In this document: positions 1-64,000 of the stretch, in pieces
Position numbering within the stretch: the first letter of the stretch is position 1
How the letters are laid out: each line of letters opens with the position of its first letter
Assembly (NCBI GenBank): GCA_963701855.1
Contig: CAVPBK010000006.1
Coordinates: 1,472,001-1,536,000, forward strand
Source: Nitrospirota bacterium
GTDB lineage: Bacteria > Nitrospirota > Nitrospiria > Nitrospirales > Nitrospiraceae
Length of the DNA: 64,000 nt
Direction: 5' to 3'
The notes under the pieces: generated by a model
Databases searched by the model: none
What the model was told of the DNA's origin: nothing
Seen by the model: only the letters and a program-made list of their open reading frames with translations
Position numbers and translations under genes: made by a program

Positions 1-290
1 CGAGGGACGAATTGGACCGGTACTGCGAGGCGCTGATTTTGATTCATGCAGAGATACAAGACATCGTCGAGGGCCGCCAGCCGCGCACAAACAATCTGCT
101 GAAGAATGCTCCCCACACGGCACAGGCTGTGACGGCCACCGAATGGAATCGACCCTACAGCCGCGAACAGGCTGCCTTTCCTGCTCCCTGGGTACGCGAC
201 CATAAATTCTGGCCCAGTGTGAGCCGCATCGACGAAGCCTATGGAGATCGCCATCTCGTCTGCACGTGCCCCCCGACCGACACCTACTAA
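1..290 (+). CDS. gcvP: Glycine dehydrogenase (glycine cleavage P protein), C-terminal part
   Basis: LKNAPHT...WNRPYSREQAAFP...KFWPSVSRID..YGDRHLVCTCPP is the typical GcvP C-terminus; runs off the window start. Confidence 0.93.
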   Translation, partial: RDELDRYCEALILIHAEIQDIVEGRQPRTNNLLKNAPHTAQAVTATEWNRPYSREQAAFPAPWVRDHKFWPSVSRIDEAYGDRHLVCTCPPTDTY

Positions 291-293
291 GTC

Positions 294-459
294 GGCTGCT
301 GAAAAAGGTCTCTGACTTCGTTCTCAGTCGCGTGCCTCCCTGCGACGTACCGCACATGGGAAAAGCGATGTTCCGACAACTCGGGGTGGGAGGGTGAGAA
401 TGATACACCTCAGTCATCCCGCTCCCTACGGCCTTGTCATAGAACTTTTTTGAGCAGCT
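294..459. repeat. MITE-like element with GCTGCTGAAAAA / TTTTTGAGCAGC terminal inverted repeats
   Basis: Imperfect terminal IRs; related ends at ~491-705, 10862-11044 and half copies near 7395, 14990, 17931. Confidence 0.6.
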
Positions 460-703
460 CTGAAAAGAGGATCTCCAAACACAATCCAGTTTGCTCAGAC
501 GAGGGCCTTCAGATTCTCCAACTTCCCCGGAGCGAGTAGGCAGACTGTTCTTCACTGCGCGCATCGAGAGACCACCGCTTTATCGTGGGGGCTTTGTGAG
601 CAAAAAGAACGGTCTGCCTACTCCCTCGCATCTTCTGAGGCCGCGCGTTGCGCGAGCACGGGGATCGTCCCAGCTACCCCATCCCCACTTTTTCAGCACC
701 CTG

Positions 704-3088
704 CTAAAGCGCCCCCTCGGTGATTTGATCCAGCTTATAGAAATCAATTGGGTCCAGTCGGCGCTGAGTCGCTTGAGTCGGTTCACTGCCTTTGGTAAAG
801 AGTTCAACGGTGCTAGCCTGTCCCCCTTGCTCATCCTCAAGTAACCCCGTCGCCGGATCGACCTTGACGAACGTGACACCTTCCGGAATGATAAAGGCCA
901 TGACCGGTAGCGGCTTGAGCGCGCTCTGCATGAACTTGACCCAAATAGGCAGCGCGGCATGTGCTCCCGATTCCGCCTCGCCGAGTGAACGTCGATCGTC
1001 AAATCCGACGTAGATGCCCGTGACCAAGTTCGGCGCACCGCCGATAAACCACGCGTTGATAAACTCGTCTGTGGTTCCAGTTTTCCCAGCAATCGGACGC
1101 CCGATCCCTTTGGCTGCCTGGCCGGTCCCCTTTTGAATCACATCTTCCATCATGTTGGTGACCAAATACGCCGTTTCTTTGGAAATCACAGGAATGGCTT
1201 GCGGTTCCGCTTGTTCAAGCACATTTCCCGCGTTGTCCTTCACGAACAGGATCGCGTATGGTTCCGCACGGCTTCCCTGGTTGAGCAACACGCTATAGGC
1301 AGAGGTCAATTCCATCAACCCGACGGAGGATGAGCCCAACCCCAGCGATAGGTCAGCCGCCAGCGGGCTGGTGATCCCGACCGTTTTCGCAAATTCAATG
1401 ACATTTTTTACGCCAACTTTGTCCAGCAACCGGACCGTCGCCAGATTATGCGAGTGAGCCAGGGCATCCCGCAAACTCACCATGCCATGGATTTTTCTTC
1501 CATAGTTCTCCGGCTTCCAGGTTTTCTCATCCTCTTCCTGTTCGTAGACAACCGGCGCATCGAGAATCATCGACGCGGGACCCATCCCCTGATTCATGGC
1601 CGTCGCGTAGATGATCGGCTTGAAGGCGGATCCGGGCTGGCGGTGGGCCTGCACGGCTCGATTGTACTCGCTGCGACCAAAATCGTAGCCTCCGACCATG
1701 GCCCGAATGGCTCCCTTGCCCGGCTCTAGCGCAATCAACCCTCCCTCAACAAGGGGAGTCTGCTCCAATTGCACATGGACGATGCTACGATCCAGATTCT
1801 TCACCATCACCTCGATGACATCACCGGGTTTCAGCACTTGCTTGAGGTTCAGATTGATCACAACATCTTTCGCTGTATCTGATCCAGTCAGACGACGTTT
1901 TGCCCATGCCATATCGTCAAATGCAAGTTTGGCCACCGTCGTGCCAATCTGAACAAGATAATAGTCCTTCGCCACTTTGGTGACGAAGCCTTCGCGATGG
2001 TCTCCCACCTTCACCGCCTGATCGGTCGCCGCTGCAACCATGGGCGGGGTCGGCTCAGTCACGTCGACTGTTCGGAGCGGGCCGCGCCATCCTTGGCGCT
2101 TATCTAATTCGCGCAGGCCGGCGGCAAAGGCGGCTTCAGCAGCTTTCTGCATCTCCATATTCAATGTCGTAAAAATCTTGAGCCCGCCCTTGTACACCAT
2201 CGCTTCGCCATACTTCGCGACCAGCATCTGCCGAATATACTCCACGAAGTAGGGCGCAGCCTGTTCAGCGCCGGGACGCCGGAAATTGAGTATCTCCGCT
2301 GCGGCCTGTTCGCGTTCCGCCGTGGTGAGGAACTTCGCCTCTTCCATGCGTGACAGCACATGCTCCTGTCGCTTTTTTGCACGGTCGTAGGCTTTGAAGG
2401 GCGAATAGTGGTTCGGCGATTTCGGGAGACCCGCCAGAAATGCCGATTCTCCTATCGTAAGGGCGGAGAGGTCTTTCCCAAAATACGTTTGCGCCGCCGA
2501 GGCGACGCCATAGGCGCCTTGTCCGAAGTAAATCTGATTCAAATATAGTTCGAGAATTTGCTCTTTCGTCAGGACCAATTCCATCTTGTAGGCCAGAATC
2601 AGCTCGCGGACTTTGCGGTCGAAGGTGCGTTCGGACGAGAGGAATAGCGACCTCGCCAACTGCTGAGTGATGGTACTGGCCCCTTCGACCTTGCTTCCTC
2701 GGCGCACATTCGTCCAGGCCGCACGGAGCATGCCGATGTAGTCGAGGCCGGGATGCTCGAAGAACCGGACATCCTCGACCGCGATGACCGCCCGCCGCAA
2801 CCGTTCGGGAATATCCGCCACCGGGGTCAGGATGCGCCGCTCGATGAAAAATTGACCGATGAGCTGCTGATCACTCGAATAGACCTGCGTCACCAGGCTG
2901 GGCTGATAAGTCCCCAACTGCTCCAATGCGGGAAGGTCTTTCGAAAAATGCCAAAGCAACCCGCCCGCTGTCAGCCCCCCGATCACGACTGACACCCCCA
3001 GGCCTAGGAGTGAGATCTGCCACCAGCGCCATGAGCGGCGAGATGGTGGACGAAGCGGATCCTGTAGCTGTATCGGTCGATCTATCAT
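704..3088 (-). CDS. mrcA: Penicillin-binding protein 1A (transglycosylase/transpeptidase)
   Basis: N-terminal TM; EDVRFFEHPG, GASTITQQL, SAFK, SHN and KTGT motifs. Confidence 0.93.
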   Translation of the reverse strand: MIDRPIQLQDPLRPPSRRSWRWWQISLLGLGVSVVIGGLTAGGLLWHFSKDLPALEQLGTYQPSLVTQVYSSDQQLIGQFFIERRILTPVADIPERLRRAVIAVEDVRFFEHPGLDYIGMLRAAWTNVRRGSKVEGASTITQQLARSLFLSSERTFDRKVRELILAYKMELVLTKEQILELYLNQIYFGQGAYGVASAAQTYFGKDLSALTIGESAFLAGLPKSPNHYSPFKAYDRAKKRQEHVLSRMEEAKFLTTAEREQAAAEILNFRRPGAEQAAPYFVEYIRQMLVAKYGEAMVYKGGLKIFTTLNMEMQKAAEAAFAAGLRELDKRQGWRGPLRTVDVTEPTPPMVAAATDQAVKVGDHREGFVTKVAKDYYLVQIGTTVAKLAFDDMAWAKRRLTGSDTAKDVVINLNLKQVLKPGDVIEVMVKNLDRSIVHVQLEQTPLVEGGLIALEPGKGAIRAMVGGYDFGRSEYNRAVQAHRQPGSAFKPIIYATAMNQGMGPASMILDAPVVYEQEEDEKTWKPENYGRKIHGMVSLRDALAHSHNLATVRLLDKVGVKNVIEFAKTVGITSPLAADLSLGLGSSSVGLMELTSAYSVLLNQGSRAEPYAILFVKDNAGNVLEQAEPQAIPVISKETAYLVTNMMEDVIQKGTGQAAKGIGRPIAGKTGTTDEFINAWFIGGAPNLVTGIYVGFDDRRSLGEAESGAHAALPIWVKFMQSALKPLPVMAFIIPEGVTFVKVDPATGLLEDEQGGQASTVELFTKGSEPTQATQRRLDPIDFYKLDQITEGAL

Positions 3089-3218
3089 AGTTACGCAGGG
3101 TTACCCTCGAAGGCGGCTTGGTTTCTTGAGAAAGGTACCAAGGTCACCATACCGTGGAGACCCTCAAAACTCAAGATTCAAACCGGTGCCGTCGTGCCGG
3201 CCCTCGCACTTTCCGCCG

Positions 3219-4500
3219 GGTGATGTAATCTTCTCTGTGTAAAAGACGAAGGGTGTAAGCTGGTCGTTGCTGAGACAAACCATTCTCCACTCAAGGAGGC
3301 TTACACCCATGCAAACGCTAACACCGTGGACCGAGCAGTGGCAACACTTCACCTCCGAGATCCGAGAGCAGTTCTGGGGCGACCTCGCTCAGCACACCCG
3401 ACAGAGTTGGCAAGACTTGTTAGGCCGGCTCTCCATTGAGGCGCGGGATCGTTACCTGGGGGTGCGGGAGTATGAACGGAGTCCGGAGCGAACCGATGCC
3501 CGCAACGGCTTTTATGATCGGGACTTCGTGACGCGGTTGGGGACGCTGCGAGTGCGGGTGGCCCGGACGCGGCAACGCGCGTTCTTACCGGCAGGACTCA
3601 TGCGGTTGGAGCGCCGGGCGGCGGAGGTGCTCCTGCTCATTCGGGAAGCCTTCTTACGGGGACTCAGTACGCGGACCGTGGGGCGCGTCGTAGCGTTGGT
3701 GACGGAGGAGCCGGTCAGTGCCCAGACCGTCTCGCGCCTCACGCGGGACTTAGACCAGGCGGTGGCGCAGTTTCACCAGGCGCGGCTGTCCGATGACTGG
3801 CGGTACCTGTTTCTCGATGGGGTAAGCTTGCGAGTCCGGCGTCCCAGCGGCCGCAAGCGGGTTCAGCTCTTAGTGGCCTATGGCGTCCGGGTCGATGGCA
3901 CGCGGCACCTGCTCGGGTTCACGCGGAGCACGGGGGAGAGCCAGGCGGCATGGGAAGGACTCTTGCTGGATCTCTATCGGCGTGGCCTGGAAGGCCGCCA
4001 GCTCCAGCTCGTCGTCACCGATGGCTGTGCCGGGTTGGCGGCGGCGCTGCAGACGGTCTATCCCCGCGCGGCCCATCAGCGCTGTTGGGTCCACAAGCTG
4101 CGCAATCTGCTGGGGGCGGTGCGGCGGCGGGATCACGCCGCCATGAAGACCGATGCTCAGGCGATCTATCAGGCGGCCGATCGGGCCGAGGCGGTGGCCC
4201 AGGCGCAGGCCTTTGCTCGTCGGTGGCGGGACGCGTACCCGCAGCTCGTGACCCGGCTGCTCCGGGATCTGCCCGAATTGCTCGCGTTCTTCCAGTGTCC
4301 GCGGGCCCTCTGGCGCAAGCTCCGGACGACGAATGTGATTGAGCGGTGCTTTGTTGAGGTCCGACGGCGGACCCGACCGATGGTGTGTTTCGTGAACGTG
4401 CAGAGCGTGGAGCGGATTATCTTCTCCATCGTTAACCGATTTAACCTGGAATGGCGCCGGCGCACCCTTCGCCAATTTACACAAGTCGCGTGACATCACC
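3219..4500 (+). mobile_element. IS256-family insertion sequence, complete
   Basis: Imperfect terminal IRs GGTGATGTAATC..TGTGTAAA / TTTACACA..GACATCACC; 9-bp direct repeat TTTCCGCCG at 3210-3218 and 4501-4509. Confidence 0.93.
3309..4493 (+). CDS. IS256-family (Mutator-type) DDE transposase
   Basis: RNGFY, YLFLDG, VVTDG, HQRCWVH, RTTNVIER motifs; AAGGAGG RBS. Confidence 0.93.
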   Translation: MQTLTPWTEQWQHFTSEIREQFWGDLAQHTRQSWQDLLGRLSIEARDRYLGVREYERSPERTDARNGFYDRDFVTRLGTLRVRVARTRQRAFLPAGLMRLERRAAEVLLLIREAFLRGLSTRTVGRVVALVTEEPVSAQTVSRLTRDLDQAVAQFHQARLSDDWRYLFLDGVSLRVRRPSGRKRVQLLVAYGVRVDGTRHLLGFTRSTGESQAAWEGLLLDLYRRGLEGRQLQLVVTDGCAGLAAALQTVYPRAAHQRCWVHKLRNLLGAVRRRDHAAMKTDAQAIYQAADRAEAVAQAQAFARRWRDAYPQLVTRLLRDLPELLAFFQCPRALWRKLRTTNVIERCFVEVRRRTRPMVCFVNVQSVERIIFSIVNRFNLEWRRRTLRQFTQVA

Positions 4501-4602
4501 TTTCCGCCGGCATCGCTTGTGCCGGACATCATGCTTCGGGTATACTCCCGTACGACGCCTGGATTCCTGGGCGTCTTTTTTTTGGAGCATGCAGCAATAT
4601 CT

Positions 4603-6489
4603 ATGGACCAGACAGCCGCATCGGAATCTCCCGTTACGACACAACTTGATCCCAAAGAGCGCCGGAGCGATATCCGGAATATCGCGATCATCGCCCACGT
4701 CGATCATGGCAAGACAACACTAGTCGACGCCGTGCTCCGACAGACCCATGTCCATCGCAAGATCGACGATATGGGTGAACGAATCATGGACTCGATGGAC
4801 CAGGAACGTGAGCGTGGGATCACCATTCGAGCCAAGAACGCCAGCGTGACCTACAAGGGTGTGAAGATCAATATCGTCGATACGCCGGGCCACGCCGATT
4901 TCGGCGGTGAAGTCGAACGGACCCTGCGCATGGTGGACGGCGTCCTCATCTTGATCGACGCAAAAGAGGGCCCCATGCCGCAAACGACTTTCGTGTTGCG
5001 GAAGGCGTTAGCGCTCGGCCACAAGGCCATTGTCGTCATCAACAAGATCGACCGGCCGGACGCGGTGATCGATGACGTGGTGAACCGGACTTTCGACTTG
5101 TTTGTCCATCTCGGCGCCACAGACGAGCAGCTCGATTTTCCGATCGTCTACACGGCGGCGATCAAGGGCACGGCAACGCTCGATGTGAATAAGCCCGGCA
5201 CGGACATTACACCGCTCCTCGACACCGTGCTGGAGAAGATTCCGGCACCGGCCATCGATGCCGATGCGCCGCTCCAGATCCTGGTTCTCTCCCTGATTCA
5301 GGATCTCTACAAAGGCAAAATGGGCGTGGGGAAGATTCAGTCCGGCTCAATCGCCCGCAGACAGAATGTGACCGTACTCGGAAAGGATGGCGCACAGTTC
5401 CATGGGAAAGTGTCGGACCTCGCGGTCTACTCCGGTCTTGAACGAACGGATATGGAACGAGCCGAGGCAGGGGAAATTGTCGCGGTCGCCGGTCTGGATG
5501 AGGTGAGCATCGGCGATACGATTGCTGATGCGGAACATCCGGTCGCGTTGACCCGAGTTACGGTCGACGAGCCGACCGTCCAGATGACCTTCTCCGTGAA
5601 CAATAGTCCGTTCGCCGGGCGGGAAGGCAAGTACCTGACCTCGCGGCATTTGCGCGATCGACTCTTCAAAGAACTTGAAACCAATGTGTCGTTGCGCGCG
5701 CAAGAAACAGATAGTGCGGATAAGTTCCTCGTGGCCGGTCGCGGCGAGCTTCATCTCGGCGTCTTGATCGAACAGATGCGGCGGGAAGGATATGAACTGC
5801 AAGTCTCGCAACCGGAAGTGATTGTCCACCGAGAGGGGGACAAAGTCCTCGAACCCTATGAGGAACTGACCATCCAGGTGCCTGAAACCTATCAAGGAAC
5901 CGTGATTGAAGAGCTGGGCAAACGCCGCGGCGAGTTGCGCCACATGCGACTCATCCATTCCGACGCCGGACCGAGCGAAATGCACTTGGAGTACCACATC
6001 CCCACCCGCGGCATCATGGGGCTCAAAAACCTCTTGGTCGCCAAGACTCGCGGCACCATCATCATGCACCATGTCTTCGTCGCGTACGAACCGGTGGAAG
6101 AGCGCGATCTCGCGGTGGCAACACACGGGTCCCTTGTCGCACACGAAGACGGAACCAGCACCGGCTATGCCATCTTCATGACCCAAGAACGAGGTGTCAT
6201 GTTTATTGGCCCTGTCGTGGAGGTCTACCGCGGGATGGTCGTCGGTGAGAACAGCCGGGACGAAGACATGGACGTCAACGTCTGTAAAGAGAAGCACCTG
6301 TCCAACATGCGGGCGTCAGGCACCGATGAAGCGTTGGTCCTCACACCGCCACGGGAAATGGGCCTGGAGTTCGCACTCGAATATATCGGCCCGGATGAGC
6401 TGGTTGAGGTCACGCCGAAGAGCCTGCGTATTCGCAAACGGCTCCTCAATCCAGATGACCGCCGCAAGGCCCGCAAATCCAGCAAATAG
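4603..6489 (+). CDS. typA: Translational GTPase TypA/BipA
   Basis: IAHVDHGKTT, ERGITI, DTPGHADFGGEVER, NKID, GRGELHL motifs. Confidence 0.97.
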   Translation: MDQTAASESPVTTQLDPKERRSDIRNIAIIAHVDHGKTTLVDAVLRQTHVHRKIDDMGERIMDSMDQERERGITIRAKNASVTYKGVKINIVDTPGHADFGGEVERTLRMVDGVLILIDAKEGPMPQTTFVLRKALALGHKAIVVINKIDRPDAVIDDVVNRTFDLFVHLGATDEQLDFPIVYTAAIKGTATLDVNKPGTDITPLLDTVLEKIPAPAIDADAPLQILVLSLIQDLYKGKMGVGKIQSGSIARRQNVTVLGKDGAQFHGKVSDLAVYSGLERTDMERAEAGEIVAVAGLDEVSIGDTIADAEHPVALTRVTVDEPTVQMTFSVNNSPFAGREGKYLTSRHLRDRLFKELETNVSLRAQETDSADKFLVAGRGELHLGVLIEQMRREGYELQVSQPEVIVHREGDKVLEPYEELTIQVPETYQGTVIEELGKRRGELRHMRLIHSDAGPSEMHLEYHIPTRGIMGLKNLLVAKTRGTIIMHHVFVAYEPVEERDLAVATHGSLVAHEDGTSTGYAIFMTQERGVMFIGPVVEVYRGMVVGENSRDEDMDVNVCKEKHLSNMRASGTDEALVLTPPREMGLEFALEYIGPDELVEVTPKSLRIRKRLLNPDDRRKARKSSK

Positions 6490-6503
6490 TCTCTCGTGCA
6501 ACA

Positions 6504-7259
6504 ATGAGAATCAGAAAGAAAACCCCCAAACCTTCCGCCCGCCGTCCCCCGCTCTACTTTATCGGTTATCGGGGGACTGCGCCGGCCACAGACGAACTGA
6601 AGACCTGGTACGAACGGGAATATGGCGGGCCGTTGACCATTCACCACGAAGCGGGTTCAACAGAATCCTGGCAAGCGATTCACGGCCCCTGGTCTGCCCA
6701 TGTTGTGATGCCGTTGCCGATGAGCCATGTCGCAGATATCATGAAGAAGTTGGCTTGGGAGCACGACGTGATGGGTGCGGTCGCGCCTTCCCTCGTATCC
6801 CCGCGAGATATGCCGGACACGATACTCTTTGCCGCGCGACTCGCGCGAGGGCTCACGCTCCTCACGCAAGGCACAGCTCATGACATCATCACCAACCAGT
6901 ATGTAAACCCGTCGGATTGGCAGGATCGTCCCCTCACCCACTTTGTCGCCGTCGATCACATCCCGATCACGCAGGGCGAGGATGAGCAGAGCCATCGGAG
7001 CTGGTGCTACACCCTCGGCCTCAGCAAGTTTGGGCTGGATGAAATAGAAATATTTCTTCCTCCCGGCCTTCCAGACCAGCCCGTGCGCGATCTCCTCAGA
7101 GAAACGGCAGATGAATTGACGAGGACCGGACAGTTGCCAAAAGTCGGAAGCCACCTCCGCGTGGGCCTCTTGGGTCAGAATGTTGAGATTGCCAATCACC
7201 GCACTGCTGCACCAGCCGGGCGCATGCTGAGTTTTCGGGAAATTCGCCTGCTGCCATAG
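6504..7259 (+). CDS. Hypothetical protein, DUF4261-like C-terminus
   Basis: 251-aa ORF just downstream of typA; YTLGLSKFGLDEIE motif. Confidence 0.6.
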   Translation: MRIRKKTPKPSARRPPLYFIGYRGTAPATDELKTWYEREYGGPLTIHHEAGSTESWQAIHGPWSAHVVMPLPMSHVADIMKKLAWEHDVMGAVAPSLVSPRDMPDTILFAARLARGLTLLTQGTAHDIITNQYVNPSDWQDRPLTHFVAVDHIPITQGEDEQSHRSWCYTLGLSKFGLDEIEIFLPPGLPDQPVRDLLRETADELTRTGQLPKVGSHLRVGLLGQNVEIANHRTAAPAGRMLSFREIRLLP

Positions 7260-7288
7260 TTCACCTACTTTGTCGGCGACTTATGGGC

Positions 7289-7385
7289 GTCTGGTCTGTT
7301 CAGTCTGTCTAGTTTGTCTGATTGAACAAGGCCGACTCGATGATCTAAATAAACCGGATAGACCAAATGAACAAGACAGACCAGC
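7289..7385. repeat. Hairpin element of ~9-bp periodic inverted repeats (CTGGTCT.. / ..AGACCAG)
   Basis: Left arm GTCTGGTCTGTTCAGTCTG, right arm GACCAAATGAACAAGACAGACCAG; same family at 23.0, 33.9, 36.2, 43.4 and 54.9 kb. Confidence 0.7.
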
Positions 7386-7505
7386 GGACTGTGTCAGCAT
7401 CCTGTTAGGCCTTCAGGACCGTTGACAACATTCTGAGCCGCACGGTACAAAATTGCAGATGACAGTGTCAGAGGCCGGACTAAACCCAGTGAAGGAGGTA
7501 TAGAG

Positions 7506-7976
7506 ATGAGCGACGTAGCAGCAGAAATCAAGGTTGGCGATACCGCACCGGATTTTAATTTAAAGGATCAGGACCAGAAAGATGTGAAGCTGAGCGACTA
7601 TCGCGGCAAGAAGAATGTCGTGCTCTGCTTCTATCCGCTGGACTGGAGTCCCGTCTGTCAAGGCGAGAACAAGTGTTTGACCGACGACTTTCCCAAGTTC
7701 CAGTCGGCCAACGCGGAACTCTTTGGAATTAGCTGTGACAGCTTCTTCTCGCACAAGGCATGGGCTGATTCTATGGACCTCAAGCATCGGCTGTTATCGG
7801 ACGTGCATCGGACCACGGCAAAAGGCTACGGCCTCTACTTCGAGCCGTTGAACTGCTCGAAGCGTGCGACCGTCATCGTCGACAAGAACGGCAAGGTCGC
7901 CTACGCGAAAGTCCAGGAAATCAAGGTGGCGCGGGAGGACAAGGACATCCTCGCGGCACTGGCGAAACTAAGCTAA
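7506..7976 (+). CDS. Peroxiredoxin (AhpC/TSA family)
   Basis: [16 protein letters not shown] peroxidatic Cys motif; strong RBS. Confidence 0.9.
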
Positions 7977-8045
7977 GAGTGTTGAGGACTGAGCGCTGAG
8001 ATTGAGGAGGATACTCTTTGGTCTCAGCACTCAGCACATCGAATC

Positions 8046-8378
8046 ATGCCAGGAATCGTCGAAGACGTCAGAGACGAAAACTATAAGGAGTTCACCGATG
8101 CACCTGCGTCGATCGTCGCCTACGGCCTAGCTACCTGTGAGCCCTGCAAGACGTACGACCCGATTCTGGAAGAGATCGCCGCCAAGTTTCCCGATGTGAA
8201 AGTCGGCAAAGCTAAGATGCACGTCCCAGGGCGCTGCCGCGAGATTAAGAAAAGCCACACCTTCGAGACCTACCCCACGACGCATTTCTTTGCGAATGGC
8301 AAGCTGCTCCTCACCCGCGAAGGCGTCGTTGAGCCGGCTGAACTTGCCGCGCTGATTTCGGATCACTTGCTAAAGTAG
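8046..8378 (+). CDS. Thioredoxin-family protein
   Basis: CEPC motif, YPT cis-Pro motif, 110 aa. Confidence 0.85.
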   Translation: MPGIVEDVRDENYKEFTDAPASIVAYGLATCEPCKTYDPILEEIAAKFPDVKVGKAKMHVPGRCREIKKSHTFETYPTTHFFANGKLLLTREGVVEPAELAALISDHLLK

Positions 8379-8686
8379 TTTCTCTCCTACTGACTTCGGC
8401 AGAAAGAGAAGGTGTGTTTTCCGCATCTTCGCTCTTAGGTTGCGCTGAAAGTGCCGAGCTAGAACGTTGTTCGACCCACCGTTACGCAGGTTATAGTACC
8501 TAAGTATAATACTTATAAAACAAGGATACTTCCGCAATCAACTATGGGTTGAAAGAGCGCCGTCGCGCTCTTTTTTGTACGGCCAAACTTTTGTCATCTA
8601 CTGACGCAAATCGTTGTCCCTAGCGGCTTTGCCGCACATGGGCCACCCATAACTCTGCGAAATGAATTGGGTCTCCCGCCTGCTGA

Positions 8687-8703
8687 TCGGCATAGGCCTT
8701 GCG
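8687..8703 (+). promoter_or_regulatory. Putative sigma-54 (-24/-12) promoter
   Basis: TCGGCATAGGCCTTGCG gives GG-N10-GC, upstream of the 8840 ORF. Confidence 0.55.
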
Positions 8704-8839
8704 ATCACATACGGTGACCAGGAGAGAAGGCGGATTCACATGGAAGACGCGAGATCTGGTCACGTTTCAGGGGCCAAAACAAAAAAGTCGGTCCTGTGAT
8801 GAGCAGAGCTTTACGTCACAATTAAATAAGAGGTGGGTC

Positions 8840-9598
8840 ATGAGAGGATACGCAATGGCTGCGTCCGTGGGTCTATTGATGATGGGACTACTGGCTATGC
8901 CGAATCTGTCTCCGGCGACAGACGGATCATCGAACCGAGATGGGAATGCGCGGCACAGTTTGTTGAAAGCGGATCTACGGTCAAAAATCGAACATATTCG
9001 TGACAAGATCGAGGACCGCCGTGAGCATGACCATAATAATAACCAGGGAGGGAGCTCTGGTTCCCTTACGGCTTTGCAGGCCGAGGTCACCAATCTGAAG
9101 AGCGCCTTGGCCACCGCAAATGCTCAACTCGTGGGGCTCACGGGCCGTCTCAGCGCCCTTGAGCAGAAGGGAGCGAGCGGAGGCACTGTCGACCCTGTGC
9201 TTGTTGATCTGGCCAAATACGTAAAAGTTGTGACGAGTGATATGAACGGAGTGAAAGGACCGCACGTGGTATTCCATCACGCGAACGTCCACGTCCAGAG
9301 TGGGTCGGGCACTACCGCTGAGGCAAGCGCATTAACAGGCCTGGGGAACTTGATCGTGGGATACAACGAAACGCCTACCTTACAGGGTTGGTCACGCGCT
9401 GGATCCCACAACTTCATAGTGGGACCATCTCACTCATTTTCCTCGGCGGGAGGAGCTGTCTTAGGGACAAATAACTTGATTTCAGGCCAGTACGCAACGG
9501 TCCTCGGAGGGAACCAGAACCGCGCTCAAGGTCCAACGTCAAGTATTCTCGGGGGCTACGGGCTTGTGGTTAACGGCACGGAAGAAACATACCCATAA
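8840..9598 (+). CDS. Secreted protein with coiled coil and Gly/Asn-rich beta-repeat C-terminus
   Basis: Signal peptide, heptad region LQAEVTNLKSAL, repeats GTNNLISG / GGNQNRAQG. Confidence 0.65.
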   Translation: MRGYAMAASVGLLMMGLLAMPNLSPATDGSSNRDGNARHSLLKADLRSKIEHIRDKIEDRREHDHNNNQGGSSGSLTALQAEVTNLKSALATANAQLVGLTGRLSALEQKGASGGTVDPVLVDLAKYVKVVTSDMNGVKGPHVVFHHANVHVQSGSGTTAEASALTGLGNLIVGYNETPTLQGWSRAGSHNFIVGPSHSFSSAGGAVLGTNNLISGQYATVLGGNQNRAQGPTSSILGGYGLVVNGTEETYP

Positions 9599-9743
9599 TA
9601 CCCATAACGGTTGCATGGCCTGCTCGGCCCTACTGTGCCGAGCAGGCTTCTTGTTCATCAATCGATAATCAAACCGCTCTCACTCCTTCGGTTTATTTCA
9701 ATGCGTACAATGGTCCATGGTTGGTTCTATTTATTCCACTTAG

Positions 9744-10016
9744 GCGTCCATTGTCGCCTACGGCCTAGTCACCTGCGAGCCCTCAAAAACTTACGACCCG
9801 ATCCTGGAAGAGACCGCCGCCAAGTTTCTCGATGTGAAAGTCGGCAAGGCTAAGGTTCACGTCCCAGCGCGCTGCCGCGAGATGAAGAAAAGCCACACCT
9901 TCGAGACCGACCCCACGACGCATTTCTTTGCGAATGGCAAGCTGCTCCTCACCCGCGAGGGCGTCGTTGAGCCGGCTGAACTTGCCGCGCCGATTTCGAA
10001 TCATATGCTGAAATAG
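9744..10016 (+). pseudogene. 5'-truncated duplicate of the thioredoxin gene
   Basis: Closely matches ~8106-8378; in-frame TAG directly upstream; CEPC changed to CEPS. Confidence 0.85.
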
Positions 10017-10292
10017 AAAAAATGATTGGGAGGACACCCACGTCGGTCCTGTGCTCCCGGAACGCGCGCCCTGAGAAGGGCCTCGTTCGACGGCCGCACG
10101 TAGACCAACATGGGTATCCTCCCAAAAGAGGGAAAGCGAGCGAGCTTGGAGGGAGCATGTGTATCGTTCAAGGTGCCGACTGCAAGGCGCAACAAGATAT
10201 TCGCTAGCAATGGAAGAAATGAATCTTCACGCTGGGCGAGGGGGCGAGGGACGACAGCAAACGGCTTAGCGGAACGGCGCAGAGACAGGATG

Positions 10293-10769
10293 CTATTTCA
10301 TCGGTCGCGTCTTGGAGCAATGCTCATGCTGAATCAGCCAGGTTGAGCCTTCCTTGCGCAGGAGTGTAGTGCATTGCCCGGAGTCCTGCCCTTCGAGTTC
10401 GCCTTTCCTGATCGCTTGAAACACATAGTCGTAGGTCGCCCAAGCCGTTGAGCCAGGCACCCGAACGCGCAAGTTCGATACGACGCTGATAAAGCGCAGG
10501 GTGCTTCCCTTGTTGAGTTCGGATTCATAGTCAGACAGCCACTTCTCAATGGAATCACGGGTTTCCGTCTCGCCATCCTGAATACCGACATAGTCCTTGG
10601 TGTACAGCTTCAACGCGGCTTGTTTGTCTTTCGTTTCGGAGAAGGTCGCGGCTGCCATGGCAGCTTCCTTGATGGTCTTCTCGATCGCCTCATTTTCCTC
10701 GGCAGACCAGGCGACCGAGGTCCACGAAAGGCCCGCCATCAGCAGTAAATAGACCAGCCGTATGCTCAT
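10293..10769 (-). CDS. Secreted SnoaL/NTF2-like (DUF4440-type) protein
   Basis: Signal peptide; ends TTLLRKEGSTWLIQHEH. Confidence 0.8.
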   Translation of the reverse strand: MSIRLVYLLLMAGLSWTSVAWSAEENEAIEKTIKEAAMAAATFSETKDKQAALKLYTKDYVGIQDGETETRDSIEKWLSDYESELNKGSTLRFISVVSNLRVRVPGSTAWATYDYVFQAIRKGELEGQDSGQCTTLLRKEGSTWLIQHEHCSKTRPMK

Positions 10770-10861
10770 AGCACACCCGGCAGGCTGCGAAAAAAAATAT
10801 TGTGGCACCGCAGATTTTCGATTACCTTCACATCTTGGGATCGAGGAGAAGGCCTCCCCCA

Positions 10862-11044
10862 CAGGATGCTCAAAAAGGCCAGCCTTCTCACCCGCCCAGC
10901 CCTGGCGCGCCAAGACGCGCCTTCTCCCAAGCAAGGCCGCAACGAAAGGGTAGGCTGAGGTCAAGGTTGAGCAAAGATCAGACTCTCTTTATCTCAACCT
11001 TAGCCTCAACCTTCTTCGTACTGGCGGACTTTTTCAGCATCCTG
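10862..11044. repeat. MITE-like element with a nested 6-bp periodic hairpin
   Basis: CAGGATGCTCAAAAAG ... CTTTTTCAGCATCCTG ends; internal AGGCTGAGGTCAAGGTTGAG / CTCAACCTTAGCCTCAACCT. Confidence 0.7.
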
Positions 11045-11053
11045 TTAGATGCG

Positions 11054-11806
11054 TCAGCCTGCGTACTCAAAGGACAGGTCCCGAGACTGAACGAGACGAA
11101 CATTCGATAATCTTCCAGGTGAGAGAGAGGAGACCAGTTGTGCCCAGATGTGTTTGACCAGCTGCTCGCCGGTCACGGGCTGAGTCCCGAAGGATTGACG
11201 AAGCTCATGATGGCCGAACGTCTTCACCACCTTATCCTGTACCAAGCGATCCAGCGCGCCGATATCCGTCACCATTCCGGTTACTGGATCTATCGTGCCA
11301 TGGACCGTCACGAAGCAGTCCCACTCGCGGCCTTGATGGCCATCCTGCAGGGCCGTGAACGAGTAGCGTCGCGTGACGCTGGCGACGTCGAGCCCGGCCG
11401 CCGCCGTCACTTCGGCATACAGGTCTTCATCCTCATACAGCCGAATCGCGTGGAGCGTACCGATATTTTTCTGCGCGTCCAACTTGCTCCAGAGGACACA
11501 TGCCAGGTTTTCCGACGTGGGAATCCGGTCCTCGAAATAGGGCATATCCAGGTTCAAATTCTTATGGTCGAACTCTTCGAGCACATTGAGCAAGATGCGC
11601 TTCAAATCGAAGAGATTCACGACCATGCCGGTCTTCTGGTCCACCTCGCCTAAGACCGTCACCTCGACCATGTAGTTATGCCCATGCGCCGGGGGATTGT
11701 AGCAGCGGCCGAACACTGCACGGTTCTTGGCCTCATCCCATTCTGCCTTGAGATAGCGATGCGCAGCCGCAAACTCGATTCGTTTCGTCAGCAAGACTTT
11801 CGACAT
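11054..11806 (-). CDS. queD: 6-carboxytetrahydropterin/6-pyruvoyltetrahydropterin synthase, tandem domain
   Basis: FAAAH, CYNPPAHGHNY, DHKNLN, TSEN; second degenerate repeat. Confidence 0.8.
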   Translation of the reverse strand: MSKVLLTKRIEFAAAHRYLKAEWDEAKNRAVFGRCYNPPAHGHNYMVEVTVLGEVDQKTGMVVNLFDLKRILLNVLEEFDHKNLNLDMPYFEDRIPTSENLACVLWSKLDAQKNIGTLHAIRLYEDEDLYAEVTAAAGLDVASVTRRYSFTALQDGHQGREWDCFVTVHGTIDPVTGMVTDIGALDRLVQDKVVKTFGHHELRQSFGTQPVTGEQLVKHIWAQLVSSLSPGRLSNVRLVQSRDLSFEYAG

Positions 11807-11835
11807 CAGCTGATTCTCACTTCTAACACTCAGCA

Positions 11836-12417
11836 CTATTGTAAGTCAGAGAGCCACTCTTCGCGCATGCTCCCTGGAACAGGCGTCTCGGCATGGTACT
11901 CACGATGGCGCACTGTCAGCGTGACCGGCACATGCAAGTCGGCGAATGCGGCCGTCATCGACGCGGTCGGCCTGAATCGGACGAAATGCACCGCGCTGAT
12001 TTTTGTTTCATGACTATGGCCGCCTTCAAACTGCCCGAATATCTGTTGACTTCCGGCTCGAATCGCAAGGGTTTCGCCGTGATCGAGCCCCATGAACACA
12101 TCGAGCCACTCTTTCATCCGATCCTGCTCCGTAATCTCAATCAGCAATGTAGCGCTCAACTCACCGGAATCCGGCATGAGGGCATTATAGACGTCCAATT
12201 CATCCTGAACTTTGTGTGGATCGAGAATGTGCTCAACCCGGATCATTTCCTGAGTTTGAAACCGTAAGGTTTCACGGTTTTCGAAGATGAGCGTGATGAG
12301 CGGCCCGACGGAAATCCGTCGCCGCTGCTTGAGTGCGATGATGTGCGAGCGGAATTGCTCCCGCTGGCGTTCATAGTCAGCCGTGGGCAACAGATCAATC
12401 TGTGTCAGTTGTTTCAT
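11836..12417 (-). CDS. DUF3501 family protein
   Basis: FENRETLRFQTQEMIRVE, ELSATLLIEI, SAVHFVRF. Confidence 0.88.
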   Translation of the reverse strand: MKQLTQIDLLPTADYERQREQFRSHIIALKQRRRISVGPLITLIFENRETLRFQTQEMIRVEHILDPHKVQDELDVYNALMPDSGELSATLLIEITEQDRMKEWLDVFMGLDHGETLAIRAGSQQIFGQFEGGHSHETKISAVHFVRFRPTASMTAAFADLHVPVTLTVRHREYHAETPVPGSMREEWLSDLQ

Positions 12418-12432
12418 CGTTTTTCTCGCGCG

Positions 12433-13746
12433 TCACGAATGACGCTTCATGAATGACGGACCGGTTGAGGGCAACCCATAGGCATCGCGCACAATTTGAA
12501 TCGGGTGCTGCGTCGGCCTGCCGCCGGCATGGGCCATAGCGCCGGCCTGATCCAGCTGCAATCCCGCCAGTGGGCAATCGGACGCCACGAGATCGGCCGG
12601 ATCCTGTTCAATCACTCGAACGGCCTTCTGCGCGATCAGCATCGAAAGGGGAAAGAACTCTGTCTTGGCGGACCACGAACCGTCGTGCCCGGAGCATTTC
12701 TCAATCACCTCGACCTGCGCGCCGGCGCACTCCATGAGTTCCTTGGATTTGAATCCGATGTTCTGATCCCGCAAATGGCAGGGCACCTGGTAGGCGACTC
12801 GCCCAGGATTTTGTCGAAAGTCTGTGGCCAGTGTACCCTCCCGCTTTAACTTCATGAGATATTCACAGACATCGAACGTCCGTTCTGCCACGCGCCTCAC
12901 CTCATCGCCCCCGATAATCTCAGGATATTCCCGCTTCCACATCAAGCTGCAACTGGGCACGGGTACGACAATTTCGTAGCCTTTCTCCACCCAGGGCAAA
13001 AACGAGGCGACATTCGCCGAGGCGGCCTGCTGAATCGCCGTGGTATTGCCGATGTCGAACGAGGGCATGCCGCAACAGCGCTGTTCGGGAATCACGACAT
13101 GCACACCGTTCTTTTCAAGGACTTGTATCGTCGCTTTGCCGATATCCGTCGCTTGATAATCGACCAGGCAGCTTCCAAAGAGTGCGACCTTCCGCGGTGC
13201 GGAGGTAGGAACTTGTGACTTCCCTCGACGCACCCACCAATGGATAAACGTCTCCGGAGAAAATCGCAAGACCTGCCGATCCCGATGTACGCCGACCCAC
13301 GATTCTATCAGTCCGCGAAGAAACCGGAGGCCCAAAGTCCAATTGGCAAGAGACGCCATCAGACTCCCGAGGGGACCGATGATATCCGTCTTGATCAACA
13401 ACCGATCGCGCCAACTCACCCCCCGCGTTGCGGCAAGATGCTTTTTCCACGCGATCATCAAGCGGGGGAAATCGAGAGCATACTGATGCGGTGGTGTATA
13501 GGGACAGTGGTTGAAACAAAGTTTACAGTAATAGCATTCATCGACGATCCGATGATGGTCAGTCGGTGTGAGTTTCGCGACGTCTCCTTCGTACCGATCA
13601 ATGCCGTCAAGCAGCGTGTTGAACGACGGACACAGATTGAAACAGCGTCTGCAGCCATCGCAGACTTCATAGATGCGCTGCGTGTTTTTCTGGAGCTGCG
13701 CGGGGTCGATGGGATTGATCAGGCTCAGACCATTCACAGTGCCCAT
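12433..13746 (-). CDS. Fe-S oxidoreductase (GlpC/HdrD-like, CCG domains)
   Basis: CDGCRRCFNLC and CYYCKLCFNHC ferredoxin motifs, CCGMP, CSGHDG. Confidence 0.88.
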   Translation of the reverse strand: MGTVNGLSLINPIDPAQLQKNTQRIYEVCDGCRRCFNLCPSFNTLLDGIDRYEGDVAKLTPTDHHRIVDECYYCKLCFNHCPYTPPHQYALDFPRLMIAWKKHLAATRGVSWRDRLLIKTDIIGPLGSLMASLANWTLGLRFLRGLIESWVGVHRDRQVLRFSPETFIHWWVRRGKSQVPTSAPRKVALFGSCLVDYQATDIGKATIQVLEKNGVHVVIPEQRCCGMPSFDIGNTTAIQQAASANVASFLPWVEKGYEIVVPVPSCSLMWKREYPEIIGGDEVRRVAERTFDVCEYLMKLKREGTLATDFRQNPGRVAYQVPCHLRDQNIGFKSKELMECAGAQVEVIEKCSGHDGSWSAKTEFFPLSMLIAQKAVRVIEQDPADLVASDCPLAGLQLDQAGAMAHAGGRPTQHPIQIVRDAYGLPSTGPSFMKRHS

Positions 13747-13843
13747 TGTCTCCTGTGAGGTCCCGTGAATACAAGATCGGAACGCACAAAGGGTGAGCTG
13801 GAGCACCCCAGCTCACCCTCGTGATGTCAGACAGAGAACAGAG

Positions 13844-14272
13844 CTAGGGCTGCTTCAGGCTGTCGAGCCCCTTCGTGAAGCGATTCGCATGGGACCGCTC
13901 GGCCTTCGCGAGTGTCTCGAACCATTCGGCAAGTTCAGGAAATCCCTCGTCCCTGGCTGTTTTGGACATGCCAGGGTACATCTGCGTGTATTCGTAGGTT
14001 TCGCCTTCGACCGCCGACTTCAGATTGGCTTCGGTATTGCCGATCGGCACCCCGGTCGCCGGATCCCCGACTTCCTTCAAGAAATCCAGGTGCCCGAACG
14101 CGTGGCCAGTTTCTGCCTCGGACGTATCGCGGAACAAGCCTCCGATATCGGGGAAACCCTCAATGTCCGCTCGTCGGGCGAAATAGAGATAGCGCCGATT
14201 GGCTTGGGACTCACCGGCAAATGCACCCTTGAGATTGTCGTGGCTCTTGGTCCCTTTTAAACTCTTCCCCAT
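13844..14272 (-). CDS. rbr: Rubrerythrin (short form, no rubredoxin domain)
   Basis: [33 protein letters not shown]. Confidence 0.93.
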
Positions 14273-14378
14273 CGTATCCTCCTTATGCTTAGAAAGCGTA
14301 CCGTCACTCTGCCCGGGATCTTATCACTATGCCCTCGGTGAATAACATAGCGGTCATCGTGGAATCAATGGGGCCTCT

Positions 14379-14939
14379 TCATCCGGCCGATCGATACCGT
14401 GGTAACTCTGGCTCCATTTCGGCCAAAGACTTGTAGGTTTGGTCCTTCGCAGACAAGGTGGGTGTTGCAACCGGCCAAGGAATGGCGAGAGCCGGATCGT
14501 TCCAGACGATGCCCCGCTCGTTGCTCGGCGCATAATAGTCCGTGCACTTGTACAGAAACGAAGCGCGGTCGCTGATCACACAGAATCCATGCGCACAGCC
14601 TGGTGGCACATAGACTTGGAGGCGATTCTCGGCCGAGAGCTCTGCTCCATACCACCGACCAAAGCTCGGTGACCCCTTTCGGATATCCACTACGATATCG
14701 TAGACGGCTCCGTCCGTCACCATCACAATCTTCCCCTGGGCATGAGGTTCTTGATAGTGGAGCCCACGCAATGTGCCACGCAGAGACTGTGAAAGATTAT
14801 CCTGAACAAAGGGACCGGGAATGCCTGCGTCCGCATACCGGCGTGCATGGTACGTCTCAAGAAAGAGCCCCCGTGGGTCGCGGAAGACATTCGGTTCAAT
14901 CAGTAATAGGTCTGGGATATCGGTGGTCGTGACCCGCAC
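14379..14939 (-). CDS. rfbC: dTDP-4-dehydrorhamnose 3,5-epimerase
   Basis: DPRGLFLE, FVQDN, LRGLHYQ, AHGF, YKC motifs. Confidence 0.95.
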   Translation of the reverse strand: MRVTTTDIPDLLLIEPNVFRDPRGLFLETYHARRYADAGIPGPFVQDNLSQSLRGTLRGLHYQEPHAQGKIVMVTDGAVYDIVVDIRKGSPSFGRWYGAELSAENRLQVYVPPGCAHGFCVISDRASFLYKCTDYYAPSNERGIVWNDPALAIPWPVATPTLSAKDQTYKSLAEMEPELPRYRSAG

Positions 14940-15021
14940 GATGCTCCTCTCCGTCCGCTCGTCTGTCTCTCATGCGCGGGACAGGCAAGCAGGATGTTGC
15001 AACAGTCATCTGGCACAAAGA

Positions 15022-15100
15022 AGGTTGAGGCTCAGGCTAAGGTTGAGCCTCAGACGAAGAAAGTGAGATCTTCGCTCAACCTGAACCTCGACCTTAGCCT
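15022..15100. repeat. 6-bp periodic inverted-repeat hairpin (AGGTTG / CAACCT family)
   Basis: AGGTTGAGGCTCAGGCTAAGGTTGAG ... CTCAACCTGAACCTCGACCTTAGCCT; copies at ~10952, 15588, 17839. Confidence 0.7.
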
Positions 15101-15114
15101 GTTTGCTCGCGCTG

Positions 15115-15522
15115 CTAACCCGGTGCCGGATTTTCCGGATCGACGATCTCAGGAGGATCGGGGTACAATTGCCCAAGTCGATCGATCAACGGCTTCGCGG
15201 CCGGTGTACTCTCGTGGGTCGGCTCACTCACCGGGTGGTCCCAGGTAAGGGTACGAATGCCTGCCTCCGCCAGTAACGAGCGGATCGTAGCCAGACAGGC
15301 TTCCAGCGTTAATTCTGTGCCCTCGCGAAGATCGAGCACGCGTTCCTTGGGATCAGTTGGTGGAGCCTCGGTATGGGTGAGTGCCCAACAGCGGTCGAAA
15401 ATAATGGTTCGAAGCTCCAACGGCACATTCAGTGACGTGAGATCAGCCGTACAGAGGGCTGATACGAACAGGACGAACTGTAAATCCGGCATCCCGGAAT
15501 TCTGGATATCCAAGGACGGCAT
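15115..15522 (-). CDS. Hypothetical protein
   Basis: 135-aa ORF with protein-like composition filling an intergenic gap. Confidence 0.6.
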   Translation of the reverse strand: MPSLDIQNSGMPDLQFVLFVSALCTADLTSLNVPLELRTIIFDRCWALTHTEAPPTDPKERVLDLREGTELTLEACLATIRSLLAEAGIRTLTWDHPVSEPTHESTPAAKPLIDRLGQLYPDPPEIVDPENPAPG

Positions 15523-15687
15523 GGCCGAGCATTATCGATGGCGACCGGCACGGAGTCAACGGGCGAAGGGCCCCAGCGGTAGAGAAAAGGTTCAGGTTAA
15601 GGCTAAGGGTGAGATGAGGAAAGTCAGATCCTTGCTCAACCTTAACCTTGACCTCAACCTGCTTCATTCAATGAGGAGTGTCCGACT

Positions 15688-15960
15688 ATGATTACCATTT
15701 CTTTGATGGGTCAGCTTCAAACTGCCGATGGCGAACGGGACCTCGCTTGTCATGTTCCGTCCCCCATGTCCGTCCGTCAGGTGATCCAGCGGCAGGGCAT
15801 TCAGTTGCGCCATCTTCTCCAGCTCATTCGCGAGAAGAAAGTGCTGGTGACCATCAATAAGAAGATTGCCAGTGAGGACTCACTGGTTCAGGACGGCGAC
15901 GCAATCAGGCTAGTGGGGCACGACGGCATGGGCGGAACGGGGTTAGGCCCCTCGATGTAA
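15688..15960 (+). CDS. MoaD/ThiS-family ubiquitin-like protein
   Basis: Beta-grasp pattern, VQDGDAIRLV..GG near the C-terminus; GAGGAG RBS. Confidence 0.7.
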   Translation: MITISLMGQLQTADGERDLACHVPSPMSVRQVIQRQGIQLRHLLQLIREKKVLVTINKKIASEDSLVQDGDAIRLVGHDGMGGTGLGPSM

Positions 15961-16068
15961 CACAGCCACAAAAGTACAGGGCCGGTTCCCCGAGCGGGGA
16001 ACCGGCCCTGTGATTCTTCATGCGGCCTAAACGGGGCCGGAGAAAGATATGTTGCGAACGATCTTCGC

Positions 16069-16356
16069 TTACTTCTTCCCGAGGATCGCATCCTTGGCGG
16101 CTTTGGCCACGCGGAACTTGACCACACGCTTGGCAGGGATCTTGATGGCCTCGCCAGTCTGTGGATTCCGTCCCATGCGGGCCTTGCGGTTCGCCAATAC
16201 GAGCTTCCCGATCCCTGGTATCACGAACACGTTCTTCGCTTCCTTGTAGGCCAAGGCGGCAAAGTCGTCCATGAGCTGGACGGACGCTTTCTTGGTCAAC
16301 CCGGTCTTCTGGGCCAGGTAATCGGCGATCTGCGACTTGGTCATTGATTTAGCCAT
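16069..16356 (-). CDS. hup: HU-family DNA-binding protein
   Basis: MTKSQI, ARMGRNPQTGEAIKIPAK..VKFR. Confidence 0.93.
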   Translation of the reverse strand: MAKSMTKSQIADYLAQKTGLTKKASVQLMDDFAALAYKEAKNVFVIPGIGKLVLANRKARMGRNPQTGEAIKIPAKRVVKFRVAKAAKDAILGKK

Positions 16357-16651
16357 GCGAGCAACCTCCTTAAAAAAGAACAAAGATGGTGAATGGTGAA
16401 ATGTAGTAAACTCGCCCCTCGTGACTCCGCTCAGATTCAATGAATATTCATGAACGAATAGTCGTGTCGTTGGAAGCGGCGAAAACCTGCGGGAGTCTAT
16501 CCAAGCGCTCCGAGGCTGTCAACCAGAAAAACACAAGCCAGGCGTAGGAAAGCGCCTTTATCGCCTTCTTGCAGTTTCGAGACCAGCCAGCGTACAGTAC
16601 GGTCGTCCAGCGTATTTTTGAGTCACTAGTGCCATATCTCGAGTTGCTAGC

Positions 16652-17209
16652 ATGGCAAAAGAACTACCGATTCTGCCATCAACCGCCCAACCGACTGACG
16701 AGGAACAGGCCGAGCCGCACCAGTATTCTCGCGTGTTTTGTCAAAAGGAAAATTCCCCCCCGCTCCGTTTGCTCTTGGAGTTCCTCACCTCACGCGGTCA
16801 GACGCCTATCACTCCACCGAACATGGACGACAGCATGTTGGATGAATGGGCCTGGGTTCAGGTGACGCTCGGGTACGATCGCAATAGAAAGCCGATCCAA
16901 GTGGTCTGTGTCCGGGATCGAGGCACGTATCAGGACGTATTCGACAAAGAGAAGGAACAGTTTTTAGCCATCCTCGCTGCTCACGACGATGTCGAGGCGG
17001 GACTTGTGCGTGGGTTTGTGGAACGCGCGCGGTTTGTGCTCACGACCCGGTTCGCCCAGAATGATATGACCGACGAAGGCTATGACTTCAACGGATGGAT
17101 CCTGGAATTCTTCCAAGACCAATGCAGCGGAATCGTCCAGATTGATAACCAGGGCTTCTACTCACCCAAAGGCGATCTCATCGTCGACCTCTCCATCAAA
17201 GTAGAATGA
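16652..17209 (+). CDS. Hypothetical protein
   Basis: 185-aa acidic ORF, adjacent to the next gene. Confidence 0.7.
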   Translation: MAKELPILPSTAQPTDEEQAEPHQYSRVFCQKENSPPLRLLLEFLTSRGQTPITPPNMDDSMLDEWAWVQVTLGYDRNRKPIQVVCVRDRGTYQDVFDKEKEQFLAILAAHDDVEAGLVRGFVERARFVLTTRFAQNDMTDEGYDFNGWILEFFQDQCSGIVQIDNQGFYSPKGDLIVDLSIKVE

Positions 17210-17215
17210 GCAACA

Positions 17216-17845
17216 GTGGCAGGCCCGACTCCACCCGATCCTCCTCCGCTGTATCAAAAAACCGATCACTGGTTCCAGCGGGCCACTGCCGCCCTGCTGG
17301 GTGAAGTTCCCTGCCGACTCGGCTGCACCAGCTGTTGTATCGGCCCCTTTCCCATCACCATCCTCGACGTCCAGACCCTCCAACAGGGACTCGCCGCTCT
17401 TCCGCCGGATCACCGCCATCGCATCGAACAGCGCGCCATCAAACAGACCGCCGCCATGGAGGCCTCGTTCCCACAACTGATTCACACCGACCTGCTCGAT
17501 AATTGGCCCGATCGGGAGATCGATCGACTGGTCACAGAATTTCACCACCATTCCTGTCCAGCGCTGGAAGCCGACGGGCGCTGCGGCATCTACCATCACC
17601 GACCGCTGGCCTGCCGATCGATGGGCATCCCGACAGAAGATCGCGGTCTGGCCCATGGCGCCTGCGAAGTCCAAACCTTCATCCCGATCCTGCGGCTCCC
17701 CTCCGCATTCAGAGAGGAAGAAGATCGCTTGGCGCAGGAGGAAGCGGCTTCACTAGCTGCGCTTCGTCGGGCCACCGGATCAACAGGAGAAGAAGTATTC
17801 CTGCCCTACGGGTTCTTGGCGAGCCGCATCAAGCAAGTAGGCTGA
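17216..17845 (+). CDS. YkgJ-family cysteine cluster protein
   Basis: CRLGCTSCC, CPAL...CGIYHHRPLACR. Confidence 0.88.
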   Translation: MAGPTPPDPPPLYQKTDHWFQRATAALLGEVPCRLGCTSCCIGPFPITILDVQTLQQGLAALPPDHRHRIEQRAIKQTAAMEASFPQLIHTDLLDNWPDREIDRLVTEFHHHSCPALEADGRCGIYHHRPLACRSMGIPTEDRGLAHGACEVQTFIPILRLPSAFREEEDRLAQEEAASLAALRRATGSTGEEVFLPYGFLASRIKQVG

Positions 17846-17997
17846 GGTCGAGGTCAAGGTTGAGCGAAGATCTGACGTTCTCATCTTAGCCTCAATTAGC
17901 CTGAACCTCAACCTTCTCCGCGCAGCGAACCTTTTCAGCATCCGGCCTAGACAGAGGTTAAAATCCTGTGCTAGTCTCAGCCCCCTTGGTTGCAGGA

Positions 17998-18074
17998 GCG
18001 CCTGTAGCTCAGCTGGATAGAGCATCAGCCTCCGGAGCTGAGGGCCACAGGTTCAAATCCTGTCAGGCGCACCA
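17998..18074 (+). tRNA. tRNA-Arg(CCG)
   Basis: Cloverleaf, anticodon loop CTCCGGA, GGTTCAAATCC T-arm, encoded CCA. Confidence 0.96.
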
Positions 18075-18128
18075 AACACAGGCAAGGAACAGGGCCGCAC
18101 ACAGATATCCGCCACATACATACCCGGT

Positions 18129-18204
<76 letters not shown>

Positions 18205-18524
18205 AACCTCGCTTGCGCGTGCCGCCGCGTTCGATCACATCGCGGCGGATATCCAATACCACCAGTGATCTTCTTCCTCTATACCAAACCTCGCTTGCGC
18301 GTGCCGGCGGCCATTCAGGCGAAGCCTCTCTTCATTGACGCCGCCGGATAACTCCCTCCAGTGGACCCTCACTTTCTTTTGCTTTCTCGATTTCCCCATT
18401 CCAAAAGAGCTCTTGCAAAGACCCTCTGGCTTTGAAAGATTTGGCTATATTTCCTTCAAAGGTACAATGGCTTCGTAATAGAGAACGGTGCCAGACACCT
18501 GTACTTGAGCAGAAATGCCGCACG

Positions 18525-18881
18525 TTACCCAGCGACCTTGTCCAATTTCCCGGTGATCCTCGTACGGACTGTCCCTCGCCGTCGCCCACTGGGAGCCTTG
18601 CGAACCGTGACTTCTACGTCTTGGCCTAACAGGGAAAGAAAGTGAATGAGGCGTTCGATAGAGAATCCCGCCATCTGACCGGCGAGGAGTTTTGAGACCT
18701 TAGCCTGGTCGATCCCTAGTTGAGCCGCCGCTTCGACCTGTTTCCACCCCCGCCTCTTGATGGTTTCTTGAAGCGCTTGAAGCAGACCGCTTTTCAGAAT
18801 TAGTTCTGCGGACTTTTCCTCTGAGAACCCCAAGTCCCTAAATACACTCCCGCTGCCTTTAGTGACTGTCGCGCGTGTCAT
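18525..18881 (-). CDS. higA: XRE-family HTH antitoxin (HigA-like)
   Basis: GSGSVFRDLG, QVEAAAQLGIDQAKVSKL, FSIERL; 4-nt overlap with the toxin gene. Confidence 0.85.
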   Translation of the reverse strand: MTRATVTKGSGSVFRDLGFSEEKSAELILKSGLLQALQETIKRRGWKQVEAAAQLGIDQAKVSKLLAGQMAGFSIERLIHFLSLLGQDVEVTVRKAPSGRRRGTVRTRITGKLDKVAG

Positions 18882-19216
18882 AGCTGTTGCTCCTTCCTCC
18901 ACTTCAATAAGTCGGCATATCGGCCCTTGGCAAGTTGGATATCGACTTTCGGAGTCTTCTGAGAGCGCTTCTCGAAGACATGCAGCACGTAGATCGCCTC
19001 CTCAAGCTTGGCGACGTAGAGAACCCGATAGGTCCCGCTTTCTTCCCAGACGCGGATCTCCTGCACACCGGCCCCAACCGTTGGCATGGGCTTCCAATCA
19101 TCCGGTTCTTTTCCTTGCTGTACCTTGAACAGTTGATGCCCCGCGGCTTCCCTGGCATTTTCGGGAAGCTCCCGCATGTCCTCCCGAGACGATCCGACGA
19201 AATGAACCGGCTTCAT
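18878..19216 (-). CDS. higB: RelE/HigB (Gp49-like) toxin
   Basis: PDDWKPMPTVGAGVQEIR, YRVLYV, VLHVFEKRSQKT; toxin-first order. Confidence 0.88.
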   Translation of the reverse strand: MKPVHFVGSSREDMRELPENAREAAGHQLFKVQQGKEPDDWKPMPTVGAGVQEIRVWEESGTYRVLYVAKLEEAIYVLHVFEKRSQKTPKVDIQLAKGRYADLLKWRKEQQL

Positions 19217-19403
19217 TCAAGTCCTGCTGTACGGTGCTCTATGGTAGCCTGCCGCACGCTATGATATGCTACAATTGGCATATCTGAAAGAGGCCCGGTG
19301 AGTTGTTGAAAGCGGACCCTAACGGAGGTATCACACTTATCACAATATGATAGTTTTGAGGCACAAAGGCCTGCTGACTTTCGATGTCCGATTGAAAATT
19401 GCT

Positions 19404-19430
19404 GGGCCGTAGGTTCGACCCCTACACGGC
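19404..19430 (+). repeat. Short copy of tRNA-Lys 3' part (att remnant)
   Basis: GGGCCGTAGGTTCGACCCCTACACGGC identical to the tRNA-Lys T-arm region. Confidence 0.8.
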
Positions 19431-19455
19431 TCTGATTTATTGAATTGAAGCGGGG

Positions 19456-20451
19456 ATGTTCATGAAATTAATGCTTTGTAATATCGGGTGGCCAACCAAG
19501 TACGAAGGCTCCTTTCTTAAGGGTAGTCATGAATTCATAAAGAAACACAAAGGGGACGGATCGGAACGATGGAATTTCAAGAAGTTTCCGGACGGCAAGG
19601 TGTATGGATACATCAGGGGAATGGGAGGAAAGAGCCACTCTCCTCCTCAAGTGTCTGCAAATCTACAGAGTGGATGGACAATCCTTTACTATGCAAAAGA
19701 TCCCGATGATCAGATCCTAAAGTTTGTCGGATTCTATCGAAATGCTACTGTTTATTCTCGGTGGCGAGACCATCCAATCGATAAGGCCATTCGAGGAGAG
19801 ACTGAAAAGCATGTGTACTGCGCAACAACTTCCGCTCGTCAGGCGATATTGTTTCCGGAAGATAGGCGCCCGGTTCTCGGGAAAGGCTTTGGCCAAGCGG
19901 GCTTTGTTTATCTCACAAACCCGAAGACTCGAAAGATATCCAGGGGAAATGCAAGCCTCTACAAGCGAGTCCTCAGCCACCTAAAGGGCCGTCTTCCCCA
20001 CCCAGTAGACGACAAGAAAGTGAGGAGGCGTGCTTCGCCAACCACTATTGATCAGGAGCACCGCGAGGCTGTGGAAAAGGTGTCGATGTCATTTGTAACG
20101 CGCCAGCTCCGGAGGGAAGGATTTTCAGTGAAGGATATCTCACGGGAGAAAATCGGATTCGATCTCCAGTGCGCGCGAGGCGCAGATGTTGTGTATGTGG
20201 AAGTTAAAGGGACAGCTGGAACTGAACCCAGGTTTATCATCACTAAAAACGAGATCGAGTTTATGGAAAAAGACCCGTCTGCAATAATCGCCATCGTCAC
20301 CACTGCACTTGCTCAGCCAATGCTCCACGCTCTAAAGGGATTGAATATTCAGAAGGCATATAATTTAAGGCCTCTCCAGCTCGAGGCCATACCTCGCCTC
20401 AATAATTCGCACATAATTACTCGCAGGAAAAAGATGTTTAACCTGCCTTAG
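19456..20451 (+). CDS. DUF3883 (NOV-type PD-(D/E)xK) nuclease with an uncharacterised N-terminal domain
   Basis: C-terminal VE..., GFDL, YVEVKGT, ITKNE motifs; lower GC. Confidence 0.78.
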   Translation: MFMKLMLCNIGWPTKYEGSFLKGSHEFIKKHKGDGSERWNFKKFPDGKVYGYIRGMGGKSHSPPQVSANLQSGWTILYYAKDPDDQILKFVGFYRNATVYSRWRDHPIDKAIRGETEKHVYCATTSARQAILFPEDRRPVLGKGFGQAGFVYLTNPKTRKISRGNASLYKRVLSHLKGRLPHPVDDKKVRRRASPTTIDQEHREAVEKVSMSFVTRQLRREGFSVKDISREKIGFDLQCARGADVVYVEVKGTAGTEPRFIITKNEIEFMEKDPSAIIAIVTTALAQPMLHALKGLNIQKAYNLRPLQLEAIPRLNNSHIITRRKKMFNLP

Positions 20452-20610
20452 GGGGGAAGGAATGAGCCATCTCTACCTGCTTGCGCTGATCTCCAGGCGG
20501 GGAGTAGGCTCAGCATTCGTGGGTCAAGTAAAACTTAGACATTGCCAGCAGACGTATTTTCCGATAATAATGTGTCGCACACTCTGCGAATTCCGATCAG
20601 CTTCAGCTCC

Positions 20611-21444
20611 ATGTCTGAAAAGAAATCTAATCTTCTTCCCGATTACGAACGACCGCCTGTAATCGAAGTGGTTTATGGCATGCAGTTTTCCCCGCTGATT
20701 GAACTGCGCACCCCACAGATCGGTCTTTTATGGCAAACAATCAAGGCTGATTACCCCAAGTTTAAAGAAATGCCAGTTCTCGCTCCCGTCATCGAGCGTT
20801 TCGATCAAGAGGGGAAAACCGAGCAGCCTACACTTGAGTTTCTTCAGGAAGCACCTCTTCCTCGGATGTTTTTCTTGGATGCCCACGAAAATTGGGTAAT
20901 GCAAATTCAGAATGATAGGTTTCTCCATAATTGGAAACGAGTTAACGATGACGACGTTTATCCAAGATATATTGCTGTCTCAGGAAAGTTCTTCCAGGGG
21001 TGGGACAGATTTTGTGAATTTTGTCGATCTGAAGGCATTTCTAAGCCAAAGTTAAATCAATTGGAATTGACGTATATCAATCACATACCCGTTCGTGCGA
21101 ACAGTACCATTGGAGACGAGATTACGGCGATATTCCCAGACATAGTTTGGCGAAAGAACCACGAATTTCTGCCGGTCCCAGAATCGCTTTCATGGAAAAC
21201 TTCTTTCCTCCTCCCAAACAACCAAGGCCGCTTACATGTTTCATTGCGTCATGCGATGCGCATAAAAGATAAGACCCCAACACTTCTCCTCGAACTCACA
21301 GCTAGAGGTATTCCTCAAACGCCCGAACTCCCTCAGATTATGGAATGGTTCTCGCTCAGTCGTGAATGGATAGTCAGGGGCTTCTCGGACCTGACTAATT
21401 CTGAGGTGCAGAAGAATGTGTGGGATCTGAAGACAAAGCTATGA
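20611..21444 (+). CDS. TIGR04255-family protein
   Basis: YERPPVIEVVYGMQF, QIQNDRFLHNW, YPRY, ELTYINHI. Confidence 0.8.
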   Translation: MSEKKSNLLPDYERPPVIEVVYGMQFSPLIELRTPQIGLLWQTIKADYPKFKEMPVLAPVIERFDQEGKTEQPTLEFLQEAPLPRMFFLDAHENWVMQIQNDRFLHNWKRVNDDDVYPRYIAVSGKFFQGWDRFCEFCRSEGISKPKLNQLELTYINHIPVRANSTIGDEITAIFPDIVWRKNHEFLPVPESLSWKTSFLLPNNQGRLHVSLRHAMRIKDKTPTLLLELTARGIPQTPELPQIMEWFSLSREWIVRGFSDLTNSEVQKNVWDLKTKL

Positions 21445-22136
21445 CTGAGTACGCGACTGAAGATAGTACAACAAGAAATAGGCACGCTGGCTCACTTTTT
21501 AGGCCGCTATACAAGATGGCTTCGGCCTTAGAAGAACCCAATGAGTATCAACGCAGGCTAGTTTCCTTACCAGGAGCTACTCTATCTTCTGTAGTCACTC
21601 ACCGAGTTGCATCAAGTCCTGATGTCTGGGGTGGGCAAGGAACAATTACGACATCACAATACGCACCCAACGTTTCTAATGCGACTGTCACGGTTGCAAC
21701 CAGCTTTGCTCATTTAATTGCGACGGAATATCTTGATTCTAGGAACATTGCCATTTCAAAGTTTGGCCTTGGCGTACGCAATGTTTTGTGGACTACCGAG
21801 CCGATTGAAGTTCCTGAAAATGCACCAGCGCATGCTCAGGCACGAAGCGTTCTTTTATCAGACGAGGTTCTAACGTTTTGCTCTCGAGAGCAGATCTTCA
21901 ATCATTTTCATCGCGCCCTTCGATTAGCTCAACAATCCTTTCTTGACCTAAAGAATATCGAAGTTGAAATTGAAAACGACCCAGAGTCTGAGGGTGAATG
22001 GCTAGTGATAGTTGTCCAAATCCATGGTGAAATAGGCAAAGTCCTTGATATGTACGATGCTTACACAAGGAAATTTGTTCGGGTAGTTCCTTGGCCGGCC
22101 CTGGACAAGATACGACTAATTTACGACTTCGTCTGA
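21441..22136 (+). CDS. Hypothetical protein, putative antitoxin (long Ser/Thr-rich N-terminus, compact C-terminal domain)
   Basis: ATGA overlap with the TIGR04255 gene; C-terminal IEVEIENDPESEGEWLVIVV. Confidence 0.6.
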   Translation: MTEYATEDSTTRNRHAGSLFRPLYKMASALEEPNEYQRRLVSLPGATLSSVVTHRVASSPDVWGGQGTITTSQYAPNVSNATVTVATSFAHLIATEYLDSRNIAISKFGLGVRNVLWTTEPIEVPENAPAHAQARSVLLSDEVLTFCSREQIFNHFHRALRLAQQSFLDLKNIEVEIENDPESEGEWLVIVVQIHGEIGKVLDMYDAYTRKFVRVVPWPALDKIRLIYDFV

Positions 22137-22138
22137 TT

Positions 22139-22582
22139 GTGGACCCCAAGAAATTCTTAGAGCTAGCGCAAGTGCTTGCGCTTGAGACACCTCAAGCCTC
22201 AAAACTCAGAACTGCCACAAGTCGTGCGTACTACGCAGCATATAACGTTAGCGTCGAGACGTTAGATGGTATGGGATTTCGAATAGACCGTTCTGGAAAT
22301 GGCCACGGACAAGTTCAGAATTTACTTGGCAATAGTAAAAACGAGGATCTTAAGAAAATCAGTAGTGACCTGGGAAGCTTGCTTACTAATAGGATAGGTG
22401 CAGATTACCGGATGGATGACCCGAGAGCAGAAAACCCGACCAACGTGAAGGCGCACGTGCTGCACGCAAGTAGAATCATTCAAACACTGGAGCGGTGTTG
22501 CGGAGGCCCCAATAGAAACGACATTATCCAGGCAATAAAGGACTATGGCCAATTGATCAAAGGTGCTGGGCAAAAAGGATAG
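22139..22582 (+). CDS. HEPN-domain protein (UPF0332-like)
   Basis: RTATSRAYYAAY, GHGQV, RIGADY; GTG start 2 nt after the upstream stop. Confidence 0.75.
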   Translation: MDPKKFLELAQVLALETPQASKLRTATSRAYYAAYNVSVETLDGMGFRIDRSGNGHGQVQNLLGNSKNEDLKKISSDLGSLLTNRIGADYRMDDPRAENPTNVKAHVLHASRIIQTLERCCGGPNRNDIIQAIKDYGQLIKGAGQKG

Positions 22583-22773
22583 AACCCGCCTCTATTCGCA
22601 CTCGGTTCTGAGAATCTCAACACCCCACTCCACCCTACCTTAGGAAAATAACAGCTATCGAGAAATAAAAGAGCGCCATTCTGCCTATTTCAGCAGCAGC
22701 GGCCCCGTTTGCGCTGATCTTCAGGGAGAAGTAAGCTAACTGCGCTTGCTGTTCCGTTTCCAGGAGGCTCGCC

Positions 22774-23229
22774 ATGTGGGCTGTCTTCATCTTCTTGCTC
22801 CTGCTGCTGCCACTGCCTCTCTCCGTGCACGCGGAACATCTCGGCGAGTTGAGCGCGAATCCGTTCAATCCTAATTCCACATCCAATCCCTTCGGAGCCG
22901 GAAGCCCCTTCAAGCCGGACGGCCTGAACAATCCCTTCAGTCCCTACAGCAGTCCGTTTAGTAATCAATCGGCGACGAATCCATTCGCCACCGACGCGCC
23001 TCGGCTCCTTGCTCGTCTCTCTGGTCCGTCTGGTCTCTTTGGTTTCTCTGGCGATTTTCCGGTCCGGTCAACAAAACAGACCAAATAGACCAGATAAACG
23101 AGATAGACCAGTTTCGTATCTTCGTTCTCGCCGGACTCAATCAACAATCCCTTCGGCGCAGGGAATCCCTACAGCCCCAGCAGTCCCACGAATCCCTACG
23201 GCCGCGGCCTGCGAATCGAAGGACGCTGA
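22774..23229 (+). pseudogene. NPY/NPF-repeat secreted protein gene interrupted by a hairpin element (copy 1)
   Basis: Signal peptide + SANPFNPNSTSNPFGAGSP..., insert ~23008-23120, repeats resume to GLRIEGR-stop. Confidence 0.75.
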
Positions 23230-23286
23230 TCCAGCCGTTGAACAGCTCCACGTGATCTCATGGATGCTTGATACCTTGGCCTTACA

Positions 23287-23505
23287 CCTGCGAACCAGCT
23301 GCGTTGCGGCAACATCAAAGCGACCATCTGGGAGAATGTCAGCGAGAAAGGTCCGTTCTTCTCAACGACATTCTCTCGCCCCTTCAAGGATCAGTCTGGC
23401 GCGTGGCGCAATGGGACTTCTTTCAGTCTCAACGACCTTGAAGCGCTTGTCACCGTCGTGCGTGACGCCAAGGAATGGATCTCCGCTCATGCCTTGAAGC
23501 GTTGA
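23287..23505 (+). pseudogene. 5'-truncated copy of the small protein gene at 52248
   Basis: Translates LRCGNIKATIWENVSEKGPFF...HALKR-stop, no start. Confidence 0.75.
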
Positions 23506-23518
23506 ACCGCTTCAAGAG

Positions 23519-23550
23519 GAAGCCTCCGGCCTTCCGGGGGCTTCCCTTCG
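23519..23550 (+). terminator. Hairpin GAAGCCTCCGG..CCGGGGGCTTC, repeated five times
   Basis: Copies at ~23519, 34411, 52497, 56040, 57763, each after the small-gene 3' end or its remnant. Confidence 0.6.
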
Positions 23551-23912
23551 ACCCATTTACGCTACTAGGTCTTTGTGAAATGACATAATTCTGACTTAGT
23601 TTGGTCTAGTTTTTGGTGGGAAAGTCAGAACAAGCACACGAATTTCTCGGAGCATTGGAAGGCGCTCCCGTGAACCCTGGGGGCGTCTAGTATTAGAAGT
23701 TGATGACGGCCTAACGAAGCGCTGCGCCAAACAGCTGTTGTAATCAAAAGTACAAGGGCAAATCGGGTCAGCCGGTGGCCCCCGAAGACCATCGGCGAGC
23801 CCATCCCTGAGCCAATTCAGCTAGCTTCTTTCTCGCATGCGATCCGAACCCTGCAGCGTCAGTGGTCAGATGTGTTCTTGTCAGGGAACCAATTTCGCAG
23901 GTATACCTGGAA

Positions 23913-25160
23913 TTAGTCGTGGATGATATTCATAAGGGAACGGTGTACTTTCAATCCACCGTTGTATTCGATGAGCCCCAATTTACGGAACTTGTTCATG
24001 AAAAAGCTCACGCGGGAGCGCGTCGTACCGATAATTTCCGCTAGCGTTTCCTGGCTGATCTTCGCAATCACCCGCTCCTGTTTGCCGTCCGTGCCAAAGT
24101 TGGCCATCAGGAGCAGGACCCGCGCCAGCCGCATCTCGCTGGAGTGGATAAGTTGATCCAGCATATCCTCCTGCAGCCGGATGTTACGGGTCAGCAGATG
24201 GGAGAGGAACAGTGCGGAAAAACCCGGTTCGTCGTGGAGCACCTGAACCGCCTGCGATTTCTCCAGTCGCACGATCCTGCAATTCGTCAGGGCCGTGGCA
24301 GTAACCATACGCGTCGGCTGGCCCGCGAGGCAGCTCTCGCCAAAGAAGTCGTCGGCCCCGAGCATGCCGACGGCCACTTCTTTGCCCTTTGAGGACACGA
24401 TCGTGAGCTTGATCGTGCCGTGCTGGATAAAACAGATGTCGTCGGACGGGTCGCCTTGCGAGAACACTTGCTGGTTCTTCCGGTAGTTGCCAATCGTGTG
24501 TCCTGCGCCGATCTTGGCGAGAAAGATTTGTGGATCGAACGGCAGTGTTGATTTCGGTTCCTTTCCTGCTTTCTTTAAAACCGGCAGCGGCCTAAAACGG
24601 CGACTGATTCTGGATAACTCAAGAGTGATTCCCTGAGGAGGCAGCACGAAATCAACACAGGCTGAAGCCTGAGCACTGAGAGGCATGCCGTTTATATCGG
24701 GAGACATATCCTGAGCAAAGGTTGTTCCTCCCATGGCCCTAATATGCTTGCATCCCTCAATACCGTCTCCCCCATATCCAGCGAGGAGAATGCCGATCGC
24801 ACGCGCCTCCATTGCCTCTGCTAACGACATAAACAAACAATCTATCTGCGCGTGCTTTCGAGTGGGCGGAGAGACGACCTTGAACGTATGGCTCTCAATG
24901 AGAAGATCTGCGTCCGGAGGACTCATGTAGACGTGATTCGCATGGATCGGCATCGCCGTGGAAGCCACCAGTACTGGCATTTTCGTGTGACGAGAGAGAA
25001 TTTCAGCTAACTGACCATTGGCGGTGGGGAGAAGATGAGAAACAAAGACAAAGGCCATACCTGTATGAGACGACATGGCGTCCAAGAGCGCTTTATAGGC
25101 GTGAAGCGCTCCAGCTGAGCCCCCGATACCAACAATGAGATTCGGATGTACTGGTCCCAT
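23913..25160 (-). CDS. CheB methylesterase domain fused to a Crp/Fnr regulator
   Basis: GIGGSAGA, SHLLP, GYGGDG, GMP (CheB); VFSQGD, FFGE, SQETLAEIIGTTRSRVS (Crp). Confidence 0.85.
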   Translation of the reverse strand: MGPVHPNLIVGIGGSAGALHAYKALLDAMSSHTGMAFVFVSHLLPTANGQLAEILSRHTKMPVLVASTAMPIHANHVYMSPPDADLLIESHTFKVVSPPTRKHAQIDCLFMSLAEAMEARAIGILLAGYGGDGIEGCKHIRAMGGTTFAQDMSPDINGMPLSAQASACVDFVLPPQGITLELSRISRRFRPLPVLKKAGKEPKSTLPFDPQIFLAKIGAGHTIGNYRKNQQVFSQGDPSDDICFIQHGTIKLTIVSSKGKEVAVGMLGADDFFGESCLAGQPTRMVTATALTNCRIVRLEKSQAVQVLHDEPGFSALFLSHLLTRNIRLQEDMLDQLIHSSEMRLARVLLLMANFGTDGKQERVIAKISQETLAEIIGTTRSRVSFFMNKFRKLGLIEYNGGLKVHRSLMNIIHD

Positions 25161-25188
25161 CGCTAAGCCAAATTTCCATCATCCACTT

Positions 25189-26703
25189 TTACCGTTGATT
25201 GTTGTTTTGTCTCTCAGAAATATTGTTTTCCAGCCTTCTTTTTCTGAGTGAGGCTTCTGCCATATCCACTGCTGCTAATTCAATTCCATCATCACTCAAA
25301 ATTAATTTTTGGACATCGCTGGAGTGGCCCATGCCACGAGACTTCACAATGTACAGTCCACGAATACGTTTCTTACCCGCTTCTTCTATTTCTCTCACGA
25401 CAACCCACGTGTCAATTAACGACGAGACGCCGACTTCACCGCTTGTGTAATTTTGTGCGGTTGACGAAACCAGACTGGTAAAATACCCGGTAATGCCCTT
25501 GGATTTTAAAAGATCAATCATGCGAGTCACCATTGATTGAATTTCACGTTGGCTCCCCTCTGCAATGAGACTGGTCAGGGGATCTATGACCACAGATTGT
25601 GGCTTGAAACCTTCAAGGGTCTTGTATAAATCGAGTAGATGCTGCTCTAGCCCAAAAAAGGAAGGTCTCGTAGACACGATCTTTAAGAGTCCTCTTTTCA
25701 CCACTGGTTCCAAATGAAGACCTATAGAAGTCATGTTTTGAATGAGCTGACCCGAAGATTCCTCATAAGACAGGAACAGACACCGTTCTCCACGTTTACA
25801 TCGTTCTAATGCGAATGCAGCCGCGAGGCTTGTTTTGCCAGTGCCTGCGGTACCTGAAATGAGTATCGTGCTGCCTTTGGTAAACCCTCCACCCCGGAAC
25901 ATTTTATCTAACGACGGAATTCCCGTCGAAACCCTCTTGCCTGTGCCCGGTTGATCGAGTCCAGCAGCCGTAATAGGAATGACTGAAAGGCCATTTGTAT
26001 CAATTACGAACGGATATTCGTTTGTTCCATGATTTGACCCACGATATTTAATGACACGAACCCTACGGATGGAAATTTGTTCATTCACTCTGTTATCCAG
26101 AAAAATGATGCAATCGGAAATGTACTCCTCCAGGCCATGACGCGTATACACGCCCTGTCCCGGCTCGCCGGTCACGATTGCCGTCACGTGTTTCGCCTTA
26201 AGCCATCGGAAAAGTCTTTTGATCTCTAAGCGAAGAATGCCTGAATTGGTGAGACCTGCAAAGAGAGATTCGATCGAATCTAACACCACGCGTTTGGCGC
26301 CAATGGAATCAATGGCATGTTCCAAACGAATGAGGAGTCCTTCAAGATTAAAGTCGCTTTCTTGAATATCTCTCCGCTGCAACAGAACATGGACAAGTAG
26401 AATCTTCTTTTGTGACACCAGCCTTTGCAAATCCAGGTTGAGAGAAGCCACGTCGTGATACAGTTCATCTTCTGTCTCTTCAAAGGACATGAAGACGCCT
26501 GGCTCGTTGTAATTGATCGCACCCTTGACGACAAAATCAATCCCCCAAAGGGTTTTTCCAGACCCAGCACTTCCGCAAATTAACGTGGTTCTATTTTTCG
26601 GAAGCCCACCTTCTGTAATTTGGTCAAAACCTTTGATGCCGGTGGGGCACTTGAGTAATTGATAATGGTTCAGGGCCTTTGTTTTCTTAGAAGTTTTGGG
26701 CAT
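25189..26703 (-). CDS. kaiC: KaiC-family double-domain ATPase
   Basis: Walker A GSAGSGKT and GTAGTGKT, SFEE/SYEE, KYRGSNH, VSSLIDTW, KSRGMGHS. Confidence 0.92.
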   Translation of the reverse strand: MPKTSKKTKALNHYQLLKCPTGIKGFDQITEGGLPKNRTTLICGSAGSGKTLWGIDFVVKGAINYNEPGVFMSFEETEDELYHDVASLNLDLQRLVSQKKILLVHVLLQRRDIQESDFNLEGLLIRLEHAIDSIGAKRVVLDSIESLFAGLTNSGILRLEIKRLFRWLKAKHVTAIVTGEPGQGVYTRHGLEEYISDCIIFLDNRVNEQISIRRVRVIKYRGSNHGTNEYPFVIDTNGLSVIPITAAGLDQPGTGKRVSTGIPSLDKMFRGGGFTKGSTILISGTAGTGKTSLAAAFALERCKRGERCLFLSYEESSGQLIQNMTSIGLHLEPVVKRGLLKIVSTRPSFFGLEQHLLDLYKTLEGFKPQSVVIDPLTSLIAEGSQREIQSMVTRMIDLLKSKGITGYFTSLVSSTAQNYTSGEVGVSSLIDTWVVVREIEEAGKKRIRGLYIVKSRGMGHSSDVQKLILSDDGIELAAVDMAEASLRKRRLENNISERQNNNQR

Positions 26704-26909
26704 ACCTGTCTCCAATCAGTTCGAGCTGACATTCCGGTCTGAGACTAAAATAATACAACGTCGAAAACTGTCCCATAGTGCACAGTTGCAAGATTGAATG
26801 AGAGGACGGGCAGTCAGACAGGATGATCGTCTCCCGATTCAGCGACCCATGTCCTACCTAGGTTGAAATACACTGGCGAAAATCTTGTTTGAGCTCTTCC
26901 ACGAGGATG

Positions 26910-27238
26910 CGTCTGAAATTCGTCGTGCAGTACACGGATCATCACCTGTTTGGCAATACGGACGATCGTAGATTTTTCTGTAGCGGCTGCCGTGGCCATA
27001 CACACCAGCTGCCCGGCCAGACACCCTTCACCAAAAAAGCACCCTGCTCCAATATCGCGACGATCGCTTCTTGGCCCTGGGACGATGCCACGGAAAGCCT
27101 GACTTTGCCCGTTTGAATATAGAACACGGCGGACGCCGCGTCGCCTTGCGAAAACAGAATCTGTTTCTTTGAACAGTTCAGCGTGGTATTGCCGTTGCCA
27201 ATTTCGGTGAGGAATTGCTAGAGATGAAACTTCGCCAT
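26910..27238 (-). pseudogene. Crp/Fnr regulator fragment
   Basis: LFSQGD..VFYIQTGKVRL; early TAG, frameshift in a T-run, no HTH. Confidence 0.75.
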
Positions 27239-27535
27239 TCGTTAAGCCTTTCCGATCTTCTTCCCTTGAAATCGGGAGGAGCCGAGAACCACTGACACAG
27301 TGGTTTTTCTACCATAATCGACACGGAAATCAAGACCATCTGTGAGGACAGGAAGCGGCGTTACGGGCGAATCGTGAGGAGCATAGGAGGCTCTAGGGCG
27401 AGCGGTTTGCATGAAGAATGCGAACGACAGCGCTGAGCTGTATTGACCAGTCGGCAACCGGTCCAGTGGCTTAGCATGAGCGTAGATTCATCGTGTCCCA
27501 CAAAGGGGCGCATCACAGACAAAGGAGACTTCATT

Positions 27536-28177
27536 ATGACGAAGATAGCAATGGTAGTCATCGGAATGGGATTGGTGAGCGTCCCATTCGCTATGTACTC
27601 TCATGCCGAAATGAAGTCGGACAATCCCCTGGACGCGAGCGAGATCGGGTCGCCGCAGCCCAGGGGAGCGATCCAGGCGGGCGAGACGGATATGACCAAC
27701 ACCAAAGGCCAAGGCGGTGTCCCGAGCAAGTACACCATCATGCCCGTTGCCAGAGGGAAGAAGGTGGAAGTTAATAATGAAATGATCGGCGATACGGTCA
27801 AGAATACCAAAGGTGAGGACCTTGGCAAGTTGGAGCAACTCATCATGGATTCTGAGACCAAGAGGATTGAGTATGGAATGATCTCAATTGGCGATACCGG
27901 CCAATTGAAAGCCTATCCCTGGAGCGCCTTCAAGGTGAACAAGGAACAAGGAAACGTTGTACTCAATGTGACCCGGGAACAGCTCGGGATGAAGGCGACC
28001 GATCTCTCTCCGGACGTTCAGGCGCTCCAAGACCAATTACAGACCTTGCGAAGAAGTGAGTCACGCATAGGAGTACGCGAGGGACAGAATTTCGGCGACC
28101 GTGGCGATGCTGGCCCAATGGGCGAAACAAAAAAAGGCGGGGGTGGCGCGGAACGATCACCGGCAGTCAACAAGTAA
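27536..28177 (+). CDS. Secreted PRC-barrel domain protein
   Basis: Signal peptide; IGDTVKNTKGEDLGKLEQLIMD...YPWSAF. Confidence 0.82.
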   Translation: MTKIAMVVIGMGLVSVPFAMYSHAEMKSDNPLDASEIGSPQPRGAIQAGETDMTNTKGQGGVPSKYTIMPVARGKKVEVNNEMIGDTVKNTKGEDLGKLEQLIMDSETKRIEYGMISIGDTGQLKAYPWSAFKVNKEQGNVVLNVTREQLGMKATDLSPDVQALQDQLQTLRRSESRIGVREGQNFGDRGDAGPMGETKKGGGGAERSPAVNK

Positions 28178-28986
28178 ATTCAGCGTCGAATGGCCGACGT
28201 GCCTTCTCCTGGTTGAACGAGGAAAGTGGTACTGGGTTCCTGGTGGCGAGGCTGATGGGAAGGTATCGAGAAGAGAGAGGTGGGCCATCGAGTAATGTCA
28301 CATTTTTGTTACGGAGACTAAGCCAACGAAATAGGTGCGGTATACGAAGCTAGAAGTTCAGGCACAGTGATTGGGCCAGTCCTCAGTGCTGGCCCAATTC
28401 GTACCTAAAAGGCGGTAGAGAAACAAGCCGAACGAGAACCGCCCTCTATGAGGAGGTCGCATGCCGATAATTTTATGGTTACTTGGAGTTCCTCTGACGC
28501 TGGTTCTGGTATTATGGTTTTTCGGGATTGTGAGATTTTAAGCGCGAGCCAGACCGTCTTTATGGTGATGAGACTCGCAAGGTCACCGCCTATACGACAT
28601 GGATTCTCTGCTAATCTGGGGGGTGTCGTCTGAAACACCTCTCGCACTAACGCGCGGGATTCCGGGCCAAGTGCGCCAATGCGGACGTTGTTCATTTACC
28701 CATTCCTGACATTGATTCCGGAAAGACCGTCCTAACTATCGTAGTCGATATTTCTTACCCTCTTGAAAGTGGAGCCACTCCGATCCTGCATCGGGAAGCA
28801 TGGCGATATAATCAAGCTTTTAAGAACATTTATCTGTCTCCTCTAAAGTGAGTGTCTCCTCTGCTACCACGCTGCTACCGGAACCGCCGAACTCTTCCTG
28901 ATCCATCAAGAGGATGGTTCTTCCGATTCGTCAGTTTTACCTTGGGTTAGCTCGTCGTGGGTCGTGTCAGGCAGCTCTGAATCGAG

Positions 28987-29031
28987 TTTATAAGCCGCAG
29001 GTTGGAGGTTCAATTCCTCTCGCCAGCTCCA
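28987..29031 (+). repeat. 3' half of a different tRNA (probably Thr), att remnant
   Basis: GGAGG-TTCAATT-CCTCT T-arm, CGCCAGC-T-CCA end; no 5' half; TGCTACC direct repeat at 28862-28879. Confidence 0.65.
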
Positions 29032-29257
29032 TTATTTCACTTACTCACGCGCATATACGACGGCGAACAGGTCATTCAGCTTCCTCCAGGTAGCAGCCTA
29101 GGTGACAAACCCTCAGCCCACGCGTTTTCGGCTCGGCAGGAGGAAGACCAATTTGGGAACTCCCACTTCCAAATCGCTACTCTGCGCGCCTCCTCAGGCA
29201 ACTGTCAGATTCCTGAATCTTCTTGCGAGACAAGGCGTCCCATGGCACACCAAATCT

Positions 29258-29554
29258 ATGAACGTCATGCGTAAATGGGCCTGGCGAGGCCTAGGAGGAA
29301 TTGGGCTGCTGTGGGCCATCGCCCTGAGCGGTTGTGGGATACTCCACCCCTCGTCCTCGTCGCCAGCCGCCTCGGTGGCGAATACAAGCGATCCAACTGT
29401 GAACTCAAGCGTAGTGCAGTCTCTCCAAAGGCAAATACGAGAACGAGATAAGCGCATTGCAGAGTTGACATCTCAATTGGACGCCTTAAAGGTGATTGAT
29501 CAAGACCTGCAGGAACGGAGAACATCACATCCAGCCGACAACCTGCGACGTTGA
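29258..29554 (+). CDS. Putative lipoprotein with coiled coil
   Basis: LSGC lipobox; LQRQIRERDKRIAELTSQLDAL. Confidence 0.6.
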   Translation: MNVMRKWAWRGLGGIGLLWAIALSGCGILHPSSSSPAASVANTSDPTVNSSVVQSLQRQIRERDKRIAELTSQLDALKVIDQDLQERRTSHPADNLRR

Positions 29555-29754
29555 GGCCTGCAACAATTGATCAACTTCGCTAACCTGCAGCCATGCACAT
29601 CGAAGCACCTGCTCTCATCGACCACCTTCTCATACGGGCATAGCGTGGCGTTGGAACGAGGGCACGACAGAAACCTGTGAAGGCAGTCGCAGTGATCGCG
29701 ACCATCCGAGGAGTGCTCGGTACCCAGGCGTGATCGTGAGAGGAAGGAGACAGC

Positions 29755-30099
29755 ATGGCCGGGTTTGTCATGCGCACGGATCAACGACTCAAGAAATTGG
29801 TGCCGGTACGGTATCTTGGGGACGGGATGGCTGGTGAAGGAATCATCAAAGATCTTTCGCTGAGCGGGAGCTATATGACCGGGAATGCACCGGTCTCCGT
29901 CGGGATGACGCTCGCCCTGCAAATTTTTGTGCCGGGGGACCCGGAGCCGTTGCTGATCGATCGCGCTATCGTGAAATGGGTCAAGGGGTCTGAGTTCGGG
30001 GTGGACTTCGACACACCACAGCCGAAGGTGACTGAGCGAATCACAAAGATCATCTCCACGCTGGTCAAGTCACAGCATGGCTTATCCCGCAAGGGATAA
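29755..30099 (+). CDS. PilZ-domain protein
   Basis: RTDQR, DLSLSG, VKWV, FGVDF. Confidence 0.8.
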   Translation: MAGFVMRTDQRLKKLVPVRYLGDGMAGEGIIKDLSLSGSYMTGNAPVSVGMTLALQIFVPGDPEPLLIDRAIVKWVKGSEFGVDFDTPQPKVTERITKIISTLVKSQHGLSRKG

Positions 30100-30284
30100 G
30101 CTAAGCGGGCAGGTGTATTTGGCGGATCACACGGGGTCTTGCTCTGCCCTCCGCGTTCCGGAGGCATGAAGGCAGCGACGATCTTGTGTTTGAGGTCGTC
30201 GCTGTGCCTCCCGCCACTGGCTTCAATTGATAGGGCTTCCGGTTTTCCGAATACATTCCGTGAATCGGGTGAGCGAGGAAGGTG

Positions 30285-32000
30285 CTACCAGCGACCGCCT
30301 GAGGCAAGAAAAGAGGGCACGTCCGCGCAGGGCAGCGGCTTGGCAAATACATAGCCTTGCCCGTATTCGCATCCGAGCGCGCGGAGGATCATCAGCTGTT
30401 CGGCGGTTTCCACCCCTTCGGCGATCACCTGCCGCCCCAGCTGATGCCCGAGGACCACGATGGTCTTCACGATGGCGAGCGCATCGTCGTCGGCCCCCAG
30501 CCGCCGCACGAACGACTGATCGATCTTGAGAAACGCAATCGGTAGCTGCTGCAGATAGCTTAAGGACGAATAACCCGTGCCGAAATCGTCCAGGCAGGTT
30601 TGAACCCGTTGCGATGCGAGGTGTTTCAGCACCTCGGTGACCGCTTCAGGGTCTTGCATCATGTCCGACTCCGTGATTTCGATCTTGAGGCTCGACGGAT
30701 CCACGCCGGTGGCCAGCAGTACCTCGTTGACGAGTGCTGCCACATCGGCGTTCACGAAATGGCGGAGCGAAAAATTGACGCTCACGGTCAGCGGACGGAT
30801 CTGCGGGAACGCCGCGTGCCAAACCGTGAGCTGCCGGCAGGCCTCCCGCAAGCTCCACTCCCCGATTTTCGTCATCAACCCCAGTTCCGTCGCCATCTCC
30901 AGAAACCCATCAGGCCTGGTCAGCCCATACTCAGGATGTTCCCAGCGCAGCAACGCTTCAAACCCGGCGACCTGGCCTGACGTCAAGGCCACGATCGGCT
31001 GATATGCCAGCCGGAACTCCTGCCGTTCCAGCGCCTGCCGAAGATCGGCTTCCAGCTTCAACCGGACCATCGCCTGCTCATGCATGGCCGCATCGAACAT
31101 CACGAACCCCGTCCGACCGGAGGCTTTGGCCCGATGCATCGCGGTCGTCGCATCGCGCAGGAGATGGTCGCCGCTCTCATACCCGGCATGACAGCACGTG
31201 AGGCCCAGGCTCGCCGTGAGCACAATCTGCTGGCCCTGCACGGTAAACGGCGTGGCGAATTCCTGCTGGAGCCGACCGGCCACACGCGTCGCATTGCTCA
31301 GGGCTTTTAGGTTATCCAGCAGGAACGCGAATTCGTCCCCTTCCATCCGGGCCATCGTGTCGGCCGAGCGCACACGACGCAGCATGCGTTGACTGACGTC
31401 AATTAGCAGGCGATCTGCCGCCGCGGGTCCCAAGCTGTCGCGAATCACGCGGAACCCGTCCAGATTGAGCGAGAGCAGCGCGAACAGATGGCTGGGTTGC
31501 CGCCGAGTCTGCTGGTAGACACGATCCAGCCGGTCCAGAAACAGCGCGCGATTCGGCAGTCCAGTGAGCGAGTCGTGAAACGTTTCCAGAAACAGTCGCT
31601 GCTCAGCCTGGCGCTTGTCTTCGATCAGCCGTTTGCGATCGAGCGCCTGTGTCACGGAATGACCCAGGCGGCCCAGGCGGTCTTTCAGCAGATAGTCGGT
31701 GGCTCCGGCCCTCATACATTCCACCGCCGTCTCCTCACCGATGCAACCCGATACGACAATGAACGGAATATCGAGCCCTCGCTCTTGCATGAGTCGCAGC
31801 GCATCACGCGCCGTAAATTGCGGCATGGAGAAATCCGATAGAATGAAATCTGGAGGCTGGTCGAGTTCGCGCAAGTAGTCGGCTTGAGAATCGACGCGGC
31901 GGGAGGCCAGCTCGAACCCGGCGTCCCGGAGCACTTCGAGAATCAGCTCCGCATCATTCGGCGAGTCTTCGAGCAGAAGGAGGTTCAGACTCCTTGGCAT
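30285..32000 (-). CDS. REC-GGDEF-EAL protein (likely c-di-GMP phosphodiesterase)
   Basis: LLLED/DFSMP receiver; degenerate EGDEF; EALLRW, DDFGTGYSSL, AEGVE. Confidence 0.92.
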   Translation of the reverse strand: MPRSLNLLLLEDSPNDAELILEVLRDAGFELASRRVDSQADYLRELDQPPDFILSDFSMPQFTARDALRLMQERGLDIPFIVVSGCIGEETAVECMRAGATDYLLKDRLGRLGHSVTQALDRKRLIEDKRQAEQRLFLETFHDSLTGLPNRALFLDRLDRVYQQTRRQPSHLFALLSLNLDGFRVIRDSLGPAAADRLLIDVSQRMLRRVRSADTMARMEGDEFAFLLDNLKALSNATRVAGRLQQEFATPFTVQGQQIVLTASLGLTCCHAGYESGDHLLRDATTAMHRAKASGRTGFVMFDAAMHEQAMVRLKLEADLRQALERQEFRLAYQPIVALTSGQVAGFEALLRWEHPEYGLTRPDGFLEMATELGLMTKIGEWSLREACRQLTVWHAAFPQIRPLTVSVNFSLRHFVNADVAALVNEVLLATGVDPSSLKIEITESDMMQDPEAVTEVLKHLASQRVQTCLDDFGTGYSSLSYLQQLPIAFLKIDQSFVRRLGADDDALAIVKTIVVLGHQLGRQVIAEGVETAEQLMILRALGCEYGQGYVFAKPLPCADVPSFLASGGRW

Positions 32001-32624
32001 CGTCGTCCGCGGCTACTACAAGGCCGTGCCTTTCCCCGTTAAGGATTGCGTGAGCGCCGAGCTCGCTCACGATAGTGGCTCAGTATAGGATGAGACCTGC
32101 CGCCGACCAACAAAATGTGAAGAATCGTGCGCCTAGGTTAGAGGAAGCAGAGGATGGGCCGCTCGCTGTGATCTTCGTCGAGTTCGATGGATGTATTGCG
32201 CCGCTTAATTTCTGGACAATGTATTGAACAGTGTAATCCATCCGTTTTGCAGAGAATAGCCTTCTTCGATTCTTCATTTCTCAAGGGACATTCGGATGCA
32301 CTCTCTCGCGGCTCTGGTGAGAGGGCTTCGGTTGTCTTCTACTCCGATAGGTTTTGAATAAAATTCGGTGGGGTCTGCATTCACCTAACGCATCCATACG
32401 TTAAGTAGGGCACAACCCAAGGGCTAGGCACCCTTTCCGCCCCTTTGTGATAGGCTTAGCAGATGTCGAAAGGGAACGCGCCAAAAAACAAGGTAAAGAC
32501 TGCCGCCGCGGTTGAGGGAAAGTCGATTAAGCCGCTCTTGATTGAAGCAGAAGAGACTCGTCTGCAGGAATTGCAGAATAATTGTTGAATAAAGGCGTGC
32601 TGCCGAAAGGGAAGAGTTACGCCA

Positions 32625-33206
32625 ATGGGAAAGACTCTTGAATATCAAGGATACACGATCCAGTCCGCTCCGCATCACCCGGCAGACTGTGAGAAATGGC
32701 AGCTGCGCATCTTCGTCTCCATGGACGATCACCGAGGCGTCAAAGCACGCGAATTCTCCGCCGATGTCGTGTATGCGACCGAGCAGGAGGCCGATATCCA
32801 TGGGATTGCTTTTGGCCAGCGCCTGATTGATGGCAAGGTAGAAGGTCAGTCCGTCATGGATATGAAAACGGTGGATCGCCGAGCGACGCCGCGTCTCCGT
32901 GTGCAATTCCGTACCACATTTTCGAGTTCCACGAATAAGGAAGGGACGGGCGTCATGCTGGATCTGTCTTCGGGCGGATGTCGTGTCGAGAGTCCTGTTT
33001 CTGTGGAACCGGGCTTATTGTTAGAGCTCCGCATCTATGCGCCAGATGTCGAATGGCCGCTTATGATTGAAGCGGCCAACGTGCAGTGGGTAAGTGGCCA
33101 GACATTCGGGCTGGCCTTCTTTCGGATCACGGAGACAGAGCAACAGCGTTTGGGGCAGGTGATCGAGGATTTGATGGAGGGCGGTGAGGGGAAAGCCGAC
33201 CACTGA
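32625..33206 (+). CDS. PilZ-domain protein with an extra N-terminal domain
   Basis: RRATPR, DLSSGG, VQWV, FGLAF. Confidence 0.8.
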   Translation: MGKTLEYQGYTIQSAPHHPADCEKWQLRIFVSMDDHRGVKAREFSADVVYATEQEADIHGIAFGQRLIDGKVEGQSVMDMKTVDRRATPRLRVQFRTTFSSSTNKEGTGVMLDLSSGGCRVESPVSVEPGLLLELRIYAPDVEWPLMIEAANVQWVSGQTFGLAFFRITETEQQRLGQVIEDLMEGGEGKADH

Positions 33207-33449
33207 GCCTGAATCACTCATCAAGCAGAGGTAAAACGAAGAGAACTCGAACCGCACGGTCTGCAGCGCAGCAAGATCCATCCCAATCCACGCTAGGACA
33301 GATGTTTCGCTGTGTCGAGAACCCGTGGTAGTGAAACTCTCGAACGGCGTAGACGCCCACTGCTCTCTCCGACTGAGTCACGAGAACTCATTGACTAATT
33401 TGTTAGCATGATTAAGAAGAAAATGATACCTGACGACGAGGTGGATATC

Positions 33450-33620
33450 ATGACCAGGACGCAAGCTGCGGCGTTACGCGTGACGTGGGCAGAGAGGGCG
33501 GATCTCCCCTGTCAGCATCTGCACTTAGAACTGGAACACACTGACGACGGCTATTTGACGGGCAACTATCACTGTACTGCCTGCGGTGAATCTGTGATGC
33601 ACCTGCCTCTGGCTGCGTAG
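33450..33620 (+). CDS. Small putative Zn-binding protein (CxH...CxxC), paralog 1
   Basis: CQHLHLELE...TGNYHCTACGE; RBS; two paralogs at 49.3 and 49.7 kb. Confidence 0.6.
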   Translation: MTRTQAAALRVTWAERADLPCQHLHLELEHTDDGYLTGNYHCTACGESVMHLPLAA

Positions 33621-33796
33621 TGTACTGCCCCGCTTAACTTGGAAGAGAAAACGGTGTCAGGAACCGATTAGGTCTGAGGTCCCTGCGCAAGCATAGCCTT
33701 GTCGGCCGCTTGCGCTGATCTCCGAGAGGGAAGTACGCTCACGTCGAAAGTGCTGAGTCGAGGGGCACTGCTTCAGACCGAGTGAAAAGGCTCGTT

Positions 33797-34315
33797 ATGC
33801 CGATGTCCTTACTCCTGCTCATCCTGTTGTTACCCCTGCCGTTCTCCGTCCATGCTGAAGATCTCGGGGAGCTTAGCGCGAACCCCGCGGGTTTCTCTGT
33901 TTCTCTGGTCTATCTCGTTGATCTGGTTTGTTTTGTTTATTTGGTTCATCTGGTTAGTTTCGTTCAACCAAAAATCAGAGAAACCAGATAGACCAAATAG
34001 ACCAGCAAGGGCTCTCCGTTCTCACCGGACTCGATCAAGAATCCCTACGGCGCCGGGAATCCCTAGCCCGCATTATTCATGACAGTTCGTCGCGAAATCG
34101 CTGAGCCGCGTCGCGAGAGCGGCGCGCGGAGCCAGGAGGACCTGAGGCGTACTCGTGCAGTACGTTGAAGGTACGAGGGGCGAGCCCGCCGACCGAAGGC
34201 TCGTCGTAGTAGCGGATCGGCGATTGCAGCAGAAGTGTTCATGATTAATGCGGGCTTGAGCCCCAGCAGTCCCACGAATCCCCACGGCCGCGGCCTCCGA
34301 ATCGAAGGACGCTGA
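33797..34315 (+). pseudogene. NPY/NPF-repeat gene copy 2, with internal deletion, hairpin and MITE
   Basis: AEDLGELSANP, hairpin ~33887-34015, MITE 34065-34256, ends GLRIEGR-stop. Confidence 0.7.
34065..34256. mobile_element. MITE
   Basis: IRs AGCCCGCATTATTCATGA / TCATGATTAATGCGGGCT; interrupts sequence contiguous in other copies; relative at ~55345-55522. Confidence 0.75.
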
Positions 34316-34597
34316 TTCATTCGCTGAACCGCTCCACGTGATCTCATGGCTGCTTGACACCGCGGTCCTACAACTCAGTTCACGCCTTGAAGCTTTAAGA
34401 CGCTTCATTGGGAAGCCTCCGGCCCTCCGGGGGATTCTTATCATGATTTCACCTCGCGGCTGGGCATAGACTTAGAAGAGCTTCCCATCCCCTTCTCGTA
34501 GCAAATTGACATAGTGGATTAGCAATGATACTTTCAGCCGCCAATGTATCGCTGCGATTGTGGAAGGAAATGAAAGTATCATAGTACGGACTGCTGT

Positions 34598-35755
34598 ATG
34601 AATCCTGCTGATTTTACAGAGGAAAAGAATGGCCAATTAATTAAGACCCAGCGTGACTATTGGGCATTTCTCCCGAATCCCCTTCCTCCCCAGCTCACGC
34701 TGAGCTGGGATTTGGTGAACCAACTTTCTGAGGCCGATCGGGCGCTCAGCGAACTCGCAGGAACAGCGCGCACCTTACCCAACCCACACTTGTTAATAGG
34801 GCCGTTCATCAGACGCGAAGCCGTGCTCTCCAGTCGCATCGAGGGCACCCAAGCGTCTCTGTCCGATCTTCTGTTTTTTGAAGCGTCAGGATCGGTCGAT
34901 CCGAAAGCCCCGGATGCTCGGGAGGTAGCCAATTATGTGAAAGCGATGGAATACGGATTGGTGCGTCTGAAGAAGTTTCCGCTCAGCCTCCGCTTTATCA
35001 GAGAAGTGCACGAGCATCTCATGCATGATGTACGCGGGGAACATTTGACCCCCGGAGAATTTCGCCGCTCCCAGAATTGGATTGGCCCAGATCGCTGCAC
35101 GCTGATGGACGCCACATACGTTCCACCTCCGGTCGAAGAAATGGAACAAGCCTTAGGCCAATTCGAGGCCTACTTGCATGCGCCCTCAACGGTGCCTCTC
35201 CTGATTCGCCTCGCAGTCATCCATTACCAATTTGAGGCGATTCATCCGTTCCTGGACGGCAATGGCAGAATCGGACGACTCCTCATTACCCTTTTGCTAT
35301 GTAAAGAGGGCGCTCTCCCGGAACCGTTGTTGTATTTAAGCGCCTACTTTGAACGCTACCGGAATGAGTATTACCGTCTTCTTCTGGCTGTGAGCCAGTC
35401 GGGCAAGTGGATCGACTGGATCTCGTTCTTTCTCCGGGGAGTCGCTGAACAATCACGAGACGCGCTGGTTCGTTCTGATCAATTACTTCAATTGTGGAAG
35501 AACTATCGCGGCGAGTTCCAGTCAGCTCGATCGTCGGCGCTCCAACTTCGCTTGGTGGACCAGCTGTTTGCGTACCCCGCAATTACCGCAAACCAGGCTG
35601 CAAAGCTGTTAAAGGTAACCCATCGCTCGGCTCAGTTGAACATTGAAAAACTGATTCGCAAGGGGATTCTCAAAGAGGCCACTGGCAAGCAGCGCAACCG
35701 AGTGTTTATCGCTCCGCAAATCGTGAAGATCATCGAAGCGACACATGCAAGCTAA
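34598..35755 (+). CDS. Fic-family AMPylase with N-terminal inhibitory motif and C-terminal wHTH
   Basis: SSRIEG, HPFLDGNGRIGR. Confidence 0.93.
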   Translation: MNPADFTEEKNGQLIKTQRDYWAFLPNPLPPQLTLSWDLVNQLSEADRALSELAGTARTLPNPHLLIGPFIRREAVLSSRIEGTQASLSDLLFFEASGSVDPKAPDAREVANYVKAMEYGLVRLKKFPLSLRFIREVHEHLMHDVRGEHLTPGEFRRSQNWIGPDRCTLMDATYVPPPVEEMEQALGQFEAYLHAPSTVPLLIRLAVIHYQFEAIHPFLDGNGRIGRLLITLLLCKEGALPEPLLYLSAYFERYRNEYYRLLLAVSQSGKWIDWISFFLRGVAEQSRDALVRSDQLLQLWKNYRGEFQSARSSALQLRLVDQLFAYPAITANQAAKLLKVTHRSAQLNIEKLIRKGILKEATGKQRNRVFIAPQIVKIIEATHAS

Positions 35756-35961
35756 AGCAAGACAGCTAACAACTCACACGGCGAATGCTCGATTTAATCA
35801 GGGGGGCCTTCGCTGTGATAATTTTGTGCTACAAAGCTTCACAAACGACCGAATTCAGTAGAACCAATGGAATCAGTAGAACACTAGCAAGCCCATGATT
35901 TTCAACGATAAACGGGGAAACCTTCGCAACATCGAGCGGTTCGAATTATTGCCCTGCTGCC

Positions 35962-36007
35962 ACTCTTAATCAGCGGGCCGTAGGTTCGACCCCTACACGG
36001 CCCACCA
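35962..36007 (+). repeat. tRNA-Lys 3' half duplication (att site)
   Basis: ACTCTTAATCAGCGGGCCGTAGGTTCGACCCCTACACGGCCCACCA, exact. Confidence 0.92.
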
Positions 36008-36235
36008 AACCTCGCTTGCGCGTGCCGGCGGCTATTCAGGCGAAGCCTCTCTTCATTGACGCCGCCGGATAACCCCCTCCAGTAGACCTGTCTTTGTAGG
36101 CAGTAAAACAGAGAAAATATATTTTTCTGCCCCCCTGCTGGGCTTTGAATCTAACAGCCTGTGGAAAAACTATGTTGGTTTTGCTGGTCTATCTGGCTTC
36201 TCTGGTTCTTGTGGTGGGGCATCCGATCCGGGCAA

Positions 36236-36445
36236 CTAGACAAACGAGACAGACCAGATAGACCAGCCCCCACGTCTCACTCGTCCCGCCTGTCTCGCTC
36301 GTCGAACTTTCACGAGATCGTACCGTGCCATACAACCCAACCACTGCACGGGAATCTCCTCCTTGCGATAGGCCCGCTGAATGGATTTCGGGCTCATGCG
36401 GAGTTCCGCGGCCAATTCCTTCATCGTGAGCAACTCCTTCTTCAT
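36236..36445 (-). pseudogene. Excisionase-like HTH remnant
   Basis: MKKELLTMKELAAELRMSPKSIQRAYRKEEIP; 3' end runs into a hairpin element. Confidence 0.65.
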
Positions 36446-36519
36446 GCCCAGTCCTTTCTGATGGTGCGGCTCAGCACGGGGCTGACCCAACCCTGAGCCA
36501 AGCCGGCTTTGCGGTCGAT

Positions 36520-37827
36520 ATGGCCTGTGATGGCACAGAAGCCCTGAGCAAGGCCAATGCGGGAACGTACGATACTGTGTTGAGCGATATCCGCATGATC
36601 CCGTGTTCCGGTTTGGATCTTTTGGATTCGATTCGCAAGACCATGCCGGAGCTGCCCATCGTGCTCTTGACCGCGTTCGGCTCGGTCGACACTGCCATCC
36701 AAGCCATGAAGCAAGGAGCATTCGATTACATCGCCAAGCCCGTGAATCTTGACGAACTCATCCTCACCATAAAGCGAGCCGTCAAGCATCGGCGTCTGAT
36801 AGAGAACACTCGCACGCCTAAGCGTGCGTTTAATGAACAGTCGCGGGCCGCCTCTTTGATCGGACAAAGCAAGCAAATGGTCGAGGTCTTCAAACTTATT
36901 GGAAAGGTCTCTCACAGCCGGACAGCCGTACTGATTCAGGGTGAGAGCGGCACCGGCAAAGAATTAATCGCCCGCGCAATCCACGATAACAGCCCGCGTG
37001 CGACTTACCGATTTGTCCCCATCAACTGTAGTGCGATTCCAGATACCTTGCTCGAAAGCGAACTCTTCGGTCACACGAAGGGTTCGTTCACCGGTGCTCA
37101 CACGATGCGGCGTGGATTGCTTGAGGACGCGAGCGGTGGCACGTTCTTTTTGGACGAAGTCGGCGATCTCTCTCCGGCCGGACAGGCAAAACTTCTCCGC
37201 GTCCTCCAAGAAGGTGAAATCCGAAGGATTGGAAGCAACGAGTCGGTACGCGTAGATTTGCGGGTTATTGCAGCCTCGCGCCGAAATCTCGCCCAACTGG
37301 TAGCGACCGGCCGGTTTCGTGAGGATCTGCTCTACCGGCTGAACACGGTCATGGTTCTCCTGCCTCCACTTCGGGAACGGCATGAAGATATTCCCTTGCT
37401 GGCAGAATTCTTTCTCGCAAAGTATGGCGACAAGAAGGAAGTTCCTGTCACGTCTTTTTCATCCGCCACGATGAGCGCGCTGACTGAATATTCCTGGCCG
37501 GGGAACGTGCGTGAGTTAGAACACGTCGTTGAACGGGCAGTGGCGCTGGCCTCGCAGGCTATTCTCTCAATCGAGGATCTCCCACCTGAAGTCATTCAGA
37601 AAGACGGAGAAGCTTCGGATCAGAGTGACATCTTCCTCGGCACGCTCAAAGCGCTGCGGCGGGAACAAGTGCTAAAAATTCTGGAATCAACCCATGGCAA
37701 CAAAGAGCGGACGGCTCGTTTACTCGGTATCAGCAGACGAACGCTCTACCGACTCCTCGAACAATACGGGCTCGGCAAAACTAAATCTTCGACCGAAGCT
37801 GACACTTCGAATCCTGTCGGTTCCTGA
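36520..37827 (+). CDS. Sigma-54-dependent response regulator (NtrC/AtoC family), receiver N-terminus missing
   Basis: DIRM, GESGTGKE, ESELFGH, GSFTGA, WPGNVREL, Fis HTH; no in-frame start for the first beta-strand. Confidence 0.88.
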   Translation: MACDGTEALSKANAGTYDTVLSDIRMIPCSGLDLLDSIRKTMPELPIVLLTAFGSVDTAIQAMKQGAFDYIAKPVNLDELILTIKRAVKHRRLIENTRTPKRAFNEQSRAASLIGQSKQMVEVFKLIGKVSHSRTAVLIQGESGTGKELIARAIHDNSPRATYRFVPINCSAIPDTLLESELFGHTKGSFTGAHTMRRGLLEDASGGTFFLDEVGDLSPAGQAKLLRVLQEGEIRRIGSNESVRVDLRVIAASRRNLAQLVATGRFREDLLYRLNTVMVLLPPLRERHEDIPLLAEFFLAKYGDKKEVPVTSFSSATMSALTEYSWPGNVRELEHVVERAVALASQAILSIEDLPPEVIQKDGEASDQSDIFLGTLKALRREQVLKILESTHGNKERTARLLGISRRTLYRLLEQYGLGKTKSSTEADTSNPVGS

Positions 37828-38256
37828 TATCCGCCCGCCCATCATTTCGACGAAGTTTCTATCATTATCGGTCAAAGTGAATATGGCGCCGGCAAAAGTC
37901 TTGACGATATAGAGACCTGCCCCGCCCTGGATGACCACTCCTTCAACCGTTTTATGGCCAGATCATGCGGCGTCGGCCATTTGGTGAGAGAGCTCGCGTG
38001 GGCAATCTGTCCAGGCACAGACAATCTGTCGTTCGGGAGACATTCCTTCGAAAACACGCCGTTCGGCTGTTTGTCGTGGAACACCTGGGACAAGCTATGC
38101 GGTGGGCATCCCTCTGCCCCTTGAAGAGAGAAATGTCATATGTGTCCGAAAAATGGACCTCGGCTGTCATTGGTGGCCAATGGTATCCCCTTTGCTCACG
38201 GTAACTGATACGCACGTCAGAAAATTAGGTCACGACATCATAACGAGGAGGTATTC

Positions 38257-38571
38257 ATGACATCCATTCCCAAAATTACCGGGGTCATGCTCTGTGGTGT
38301 CACCCTCTATCTGAGTATGCCTCAGGCTGCGCTGGCCATCAATAATTATGCGGAGGAACCATCAGAGAGCACTCACACCATCCAGGGGGAAGTATTGGAC
38401 GTTGGAGGCAATCTCTTTTTAGTTAGGGAACAGGATGGTGGGCTGATCGTGTTGCATACCGACAAGAACACCCAGGGGACTGAAACCGTAAGCCGGGGAG
38501 ATCAGATTGAAGCGAAAGTAAGCGACGTAGATGATCTGACGATCGTGCTGTCGATTCGCGAGATGAATTAG
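38257..38571 (+). CDS. Small secreted OB-fold-like protein, paralog A
   Basis: Signal MTSIPKITGVMLCG; TIQGEVL...GDQIEAKV...VLSIRE. Confidence 0.7.
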   Translation: MTSIPKITGVMLCGVTLYLSMPQAALAINNYAEEPSESTHTIQGEVLDVGGNLFLVREQDGGLIVLHTDKNTQGTETVSRGDQIEAKVSDVDDLTIVLSIREMN

Positions 38572-38862
38572 TGACATCGCGCGATTTACGGTGGGGCCTG
38601 GTCACGCGAGGAAATATTCAGTTGGCATTCCGTACGGACAAGACGACCTGGATGATTGGGTACCTCAAAATGGGTAATCGTTAAGTCTTCGTCGCTGACC
38701 AGAATTGCTTTGCTCGCCTTGGCGGCTAATCGGTTAACCTGTGGACAATTTGTCTCGCATCAGGTGAAAACTTCTTCACGTTCGCTTCATCATTATTTCA
38801 TGTCCGGCTCGTAGACTTTGTTCATCTCGTCAAGAGAGTCCACATTAACCGAGGAGGTAATC

Positions 38863-39222
38863 ATGGTCTCCATTCCCAAAATCATCGGGGCCATTTCGTG
38901 CGGTGTCGTGCTGAGTCTGGCTCTGACCAGTGTCACGCAAGCATTTGACCCTAACCCCTGTGCGATGAGGAAGGGCGGACTGCCGAATCTTCTCCTGTGT
39001 AGTGAGGAAAAACAGCAGGGCATCCAAACCATTAAGGGGGAGGTGTTGCGCGTAGACGGTGATACGCTCGTCGTTGAGCGCTTTAATGGGCAGGAAGTAC
39101 AGTTGCCAGTCACCGCAGCCCTTAGAAACGGCCACATATTTGAGCCAGGAGATTGGATTGAGGCGAAACTAGCCGACGTAAATCATGAGGCGCAGGTGCT
39201 GTCAATTCACGAGATCAACTAA
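38863..39222 (+). CDS. Small secreted OB-fold-like protein, paralog B
   Basis: MVSIPKIIGAISCG; TIKGEVLRVDG...GDWIEAKL...VLSIHE. Confidence 0.7.
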   Translation: MVSIPKIIGAISCGVVLSLALTSVTQAFDPNPCAMRKGGLPNLLLCSEEKQQGIQTIKGEVLRVDGDTLVVERFNGQEVQLPVTAALRNGHIFEPGDWIEAKLADVNHEAQVLSIHEIN

Positions 39223-40789
39223 TGCATCGTGATGGGACAGGCTAACCGAGGACACACCCGGTTGGCCTGCCTTCGCTCTATCAGGATTCTCCCGTAGGAG
39301 TGGAAAGGAGAATGGAGCCATGGCGTATACGGAAAAATATTGTGAGGAGTGCAGTCGGAAGCTATCGCGGAAAGACCGGTCGCCAGAGGCGACGGCGTTT
39401 TATTAACGCGTGTCAGTCCACCGACGGAAACACGGTTCGCTTTAGAAAAGTGCTCGTAGAGAAAGACGGGGTCTGTTTCGCGTGTGGACAGAGAGATCAA
39501 GTGATGTATTACGAACTGTAATCCCACCGACACTGCAGTTTCAGTCAAGAGGTGCGGTATGTGTGCTGTGTGGCATTGTCATAGTTGGATCTTCAGCGTC
39601 GCGATCGAGCTGTTGATATTCAGTCTTCTCATGGCATGCGGAACGCTTGTGAGTGGGTTGGTCTGCAGGATCTGGGGGGAAGTCCGTGATGACCACCCTC
39701 CCATCAGCCGCCAAGAGTAGAACGGCGAACGAGCTTCCGATGTCCAAAGCGGCTTGATTGGGTGCCTCGACCCTGTGAAGCTGCTTTTCACCGAGCAGTC
39801 AATGCCGCTGAAGCGGAAACGCTCCAACCAGGTCAGCATCACCCACTGAGATAGAACCGTCTGTCCTGAACTCGGGGAGATGCTGTCCAACGAACGCAGA
39901 ATGTCAGCGCAGGAGAAACGCTACCACCACAATGATGGAAGAAGGGGTGTGACAAGGTTGCATATGGACAACAGGCTTCTTGGTCCCGATGATGGTGGGA
40001 TCGGTCCTCGCCAAGAGGCTGTCAGCCTTGCTACTGCTTGCGTATCAGCGGGCCGGAGGAATCGCCGAGCGAGTTCAATGCCCTAGCTGGTCCGGCTACT
40101 GCGAAGCTACCAAACCTCCTCTATTGCTCTCCATGATGAGGAAAGTTCTACTACGAGAGAAAGTGCGAAAAAGTTACTCCAGGGAAGGCCACAAAACCTC
40201 TGATCTAGAAACAGCGGTGTACTGGATCTGGCAGACTGATTCTTCAGGAGTTTAAGGATCATAATTCTTACAAGATTTCTGGAAGGCTGACCTGCGGTTT
40301 ACAAACTTGATTCAGCCCAATCTGACACGACCCACGCGGAGCTAACCCAAGGTAAAACTGACGAATCTGAAGAACCATCCTCTTGATGGATCGGGATTGC
40401 TTGGCCTGTTCCGGTAGCAGCGTGGTAGCAGACGACGATAACGGGGCCCGCTGATTAAGCGTGACAAATAGCCTTTTCTCACAAACCTCGCTATTGCAAC
40501 GGTTTCCCCATATTCCCGTCCCTCTCACATAAATCATCAGGATTATGACGCCGCATTTGAGCGCAACTAGGGTAGCTACTAGTTTGCTCATCCACGGACA
40601 TCTTATTTCGTAATCAGATGAAAACTTCTTCATGGTCGCTTCATCATGGATTCATGCTCGGTTCGTATATTTTCATGTGCAAGAGCGTGCGACCGACGGG
40701 CTGGTTTTATCGGTCGAGCCATGGTTTGCGAAGATAATTCATTCAACAGGACCGTAGGCAAGCGGACCACGACATCAGAGGAGGAAATT

Positions 40790-41227
40790 ATGGCTACGTT
40801 AGTGAGACCGGGAGTTCCTGCCGAGGGATTTAAGGCTGTCGGACAAATTCATGCCACGAATGACTTGGTGTTTCAACGGACCCACAACGCGATGGGCGTC
40901 GCCGTCGAATTACTGACGACGCACACAGCAGGCGCGCCAGTGGTGGATGAACAGGGCGAGTTCATCGGCTTTGTCAGTGAGTTCGACATCCTTCGTGCAC
41001 TTGAGGCGAAGAAGGATTTGAACCGGTTGACAGCCGAAGACGTCATGGCCAAGGAACATATTTCGGTGACGAACGCGACCAGCATTGACGAGGCCGTGAA
41101 GATCATGGAGGAGAACCGACTCCTGAGCCTGCCGGTAATAGCAAACGGCAAAGTAACCCATTCGATTACGCGGCACGACCTACTACGGGCCTGGATCGGC
41201 CTTGGCATGGACATCGAAACCTCATAA
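40790..41227 (+). CDS. CBS-domain protein
   Basis: GAPVVDEQGEFIGFVSEFDI, AEDVM, LPVI, ITRHDLL. Confidence 0.88.
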   Translation: MATLVRPGVPAEGFKAVGQIHATNDLVFQRTHNAMGVAVELLTTHTAGAPVVDEQGEFIGFVSEFDILRALEAKKDLNRLTAEDVMAKEHISVTNATSIDEAVKIMEENRLLSLPVIANGKVTHSITRHDLLRAWIGLGMDIETS

Positions 41228-41432
41228 CGGAATGAGCGCCCCAACCCTCTTTGCACAGAGGTATGGCCATCTGTGGTGTCTTCGACGATGCTGAATGCAT
41301 CTCTCGAGTCCGTGAGTACGGCTAATAGCTCCAAAGGGTGATCGCGTCCCCAGAGGTCTTGGTTCGCTGCTGTGCTGAGAAGCTGACCTATCAAGGCGAA
41401 ATGGTTCAGGCCTTTGCGAAGGACGGTGCTGA

Positions 41433-42419
41433 GTGCACATCCGGACGTTGATGTGTGTGCTCCTGTTGGGCCTCGCCTCAGGGTGTGCCACGGGATCAGA
41501 TCCTCTTGTTCATCCCGAGGTCGTGGACCGTCGGTGCGGGCCGATCTCACCCCTTCACCGATCTGTCAATCAAAACCTCCCTCGCGCGCATGCTGCCTCG
41601 GAGAGGCCTCCGATCGATCCTGCTGTGCTTGCCGGGCGATTTTCTCCGCAATCCCAGAGTATCGCCGACAGTATCGGCGTCAAAGATCTCCTCGCGCAAC
41701 TGACGATTCTGAAGGCAGAGGCGGATCAACATGGTGGGGCCATGACCATCGAACGCCTTCACGTGCAGCAACAGCTCTCGAATCGCATATTACTGGCCTT
41801 TCTGGATGTCGCCAGAGCCGCTGCCGAAGCCGATTGCGAAGAAGAACGAGCCGATCAGCTTGCGGATGGGTTGCACGAGGTGCGTGACAAACGCATTCGA
41901 CAATACACACTCATCGCCATCGTGGGTGATGCCATGATCGGCATCGTCGCTGGCGCATTGGAACTCGCATTGCAAGAAACGGCCGCAGCCGCCGCTGCGA
42001 TATTCGGAGGCAGTGTGGCAACATGGTTCGGCCTGTCTGCTTTTTTCGACGACACCCACTATGACTTTCGACACGCGCGTAACCTCTTGCAGGAGGTGTG
42101 GATGGCGCCTGAAGAACCAGCGCTGATTCCTCCTTCAGTATGGCGGCACTTGACCCGTCCGTTACCCGACGATCCTGCGCAGCGGTCCTTACGAGAATCC
42201 CTCATCATCCGCTGGCGTCAAGACGGTCGGTTTGGGGAGGCAGGTTCGGAGCTGGAGCAGCGTCGTACGGCTCTGTTTTTTGGTGAGGGAGGCTCCTATG
42301 AGATTGAAGACCTTCGTGCTCGAGCCGCCATGTTGGATCTTCTCGAATCCGACATCAATCTCATGAGCCAAGATCTCGAACGACTCATGGAAGAAGTACT
42401 CCTACTCAATGACTCGTGA
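41433..42419 (+). CDS. Hypothetical lipoprotein
   Basis: LASGC lipobox, helical with a hydrophobic hairpin. Confidence 0.7.
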   Translation: MHIRTLMCVLLLGLASGCATGSDPLVHPEVVDRRCGPISPLHRSVNQNLPRAHAASERPPIDPAVLAGRFSPQSQSIADSIGVKDLLAQLTILKAEADQHGGAMTIERLHVQQQLSNRILLAFLDVARAAAEADCEEERADQLADGLHEVRDKRIRQYTLIAIVGDAMIGIVAGALELALQETAAAAAAIFGGSVATWFGLSAFFDDTHYDFRHARNLLQEVWMAPEEPALIPPSVWRHLTRPLPDDPAQRSLRESLIIRWRQDGRFGEAGSELEQRRTALFFGEGGSYEIEDLRARAAMLDLLESDINLMSQDLERLMEEVLLLNDS

Positions 42420-42462
42420 GGACAGGCGTTGGTTCGTTCGGTTTGAAGCGTGTCCCCATGCG

Positions 42463-42678
42463 TTACGGGAATCCACTACCAGTCATCGTGCATTCACCCG
42501 ATGACGGGAGGGCCCCCGTAGCACGAGTGGTATGAGCCCCTGAGCCGGAACATGGATCAATCTTCCCGCTGTCAGAACGCAGGGTGGAATCACTCGGCGT
42601 TGTCTCTAAGATACCGCAGGATTGGAGCGACAGGACTGTCAGAATGAGCCCGCAGACTAACCATCGTGTCGATGTCAT
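42463..42678 (-). CDS. Small putative lipoprotein
   Basis: GGAGG RBS, LQSC lipobox. Confidence 0.5.
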   Translation of the reverse strand: MTSTRWLVCGLILTVLSLQSCGILETTPSDSTLRSDSGKIDPCSGSGAHTTRATGALPSSGECTMTGSGFP

Positions 42679-43183
42679 GGTGACCTCCCGGGCAATTAAT
42701 CCTGAGAACTCGAATTGTAGAGATGGAGAGCCTCTTTGGTGAATCCGTTACGCACTCTCTACAGTTTCTACTCTACCCGCTCCGAAGAGTGAGGAGAACT
42801 GAGACGATTACTAGGTTTGTCCCTGTGCAATGTCGTAGATGTGACAGACGTGTTACTTCATCCAGCATAGTCGCTGAGCAGGGCTCCTAGTAGGAGCTCC
42901 AATGCACGGCTCTCATGGATTCTTTCCTTCGACAGGTTATTGGGGTGGTGCTTGTCGTCGTTTCGAATGTATCGACTTTCGAGAAGAATATCTGGTGCCG
43001 GAGAAACTGTTCGAGTTAACGGGTGAAAGTGGAAGAGTGGCCTGAATCACCGGCTGCGTTTGGATTCTAAGATGGATAAACCGGGACATTCTACTTTTCC
43101 TGCAGCGCCTGACCCGCTAGCACTGTTCTCCATGCGGGGAGTAGCCTGAGCCCACTGGTTGTTCTCCTGTTCGGATGAGCGCC

Positions 43184-43633
43184 ATGCGGAATGTCTTCTT
43201 CCTTCTCCTGCTGCTACTGCCGCTCTCCGTCCACGCGGAGGATATCGGCGAGCTGAGCGCGAATCCGTACAATCCTGATTCCACGTCCAATCCCTTCGGG
43301 GCTGGAAGTCCCTTCAAGCCGGACGGCCTGAACAATCCCTTCAGCCCCTACGGCAGTCCCTTCAGCAATCAATCCGCGACAAATCCCTTCGTTACCGATG
43401 CGCCTCGGCTCCTTGCTCGTCTCTCCGGTCTGTCTGGTCTCTTTGGTTTCTCTGGTTATTTTCCGGTCCGGTCAACAAGACAGACCAAATAGACTAGATA
43501 AACGAGATAGACCAGTTTCGTTTCTCCGTTCTCGCCGGACTCAATCAACAACCCCTACGGCGCCGGAAATCCTTACAGCCCCAGCAGTCCCACGAATCCC
43601 TACGGACGCAACCTTCGAATTGAAGGACGCTGA
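43184..43633 (+). pseudogene. NPY/NPF-repeat gene copy 3, interrupted by hairpin element
   Basis: Same structure and junctions as copy 1. Confidence 0.75.
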
Positions 43634-43857
43634 TCCAGCCGCTGAACCGCTTCGCGTGACCTCATGGCTGCTTGACACCTCCCTACGGACGGCCTAGCCT
43701 TGCCGATCATGCCGGGAGCACGTTACCAAACCTTCCGTCTGGGTGATCGCTCTGAACTACTTACAGAGCAGTTGCTGTCTGCCTTTGCATTCACAACCCG
43801 CGTTCCAGGGACCGGGAAACGGGGACATTCTACTTGTTCGGCATCGGCTGACATGCC

Positions 43858-44003
43858 AAGCGCATGATTGCCGATGTGATCCTGCCCGATGGACTGAATC
43901 TCAATCAGAAACTCGTCAAGCAATGGTGGTGCTGGTGGTACCGGAAATATGCGTCGGCAGATACCACGTTAGAGAGGCTAGAGGCTGAAGCGAGGGAGGG
44001 ACG
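43858..44003 (+). pseudogene. Thermonuclease (SNase-like) C-terminal fragment
   Basis: IADVILPDGLNLNQKLVKQWWCWWYRKYA...EAEARE. Confidence 0.7.
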
Positions 44004-44052
44004 GAAGCAGAAGTGCGAGGACGCTAACGGGTTTATGGAAGCATCCGACCCG

Positions 44053-44358
44053 CTACGGATTTTTAGGAAAAACGCCCTTCTCTATGAGTTTTTTGTTGTA
44101 CGCGTCGGCGTCCATGGGGCAGAGAAAGAGGTCTCTAACTTCTTTTAGAGTCTCAAGCCGAAGCTGCATTCTCATTGGCTTCAGAAGTGTGTCCCCATAT
44201 GTCTTGTAGTTAGAACCATGGGAAGTATAGGTGTAGGCCCCAGTCCTCTTGCCGTTATACTCGTGATAAAAATATTTGTGGCTTGATTTAGCAGGATCTA
44301 GCACAAACCCTTTTTGGGGAAGAGTGCTTTCGATCTTATCCCGAGGAACCTGAGACAT
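44053..44358 (-). CDS. HicA-like toxin
   Basis: LPQKGF...SSHKYF...TSHG, basic 101 aa. Confidence 0.65.
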   Translation of the reverse strand: MSQVPRDKIESTLPQKGFVLDPAKSSHKYFYHEYNGKRTGAYTYTSHGSNYKTYGDTLLKPMRMQLRLETLKEVRDLFLCPMDADAYNKKLIEKGVFPKNP

Positions 44359-44360
44359 TC

Positions 44361-44771
44361 TCAGGCGGCCTCGGCTAGGAGATTTGAAAAAATGTTTTTC
44401 AAGCGGATGGCGTCGCCGATGACTTGGGAGTCCTCAAGGGATCGGTAGTACTGCCAGAAATGGACGATGTGGTGTTCTAAATCGAGAACAGCTTCTTCTA
44501 AACTTCCACCCGTCCCGACCACGTTAAGCGCTTCGTTTTCCGCGAAGAACCACGCACCATCTTGAGTAACGTTAATACCGATCGGTTTCGACGGCAAGTA
44601 AGTGTGGCCAGCAATCGTTAACTTCAACAGAGGAAATTTAAATGGCTTAAAGAGGGGTTCTGCTACCGTTGCCGCTTCCTCATAGGTCGGAGAGCCTGGT
44701 ATAGGACGGAAGTGCGCAGGAAATTCTCCAAGGATTTCATGAGCGCTACGCGTCGCGCCGACCATGGTCAT
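44361..44771 (-). CDS. HicB-like antitoxin with N-terminal extension
   Basis: DGAWFFAENEALNVVGTGGSLEEAVLDL matches the HicB G.(T/S).EEA pattern; no DNA-binding tail. Confidence 0.65.
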   Translation of the reverse strand: MTMVGATRSAHEILGEFPAHFRPIPGSPTYEEAATVAEPLFKPFKFPLLKLTIAGHTYLPSKPIGINVTQDGAWFFAENEALNVVGTGGSLEEAVLDLEHHIVHFWQYYRSLEDSQVIGDAIRLKNIFSNLLAEAA

Positions 44772-45469
44772 ATTTCCTCCCCCCTTATATAGTTGCGGTA
44801 CTCGTCCGTGATCATGCCCTCAAACATTTGTTTTGTTACGCTGTGGCTCTCTTCCAGATACGCCCCAATTTTACCAAAGACCAAATCCGATTGCATGGCA
44901 TAATCGAAATCCAAAAGGATGGCCTCGTGACTCTTGTCTTCCGCTAACATATGCTCGATGCGCGCGTTAATGATCCCGTTCCCAACCGGCGAGGCAAAGG
45001 CAAAATTCATCGTGGTGAAATTATCGGTAGCCGGGGGAGGTAACTGAAACCCCACCTTCAGGTATTCGCGCAACGGAATACTTCCTGCTTTAGGCACAAA
45101 CGGAATGGCGTTGACATAGCGCAGCCCCGTCCTCGTCAGCTTCTCGATTTTGAATGTTGTTCTAAAAATGGCCGCTATTCTTAGGACTTCCTCTTTGAAC
45201 GCGTCAAAACCGGGGTATTTCTTCGTGCTGTACGCGAGCTTGTTGATTGCGGTCATGATGGTCGCTTGATCATCCTCTTGCTTAAAATGATACAAGGCCA
45301 GTGCGGGGGCGTCTCCAGGTTGTAGCTTTGGGACATACACCTTTGGGTATTTATTGCGGACCAGCCGGAAGAATTCATCCCGGCGACATTCGACCGCCGG
45401 GTCTCCGGGGAAACGGATCTCAAAAGCAACGTCTATGAGGGGCTGATTGGGATACTGTTCTGCACTCAT
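44768..45469 (-). CDS. TIGR04255-family protein (second, divergent)
   Basis: YPNQPLIDVAFEIRF, KYPGFDAF, RTGLRYVN, LLDFD, FEGMITDE. Confidence 0.85.
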   Translation of the reverse strand: MSAEQYPNQPLIDVAFEIRFPGDPAVECRRDEFFRLVRNKYPKVYVPKLQPGDAPALALYHFKQEDDQATIMTAINKLAYSTKKYPGFDAFKEEVLRIAAIFRTTFKIEKLTRTGLRYVNAIPFVPKAGSIPLREYLKVGFQLPPPATDNFTTMNFAFASPVGNGIINARIEHMLAEDKSHEAILLDFDYAMQSDLVFGKIGAYLEESHSVTKQMFEGMITDEYRNYIRGEEI

Positions 45470-45866
45470 CGTTTAAAACAGCATGGGCTAGCCGAGGGCG
45501 TTTGTCTAGCAGAGATTGAAGGGAAGATTAGCCGATGAAACCCGATACAGTCAAAATAATTGCGCACCTCTTGTGATCTTTTCACAAAAGCTATGTGGAT
45601 CACCCCTAGAGCCTCTGCACTGTGTCTATCGCCGTACAGGTCGGGTGCCTTTCACCATCACCATTGTCAGAAACTGTGTCTCAACGGAGGGGTTCACCCC
45701 AGGTTCACCCCATTGAGGTGTGCTAATTTTGTGCGGCAATTCTTCACAAACAACCGAATTCAGTAGAAGCCATGGAATCAGTAGAAAGCCAGCAAGCTCA
45801 TGATGTTCAACGATAAACGGGGAAACCTTCGCAACATCGAGCGGTTCGAATCATTGGCCTTCTGCC

Positions 45867-45912
45867 ACTCTTAATCAGCGGGCCGTAGGTTCGACCCCTA
45901 CACGGCCCACCA
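45867..45912 (+). repeat. tRNA-Lys 3' half duplication (att site)
   Basis: Exact 46-nt copy ending in CCA. Confidence 0.92.
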
Positions 45913-45917
45913 AAAAA

Positions 45918-46190
45918 TCAACTACATAGCGAAGCACTAGCCGGAGAGTTATTGGCAGGTGTTATTACGGTGTTAGATTGGTAAGAATTTAGCTTCTTTG
46001 CTGCAAGGCGAAGATCAGCCTCGGAAACGGAATTGTACCGCTTGTGCATCTTCTCTGACTTGTGACCCACAATCTTCATCGCGGTCACGGTATCTACCCC
46101 TGCCCGTCTTAGATTCGTCGCTGCACAGTGCCGAAGGTCATGGAAACGCAAATTTTTGATCCCAGCCTTGCGGACAGCCGTACCAAATGA
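45918..46190 (-). pseudogene. Tyrosine integrase C-terminal fragment
   Basis: FHDLRH, VGHKS, KRY catalytic motifs; N-terminal part absent. Confidence 0.88.
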
Positions 46191-46268
46191 CCGTTGTTTG
46201 GCGATCCACTCCATGGCCGCTGTGCCCATATCCGCACTTCACCGAAGAGAACCCGTGAGGAAAACGCC

Positions 46269-46547
46269 ATGTTCAATCAAAATCATTTTGGAACTTGGGT
46301 GTATGTGTGTCTGCTCGTCGTGTTCTTTGGCTTCGGTTTGTTTATGACTGGAAAGGAGATCCACCACTGGGTGACGGCGCCCAGTGAACGCGAGCAGCGC
46401 GAAGCGATCTGGATGCGCCTGACAAATGGCGAGTTTAAGAGCTACCGCGATTGCGTCAACGGTCATAAGGAGATCAGCCTTCCAATCTTGAAGTATTGCC
46501 GCGAATGGCATCGAGAGGTAACGTTCTTTGAAGAGTCAGGAGACTAA
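46269..46547 (+). CDS. Hypothetical membrane-anchored protein
   Basis: RBS, single TM segment. Confidence 0.5.
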   Translation: MFNQNHFGTWVYVCLLVVFFGFGLFMTGKEIHHWVTAPSEREQREAIWMRLTNGEFKSYRDCVNGHKEISLPILKYCREWHREVTFFEESGD

Positions 46548-46724
46548 GCGAACTTGACGAGAGGCACTTTCCATTTTTATTTGATGGTCTCTCTATATCC
46601 CAAAAACGCTCAACCCACCGTGGGTCACAGGAAAAATGGCGGGAGCAGCGTCGGCTCAAACTCGCTGACTCCCTTGCGCCTTCCTGAACGTCCCTCATAC
46701 AATACGCCTCCCTGTGAGGCCTCT

Positions 46725-47057
46725 ATGCCCTTCACTATTCGTCCCTTCCATCGCTTCCCTGTGCAATGCTCCGTCACATACAACGCTGGGCCATTCCAAG
46801 GCCAAGGTACCGTATGGAATCTCTCGTGTTCTGGTTGGCGACTCTCTGGTGATCTGCCGATGCGACCAGGAGAAACCCTCTCGCTGACCGTTACGTTTCC
46901 GAATGAGCAACGGATCGAAGTACCGGAAGCGGTGGTGCGATGGTCGAGAGGGCAGGAGTTTGCGGTAGAAAATGTCGTGATCAAGCCCCAAACCCATGTT
47001 CGACTGAAGCACTACGTGAAGCGGTTGGTGCAGAGCTCAAGTCAGTTAGCGCCATGA
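46725..47057 (+). CDS. PilZ-domain protein
   Basis: RPFHR, NLSCSG, VVRW. Confidence 0.78.
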   Translation: MPFTIRPFHRFPVQCSVTYNAGPFQGQGTVWNLSCSGWRLSGDLPMRPGETLSLTVTFPNEQRIEVPEAVVRWSRGQEFAVENVVIKPQTHVRLKHYVKRLVQSSSQLAP

Positions 47058-47107
47058 GTGACGAATGCCCGAGGAAAAGGCATCTTGAGCACGTATCAAG
47101 GTGTTTA

Positions 47108-47371
47108 ATGAAATGGCTGGTGCCCGTTGTTTTCATGTTTCTGTTAGTTGGCTGTCTCTCACATACTATGAGTTCGTGGGAAGGCAAGCACCGAGATGAC
47201 CTTATTCAGAAATGGGGCCCTCCCAATCAAGAAGCAACGCTCAGCAAAGGGGGAACCAGTCTGGTTTATATACAGACTTGGGCCAACCAGTATGGGGCCA
47301 ACACCTGCCGCATGGTTTTCAACACCGACGAGGGAGGCATTATTAAGTCTTGGTCATATTACGGCTGCTAA
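47108..47371 (+). CDS. Small lipoprotein
   Basis: LVGC lipobox, WEGKHRDDLIQKWGPP. Confidence 0.68.
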   Translation: MKWLVPVVFMFLLVGCLSHTMSSWEGKHRDDLIQKWGPPNQEATLSKGGTSLVYIQTWANQYGANTCRMVFNTDEGGIIKSWSYYGC

Positions 47372-47534
47372 TGGTAGGGGAGACTGAAAGTGCGAAGAAT
47401 AAAGTGGGAGATGATGACATTCCATGAGGGACCGTCCCAAACGCGACAGCATGTCTATCGAAGAAGCCACCGTCTCCAACATGTGGGGGATCGCGGATAT
47501 TTGGAAGTGCTCGACCGAAAGGGCCTGCTGTCGA

Positions 47535-47816
47535 ATGGAAGTACATAAACAAGCCTTTTGGGAGAGGAAAGGGACAGAAGGTTATCCAAGACTTTGGGTT
47601 TGTACATACTGCTTTGATGAGGTCTTCTGGCAAAAGATTCCAAATCCTGATTGCCCGACCTGCCACCACATCAAAACCTACGAGGACTTCACGCTCGAAG
47701 AAATCATGGGCTGGGGCACCGAGGAACTTATCTCCAAGGCACGTCAGGCTAAGGCGCAGGCAGTAGCGGCTATACTACTTGCTGATGCAAAAACACAGGA
47801 CAGGCAGCTTTCCTAG
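47535..47816 (+). CDS. Hypothetical Zn-ribbon protein
   Basis: CTYC and CPTC pairs. Confidence 0.5.
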   Translation: MEVHKQAFWERKGTEGYPRLWVCTYCFDEVFWQKIPNPDCPTCHHIKTYEDFTLEEIMGWGTEELISKARQAKAQAVAAILLADAKTQDRQLS

Positions 47817-47943
47817 AGACTGGTTCATACATCGAATGCATTCACGCGCAACGTGCTCGAACGGTTGGGGCGAATCAGGCCAGCGGGTGGCGAAGGGCAC
47901 GACGCACTAGAACAATTTCCAAAATAGGCTCCGCACAAAAGAC

Positions 47944-48639
47944 ATGCCGAAACCACTCGTATCGTATCGCCCATTTTATGCCAGGACGCTTAAGGCAAAG
48001 AAGCTGAAGAAACTCGCATTCCTTTTTCGGCACTGGGATCGAGTGCTGTCAAAGGTAAGTGCGCCGTTAGCGAAACGGTGGCATGATCATCCATTCTGGT
48101 ACGGAGAGCGGAGTAACATTGGATGGCTTGCGCTTGCAGCTCATGAGTCAGGTCATATAGCCATTCAGGAACCATCGGTGACAAGATCTGGGAAAGCAGG
48201 CAGGAGCGATTTGTGGGTGATCCGACCGCCGCATATGTACATGTATGACTTTGAAGCAAAGCAGATAGAATTATCAATATCAGCATTTGCCAAAAATCCT
48301 CTTCCACTAAAACTGCCAAAGACGATTGAGGATTTGCTTCAAGAAGCGATACGCCAGTTAAAGAAAAAGGATAAAGAATATGATGCGCACACGGCAATCG
48401 GTCTAGTATTCCTGCCTCTCTATTCACGTAGTAAAGCGGACAGAAAAGAGCTTATCCGGTCAATCAACAATTTCAGGACTGCAATGCTGACGAAATATCT
48501 AAAGCAGCTAGGGGCAGACTTCCTGGCCTTACACATTCCTCCATATTCTTATGTGCAAAGTAATTCGCTGGACTATTCAGGAGTCCCTTCACCAGGGCTT
48601 GCTATAATTGGAAAAATTCAATGGTCCGCGTCGAAATGA
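47944..48639 (+). CDS. Hypothetical protein, PD-(D/E)xK nuclease-like
   Basis: QE...GRSDLWV...DFEAK spacing; low GC. Confidence 0.6.
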   Translation: MPKPLVSYRPFYARTLKAKKLKKLAFLFRHWDRVLSKVSAPLAKRWHDHPFWYGERSNIGWLALAAHESGHIAIQEPSVTRSGKAGRSDLWVIRPPHMYMYDFEAKQIELSISAFAKNPLPLKLPKTIEDLLQEAIRQLKKKDKEYDAHTAIGLVFLPLYSRSKADRKELIRSINNFRTAMLTKYLKQLGADFLALHIPPYSYVQSNSLDYSGVPSPGLAIIGKIQWSASK

Positions 48640-48659
48640 ATCTTCGACAAGCATATGTT

Positions 48660-48826
48660 CAATCTTCATTTGCATAGCCCTGCTCTTGCGGTACGAGAAC
48701 TGTACCGCCAGCTTCACCGGCTCCGTCGTGTCTGTCCTCGATGGCGACACCATCGAAGTTCTGCACTACACCTACCCTGAGCGTGTCCGCCTCAGTGGCA
48801 TTGACTGCCCTGAGAAGGGCCAAGCA
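48660..48826 (+). pseudogene. Thermonuclease N-terminal fragment
   Basis: VVSVLDGDTIEVL...RVRLSGIDCPEKGQA, then unrelated sequence. Confidence 0.75.
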
Positions 48827-49285
48827 AGCCGCTTCATCACTCGTCTCCGGCACAATATCTCTGATTCACAACCTTCGCCACCGCTGTTCCATTTTCCGTC
48901 CCAATCTATAAACTGTAATGACGGGACGGAAATAAAAACAGCCTCGCTATTCTGATCCTTGACACCTCCCCACGGATCGCCTAGCCCCCGTTCTCAAAGA
49001 CACCTACTGAATTTCAACTCACCCTCTCTCGTCTCGTTCCTGGCCAAGTGACTCGCCGCCAAAAAACAGGAAATCTCCGCGATCTGGTCACATTTGCTCA
49101 GCGAGCAAGTCCCCGGAGAGCGTAGCTTTATAGGCATACGTTTTTACAACTGAAGGAGAGAACCGAAGAGATTCCCGATGATACGAGACGAGTTCTGACC
49201 TATATAGACGAGAAGATGCTAGAGATTTTGAAATTCAAGGGTAGGCACCGTTCGATAAATAAGGATCGGACAATGGGGGCACGTG

Positions 49286-49459
49286 ATGACGACAGTTCAA
49301 ACAGTTTCCTTACAAATGAATTGGAAACGGCGAACGGCTCAATCACCATGTGAGCATTCCAACCTGGAGTTGGAATGGAATGAACGAGGTCGTTCGACGG
49401 GCCACTATGCCTGTATGCTCTGCGGTGAATCTGTGGTGCTCGGGCCTCTAGCCGCGTAA
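49286..49459 (+). CDS. Small putative Zn-binding protein, paralog 2 (below ORF-track cutoff)
   Basis: Manual translation ...PCEHSNLELEWNERGRSTGHYACMLCGESVV. Confidence 0.6.
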   Translation: MTTVQTVSLQMNWKRRTAQSPCEHSNLELEWNERGRSTGHYACMLCGESVVLGPLAA

Positions 49460-49682
49460 CATCTCCACAAGCCCTTCCACCGTCAATAGCGCGTTTCCCT
49501 CGCACCGGTTCGTCACGAGTACATCCGCGTCATTACCTGCACAGACCGCAACTTCCATTCATTTTTCAAAATTGAGCAATGGTGAACAGACTGGAATGAT
49601 CAGCGTCGCGTATTGTTGTGTTCAGATAAAGGCACGACCGTCTTCCTGAGAATAGGACACGAGGACATAAGGAGGCCATTCA

Positions 49683-49847
49683 ATGAAGATCAAACAAGCA
49701 GATTTCATTCGAGCGAGGTGGAGGGGGCAATCAGCCCTGGAAACATGTAGACATATGACGCTGGAGGTAGAACTTAATGACCAAGGTGATTCGACAGGCA
49801 ACTATGTTTGCATTGTCTGCGGTGAAACTGTAGCGCAACGGCCCTAG
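49683..49847 (+). CDS. Small putative Zn-binding protein, paralog 3 (below ORF-track cutoff)
   Basis: AAGGAGG RBS; ...TCRHMTLEVELNDQGDSTGNYVCIVCGETVA. Confidence 0.62.
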   Translation: MKIKQADFIRARWRGQSALETCRHMTLEVELNDQGDSTGNYVCIVCGETVAQRP

Positions 49848-50090
49848 CCGCGTAACGTCTCCACAAGTCTACCCTTATATTCCTCCTACGCTCTCCAATC
49901 CGACCCTTGCGTCGTCGTTCGGTTCCCTCCTACAATACGCCTCCTGCGAGGCCCTGCTCAAGGCGTCGGACCTGACTGTGGCAGAGCAGGAAGCCGTGGA
50001 AACCATGATAGGTCGGCTCCAGGAAAACCTCGGCTCTGGACATGAAGCCGGTTAGCCGTTGAGCCTTCCTCATACCGAATGACCTAAGTG

Positions 50091-50460
50091 TTATTTTTCG
50101 ACCTGGCGAAGAGACAGCACACGGTTCACATCGTTCACTTCGTGCACTTTCGCTTCAATACGATCTCCTCGGCCAATCGGTCCGCTTATCTCGGTGGCTG
50201 AATCAACACGGTACCTCACTTCTTTACCGTTATACCGCTGGATGAGATAATCATTGCCATCGACGCGCAACACTATCGCCCTTGATGGTGTGGATGCCTC
50301 GCTGTACTTCCTCATTGCACTTAAGGAGATTGGGCTCACTCCCTTTCCTATTCGCACAGGGGTCAACTTCCATTGTGGCCCCTTGCGTGACGTTGGAAAG
50401 ACTCAGACACAGCACGAAACCACACGACATGACACCGATGATTTTGGCAATAGATACCAT
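50091..50460 (-). pseudogene. Small secreted OB-fold-like protein, paralog C, frameshifted
   Basis: MVSIAKIIGVMSCG..TIKGD and VLRVDG..GDRIEAKV lie in different frames. Confidence 0.72.
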
Positions 50461-50552
50461 GGGGCACCTCCTCGGTAAATATAAGAATGCAATAGGTTTA
50501 TCTAACCGTGTCTAGGAAAATATGAGCCTGCCGGACAGCCGAGCAACCCCGA

Positions 50553-50720
50553 TTACTCAACCCGAGTGCTCCGCCCCGTGACCAAATGGATCACGACCAA
50601 CACCACTCCGATCACGAACAGAATCCAGGAAATCTGGACCGCTATTGCTGACACTCCGGCGAGATTCAGAGCACCGGCAATCAAGCCGACCACCAGGAAG
50701 ACTAATGCGTAGTAGAGCAT
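50553..50720 (-). CDS. DUF1328-family small membrane protein
   Basis: MLYYALVFLVVGLIAGALNLAGVSAIAVQISWILFVIG; GAGGAG RBS. Confidence 0.85.
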   Translation of the reverse strand: MLYYALVFLVVGLIAGALNLAGVSAIAVQISWILFVIGVVLVVIHLVTGRSTRVE

Positions 50721-50969
50721 GACCTACTCCTCTCTATGAAATGCGATGCTAATAAATCCTAATCTTGCATAGCCGGTTTGTGCCACTGGGGATCTCCCCA
50801 GTTTTCGGTCGAACAATAGAAAGGACTCTAACCTGTCCATTCAGTTACGGTTTGACACCACACGACGATTCTATTACAAGACCACTAACCGCTCGCTTTG
50901 TCTCAGCAATAGGCATTTTAAGCTAGTCGGGATGAATCCGGTGTGATACATCTCCTGCATTGAGGGCTA

Positions 50970-51539
50970 TTGATGTCGTCTCCACATGCCAGACCCAAGC
51001 ATTCGTCCTTCCTGCAATGGTGTCGTGGCCTCATCCAAACATTGTCGTATGAAGGCATTCTGAGCATTACTGTCTATCTGCCACCCATGTTCTTCATGGT
51101 GGGACCGGCGTCGGTTGTGGCGAACAACCCATGGATCACTCTCATCCTCAATGCTATCGTCGGTTTTGCTGTGAGTTGGGTCCTGCACCGTGTGGGGCAT
51201 CGATTACTCACAGTGCTGCCGAACGAACCGAAGGCTATTTACCTCTCGACCTCACTGCGCCTGCCTGTAAAACTTACGCTGACTCAATTCGTGTTGGTGC
51301 TGGAGGGTATCGTCGCGACCGCGGTTTTCAGCGCGGTCGTGGGAAAGCGATTCTTTCTTGTCGGCGGTGTGCTCGAGGTTCTGTCCAGCGCAATCTTCTT
51401 TGCCGTGGGTCTCGGCCTGTATTTTCTCCCAGTCTATCTGGGGAAGCTCTGGATCAAGAGATATTATTCTGCGTTGCCTCTGTTGCGTCCGACTGCTGAA
51501 GTAGTGAACAGGTCTCTCACTGGCGTTGGTCCACGATGA
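50970..51539 (+). CDS. Hypothetical membrane protein (about 4 TM)
   Basis: 189-aa hydrophobic ORF. Confidence 0.55.
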   Translation: MMSSPHARPKHSSFLQWCRGLIQTLSYEGILSITVYLPPMFFMVGPASVVANNPWITLILNAIVGFAVSWVLHRVGHRLLTVLPNEPKAIYLSTSLRLPVKLTLTQFVLVLEGIVATAVFSAVVGKRFFLVGGVLEVLSSAIFFAVGLGLYFLPVYLGKLWIKRYYSALPLLRPTAEVVNRSLTGVGPR

Positions 51540-51993
51540 AGCCTGCTCGAACAAGTGGGCGATCTGCCAAGGGCTTTCAGCAATCCCTCTTCTTTCGCTG
51601 AACTTCTGCCCAAAACCATAACTCCGCCTGCAACAGGCCCTGCCCTGCCGACAAAGCCCGTTTATCGAGTACCTACTCAAGCCCTTTTTTCAATTTTCCA
51701 AATATGTTTTAGAGACTCTTTTCTATGTGCACTGTATCCCCCTTTACCTGACCGGCAACCGCCCCACAACTGCCACCCCTTCCAAGGGTGGCCCACCGCC
51801 AGGAATACGCCATCCGGCCCACCATCTTGTGCCATAGGTACAGGTGTTAATAGGGTGTTAGGAATAGCGACAAACTGACTGGATTAGCGACCAGAAGAGC
51901 CGAGTAGAAGCGAATAGTGGAATGTGCGAATCGCCAGTACTGGCAAGGGGATTGCCCAAGCCATCAAGCACTTGAGCAACCCCCGAGCTGAGC

Positions 51994-52011
51994 ACTCTTA
52001 ATCAGCGGGCC
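51994..52011 (+). repeat. tRNA-Lys anticodon-arm core (att remnant closing island 3)
   Basis: ACTCTTAATCAGCGGGCC, same start point as the other att copies. Confidence 0.72.
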
Positions 52012-52247
52012 TCAGGCTTGATAGCGCCGCATCCCATCGTGTTTTGGTTGTAGCCAGCGGCAATGGCCGACCGGCTAGCGCCTACGAGGCGCACCGCTCG
52101 CGCCAGTAAGACTGTCACTCCCGCCGCTTGTACCTCTCCGGAACGCCGGCTGCGGCCTCTGCCTCACGTTTCCTCCGTGAACTGTGCGTTGGCTCTCCTC
52201 TACGTGTGAGAGAGCCAACTTCATTTCAACAACAAGGAGGAAACAAA

Positions 52248-52484
52248 ATGGCTACCCACAACAAACCCGCAAACACGCTGCGATGCGGCAACATCAAAGC
52301 GACCATCTGGCAGAATGTGAGCGAGAACGGTCCGTTCTTCACGACGACCTTCTCCCGCCCATTCAAGGATCAGTCTGGCGCTTGGCGCAATGGGTTTTGG
52401 TTCGGTATCAATGACCTTGAGGCCCTTGTCACTGTCGCGTGTGATGCCAAGGTGTGGATTGCCGATCACGTGCTCAAGCGTTGA
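52248..52484 (+). CDS. Small protein, putative ssDNA-binding (PC4-like fold inferred)
   Basis: AAGGAGG RBS; KPANTLRCGNIKATIW...RPFKD...W...F..NDL; only intact copy of several. Confidence 0.68.
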   Translation: MATHNKPANTLRCGNIKATIWQNVSENGPFFTTTFSRPFKDQSGAWRNGFWFGINDLEALVTVACDAKVWIADHVLKR

Positions 52485-52609
52485 GCACATGAAGGGGAAG
52501 CCTCCGGTCCTGCGGGGGCTTCCCTTCGACTCATCTACCTCATTGCGAGGTGACAAAATTCCAGTGCAGCGTGGTCTAATTTTTCGGAGGAAGGTCAGAA
52601 GCCCACACC

Positions 52610-53080
52610 CTATTTCCGTTTCCGCCACTCCCACGGGGGCACAGGATGAGGATGAGCCCACAAGCCTTTCCGCGCCTCTCGGGCATCCTTTTCTAGTCCT
52701 TCCAGCACCGTATCTGCCCGCGCATATTTCCGATACCACCAGCACAAGCTCTGCTTCACGAGTTCCTGATTGAGATTCATCCCATCAGGCGGGGTCGCAT
52801 CGCCAAGGGTGCGCTTATACTGTTCGTTGCCGTGCGTCTGGATCGTAACGTTTTTGCCGAAGGCGAGGGATGAGGCGGCCTGCTTCGCTCGTTGGCCGAA
52901 GGCTTGGCCTTTTTCTGGGCAGTCGATCCCATTAAGACGGATGCGTTCACCTTGTTGGTGGTGCAGGACTTCGATGGTGTCGCCGTCAATTATCCCGACT
53001 ACTCTTCCGTTGAAGTCGGCAGCTAGCAAGGCTGTACGGTGAACGAGGCGGCTCCTAGAAAGCGCTGGGGTATCGGCCAC
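52610..53080 (-). CDS. Thermonuclease (SNase-like), start uncertain
   Basis: IDGDTI, IRLNGIDCPE, YKRTLG, AREARKGLW, PPWEWR. Confidence 0.8.
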   Translation of the reverse strand: MADTPALSRSRLVHRTALLAADFNGRVVGIIDGDTIEVLHHQQGERIRLNGIDCPEKGQAFGQRAKQAASSLAFGKNVTIQTHGNEQYKRTLGDATPPDGMNLNQELVKQSLCWWYRKYARADTVLEGLEKDAREARKGLWAHPHPVPPWEWRKRK

Positions 53081-53709
53081 CCGCCCCAGAGACTTGCACC
53101 TTCGCGCCGGTCAGCGTGTCAGCGTGAACGAACTTGAACGGTGGCCTAACAACTGGGGGCAGGTCAACACCAAAGAAGGGCATTAGCGACATTTTATTTC
53201 GCAAGGACTCATCGGAACTCAAGCCAGGAATTGCAGAGTGCCTCAAGCAATCGGGAACTCTCGTAGTTGTTCTCTTTGGAAATGATAGTCTGTCTCTCGA
53301 ACTCTAAAATCATAAAGAGCTTTAAAGATGTTCTGGTGAAAATAGACAAGAAGTTTAAGAAAGCGAAGATACTCGTCTGGCGCTTCTTGAATGCCTCCAG
53401 GTTGATGTTTACACTCAGCACGCAGTGCAGCGGCATTAAGGTTGGGGCGTTACAAATCTAGACAGCATAGACGGAGTTATCTGCGTACAAAGGAGCTACA
53501 CAAGTAACTCTTCACAAGGAGGGCATTATGCCAGCTCTTCGCAAAATCCTCGGTTCGTATCAAGTAATGTCCTGCCTGTGCCAGAATTCACCGTATTTAA
53601 GATCATTGGCGTTGGGGCAACCTTATGTAGGCGGTGTTTACAACCTCGGGGGCGCGGTTGTTGTGCTCACGAAACATAGATTTAAGCTATCCTACAAGGA
53701 GGTTCAATC

Positions 53710-54537
53710 ATGAGTAGCGCGAAGACCATCAACTCTTGGATTGTGTCGATGCTGGTGATGGGATTGATAGAGGCTGGTGCAGGGCCCATTTTTGCGGGAC
53801 CATACCAGGTGATCGATGTCACGGACGGAGGCACCATTACCGGAGTCGCGGTATGGAAGGACGAGGTTCCTGAACTCCCGTCAATCGAAAACGGGTAAGA
53901 CAAAAGCGCATGCGGCGACGAGACGCCGTCTCAGGCGTTACGGGTCAATTCGAATAATAAAGGTGTGCAGTACGTTCTTGTCTATCTTGAACAAGTTGAG
54001 AAGGGAAAGGCCCCGGCGGACAAATACCGGCTTCATATGGCCGCGTGCCAATTCAAGGAGCACATTTTCCCATTTGTCAGAAGCCAAACGATGACGATGG
54101 TCAACTACGATCAGATTTTTCCACAGCCCACATTTTTTCAACGTAAAGCATGACTCACTGCTGAACATCCCCATGTCCGATTGCCGGTCAGGAAATTGAC
54201 CACAAGTTCTTCCAGATACCTGGAAGGAACGAAAAGGGCGTGATGCGGCTTCAATGTGATGTCCATAACAACATGAACGCCTATTGGGCTGGATTTGATC
54301 ATCCGTATTTTGCGGTCACGGACGCGGACGGAAAGTTTGTGATTAGCGGGGTTCCGGCAGGCAAGTACAGCCTTGGTGGCATGGCATGAGGGTTACAAGA
54401 TTATACGGGAGGAGAAGGGGCGACCAATATACGACAGACCGCATGTCCGCCAGCAGGAGATTGAAGTCAAACCAACAACGACCATTGAAGTTGGCTTTGA
54501 GTTTCCAGTTCGAAAAGTCTATATCGATTATAATTGA
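53710..54537 (+). pseudogene. Secreted cupredoxin-like/carboxypeptidase-regulatory-domain protein, frameshifted
   Basis: GGTITG, CQF, QCDVH..M, HPYFAVTDADGKF, WHE distributed over several frames. Confidence 0.75.
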
Positions 54538-54698
54538 CAAGGCGTGTTTTAAAAGACATCCGAGTGGTTGTCGCCTGTCATGAAGAAGGAAATGGTGCCA
54601 GGAACAGTTTCTAGCTGCCTTGCGTCGAGTTCCAGGCGAGAAGTAGGCTGGCGGTGAGAAAGAAAGGTTGAGGCTGAGGCTCAGTAAAGAGGCTCGCC

Positions 54699-55154
54699 AT
54701 GTGGGTTGTCTTCCTCCTTTTGCTCCTGCTGCTGCCACTGCCGTTCTCCATCCACGCGGAAGATCTCGGCGAGCTAAGCGCAAATCCGTTCAATCTTGAG
54801 TCCACGTCCAATCCATTCGGAGCCGGGAGCCCCTACAAGCCGGACGGCATCAACAATCCCTTCAGTCCCTACGGCAGTCCCTTCAGCAATCAATCAGCAA
54901 CGAATCCGTTCGCCACCGATGCACCTCGGCTCCTTGCTCGTCCCTCTGGTCTGTCTGGTCTCTTTGGTTTCTCTGGTTATTTTCCGGTCCGGTCAACAAG
55001 ACAGACCAAATAGACCAGATAAACGAGATAGACCAGTTTCGTTTCTCCGTTCTCACCAGTCTCGATCAAGAATCCCTACGGCGCAGGGAATCCCCACAGC
55101 CCCAACAGTCCCACGAATCTCTACGGTCGCGGCCTTCGAATTGAAGGACGCTGA
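54699..55154 (+). pseudogene. NPY/NPF-repeat gene copy 4, interrupted by hairpin element
   Basis: Same structure and junctions as copies 1 and 3. Confidence 0.75.
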
Positions 55155-55605
55155 TCCATTCGCTAAGCCGCTCCACGTGATCTCATGGCTGCTTGACACC
55201 TCAGTACTACACCGTAGCCACGGGTTTGCTGTCGTAGCCATCCCCGGCAGTGACCGACCGGCTAACTCCCATGAAGCGCACCGCTCGCGCCAGTGTCACT
55301 CCCGCCGCTCGTTCCTCTCCGGCACGCTGGCGATGGCCTCTGCCTGGCCCGAACGATTCATGAATACCTGCTACGTCGTCCGATCCTCTCGCCCGGCGGG
55401 GCTTTTCTCGTTCGGCCTCCTCGACGGACTGACAGTACGCCTGCGTCGGCCTTACTTGCGAGAAGCCCCGGCGGGCTTCGGTCTCGAACGTCTCGCGACG
55501 GCATTCATGAATAATCCTGGCTTACTTTTCCTCCGTGAACTGTGCGTTGGCGCTCCTTTTTCTGTGCGAGAGCCAACTTCGTTTCAACCAAGGAGGAAAC
55601 AAAGA

Positions 55606-56026
55606 TGGCAAGGAGCCTGTCCGACATTGCCCTTCGTGACGAGGCGAAGGAGGTGTGGCCAGATGCGAGGCCGCAGGTCTGGAAAAACCGGAGGTGTATT
55701 CGCTGGAATCCATTGAGGATTTTTTCGGGCCGAGAACGACGCAGATGGTCGCAGATCGTTCGCTGCAGTAGAACGGTCAATATCGGACAGGCTCCTCGCA
55801 ACAACAAACCGCGAATACTCTGCGATGCGGCAGCATCAAAGTGACGATCTGGGAGAATGTCAGCGAGAAGGGTCTGTTCTTCTCAACGACGTTCTCTCGC
55901 CCATTCAGGGATCAGTCCGGCGCGTGGGGCAATGGGACCTCCTTCGGTCTCAACGACCTTGAAGCGCTTGTCACGGTTACGTGTGACGCCAAGGAGTGGA
56001 TTGCCGCTCACGCCTTGAAGCGTTGA
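55606..56026 (+). pseudogene. Copy of the 52248 gene interrupted by a MITE
   Basis: ATGGC, then MITE 55611-55796 (IR AGGAGCCTGTCCGA), then NKPR/LRCGSIKVTIW...ALKR. Confidence 0.75.
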
Positions 56027-56169
56027 GCTGCTTCCATGGGAAGCCTCCGATCTCTGAGGGCTTCCCTCCGACCCAGCTATTCTTCTACTTCTTTATGAAG
56101 TAACAAAATTCCAGTACAACATGGTCTAGTTGTTCGGGGGAAGGTCATGACCAGCCGCCGCGATTCGCT

Positions 56170-57378
56170 CTAGTAGTCGACCAGCCGCGCCCACTCGGCG
56201 GCTTTGAAGGCGTCTGCGCGGTTGGCGCGCGGCGGATAGATCCACTGCGTGTTGATCTCGCGCTTCATCGCCTTGGCCTTGTCGCCGCTCAGCTCGACCT
56301 TGGCATCCCAGCCTCTGGTGAACACGGCGTCGGACGGGCCAAGATCGAGGCAGGTGACGTAGTTCTTCTGCTGGTATGGCTCCAGCGGCACGTCGAGCAG
56401 GTCCGCCGCCGCGTTGAACCCGGCGGAGGCACCGAGCCGGTTGGCATGCTGGCACGACATGAGCGCTCGGTGGCCCAGGTCGTCCGTCGCCGCCTGCGCG
56501 GTGTCGCCGGCTGCGAAGATCGTCGGCACCGCGGCAACGCGCAGATTGCGGTCAACCACCAGTCGGCCGGAACGATCGCGCTCAGCCGGGACTTGCGCGG
56601 TGAGTGGACTCGCGCGGAAGCCGCCTGCCCAGATCACGGTGGCGCTCTCGATAGACTGCCCGTCGCTCAGGGTGACGCCGCTCTCGGTCAGCGCCGAGAC
56701 GCCCACGCCGACCCTGGTTTCCACGCCGGCCTCGCGCAGCGCCTTCTCGATCAGCGGACGCGGATGGGGGCCCATCGCGGGCGCGATGGCGTCGTTGCGG
56801 TCGACGATGATGACGCGGACATTTGCCTTTGGCCCGAGGATGGCGCGCAGGCGCGACGGCATTTCTGTGGCCACCTCGATGCCGGTGAAGCCGCCGCCGC
56901 AGACGACCGCCGTGTCGCGGGCGACAGAGGATGGCCGGTTAGCCAAGGCGTTGACATGATGGTCGAGCGCGATTGCGTCGTCGAGCTGATCGACGGTGAA
57001 GCCGTACTTGGCAAGGCCTGGGATGTCCGGCTTGAACCCTTGGCTGCCAGCAGCCAGCACCAGGCGGTCGTAGCGCAGCGAACGTCGCATCCCGTCAGGC
57101 CCGACGATCATGGCCGACTTGCTGGCGGAGTCGATGACGTCGACCCGACCCTGTTCGTATCGGACATTGACGGCGTCGAACAGTTCCGCGAGTGATGCCA
57201 CCATGGCCTCGGGCGCGCGCTCGTAGAGGCGGGGACGGATCACCAGCCGGGGCTCCGGCGCAATGACAGCAATCTCGAGGGTGTCGGGCGAGACGCCTTG
57301 CTTGTCTCGCAGGCGCGCGGCGGACAAGGCTGCATACATGCCGGCGAAGCCGGCACCGACAATCAGGATGCGTTTCAT
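56170..57378 (-). CDS. NAD(P)/FAD-dependent oxidoreductase (NDH-2-like)
   Basis: GAGFAG, YDRLVLAAGS, GGGFTGIE, AAGD; conspicuously high GC. Confidence 0.9.
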   Translation of the reverse strand: MKRILIVGAGFAGMYAALSAARLRDKQGVSPDTLEIAVIAPEPRLVIRPRLYERAPEAMVASLAELFDAVNVRYEQGRVDVIDSASKSAMIVGPDGMRRSLRYDRLVLAAGSQGFKPDIPGLAKYGFTVDQLDDAIALDHHVNALANRPSSVARDTAVVCGGGFTGIEVATEMPSRLRAILGPKANVRVIIVDRNDAIAPAMGPHPRPLIEKALREAGVETRVGVGVSALTESGVTLSDGQSIESATVIWAGGFRASPLTAQVPAERDRSGRLVVDRNLRVAAVPTIFAAGDTAQAATDDLGHRALMSCQHANRLGASAGFNAAADLLDVPLEPYQQKNYVTCLDLGPSDAVFTRGWDAKVELSGDKAKAMKREINTQWIYPPRANRADAFKAAEWARLVDY

Positions 57379-58456
57379 GGCTGGATACCTCCCATTTGAG
57401 TTGGTCGGGCAATGCTCGTCGAGCAAGGCCGCAGGAGCCCTTGTTTAACGACACACCAATGTCCTGCTGTAGCTTGTACGGTGGGGGATTGGGATTGCCA
57501 GCCCCTCGTAAGCCTCAGAATCATGCCGGCCTCATGATCAGTGCTTGAGAGAGATGACGGCGTTGGAGCGTCGAAGACTGGAGAATCGATCGCGCTAGGA
57601 ATGGTTGGTGGCGCGAGGGATAGCTAACTCCATACGCTGAAACGTCATCAGCGCTAAGTATTAAATTCTAAAAACAGAGGGAGGGATTAGTCAACTTAAA
57701 ATATTGCCAGTCTTCACACCAGCGATTTAAACATGCCTTGAAGCGCGTGTCACGGTTGCGTGGGAAGCCTCCAGCCCTCCCGGGGCTTCCCATGCAACTT
57801 CATGTAGTTCCGATGAAGCTCTTCATTCACTAACCAAGAGGAGAGCACGCGCTTCCGCATCAGTTTCTTCATGAATACGTTCCGCAAACTGAACTTCATT
57901 CACTCTATCAAAGACGGCGGAGTGCACGTCCACAGCTACATTTGCCCTTAATTGAGCATCATTGATTTCGAACCGAGCGAGCGTGACGCTGTCTGTCGGT
58001 TGAATCCTTGAAGTCTGAGCAATTTTGACCAGACTAGGATTTGTTCCCTCGACATACTGCCGTTCGCACTCACGCTCTGCCTGAGACTCGCCGGTGGTCC
58101 CAAGATCACCCCGGCGTGGTGTGCGGTATCTCGAATACCATGGGACCACATCCATGCCGGACTTGCGTCCAGTCCAGGGTCGAGTGTCTCGGCGTGAGCG
58201 ATGCCGTGAAGGTCACGATGAGAAAGATGTCATGAATCAGAACTCTGAGGGTCGTCAACATGGCGCTCGCGATGGACCGGTGAGGCAAGCGTCATGAGGC
58301 GAAAGTTCCATTCAAGAAGCCCATTGAATTGGCTCCTGATGGCCGGGAATTTAGGATACATCCATTCTGAAATAATCCATCAGTACATCACTCGGTCGAA
58401 GAAACAAGGTAACCTGCTGTTCCCCTCTCCGACCGTTACTAACCAAGGAGGACTCG

Positions 58457-58924
58457 ATGAAGACCAATATTCTCACAATAAGCGTGATTAGCATGATCGC
58501 CCTGCTGGGATTGGGTGTGCAGCCGAGCTTGGCGGGTCCTGAACCTGGCCCTCATGGGGAGATGAGAGGGCACCATCCCCAGCACGCTAACCACCTTCAG
58601 CATCTCTTGAAACACCAGAAAGAGATCGGGCTGACGGAGGAACAGGTGAAAAAGCTGAAAGCCATCGAACTCGACTTCGATCGTGCACGGATCAGATCCG
58701 AAGCGGAGATCCATATTGCCGAACGGGAATTGCAGGCGTTAGTGGAGGGGGAGGAGCAGGCCGACTTATCCAAAGTCGAAGCCAAAGTGAAACAGAGCGA
58801 AATGTTGGAAGTGGGACTGCGGATGTCGGCGTTCAAGGCCCGGAACGAGGCGCTCGCGGTTTTGACACCCGAACAACGCGCGAAAGGAAAGGCTGCCCAT
58901 GAAAAGCCTGAGCCACGCCCGTAG
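58457..58924 (+). CDS. Periplasmic Spy/CpxP/ZraP-like protein
   Basis: Signal peptide, His-rich segment, LTEEQ and LTPEQ motifs. Confidence 0.82.
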   Translation: MKTNILTISVISMIALLGLGVQPSLAGPEPGPHGEMRGHHPQHANHLQHLLKHQKEIGLTEEQVKKLKAIELDFDRARIRSEAEIHIAERELQALVEGEEQADLSKVEAKVKQSEMLEVGLRMSAFKARNEALAVLTPEQRAKGKAAHEKPEPRP

Positions 58925-59178
58925 GGGGTGAACGGGTCGGGCGAACAACGTGAGAAAGGACAGACCGCTTTCTCGACGAGCGTCCCAATGCCAGAGAATG
59001 GTTGGGAATCGTCATGGTTGGGCGGGAGTCATCGTCTTAAGGTTCAAGAGATGATCGTGTGAAGTTCTAAGTAAAAAAGGATAGCGGTACTTCCCTAACG
59101 ACGGGTGGCGCACGACTGGCTCTCGTCACCTTCGCGATCGGGACCCTACGGGTGTGACATCACAGAGAAATAAGGGTG

Positions 59179-59571
59179 TCAGGAACCGTTTCTGCGCTTA
59201 TGCGCTCGAAATTTGACCAGTATAAACGCACACAACAGATTGATGATGAGGGCACCGCCGCCAGCGAGCGAGAGGGGAAGCGGAGTTGATGGCAATGGCA
59301 CCAAGAACTTCTCCCACGCCATCCAAAGCGTGGCGAGGCCTGGTATCAATAGGATACCGGCGAGGGCCGTGCCCACACGAGCCCGACTGGTTGCACTCCA
59401 GCCGAGCGCGATGGCGATCAGAAAACTCACCGAGGCATCTTCTAAAAAGTCGACGCTATCCGCAAACAGCGAGACCGAGCCGATTGCGAGAGCCACCGCG
59501 AACTCGACGCCAAAATAGACCAGGTTCAGGGCAGCAACGATGATGACCACTCGTCGAAGATTCGCGTTCAT
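59179..59571 (-). pseudogene. CDF-like cation transporter, 3'-truncated
   Basis: SVSLFADSVDFLEDA; only 4 TM, ends at a REP-like motif. Confidence 0.72.
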
Positions 59572-59598
59572 TCCTCAGCCCCAGCCTCGTTTCATCTT

Positions 59599-60804
59599 CT
59601 AGCCCTCGTCGCTGAGATCATTGAGTCGTCTGACTGCTTTTTCCGCATGATCTGTCTTCGGCAAGAGGTGGGTTGGAACAAAAAACAGACTCGCAAGGAG
59701 TGTGGGCACTACCGCACTGGCGATGACCGCCGCCACAAGAAAAGAATATTGCTCCTGCGTCACCAACCCATGTGCCAAACCGTAGAGAGAAGAAATGGTC
59801 CCAAACGTCAAGCCAGTGGACATCAGAAGCGTGTAGTACCAGCGTTCATTGCGGTCCTGACGGAACAGGCTGATAAAGGGATAGAGGCCAAAAATCTTTG
59901 ACGCGACTTTGCCCATGAGCAACGCAAGAAACACTAACGGAGCCGCGAGCAGGGCGGGCAGGGACACGAGTGTTCCGGCTCGAAGAAAGTAAAAAGGCGT
60001 GAGAAATCCCACGGTCAGCGTACGCAGCCGCCGAATCCAGTGCGCGTCTCTCGCGGCACTTCCCGCGAGCACCATGCCGGCAAGATACGCCGGAAGAACT
60101 GCTTCGCTTCCCGACCACAGAGCCAGCGCGCCCAATCCAAAGAGCGTCAGCATAACCCATTTCGTTCTGATTGCCGCAGTACGATGAGCATAGTGACGCG
60201 TCAGCCATGCGGTGATGTATGGCAACATCATCAGCGCCACCACACTGCCCACGATGAAGATAACCGTCTTATAGGTAAACGGCGCAAAGAGCAAACCGAG
60301 GGCAATCACCGTTCCCAGGTCTGTGACAAAGCATGAGGCGAGAATGCCTTTCCCAAACTCCGTCTTATTAAAGCCGGTTTCCAGCATGACCGCATAGACA
60401 ACGGCCATGGACGTTGTCGAGAGAGCGACGCCGCAGAGCCAACTGGCATTCGCGTCCCATCCCAATACGTAATATGCGAGGGCAGCACAGCCGAGAAACG
60501 GCGCCATGAATCCCACCAATCCCACAACACTCACCTCCGTCAATTTCTTACGGACGATGTCGGGATCGAGTTCCGCCCCTGCGAGGAACGTGAGGACCAC
60601 GGCACCAGAGGCCGCGAGGAACCGCACCCACTCCGAGTCGGCGGCGAGGACATCGCCGAGACCAAAGAAGCCGGTCGCCGCCGCAGCGGCCACTCCCACA
60701 CAGATTTCAACGAGTGCGATCGAGAGGCGCAGGAAAGAAGCAATGAGAGCAGAAACCACAGCGAGGGCAAGCCACAGGGTTGCCGTGAGAAAGATTGATT
60801 CCAT
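59599..60804 (-). CDS. Cation:proton antiporter (CPA family)
   Basis: Many TM segments, FLAGAE, STTSMAVV, FVTDLG. Confidence 0.9.
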   Translation of the reverse strand: MESIFLTATLWLALAVVSALIASFLRLSIALVEICVGVAAAAATGFFGLGDVLAADSEWVRFLAASGAVVLTFLAGAELDPDIVRKKLTEVSVVGLVGFMAPFLGCAALAYYVLGWDANASWLCGVALSTTSMAVVYAVMLETGFNKTEFGKGILASCFVTDLGTVIALGLLFAPFTYKTVIFIVGSVVALMMLPYITAWLTRHYAHRTAAIRTKWVMLTLFGLGALALWSGSEAVLPAYLAGMVLAGSAARDAHWIRRLRTLTVGFLTPFYFLRAGTLVSLPALLAAPLVFLALLMGKVASKIFGLYPFISLFRQDRNERWYYTLLMSTGLTFGTISSLYGLAHGLVTQEQYSFLVAAVIASAVVPTLLASLFFVPTHLLPKTDHAEKAVRRLNDLSDEG

Positions 60805-60892
60805 CGAGGAGTCCTCCGATCCGGCCAGGGGTTGCAGACTGCAAGGGCCAGTTGCCACCATGTTGGCGGCAGTCCTACGGCTACGGCAGTGG

Positions 60893-60950
60893 TAGTGGAG
60901 GAGTCATCAGCCTGGCCGAGGCCGTTGTACGAATGGCTCCATCCATAATG
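60893..60950 (-). ncRNA. Fluoride (crcB-motif) riboswitch
   Basis: Minus strand ATGGATGGAGCCATTC...AAC..GCC..GGCTGATGACTCCT, upstream of the antiporter. Confidence 0.7.
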
Positions 60951-61245
60951 AGTAATGGGGATATGCGAAATGGTCACAAACTGGTGCAAATTATGAAGTG
61001 CCGTAGAGTGGGGTACCAGACAAGCCGAGGAAGCTCTCTTTGCTCATAACTCCCGGTTGGCCGTACAGGTCCCTCCGAGCCCACATTCTCTTGAATGGCT
61101 GGACTCTTGGTGCCCGAAGTTTACACCTCAGGTCTATCCTCATCGTCGATTGCGTGATCCTTTGACACTCGCATCATGCCTGCCAGTTCAGTTGGAATGA
61201 TAACGGATACTTCCCACCGCACCCTGGACCATTCGCCTAAACGAG

Positions 61246-62832
61246 TTAGAATCGCCAATAGAGCGACAGTTGTACCCGGCGGTTTTCGGCGTGCGCTCCA
61301 TCCGCATAGCTGGTGCGCGTAAAATTTGTCTCCAACCCCAGCCGAATTTCCTGAGTGAAATCGTGATAGAGATACCCATAGTACGTGGATTCGCGGTCAT
61401 AAATACTGCTCAACGTGCGCGTCGCTCCGCCACAGGCCGCCCCACTGACCGTGCAGGTCATCTGATTGGCGTTAGAGGAGTAGACCGTCCCATACCCTCC
61501 GCCGATCCAGGTCTTGCCGTCATTGGGCAGATAATAAGTGCTGTGCACCATCATCGATGTGGTTCGAATGGCTTCGAACGTGCCGGTTCGACTGCTCACG
61601 GCTGCCAAACCATTATCGATATTGGTTTGGCCAAAGGCAGGCCCGCCAAATCCACTGTTCGTAGGGGAAAATCCACAGGCAGGGTCGCACACCCCCCAGC
61701 TGAGCCCGTTAAAGAAGTCCGCAATCCCTGCTCCGGTGACGCCTTCCATGACCACATGGGCCGTATGTCCGATCTCCCCATTCTTTGACGGGAGGACTGG
61801 GAGAAAGAGACTTGAGGACACCCCCCATCCGGTTACATAGGTCTGACTACTCAGATTCGGTTGTCCGCCAGATGCATTGGTCGGCCCTCCCGAATTGGCT
61901 TCGAGCCGTCGACCGACCCCGCTGACTTGTAGGCTCAATGATCTAAGCGACGTGTCGGCGGCCTGGGCTCCGGTATAGGGCGCTTTCAGGCTGCTATGGG
62001 CCAGTTGAATTCCCGCCACAAACGAAGGCAGAGAGGCATCGGCTTGTGGCGGCCGCTCCACGGAGAAGACGGGAGTCAGGGATAGGCTATTGGTCAATTG
62101 AAGCTGCTTGGACAGACTGGCCAGGAGCCACCGATTAAACATATTCGCCGGAGTCACCCCCGTCGATACTTGCCCTCTCGCATATTGAGACATGAATCCA
62201 AACCACGACCAATCCTGCCCGACCTTGACGTCAACAACGGGGGTCTCGACCCGGAAGAATAGCTGATAGATCCGCAGGTCTGCATTGCTGAACGTCGAGA
62301 ACTCCGTCATGCCGGATTGGCCAATCGTCGGCTGGTTCCCCAGAAAATCCATGGCAAAAATCAGACGGCTCTTGATGTCGCGCCGCTCGGGGGCTCGCAC
62401 ATCAAGGCTGATCCGGCTGTACCGTGGGCTCATAAAGAACTGTCCATTGGCCCCTCCGACCCTGTTGGTCTGCAAGACGGGACGATTGCCGACTTGTTCC
62501 TGAAAGGATCGCGTAGAGTCGTCAATGAAATCGAATTCAGCGAAACCTCCCAGCTTGAATTGCAGCCCATTCTTCGTAAGCGCGTTGGCCTTCTTCACTC
62601 GTTCTTCCTCTTCAGCCTTCGCACGGTCCTCCTCTTCAACCGCTTGATCATATTCCTGTTGTGTGATGATGCCTTTGTTTAACAGAAGCTGTAGCGTGCG
62701 ATGTTCATCTCCTCGTGCAGGACTCGGGCTGGCGAACAGGAATATGGCGATCAAGACAATCAGTCCTACAACAATTTCGCCTCGAACGATTCCCCCAAGC
62801 CCATCGTCGTATTCATTCACTCTCTTTCCCAT
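61246..62832 (-). CDS. Outer-membrane porin-like protein
   Basis: Signal peptide, LLNKGIITQQEY, amphipathic strands, C-terminal Phe. Confidence 0.75.
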   Translation of the reverse strand: MGKRVNEYDDGLGGIVRGEIVVGLIVLIAIFLFASPSPARGDEHRTLQLLLNKGIITQQEYDQAVEEEDRAKAEEEERVKKANALTKNGLQFKLGGFAEFDFIDDSTRSFQEQVGNRPVLQTNRVGGANGQFFMSPRYSRISLDVRAPERRDIKSRLIFAMDFLGNQPTIGQSGMTEFSTFSNADLRIYQLFFRVETPVVDVKVGQDWSWFGFMSQYARGQVSTGVTPANMFNRWLLASLSKQLQLTNSLSLTPVFSVERPPQADASLPSFVAGIQLAHSSLKAPYTGAQAADTSLRSLSLQVSGVGRRLEANSGGPTNASGGQPNLSSQTYVTGWGVSSSLFLPVLPSKNGEIGHTAHVVMEGVTGAGIADFFNGLSWGVCDPACGFSPTNSGFGGPAFGQTNIDNGLAAVSSRTGTFEAIRTTSMMVHSTYYLPNDGKTWIGGGYGTVYSSNANQMTCTVSGAACGGATRTLSSIYDRESTYYGYLYHDFTQEIRLGLETNFTRTSYADGAHAENRRVQLSLYWRF

Positions 62833-62860
62833 GCCGAGCTCGTTGTCCTTACCATTGACG

Positions 62861-63472
62861 CTACAATCGTGTGCTCTCATGACGGACACAGGCGCCCGTG
62901 TTGTCCAACGCATACACAATGAACCCCCCGGTGGGGATGTTGAGATGCACGATTTGGAGGGGGGACAGCTGGTCAAGGTGCCTGACCAACGACCGGAGCC
63001 TATTGCTATGCGCAACCAGAAGCACTGTCTCGCCTTGGTCACAAACTAGGCGTGATCCGCGCCGCATAGTACAGTAGGACGTGCGCCACTGTATCCTGTA
63101 GGCTGGCGCTTTCTGGCGAGTGCTCCTCATCCCTCTGCTGCCACCCCCCACCTGCTGCGCTCCAGGCTTCGTGATCGTCATGGCGTTATTCCACCTTGGA
63201 GGATCGCCAGCCCTCCGTTCGTTCAGTGCCTGATTCTCCTCGATAGGAATCTTCTCTTGGCCGATGGCGGCTAACACAATCCTCAGCGTATCAGTTGCTC
63301 TGACGAGCCTGGACGTCAAGGCCTGATCGAATCGGTAGCCGGTCAGCTGTTTCGCTGCCGCGACCGCTTCTTCTTGGCCTTGTATCGAAAGCGGCACGTC
63401 GATCCATCGGGTGAAGCAATTGTCAAGATTCCATTCTGACTCGCCATGTCGCAGCAACATGAGGTATCCCAT
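62861..63472 (-). pseudogene. gpmA: Cofactor-dependent phosphoglycerate mutase, decayed
   Basis: LLRHGESEWN, DVPLS, ALNER, VAHSN, LNIPTG; central segment reads in another frame. Confidence 0.78.
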
Positions 63473-63786
63473 GTTCGACTCCTCGGACTGGGATATTCCT
63501 CGGCCTCAGGGAGATTGTTCGATTCCACGAGTTCTCTTTGGACTACTTCCGCGCACGAAGATACGTAAGCGGGTTCATAGTTGTGGCCTCCGGCCAGAAC
63601 GCAAGTTCAAGCATACGTCTCTTTGTCATCTCGTCACTCCACGACCAAGACCGAACAGGAAACGAACCGCGCCACATTTTGCGAGGTTCCACCCCTGATG
63701 CCCCCAGGAATAAGCAGCCGGCTCTACTCGGCAGCGATGCATTCCCATTGGACAGTGTCACATCCACGTCCCGCTTGCCCGCCTAT

Positions 63787-63906
63787 TCATTGACCATATT
63801 GGTCAATGTTCATTTTGCCTTCAGCCCCTGGTGTCGGATCCGATAGAGCGAGACCCAGCACGAAGCCGCAAAACATGATGCAGACGATTTTGAATACCGG
63901 GATCAT
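63787..63906 (-). pseudogene. Fragment of the secreted OB-fold-like family (paralog D)
   Basis: CTAACCGAGGAGG RBS context; MIPVFKIVCIMFCGFVLGLALS; early stop. Confidence 0.5.
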
Positions 63907-64000
63907 GAGAGCCTCCTCGGTTAGGTGGGAAAACACCCAAAGAGGAGATGACATGTACTCCGCCGACACAGACAACGAGGGTCTGACGTCGTCACGCCTC

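Follow-up and report, generated by a model that had tools for sequence, protein, structure and literature searches.

Gene organisation and genomic setting of the operon

In the window, the whole 64,000-nt stretch of Nitrospirota DNA that was analysed, three minus-strand ORFs are present next to an att repeat derived from a tRNA-Lys gene. The genes, their parts and the island features are as follows:

44768..45469, minus strand: TIGR04255 family protein, 233 aa, the proposed chaperone-like third component (NCBIfam E 3.3e-29; AF2 model)
44361..44771, minus strand: HicB-fold putative antitoxin, 136 aa, with no DNA-binding domain at the C-terminus (AF2, VIA-align, hhalign)
44652..44771, minus strand: residues 1-40 of this protein, a predicted disordered, S/T/P-enriched extension (pLDDT, column conservation, composition)
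44595..44651, minus strand: residues 41-59, a folded beta-hairpin before the HicB core, in the predicted TIGR04255 interface (AF2, conservation)
44053..44358, minus strand: likely HicA-family RNase toxin, 101 aa, of the long type with an extra C-terminal part (Pfam, Atlas, His27)
18129..18204, plus strand: tRNA-Lys(CTT), into which the tandem islands are integrated
35962..36007, plus strand: 46-nt att repeat between the island of the 20.6 kb operon and that of the 44-kb operon
45867..45912, plus strand: 46-nt exact copy of the tRNA-Lys(CTT) 3' end, the att repeat closing the second tandem island
45719..45914, plus strand: 196-bp att-proximal stretch, 92% identical to 35814-36009 at the end of the first island
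45918..46229, minus strand: tyrosine integrase C-terminal remnant just outside the att repeat (Pfam Phage_integrase E 6.3e-13)

The TIGR04255 gene comes first and overlaps the middle gene by 4 nt (ATGA), and the third gene follows after a 2-nt gap (TGA-GA-ATG). A comparison operon lies at 20.6 kb:

20614..21444, plus strand: TIGR04255 protein of a different clade (NCBIfam E 4.6e-19; tree)
21441..22136, plus strand: middle gene, 231 aa; its N-terminal part is long and S/T-rich, and its C-terminal domain is common to the partners of HEPN genes
22139..22582, plus strand: HEPN-type third gene, 147 aa, which clusters with the third genes of loci L007, L008, L009 and L249

Its junctions were ATGA and then TGA-TT-GTG, so that order and coupling are the same in both operons, as the preliminary description had stated. 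The same description had called the two TIGR04255 proteins barely alike, and this held: both exceeded the NCBIfam cut-off for the family, and BLASTP of one against the other yielded no significant alignment (best E 1.4). They are the only two members of the family in the whole genome. The comparison middle gene, which we take to be MNT-like, is followed by a third gene whose product reached E 0.046 against PADLOC HEPN_IX; two of the four third genes clustering with it match Pfam HEPN.

The 46-nt tRNA-Lys 3' end recurs at 35962 and 45867 (0/100 shuffles), which places the two operons on separate tandem islands. They carry distant TIGR04255 clades and arrived on different islands. The 44-kb operon starts 398 nt inside the right att repeat, in agreement with its reported position just inside an att site. 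Island G+C content was 49.2% compared to 55.6% for the genome, and close homologues are labelled Nitrospira. A promoter and terminator scan of the operon stayed at chance level, with no promoter or operator signal above it. Contigs of related strains, from four metatranscriptome runs in two studies, cover parts of the operon, and one of 550 nt spans both junctions; being contigs, they are no proof of transcription.

Members of the TIGR04255 family occur in the temperate phages Dobby, VW-6S and SNW-1, with the phage-borne genes adjoining portal or lying between cI and integrase, and a viral contig (L276) carries the same HicB/HicA cargo beside an integrase. Table S4 of DefensePredictor holds at least eight TIGR04255 rows as 'Predicted novel defense gene' (log-odds 4.7-9.3); the family is unnamed in the main text of that paper and in the main texts of the literature searched. 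PADLOC gave no match for any of the three 44-kb proteins or for 26 TIGR04255 proteins, and a gammaproteobacterial operon had no E. coli DNA match. Taken together, the low G+C content, the att-bounded island, the phage members and the DefensePredictor rows fit defence cargo.

The downstream pair comprises a HicB-type fold and a likely HicA-family toxin

The AF2 model of the middle protein showed pLDDT values of 41-53 for residues 1-40 and of 90 or more for residues 41-136. The HicB-type core spans residues 60-135, with the beta-beta-beta-alpha-beta elements of a partial RNase H fold (E64-71, E74-79, E84-88, H91-111 and E132-134). Nothing follows this core and the chain ends folded at residue 136, which bears out the claim that the usual C-terminal DNA-binding domain is lacking. 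In VIA-align, the model aligned with 3k6q (Z 6.0, rmsd 2.7, 76 aligned), the B. pseudomallei HicB domain 6g1c (Z 5.2, rmsd 2.0, 59 aligned) and HicB3 6u0i (Z 5.0, rmsd 2.2, 58 aligned), with dsRBD rows tying with the HicB rows within 1 Z. The hhalign probability against short HicBs was 96.7%, these HicBs having been found with the same profile. On this modelling evidence the fold is of the HicB type, and the neutralising role is putative.

The N-terminal extension, previously put at about 65 aa, is present but measures 59 aa, and it consists of two parts, the disordered residues 1-40 and the folded hairpin 41-59. Conservation in the first part is weak and clade-specific (P18 74%, T28 63%), and the hairpin retains P47 in 89% and W49 in 60%. 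Serine and threonine make up 16% of the extensions compared to 8% of the core.

The third protein matched Pfam HicA at E 0.008 and 16.7 bits, below the 27-bit cut-off, and weak HicA matches (E<=0.05) were obtained for 25/59 of its relatives. The Atlas score to HicA-named clusters was 0.90, and hhalign of the profile against eight short HicAs gave 5.7%. HicA toxins show a dsRBD-like fold whose first hairpin bears the conserved catalytic His; in the third protein, His27 is kept in 57/59 relatives. Judging from these sequence comparisons, the protein is likely a HicA-family toxin with predicted RNase activity. The HicB and HicA assignments of the preliminary description differ in standing, the former agreeing with the model and the latter being likely, with its Pfam score below the cut-off.

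The TIGR04255 protein is predicted to form a tandem saddle

The first protein of the 44-kb operon scored 102.4 bits over residues 5-226 against the TIGR04255 model (cut-off 30 bits), and its AF2 model reached pLDDT 92.4 and pTM 0.88. The predicted shape is a tandem TBP-like saddle built of two similar repeats of the beta-alpha-beta-beta-beta-alpha type; 'TBP-like saddle' describes the shape of the model and not a function. In the structure search, no solved chain reached Z 8 or above. The best rows, all with Z values below 8 that may reflect a mere common arrangement of elements, were the spermine synthase N-terminal domain, Med18/20, AdoMetDC, guanidino kinases, RepDE (Z 6.8, rmsd 5.8, 163 aligned) and TBP (Z 6.4, rmsd 5.6, 152 aligned). 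The longest alignments were with guanidino kinase domains, namely taurocyamine kinase (Z 7.3, rmsd 4.3, 184 aligned) and McsB (Z 7.0, rmsd 5.6, 184 aligned). Searching viral folds with the model returned one unnamed protein (E 1.2e-7, TM 0.54), and searches of solved-structure sequences with the profiles of the three operon proteins returned nothing below E 0.07.

We also considered the protein as a fused SecB dimer, which was unsupported: neither the wide fold search, in its 50 rows, nor the Foldseek list contained SecB, and no SecB family in Pfam or NCBIfam matched, a comparison that a SecB family unlisted there would escape.

Among 55 diverse TIGR04255 proteins, no residue was invariant and only Y85 and F216 reached 90%, a pattern more in keeping with a binding protein than with an enzyme. 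The motifs R-x-G-L-R-Y-x-N and L-D-x-D, a late His, and R113 and R117 are conserved in the majority. The C-terminal tail, which is used in the predicted interface described below, is conserved within this clade.

TIGR04255 and the HicB/HicA pair are linked in both directions

The forward set comprised the best 80 of 91 genome loci matching the TIGR04255 alignment, from Nitrospirota, Planctomycetota, Acidobacteriota, Elusimicrobiota, Proteobacteria and others; 75 of these had at least 730 nt downstream. All 75 carried a HicB-like gene next to TIGR04255, and 73/75 a HicA-like gene, detected with a profile built from 58 of these same loci. For the reverse set, metagenome loci were selected through the middle gene; among the best 80 of 149, 5 were too short and 75 evaluable. 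TIGR04255 lay directly upstream in 68/75. The remaining loci were two with a frameshifted TIGR04255 fused to the HicB core and the extension lost (L138, L139), three with a 5'-truncated middle gene, counted as lacking TIGR04255 (L124, L125, L192), and two in which the middle gene stood alone, with no toxin (L144, L145). Both counts include near-duplicate contigs and come from search patterns derived from TIGR04255-linked genes. Within 251 sampled genomes of another phylum, 22 places were found in 19 genomes; all three strong matches had TIGR04255, and the weak ones were the short HicBs and the more distant extended forms treated below.

The 75 evaluable loci of this clade included no intact extended pair without TIGR04255, the finding that would have spoken against the preliminary description, but more distant extended pairs do occur without it. 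In two of them the upstream gene is another one, DUF6941 (L217) or DUF3467-like (L218); two have no coupled upstream gene (L202, L203); and in L200, a class 8-like locus whose toxin matches the third-protein profile at 2e-22, the extended HicB is fused into a 353-aa protein with about 250 extra residues. When the N-terminal domains in the fusions L200 and L302 were compared, E was 0.17, which leaves homology unsupported. TIGR04255 is likewise missing from L285 and L286, two relatives of the 21.4 kb middle gene that carry an extension. Together with 5/18 places of the largest cargo class described below, these loci indicate that an extension does not always depend on TIGR04255. Short HicBs with neither extension nor TIGR04255 precede HicA in ten loci (L201, L205-L209, L211, L212, L214 and L216). 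The 44-kb operon is real, conserved and not an ordinary hicBA.

TIGR04255 heads operons with unrelated cargo

TIGR04255 was found in 52/301 genomes of its own phylum, in 29/301 and 15/251 of two other phyla, and in 0/14 controls. We then took 77 loci chosen by TIGR04255 alone, 75 of them with room downstream. Clustering sorted their third genes into singles and 11 groups with at least two members each (66 genes), which upholds the claim that TIGR04255 stands first in three-gene operons whose downstream pairs are unrelated. Types with library support were HEPN, HicA, DUF7689 (E 2e-45), PemK (E 1e-18 at a single locus) and, likewise at a single locus, HNH. Of the two largest classes, one bears an R-S-H motif and the other a QGD-CD motif; by these motifs we take them to be ART-like and MazF-like, respectively, and PDB sequence searches and a comparison with true PemK gave no confirmation of either label. 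The former class also matches PADLOC PDC-M32. The expectation that all effectors are RNases failed, given the HNH, DUF7689 and presumed ART-like types.

The clusters of middle genes (HicB-like, HTH, HEAT-like, PDC-M32A-like and others) are likewise unrelated to one another, and across classes most of these genes start with a variable N-terminal part. A common N-terminal tag had been proposed. The extension profile of the HicB class matched 57/72 N-termini of its own class and 0/73 of other classes, and no shared tag sequence was found. Thirteen loci have an HTH-type middle gene and keep TIGR04255. When the largest class was picked by its toxin, TIGR04255 was present in 13/18 places, one place had a fused 374-aa antitoxin and four were without it. 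A count of tight coupling (69/75) is inflated, as the nearest start codon was chosen without a shuffle control; the platform reading rests on the recurring gene clusters instead.

On the TIGR04255 tree, cargo required 17 changes, against a least possible 11 and a shuffled mean of 43.3 (0/200 as low), and the nine HicA-class rows formed one side of a branch (SH-aLRT 100). The tree is a quick one of 77 proteins without bootstrap, to which seven HicA-class rows were added; loci without classified cargo (L021, L220, L229, L240, L251, L252 and L258) are omitted. The results show that cargo mostly stays with its TIGR04255 clade and that swaps are old. By this tree, swaps have occurred, yet each clade mostly retains its cargo, and the picture of a freely plugged module has to be given up.

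TIGR04255 is predicted to bind the folded part of the antitoxin

ESMFold2 with alignments scored the complex of TIGR04255 and the HicB-like protein at 0.71, compared to 0.01 for the best of three controls; the mark applied is reached by 116/157 solved pairs and 2/215 mismatched pairs. Contact agreement between runs was at least 47% and partner pLDDT at least 74. The predicted antitoxin contacts are the hairpin (41-52), core strands (60-70 and 79-82) and the start of helix 1 (91-95), and those of TIGR04255 are residues 123-136, 176-181 and 221-233. F46, P47 and K62-I64 of the antitoxin and F124-V125 and 223-233 of TIGR04255 are among these predicted contacts. Residues 1-40 are not among the confident contacts, which is evidence neither way. 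The model thus predicts binding of the HicB-fold antitoxin via its folded hairpin and core.

Comparison with known systems

In the available portions of the reports on toxin-antitoxin-chaperone (TAC) systems, which include Mtb HigBAC, M. methanica HicAB-SecB, E. coli HigBAC and CmdTAC (PMC5105189; bioRxiv 10.1101/2024.02.24.581848; PMC11618068), several features recall the present operons. Three genes are involved, unrelated toxin-antitoxin families share one third component, the antitoxin bears a variable disordered extension, and the systems lie in prophages and islands; here, too, the third protein is predicted to bind the antitoxin (0.71 vs control 0.01). By the same portions, TAC antitoxins carry their variable extension at the C-terminus (PMC5105189), whereas here it is N-terminal and the folded core closes the antitoxin chain. 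No likeness to SecB is detectable in the third protein, whose model is a TBP-like tandem saddle, the gene order is third gene, antitoxin, toxin, and the predicted contacts include the folded antitoxin core.

According to the parts of Gerdes 2024 consulted here (PMC10865869), the commonest of the bicistronic forms is hicBA that lacks a DNA-binding domain. The antitoxin-before-toxin order, singled out as the reverse of canonical hicAB, is thus real but no oddity, class 2 hicBA being the commonest. The pair resembles class 2 in having hicB before hicA and no DNA-binding domain, and its toxin resembles the HicA type of about 95 aa of class 8. HicB length differs, at 130-150 aa (136 aa in this operon) compared to 63-103 aa in class 2 and 331-356 aa in class 8, and the third coupled gene, present in 68/75 evaluable loci (best 80 of 149), sets the operon apart from class 2, whose operons have two genes. 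The Fig. 2 legend of that paper has a coupled upstream TIGR04255 gene in none of its 14 hicBA classes.

DS-42 (PRO1) is a validated three-gene E. coli anti-phage system with a -log EOP of 1.1 on Bas1 in one row of its tables (PMC13092281). As presented in the portions of the source consulted, its 238-aa first gene, 4-nt overlap, middle gene with an S/T-rich N-terminus and nuclease-type third gene recall our operon; its effector is an MBL hydrolase, vs the 101-aa HicA-like third gene here. A 60%-identical relative of the DS-42 first protein is labelled TIGR04255 in UniRef. The DS-42 protein itself gave no match to the TIGR04255 model, and in hhalign, run with a shallow alignment of 16 rows, it reached 0.7% and 0.6% against TIGR04255 profiles, which leaves homology unsupported. 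The PADLOC candidate PDC-M32 resembles the cargo pair most often found with TIGR04255, with a best E of 1.3e-6 for the C-terminal part of PDC-M32A and E 8.1e-5 for PDC-M32B, but PDC-M32A is one 375-aa protein, and PDC-M32 is not the cargo of the 44-kb operon.

Three-part toxin-antitoxin control and hicBA without a DNA-binding domain are already known. The operon class is undescribed in the literature searched, with most subscription papers and bioRxiv supplements outside this coverage, so that a description may exist.

Interpretation

We consider it about an even chance that the operon is a toxin-antitoxin system with TIGR04255 as a chaperone-like third component, whose toxin is freed on phage infection or stress. 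TIGR04255 would bind the antitoxin and keep it stable and able to hold off the likely HicA RNase, and the disordered residues 1-40 may make the antitoxin unstable without its partner, as in SecB-dependent TAC systems. TIGR04255 would be drawn off under stress or, during infection, by a phage protein, and the freed toxin would arrest translation and limit the phage. Gene order and coupling, the linkage, the island setting and the diversity of cargo are observed, and the folds and the binding are predicted; the dependence of the antitoxin, the sensing by TIGR04255 and the defence outcome we infer by analogy with TAC. Support for a chaperone-like role comes from the middle genes, which are unrelated between classes but share a variable N-terminal part, much as in TAC antitoxins the C-terminal part varies; since the confident interface leaves out residues 1-40, direct support does not extend to the chaperone-addiction step.

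That interface also suits a rather unlikely alternative, in which TIGR04255 is a fixed subunit (a co-antitoxin or scaffold, possibly a phage sensor) docked on the folded antitoxin, the N-terminus being a linker or degron with no chaperone dependence. All confident contacts are in the folded part, the interface tail of TIGR04255 is conserved in the clade, cargo co-diverges with TIGR04255 clades, and the fusions in L138 and L139 lack the extension, though their TIGR04255 part is frameshifted. A fixed subunit leaves unexplained, however, why a variable N-terminal part sits on unrelated antitoxin folds in all classes. We judge it improbable that TIGR04255 is instead a nucleic-acid-binding regulator, which through its TBP-like saddle would supply the operon control that a HicB without a DNA-binding domain cannot. 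TBP and RepDE are among the fold rows, TIGR04255 is always the first gene, and R113 and R117 are majority residues, but these Z values may reflect only a common arrangement, the 13 loci with HTH-type middle genes keep TIGR04255, class 2 hicBA operons manage without it, and the promoter and operator signal does not exceed chance.

Slightly less probable again is a role as a kinase, ligase or protease-like enzyme, which would switch the antitoxin by modifying its S/T-rich extension. The S/T enrichment, the guanidino kinase domains behind the longest alignments, and the majority-conserved R-x-G-L-R-Y-x-N, L-D-x-D and late His are consistent with this, whereas the lack of an invariant residue in 55 proteins and the Z values below 8 argue against it, and the motif residues could be structural. 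Strongly disfavoured, and very improbable in our estimate, is an ordinary class 2 hicBA with TIGR04255 as a mere island neighbour: the gene order without a DNA-binding domain is indeed common, but the linkage of 75/75 (best 80 of 91) and 68/75 (best 80 of 149) across many phyla, the overlapping stop and start codons and the predicted binding speak against it.

Extending the chaperone-like reading to the family gives a broader proposal, which we hold somewhat more doubtful than true. TIGR04255 would define a widespread three-part anti-phage class whose saddle senses infection and holds unrelated antitoxins via N-terminal additions, with at least five confirmed or likely effector types (HicA, HEPN, PemK, HNH and DUF7689) and two large unnamed ones. 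Its logic would be a mirror-image, non-SecB version of TAC; DS-42 may belong to the class as a distant, validated member, and further interchangeable third components would be DUF6941 and DUF3467.

These results give the TIGR04255 family (52/301, 29/301 and 15/251 genomes in the three sampled phyla) a testable role. If TIGR04255 controls unrelated antitoxins, it would be a second scaffold beside SecB for phage-triggered toxins, and its operons would form a candidate list of new toxins, the two largest classes being without a confirmed family. It would also offer one answer to the question, raised in the accessible part of Gerdes 2024 (PMC10865869), of what controls those hicBA modules that lack a DNA-binding domain.

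Genomic context of the two TIGR04255 operons

The 44 kb operon (TIGR04255, HicB-fold putative antitoxin, likely HicA gene) and the 20.6 kb operon, whose third gene is of the HEPN type, lie at tRNA-Lys(CTT) in a tandem series of two or more islands (window 18129-45912). No intact integrase was found among the 33 ORFs scanned. A 47-nt copy of the repeat was also present on contig C7. Besides the 20.6 kb operon, island 1 carries further conflict-type genes, and the repeats and this additional cargo are as follows.

35962 and 45867, 46-nt repeats of the tRNA-Lys(CTT) islands
19404-19430, partial repeat copy, 27 nt
51994-52011, partial repeat copy, 18 nt
18525-19216, Gp49/RelE-like toxin and HTH_37 antitoxin, island 1
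19456-20451, 331-aa protein with a NOV_C domain, island 1
34598-35755, Fic protein, island 1

A stretch of ~510 bp occurs three times in the window, with copies 88-89% identical; it encodes a signal peptide and N-P-F/Y-G-S repeats, and an internal insert splits it. Copies 1 and 2 lie just past the 3' ends (22582 and 44053) of both TIGR04255 operons. Of two thermonuclease-like gene fragments, the one at 43864-44148 (Pfam SNase, E 0.001) is on the strand opposite to the HicA-like gene and overlaps its 3' end.

22764-23276, ~510-bp repeat, copy 1
43180-43680, ~510-bp repeat, copy 2
54689-55201, ~510-bp repeat, copy 3
43864-44148 and 48608-48955, thermonuclease-like gene fragments

Possible variation in the third component among other loci

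In phage Dobby (L266:1090-2786), the portal gene adjoins a TIGR04255 operon, and the annotated start of gp01 (1483) leaves the initial 131 codons of its reading frame uncovered. A scripted neighbour scan found no coupled pair downstream of the TIGR04255 gene at L220, L251, L252 and L258. At L138 and L139, a deletion that takes away the N-terminal extension fuses the HicB core in frame to the C-terminal part of a TIGR04255 gene carrying a frameshift. L200:1483-2544 and L302 lack TIGR04255, and their antitoxin cores, which belong to two cargo classes, are fused C-terminal to ~250 residues of another region. In size, the L200 fusion resembles Gerdes class 8 and the L302 fusion resembles PDC-M32A; comparison of the two N-terminal regions did not establish homology.

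The middle gene at 21.4 kb has relatives at L285 and L286 with an extension of ~47 aa, and their upstream coupled gene is large and unrelated, in place of TIGR04255; at L286, a HEPN-type gene follows next. Extended HicB-like and long HicA-like pairs were coupled 3' of DUF6941 (E 9e-14) at L217:930-2021 and 3' of a DUF3467-like gene (E 0.005) at L218:1043-2078, where these two genes may possibly serve as other third components.
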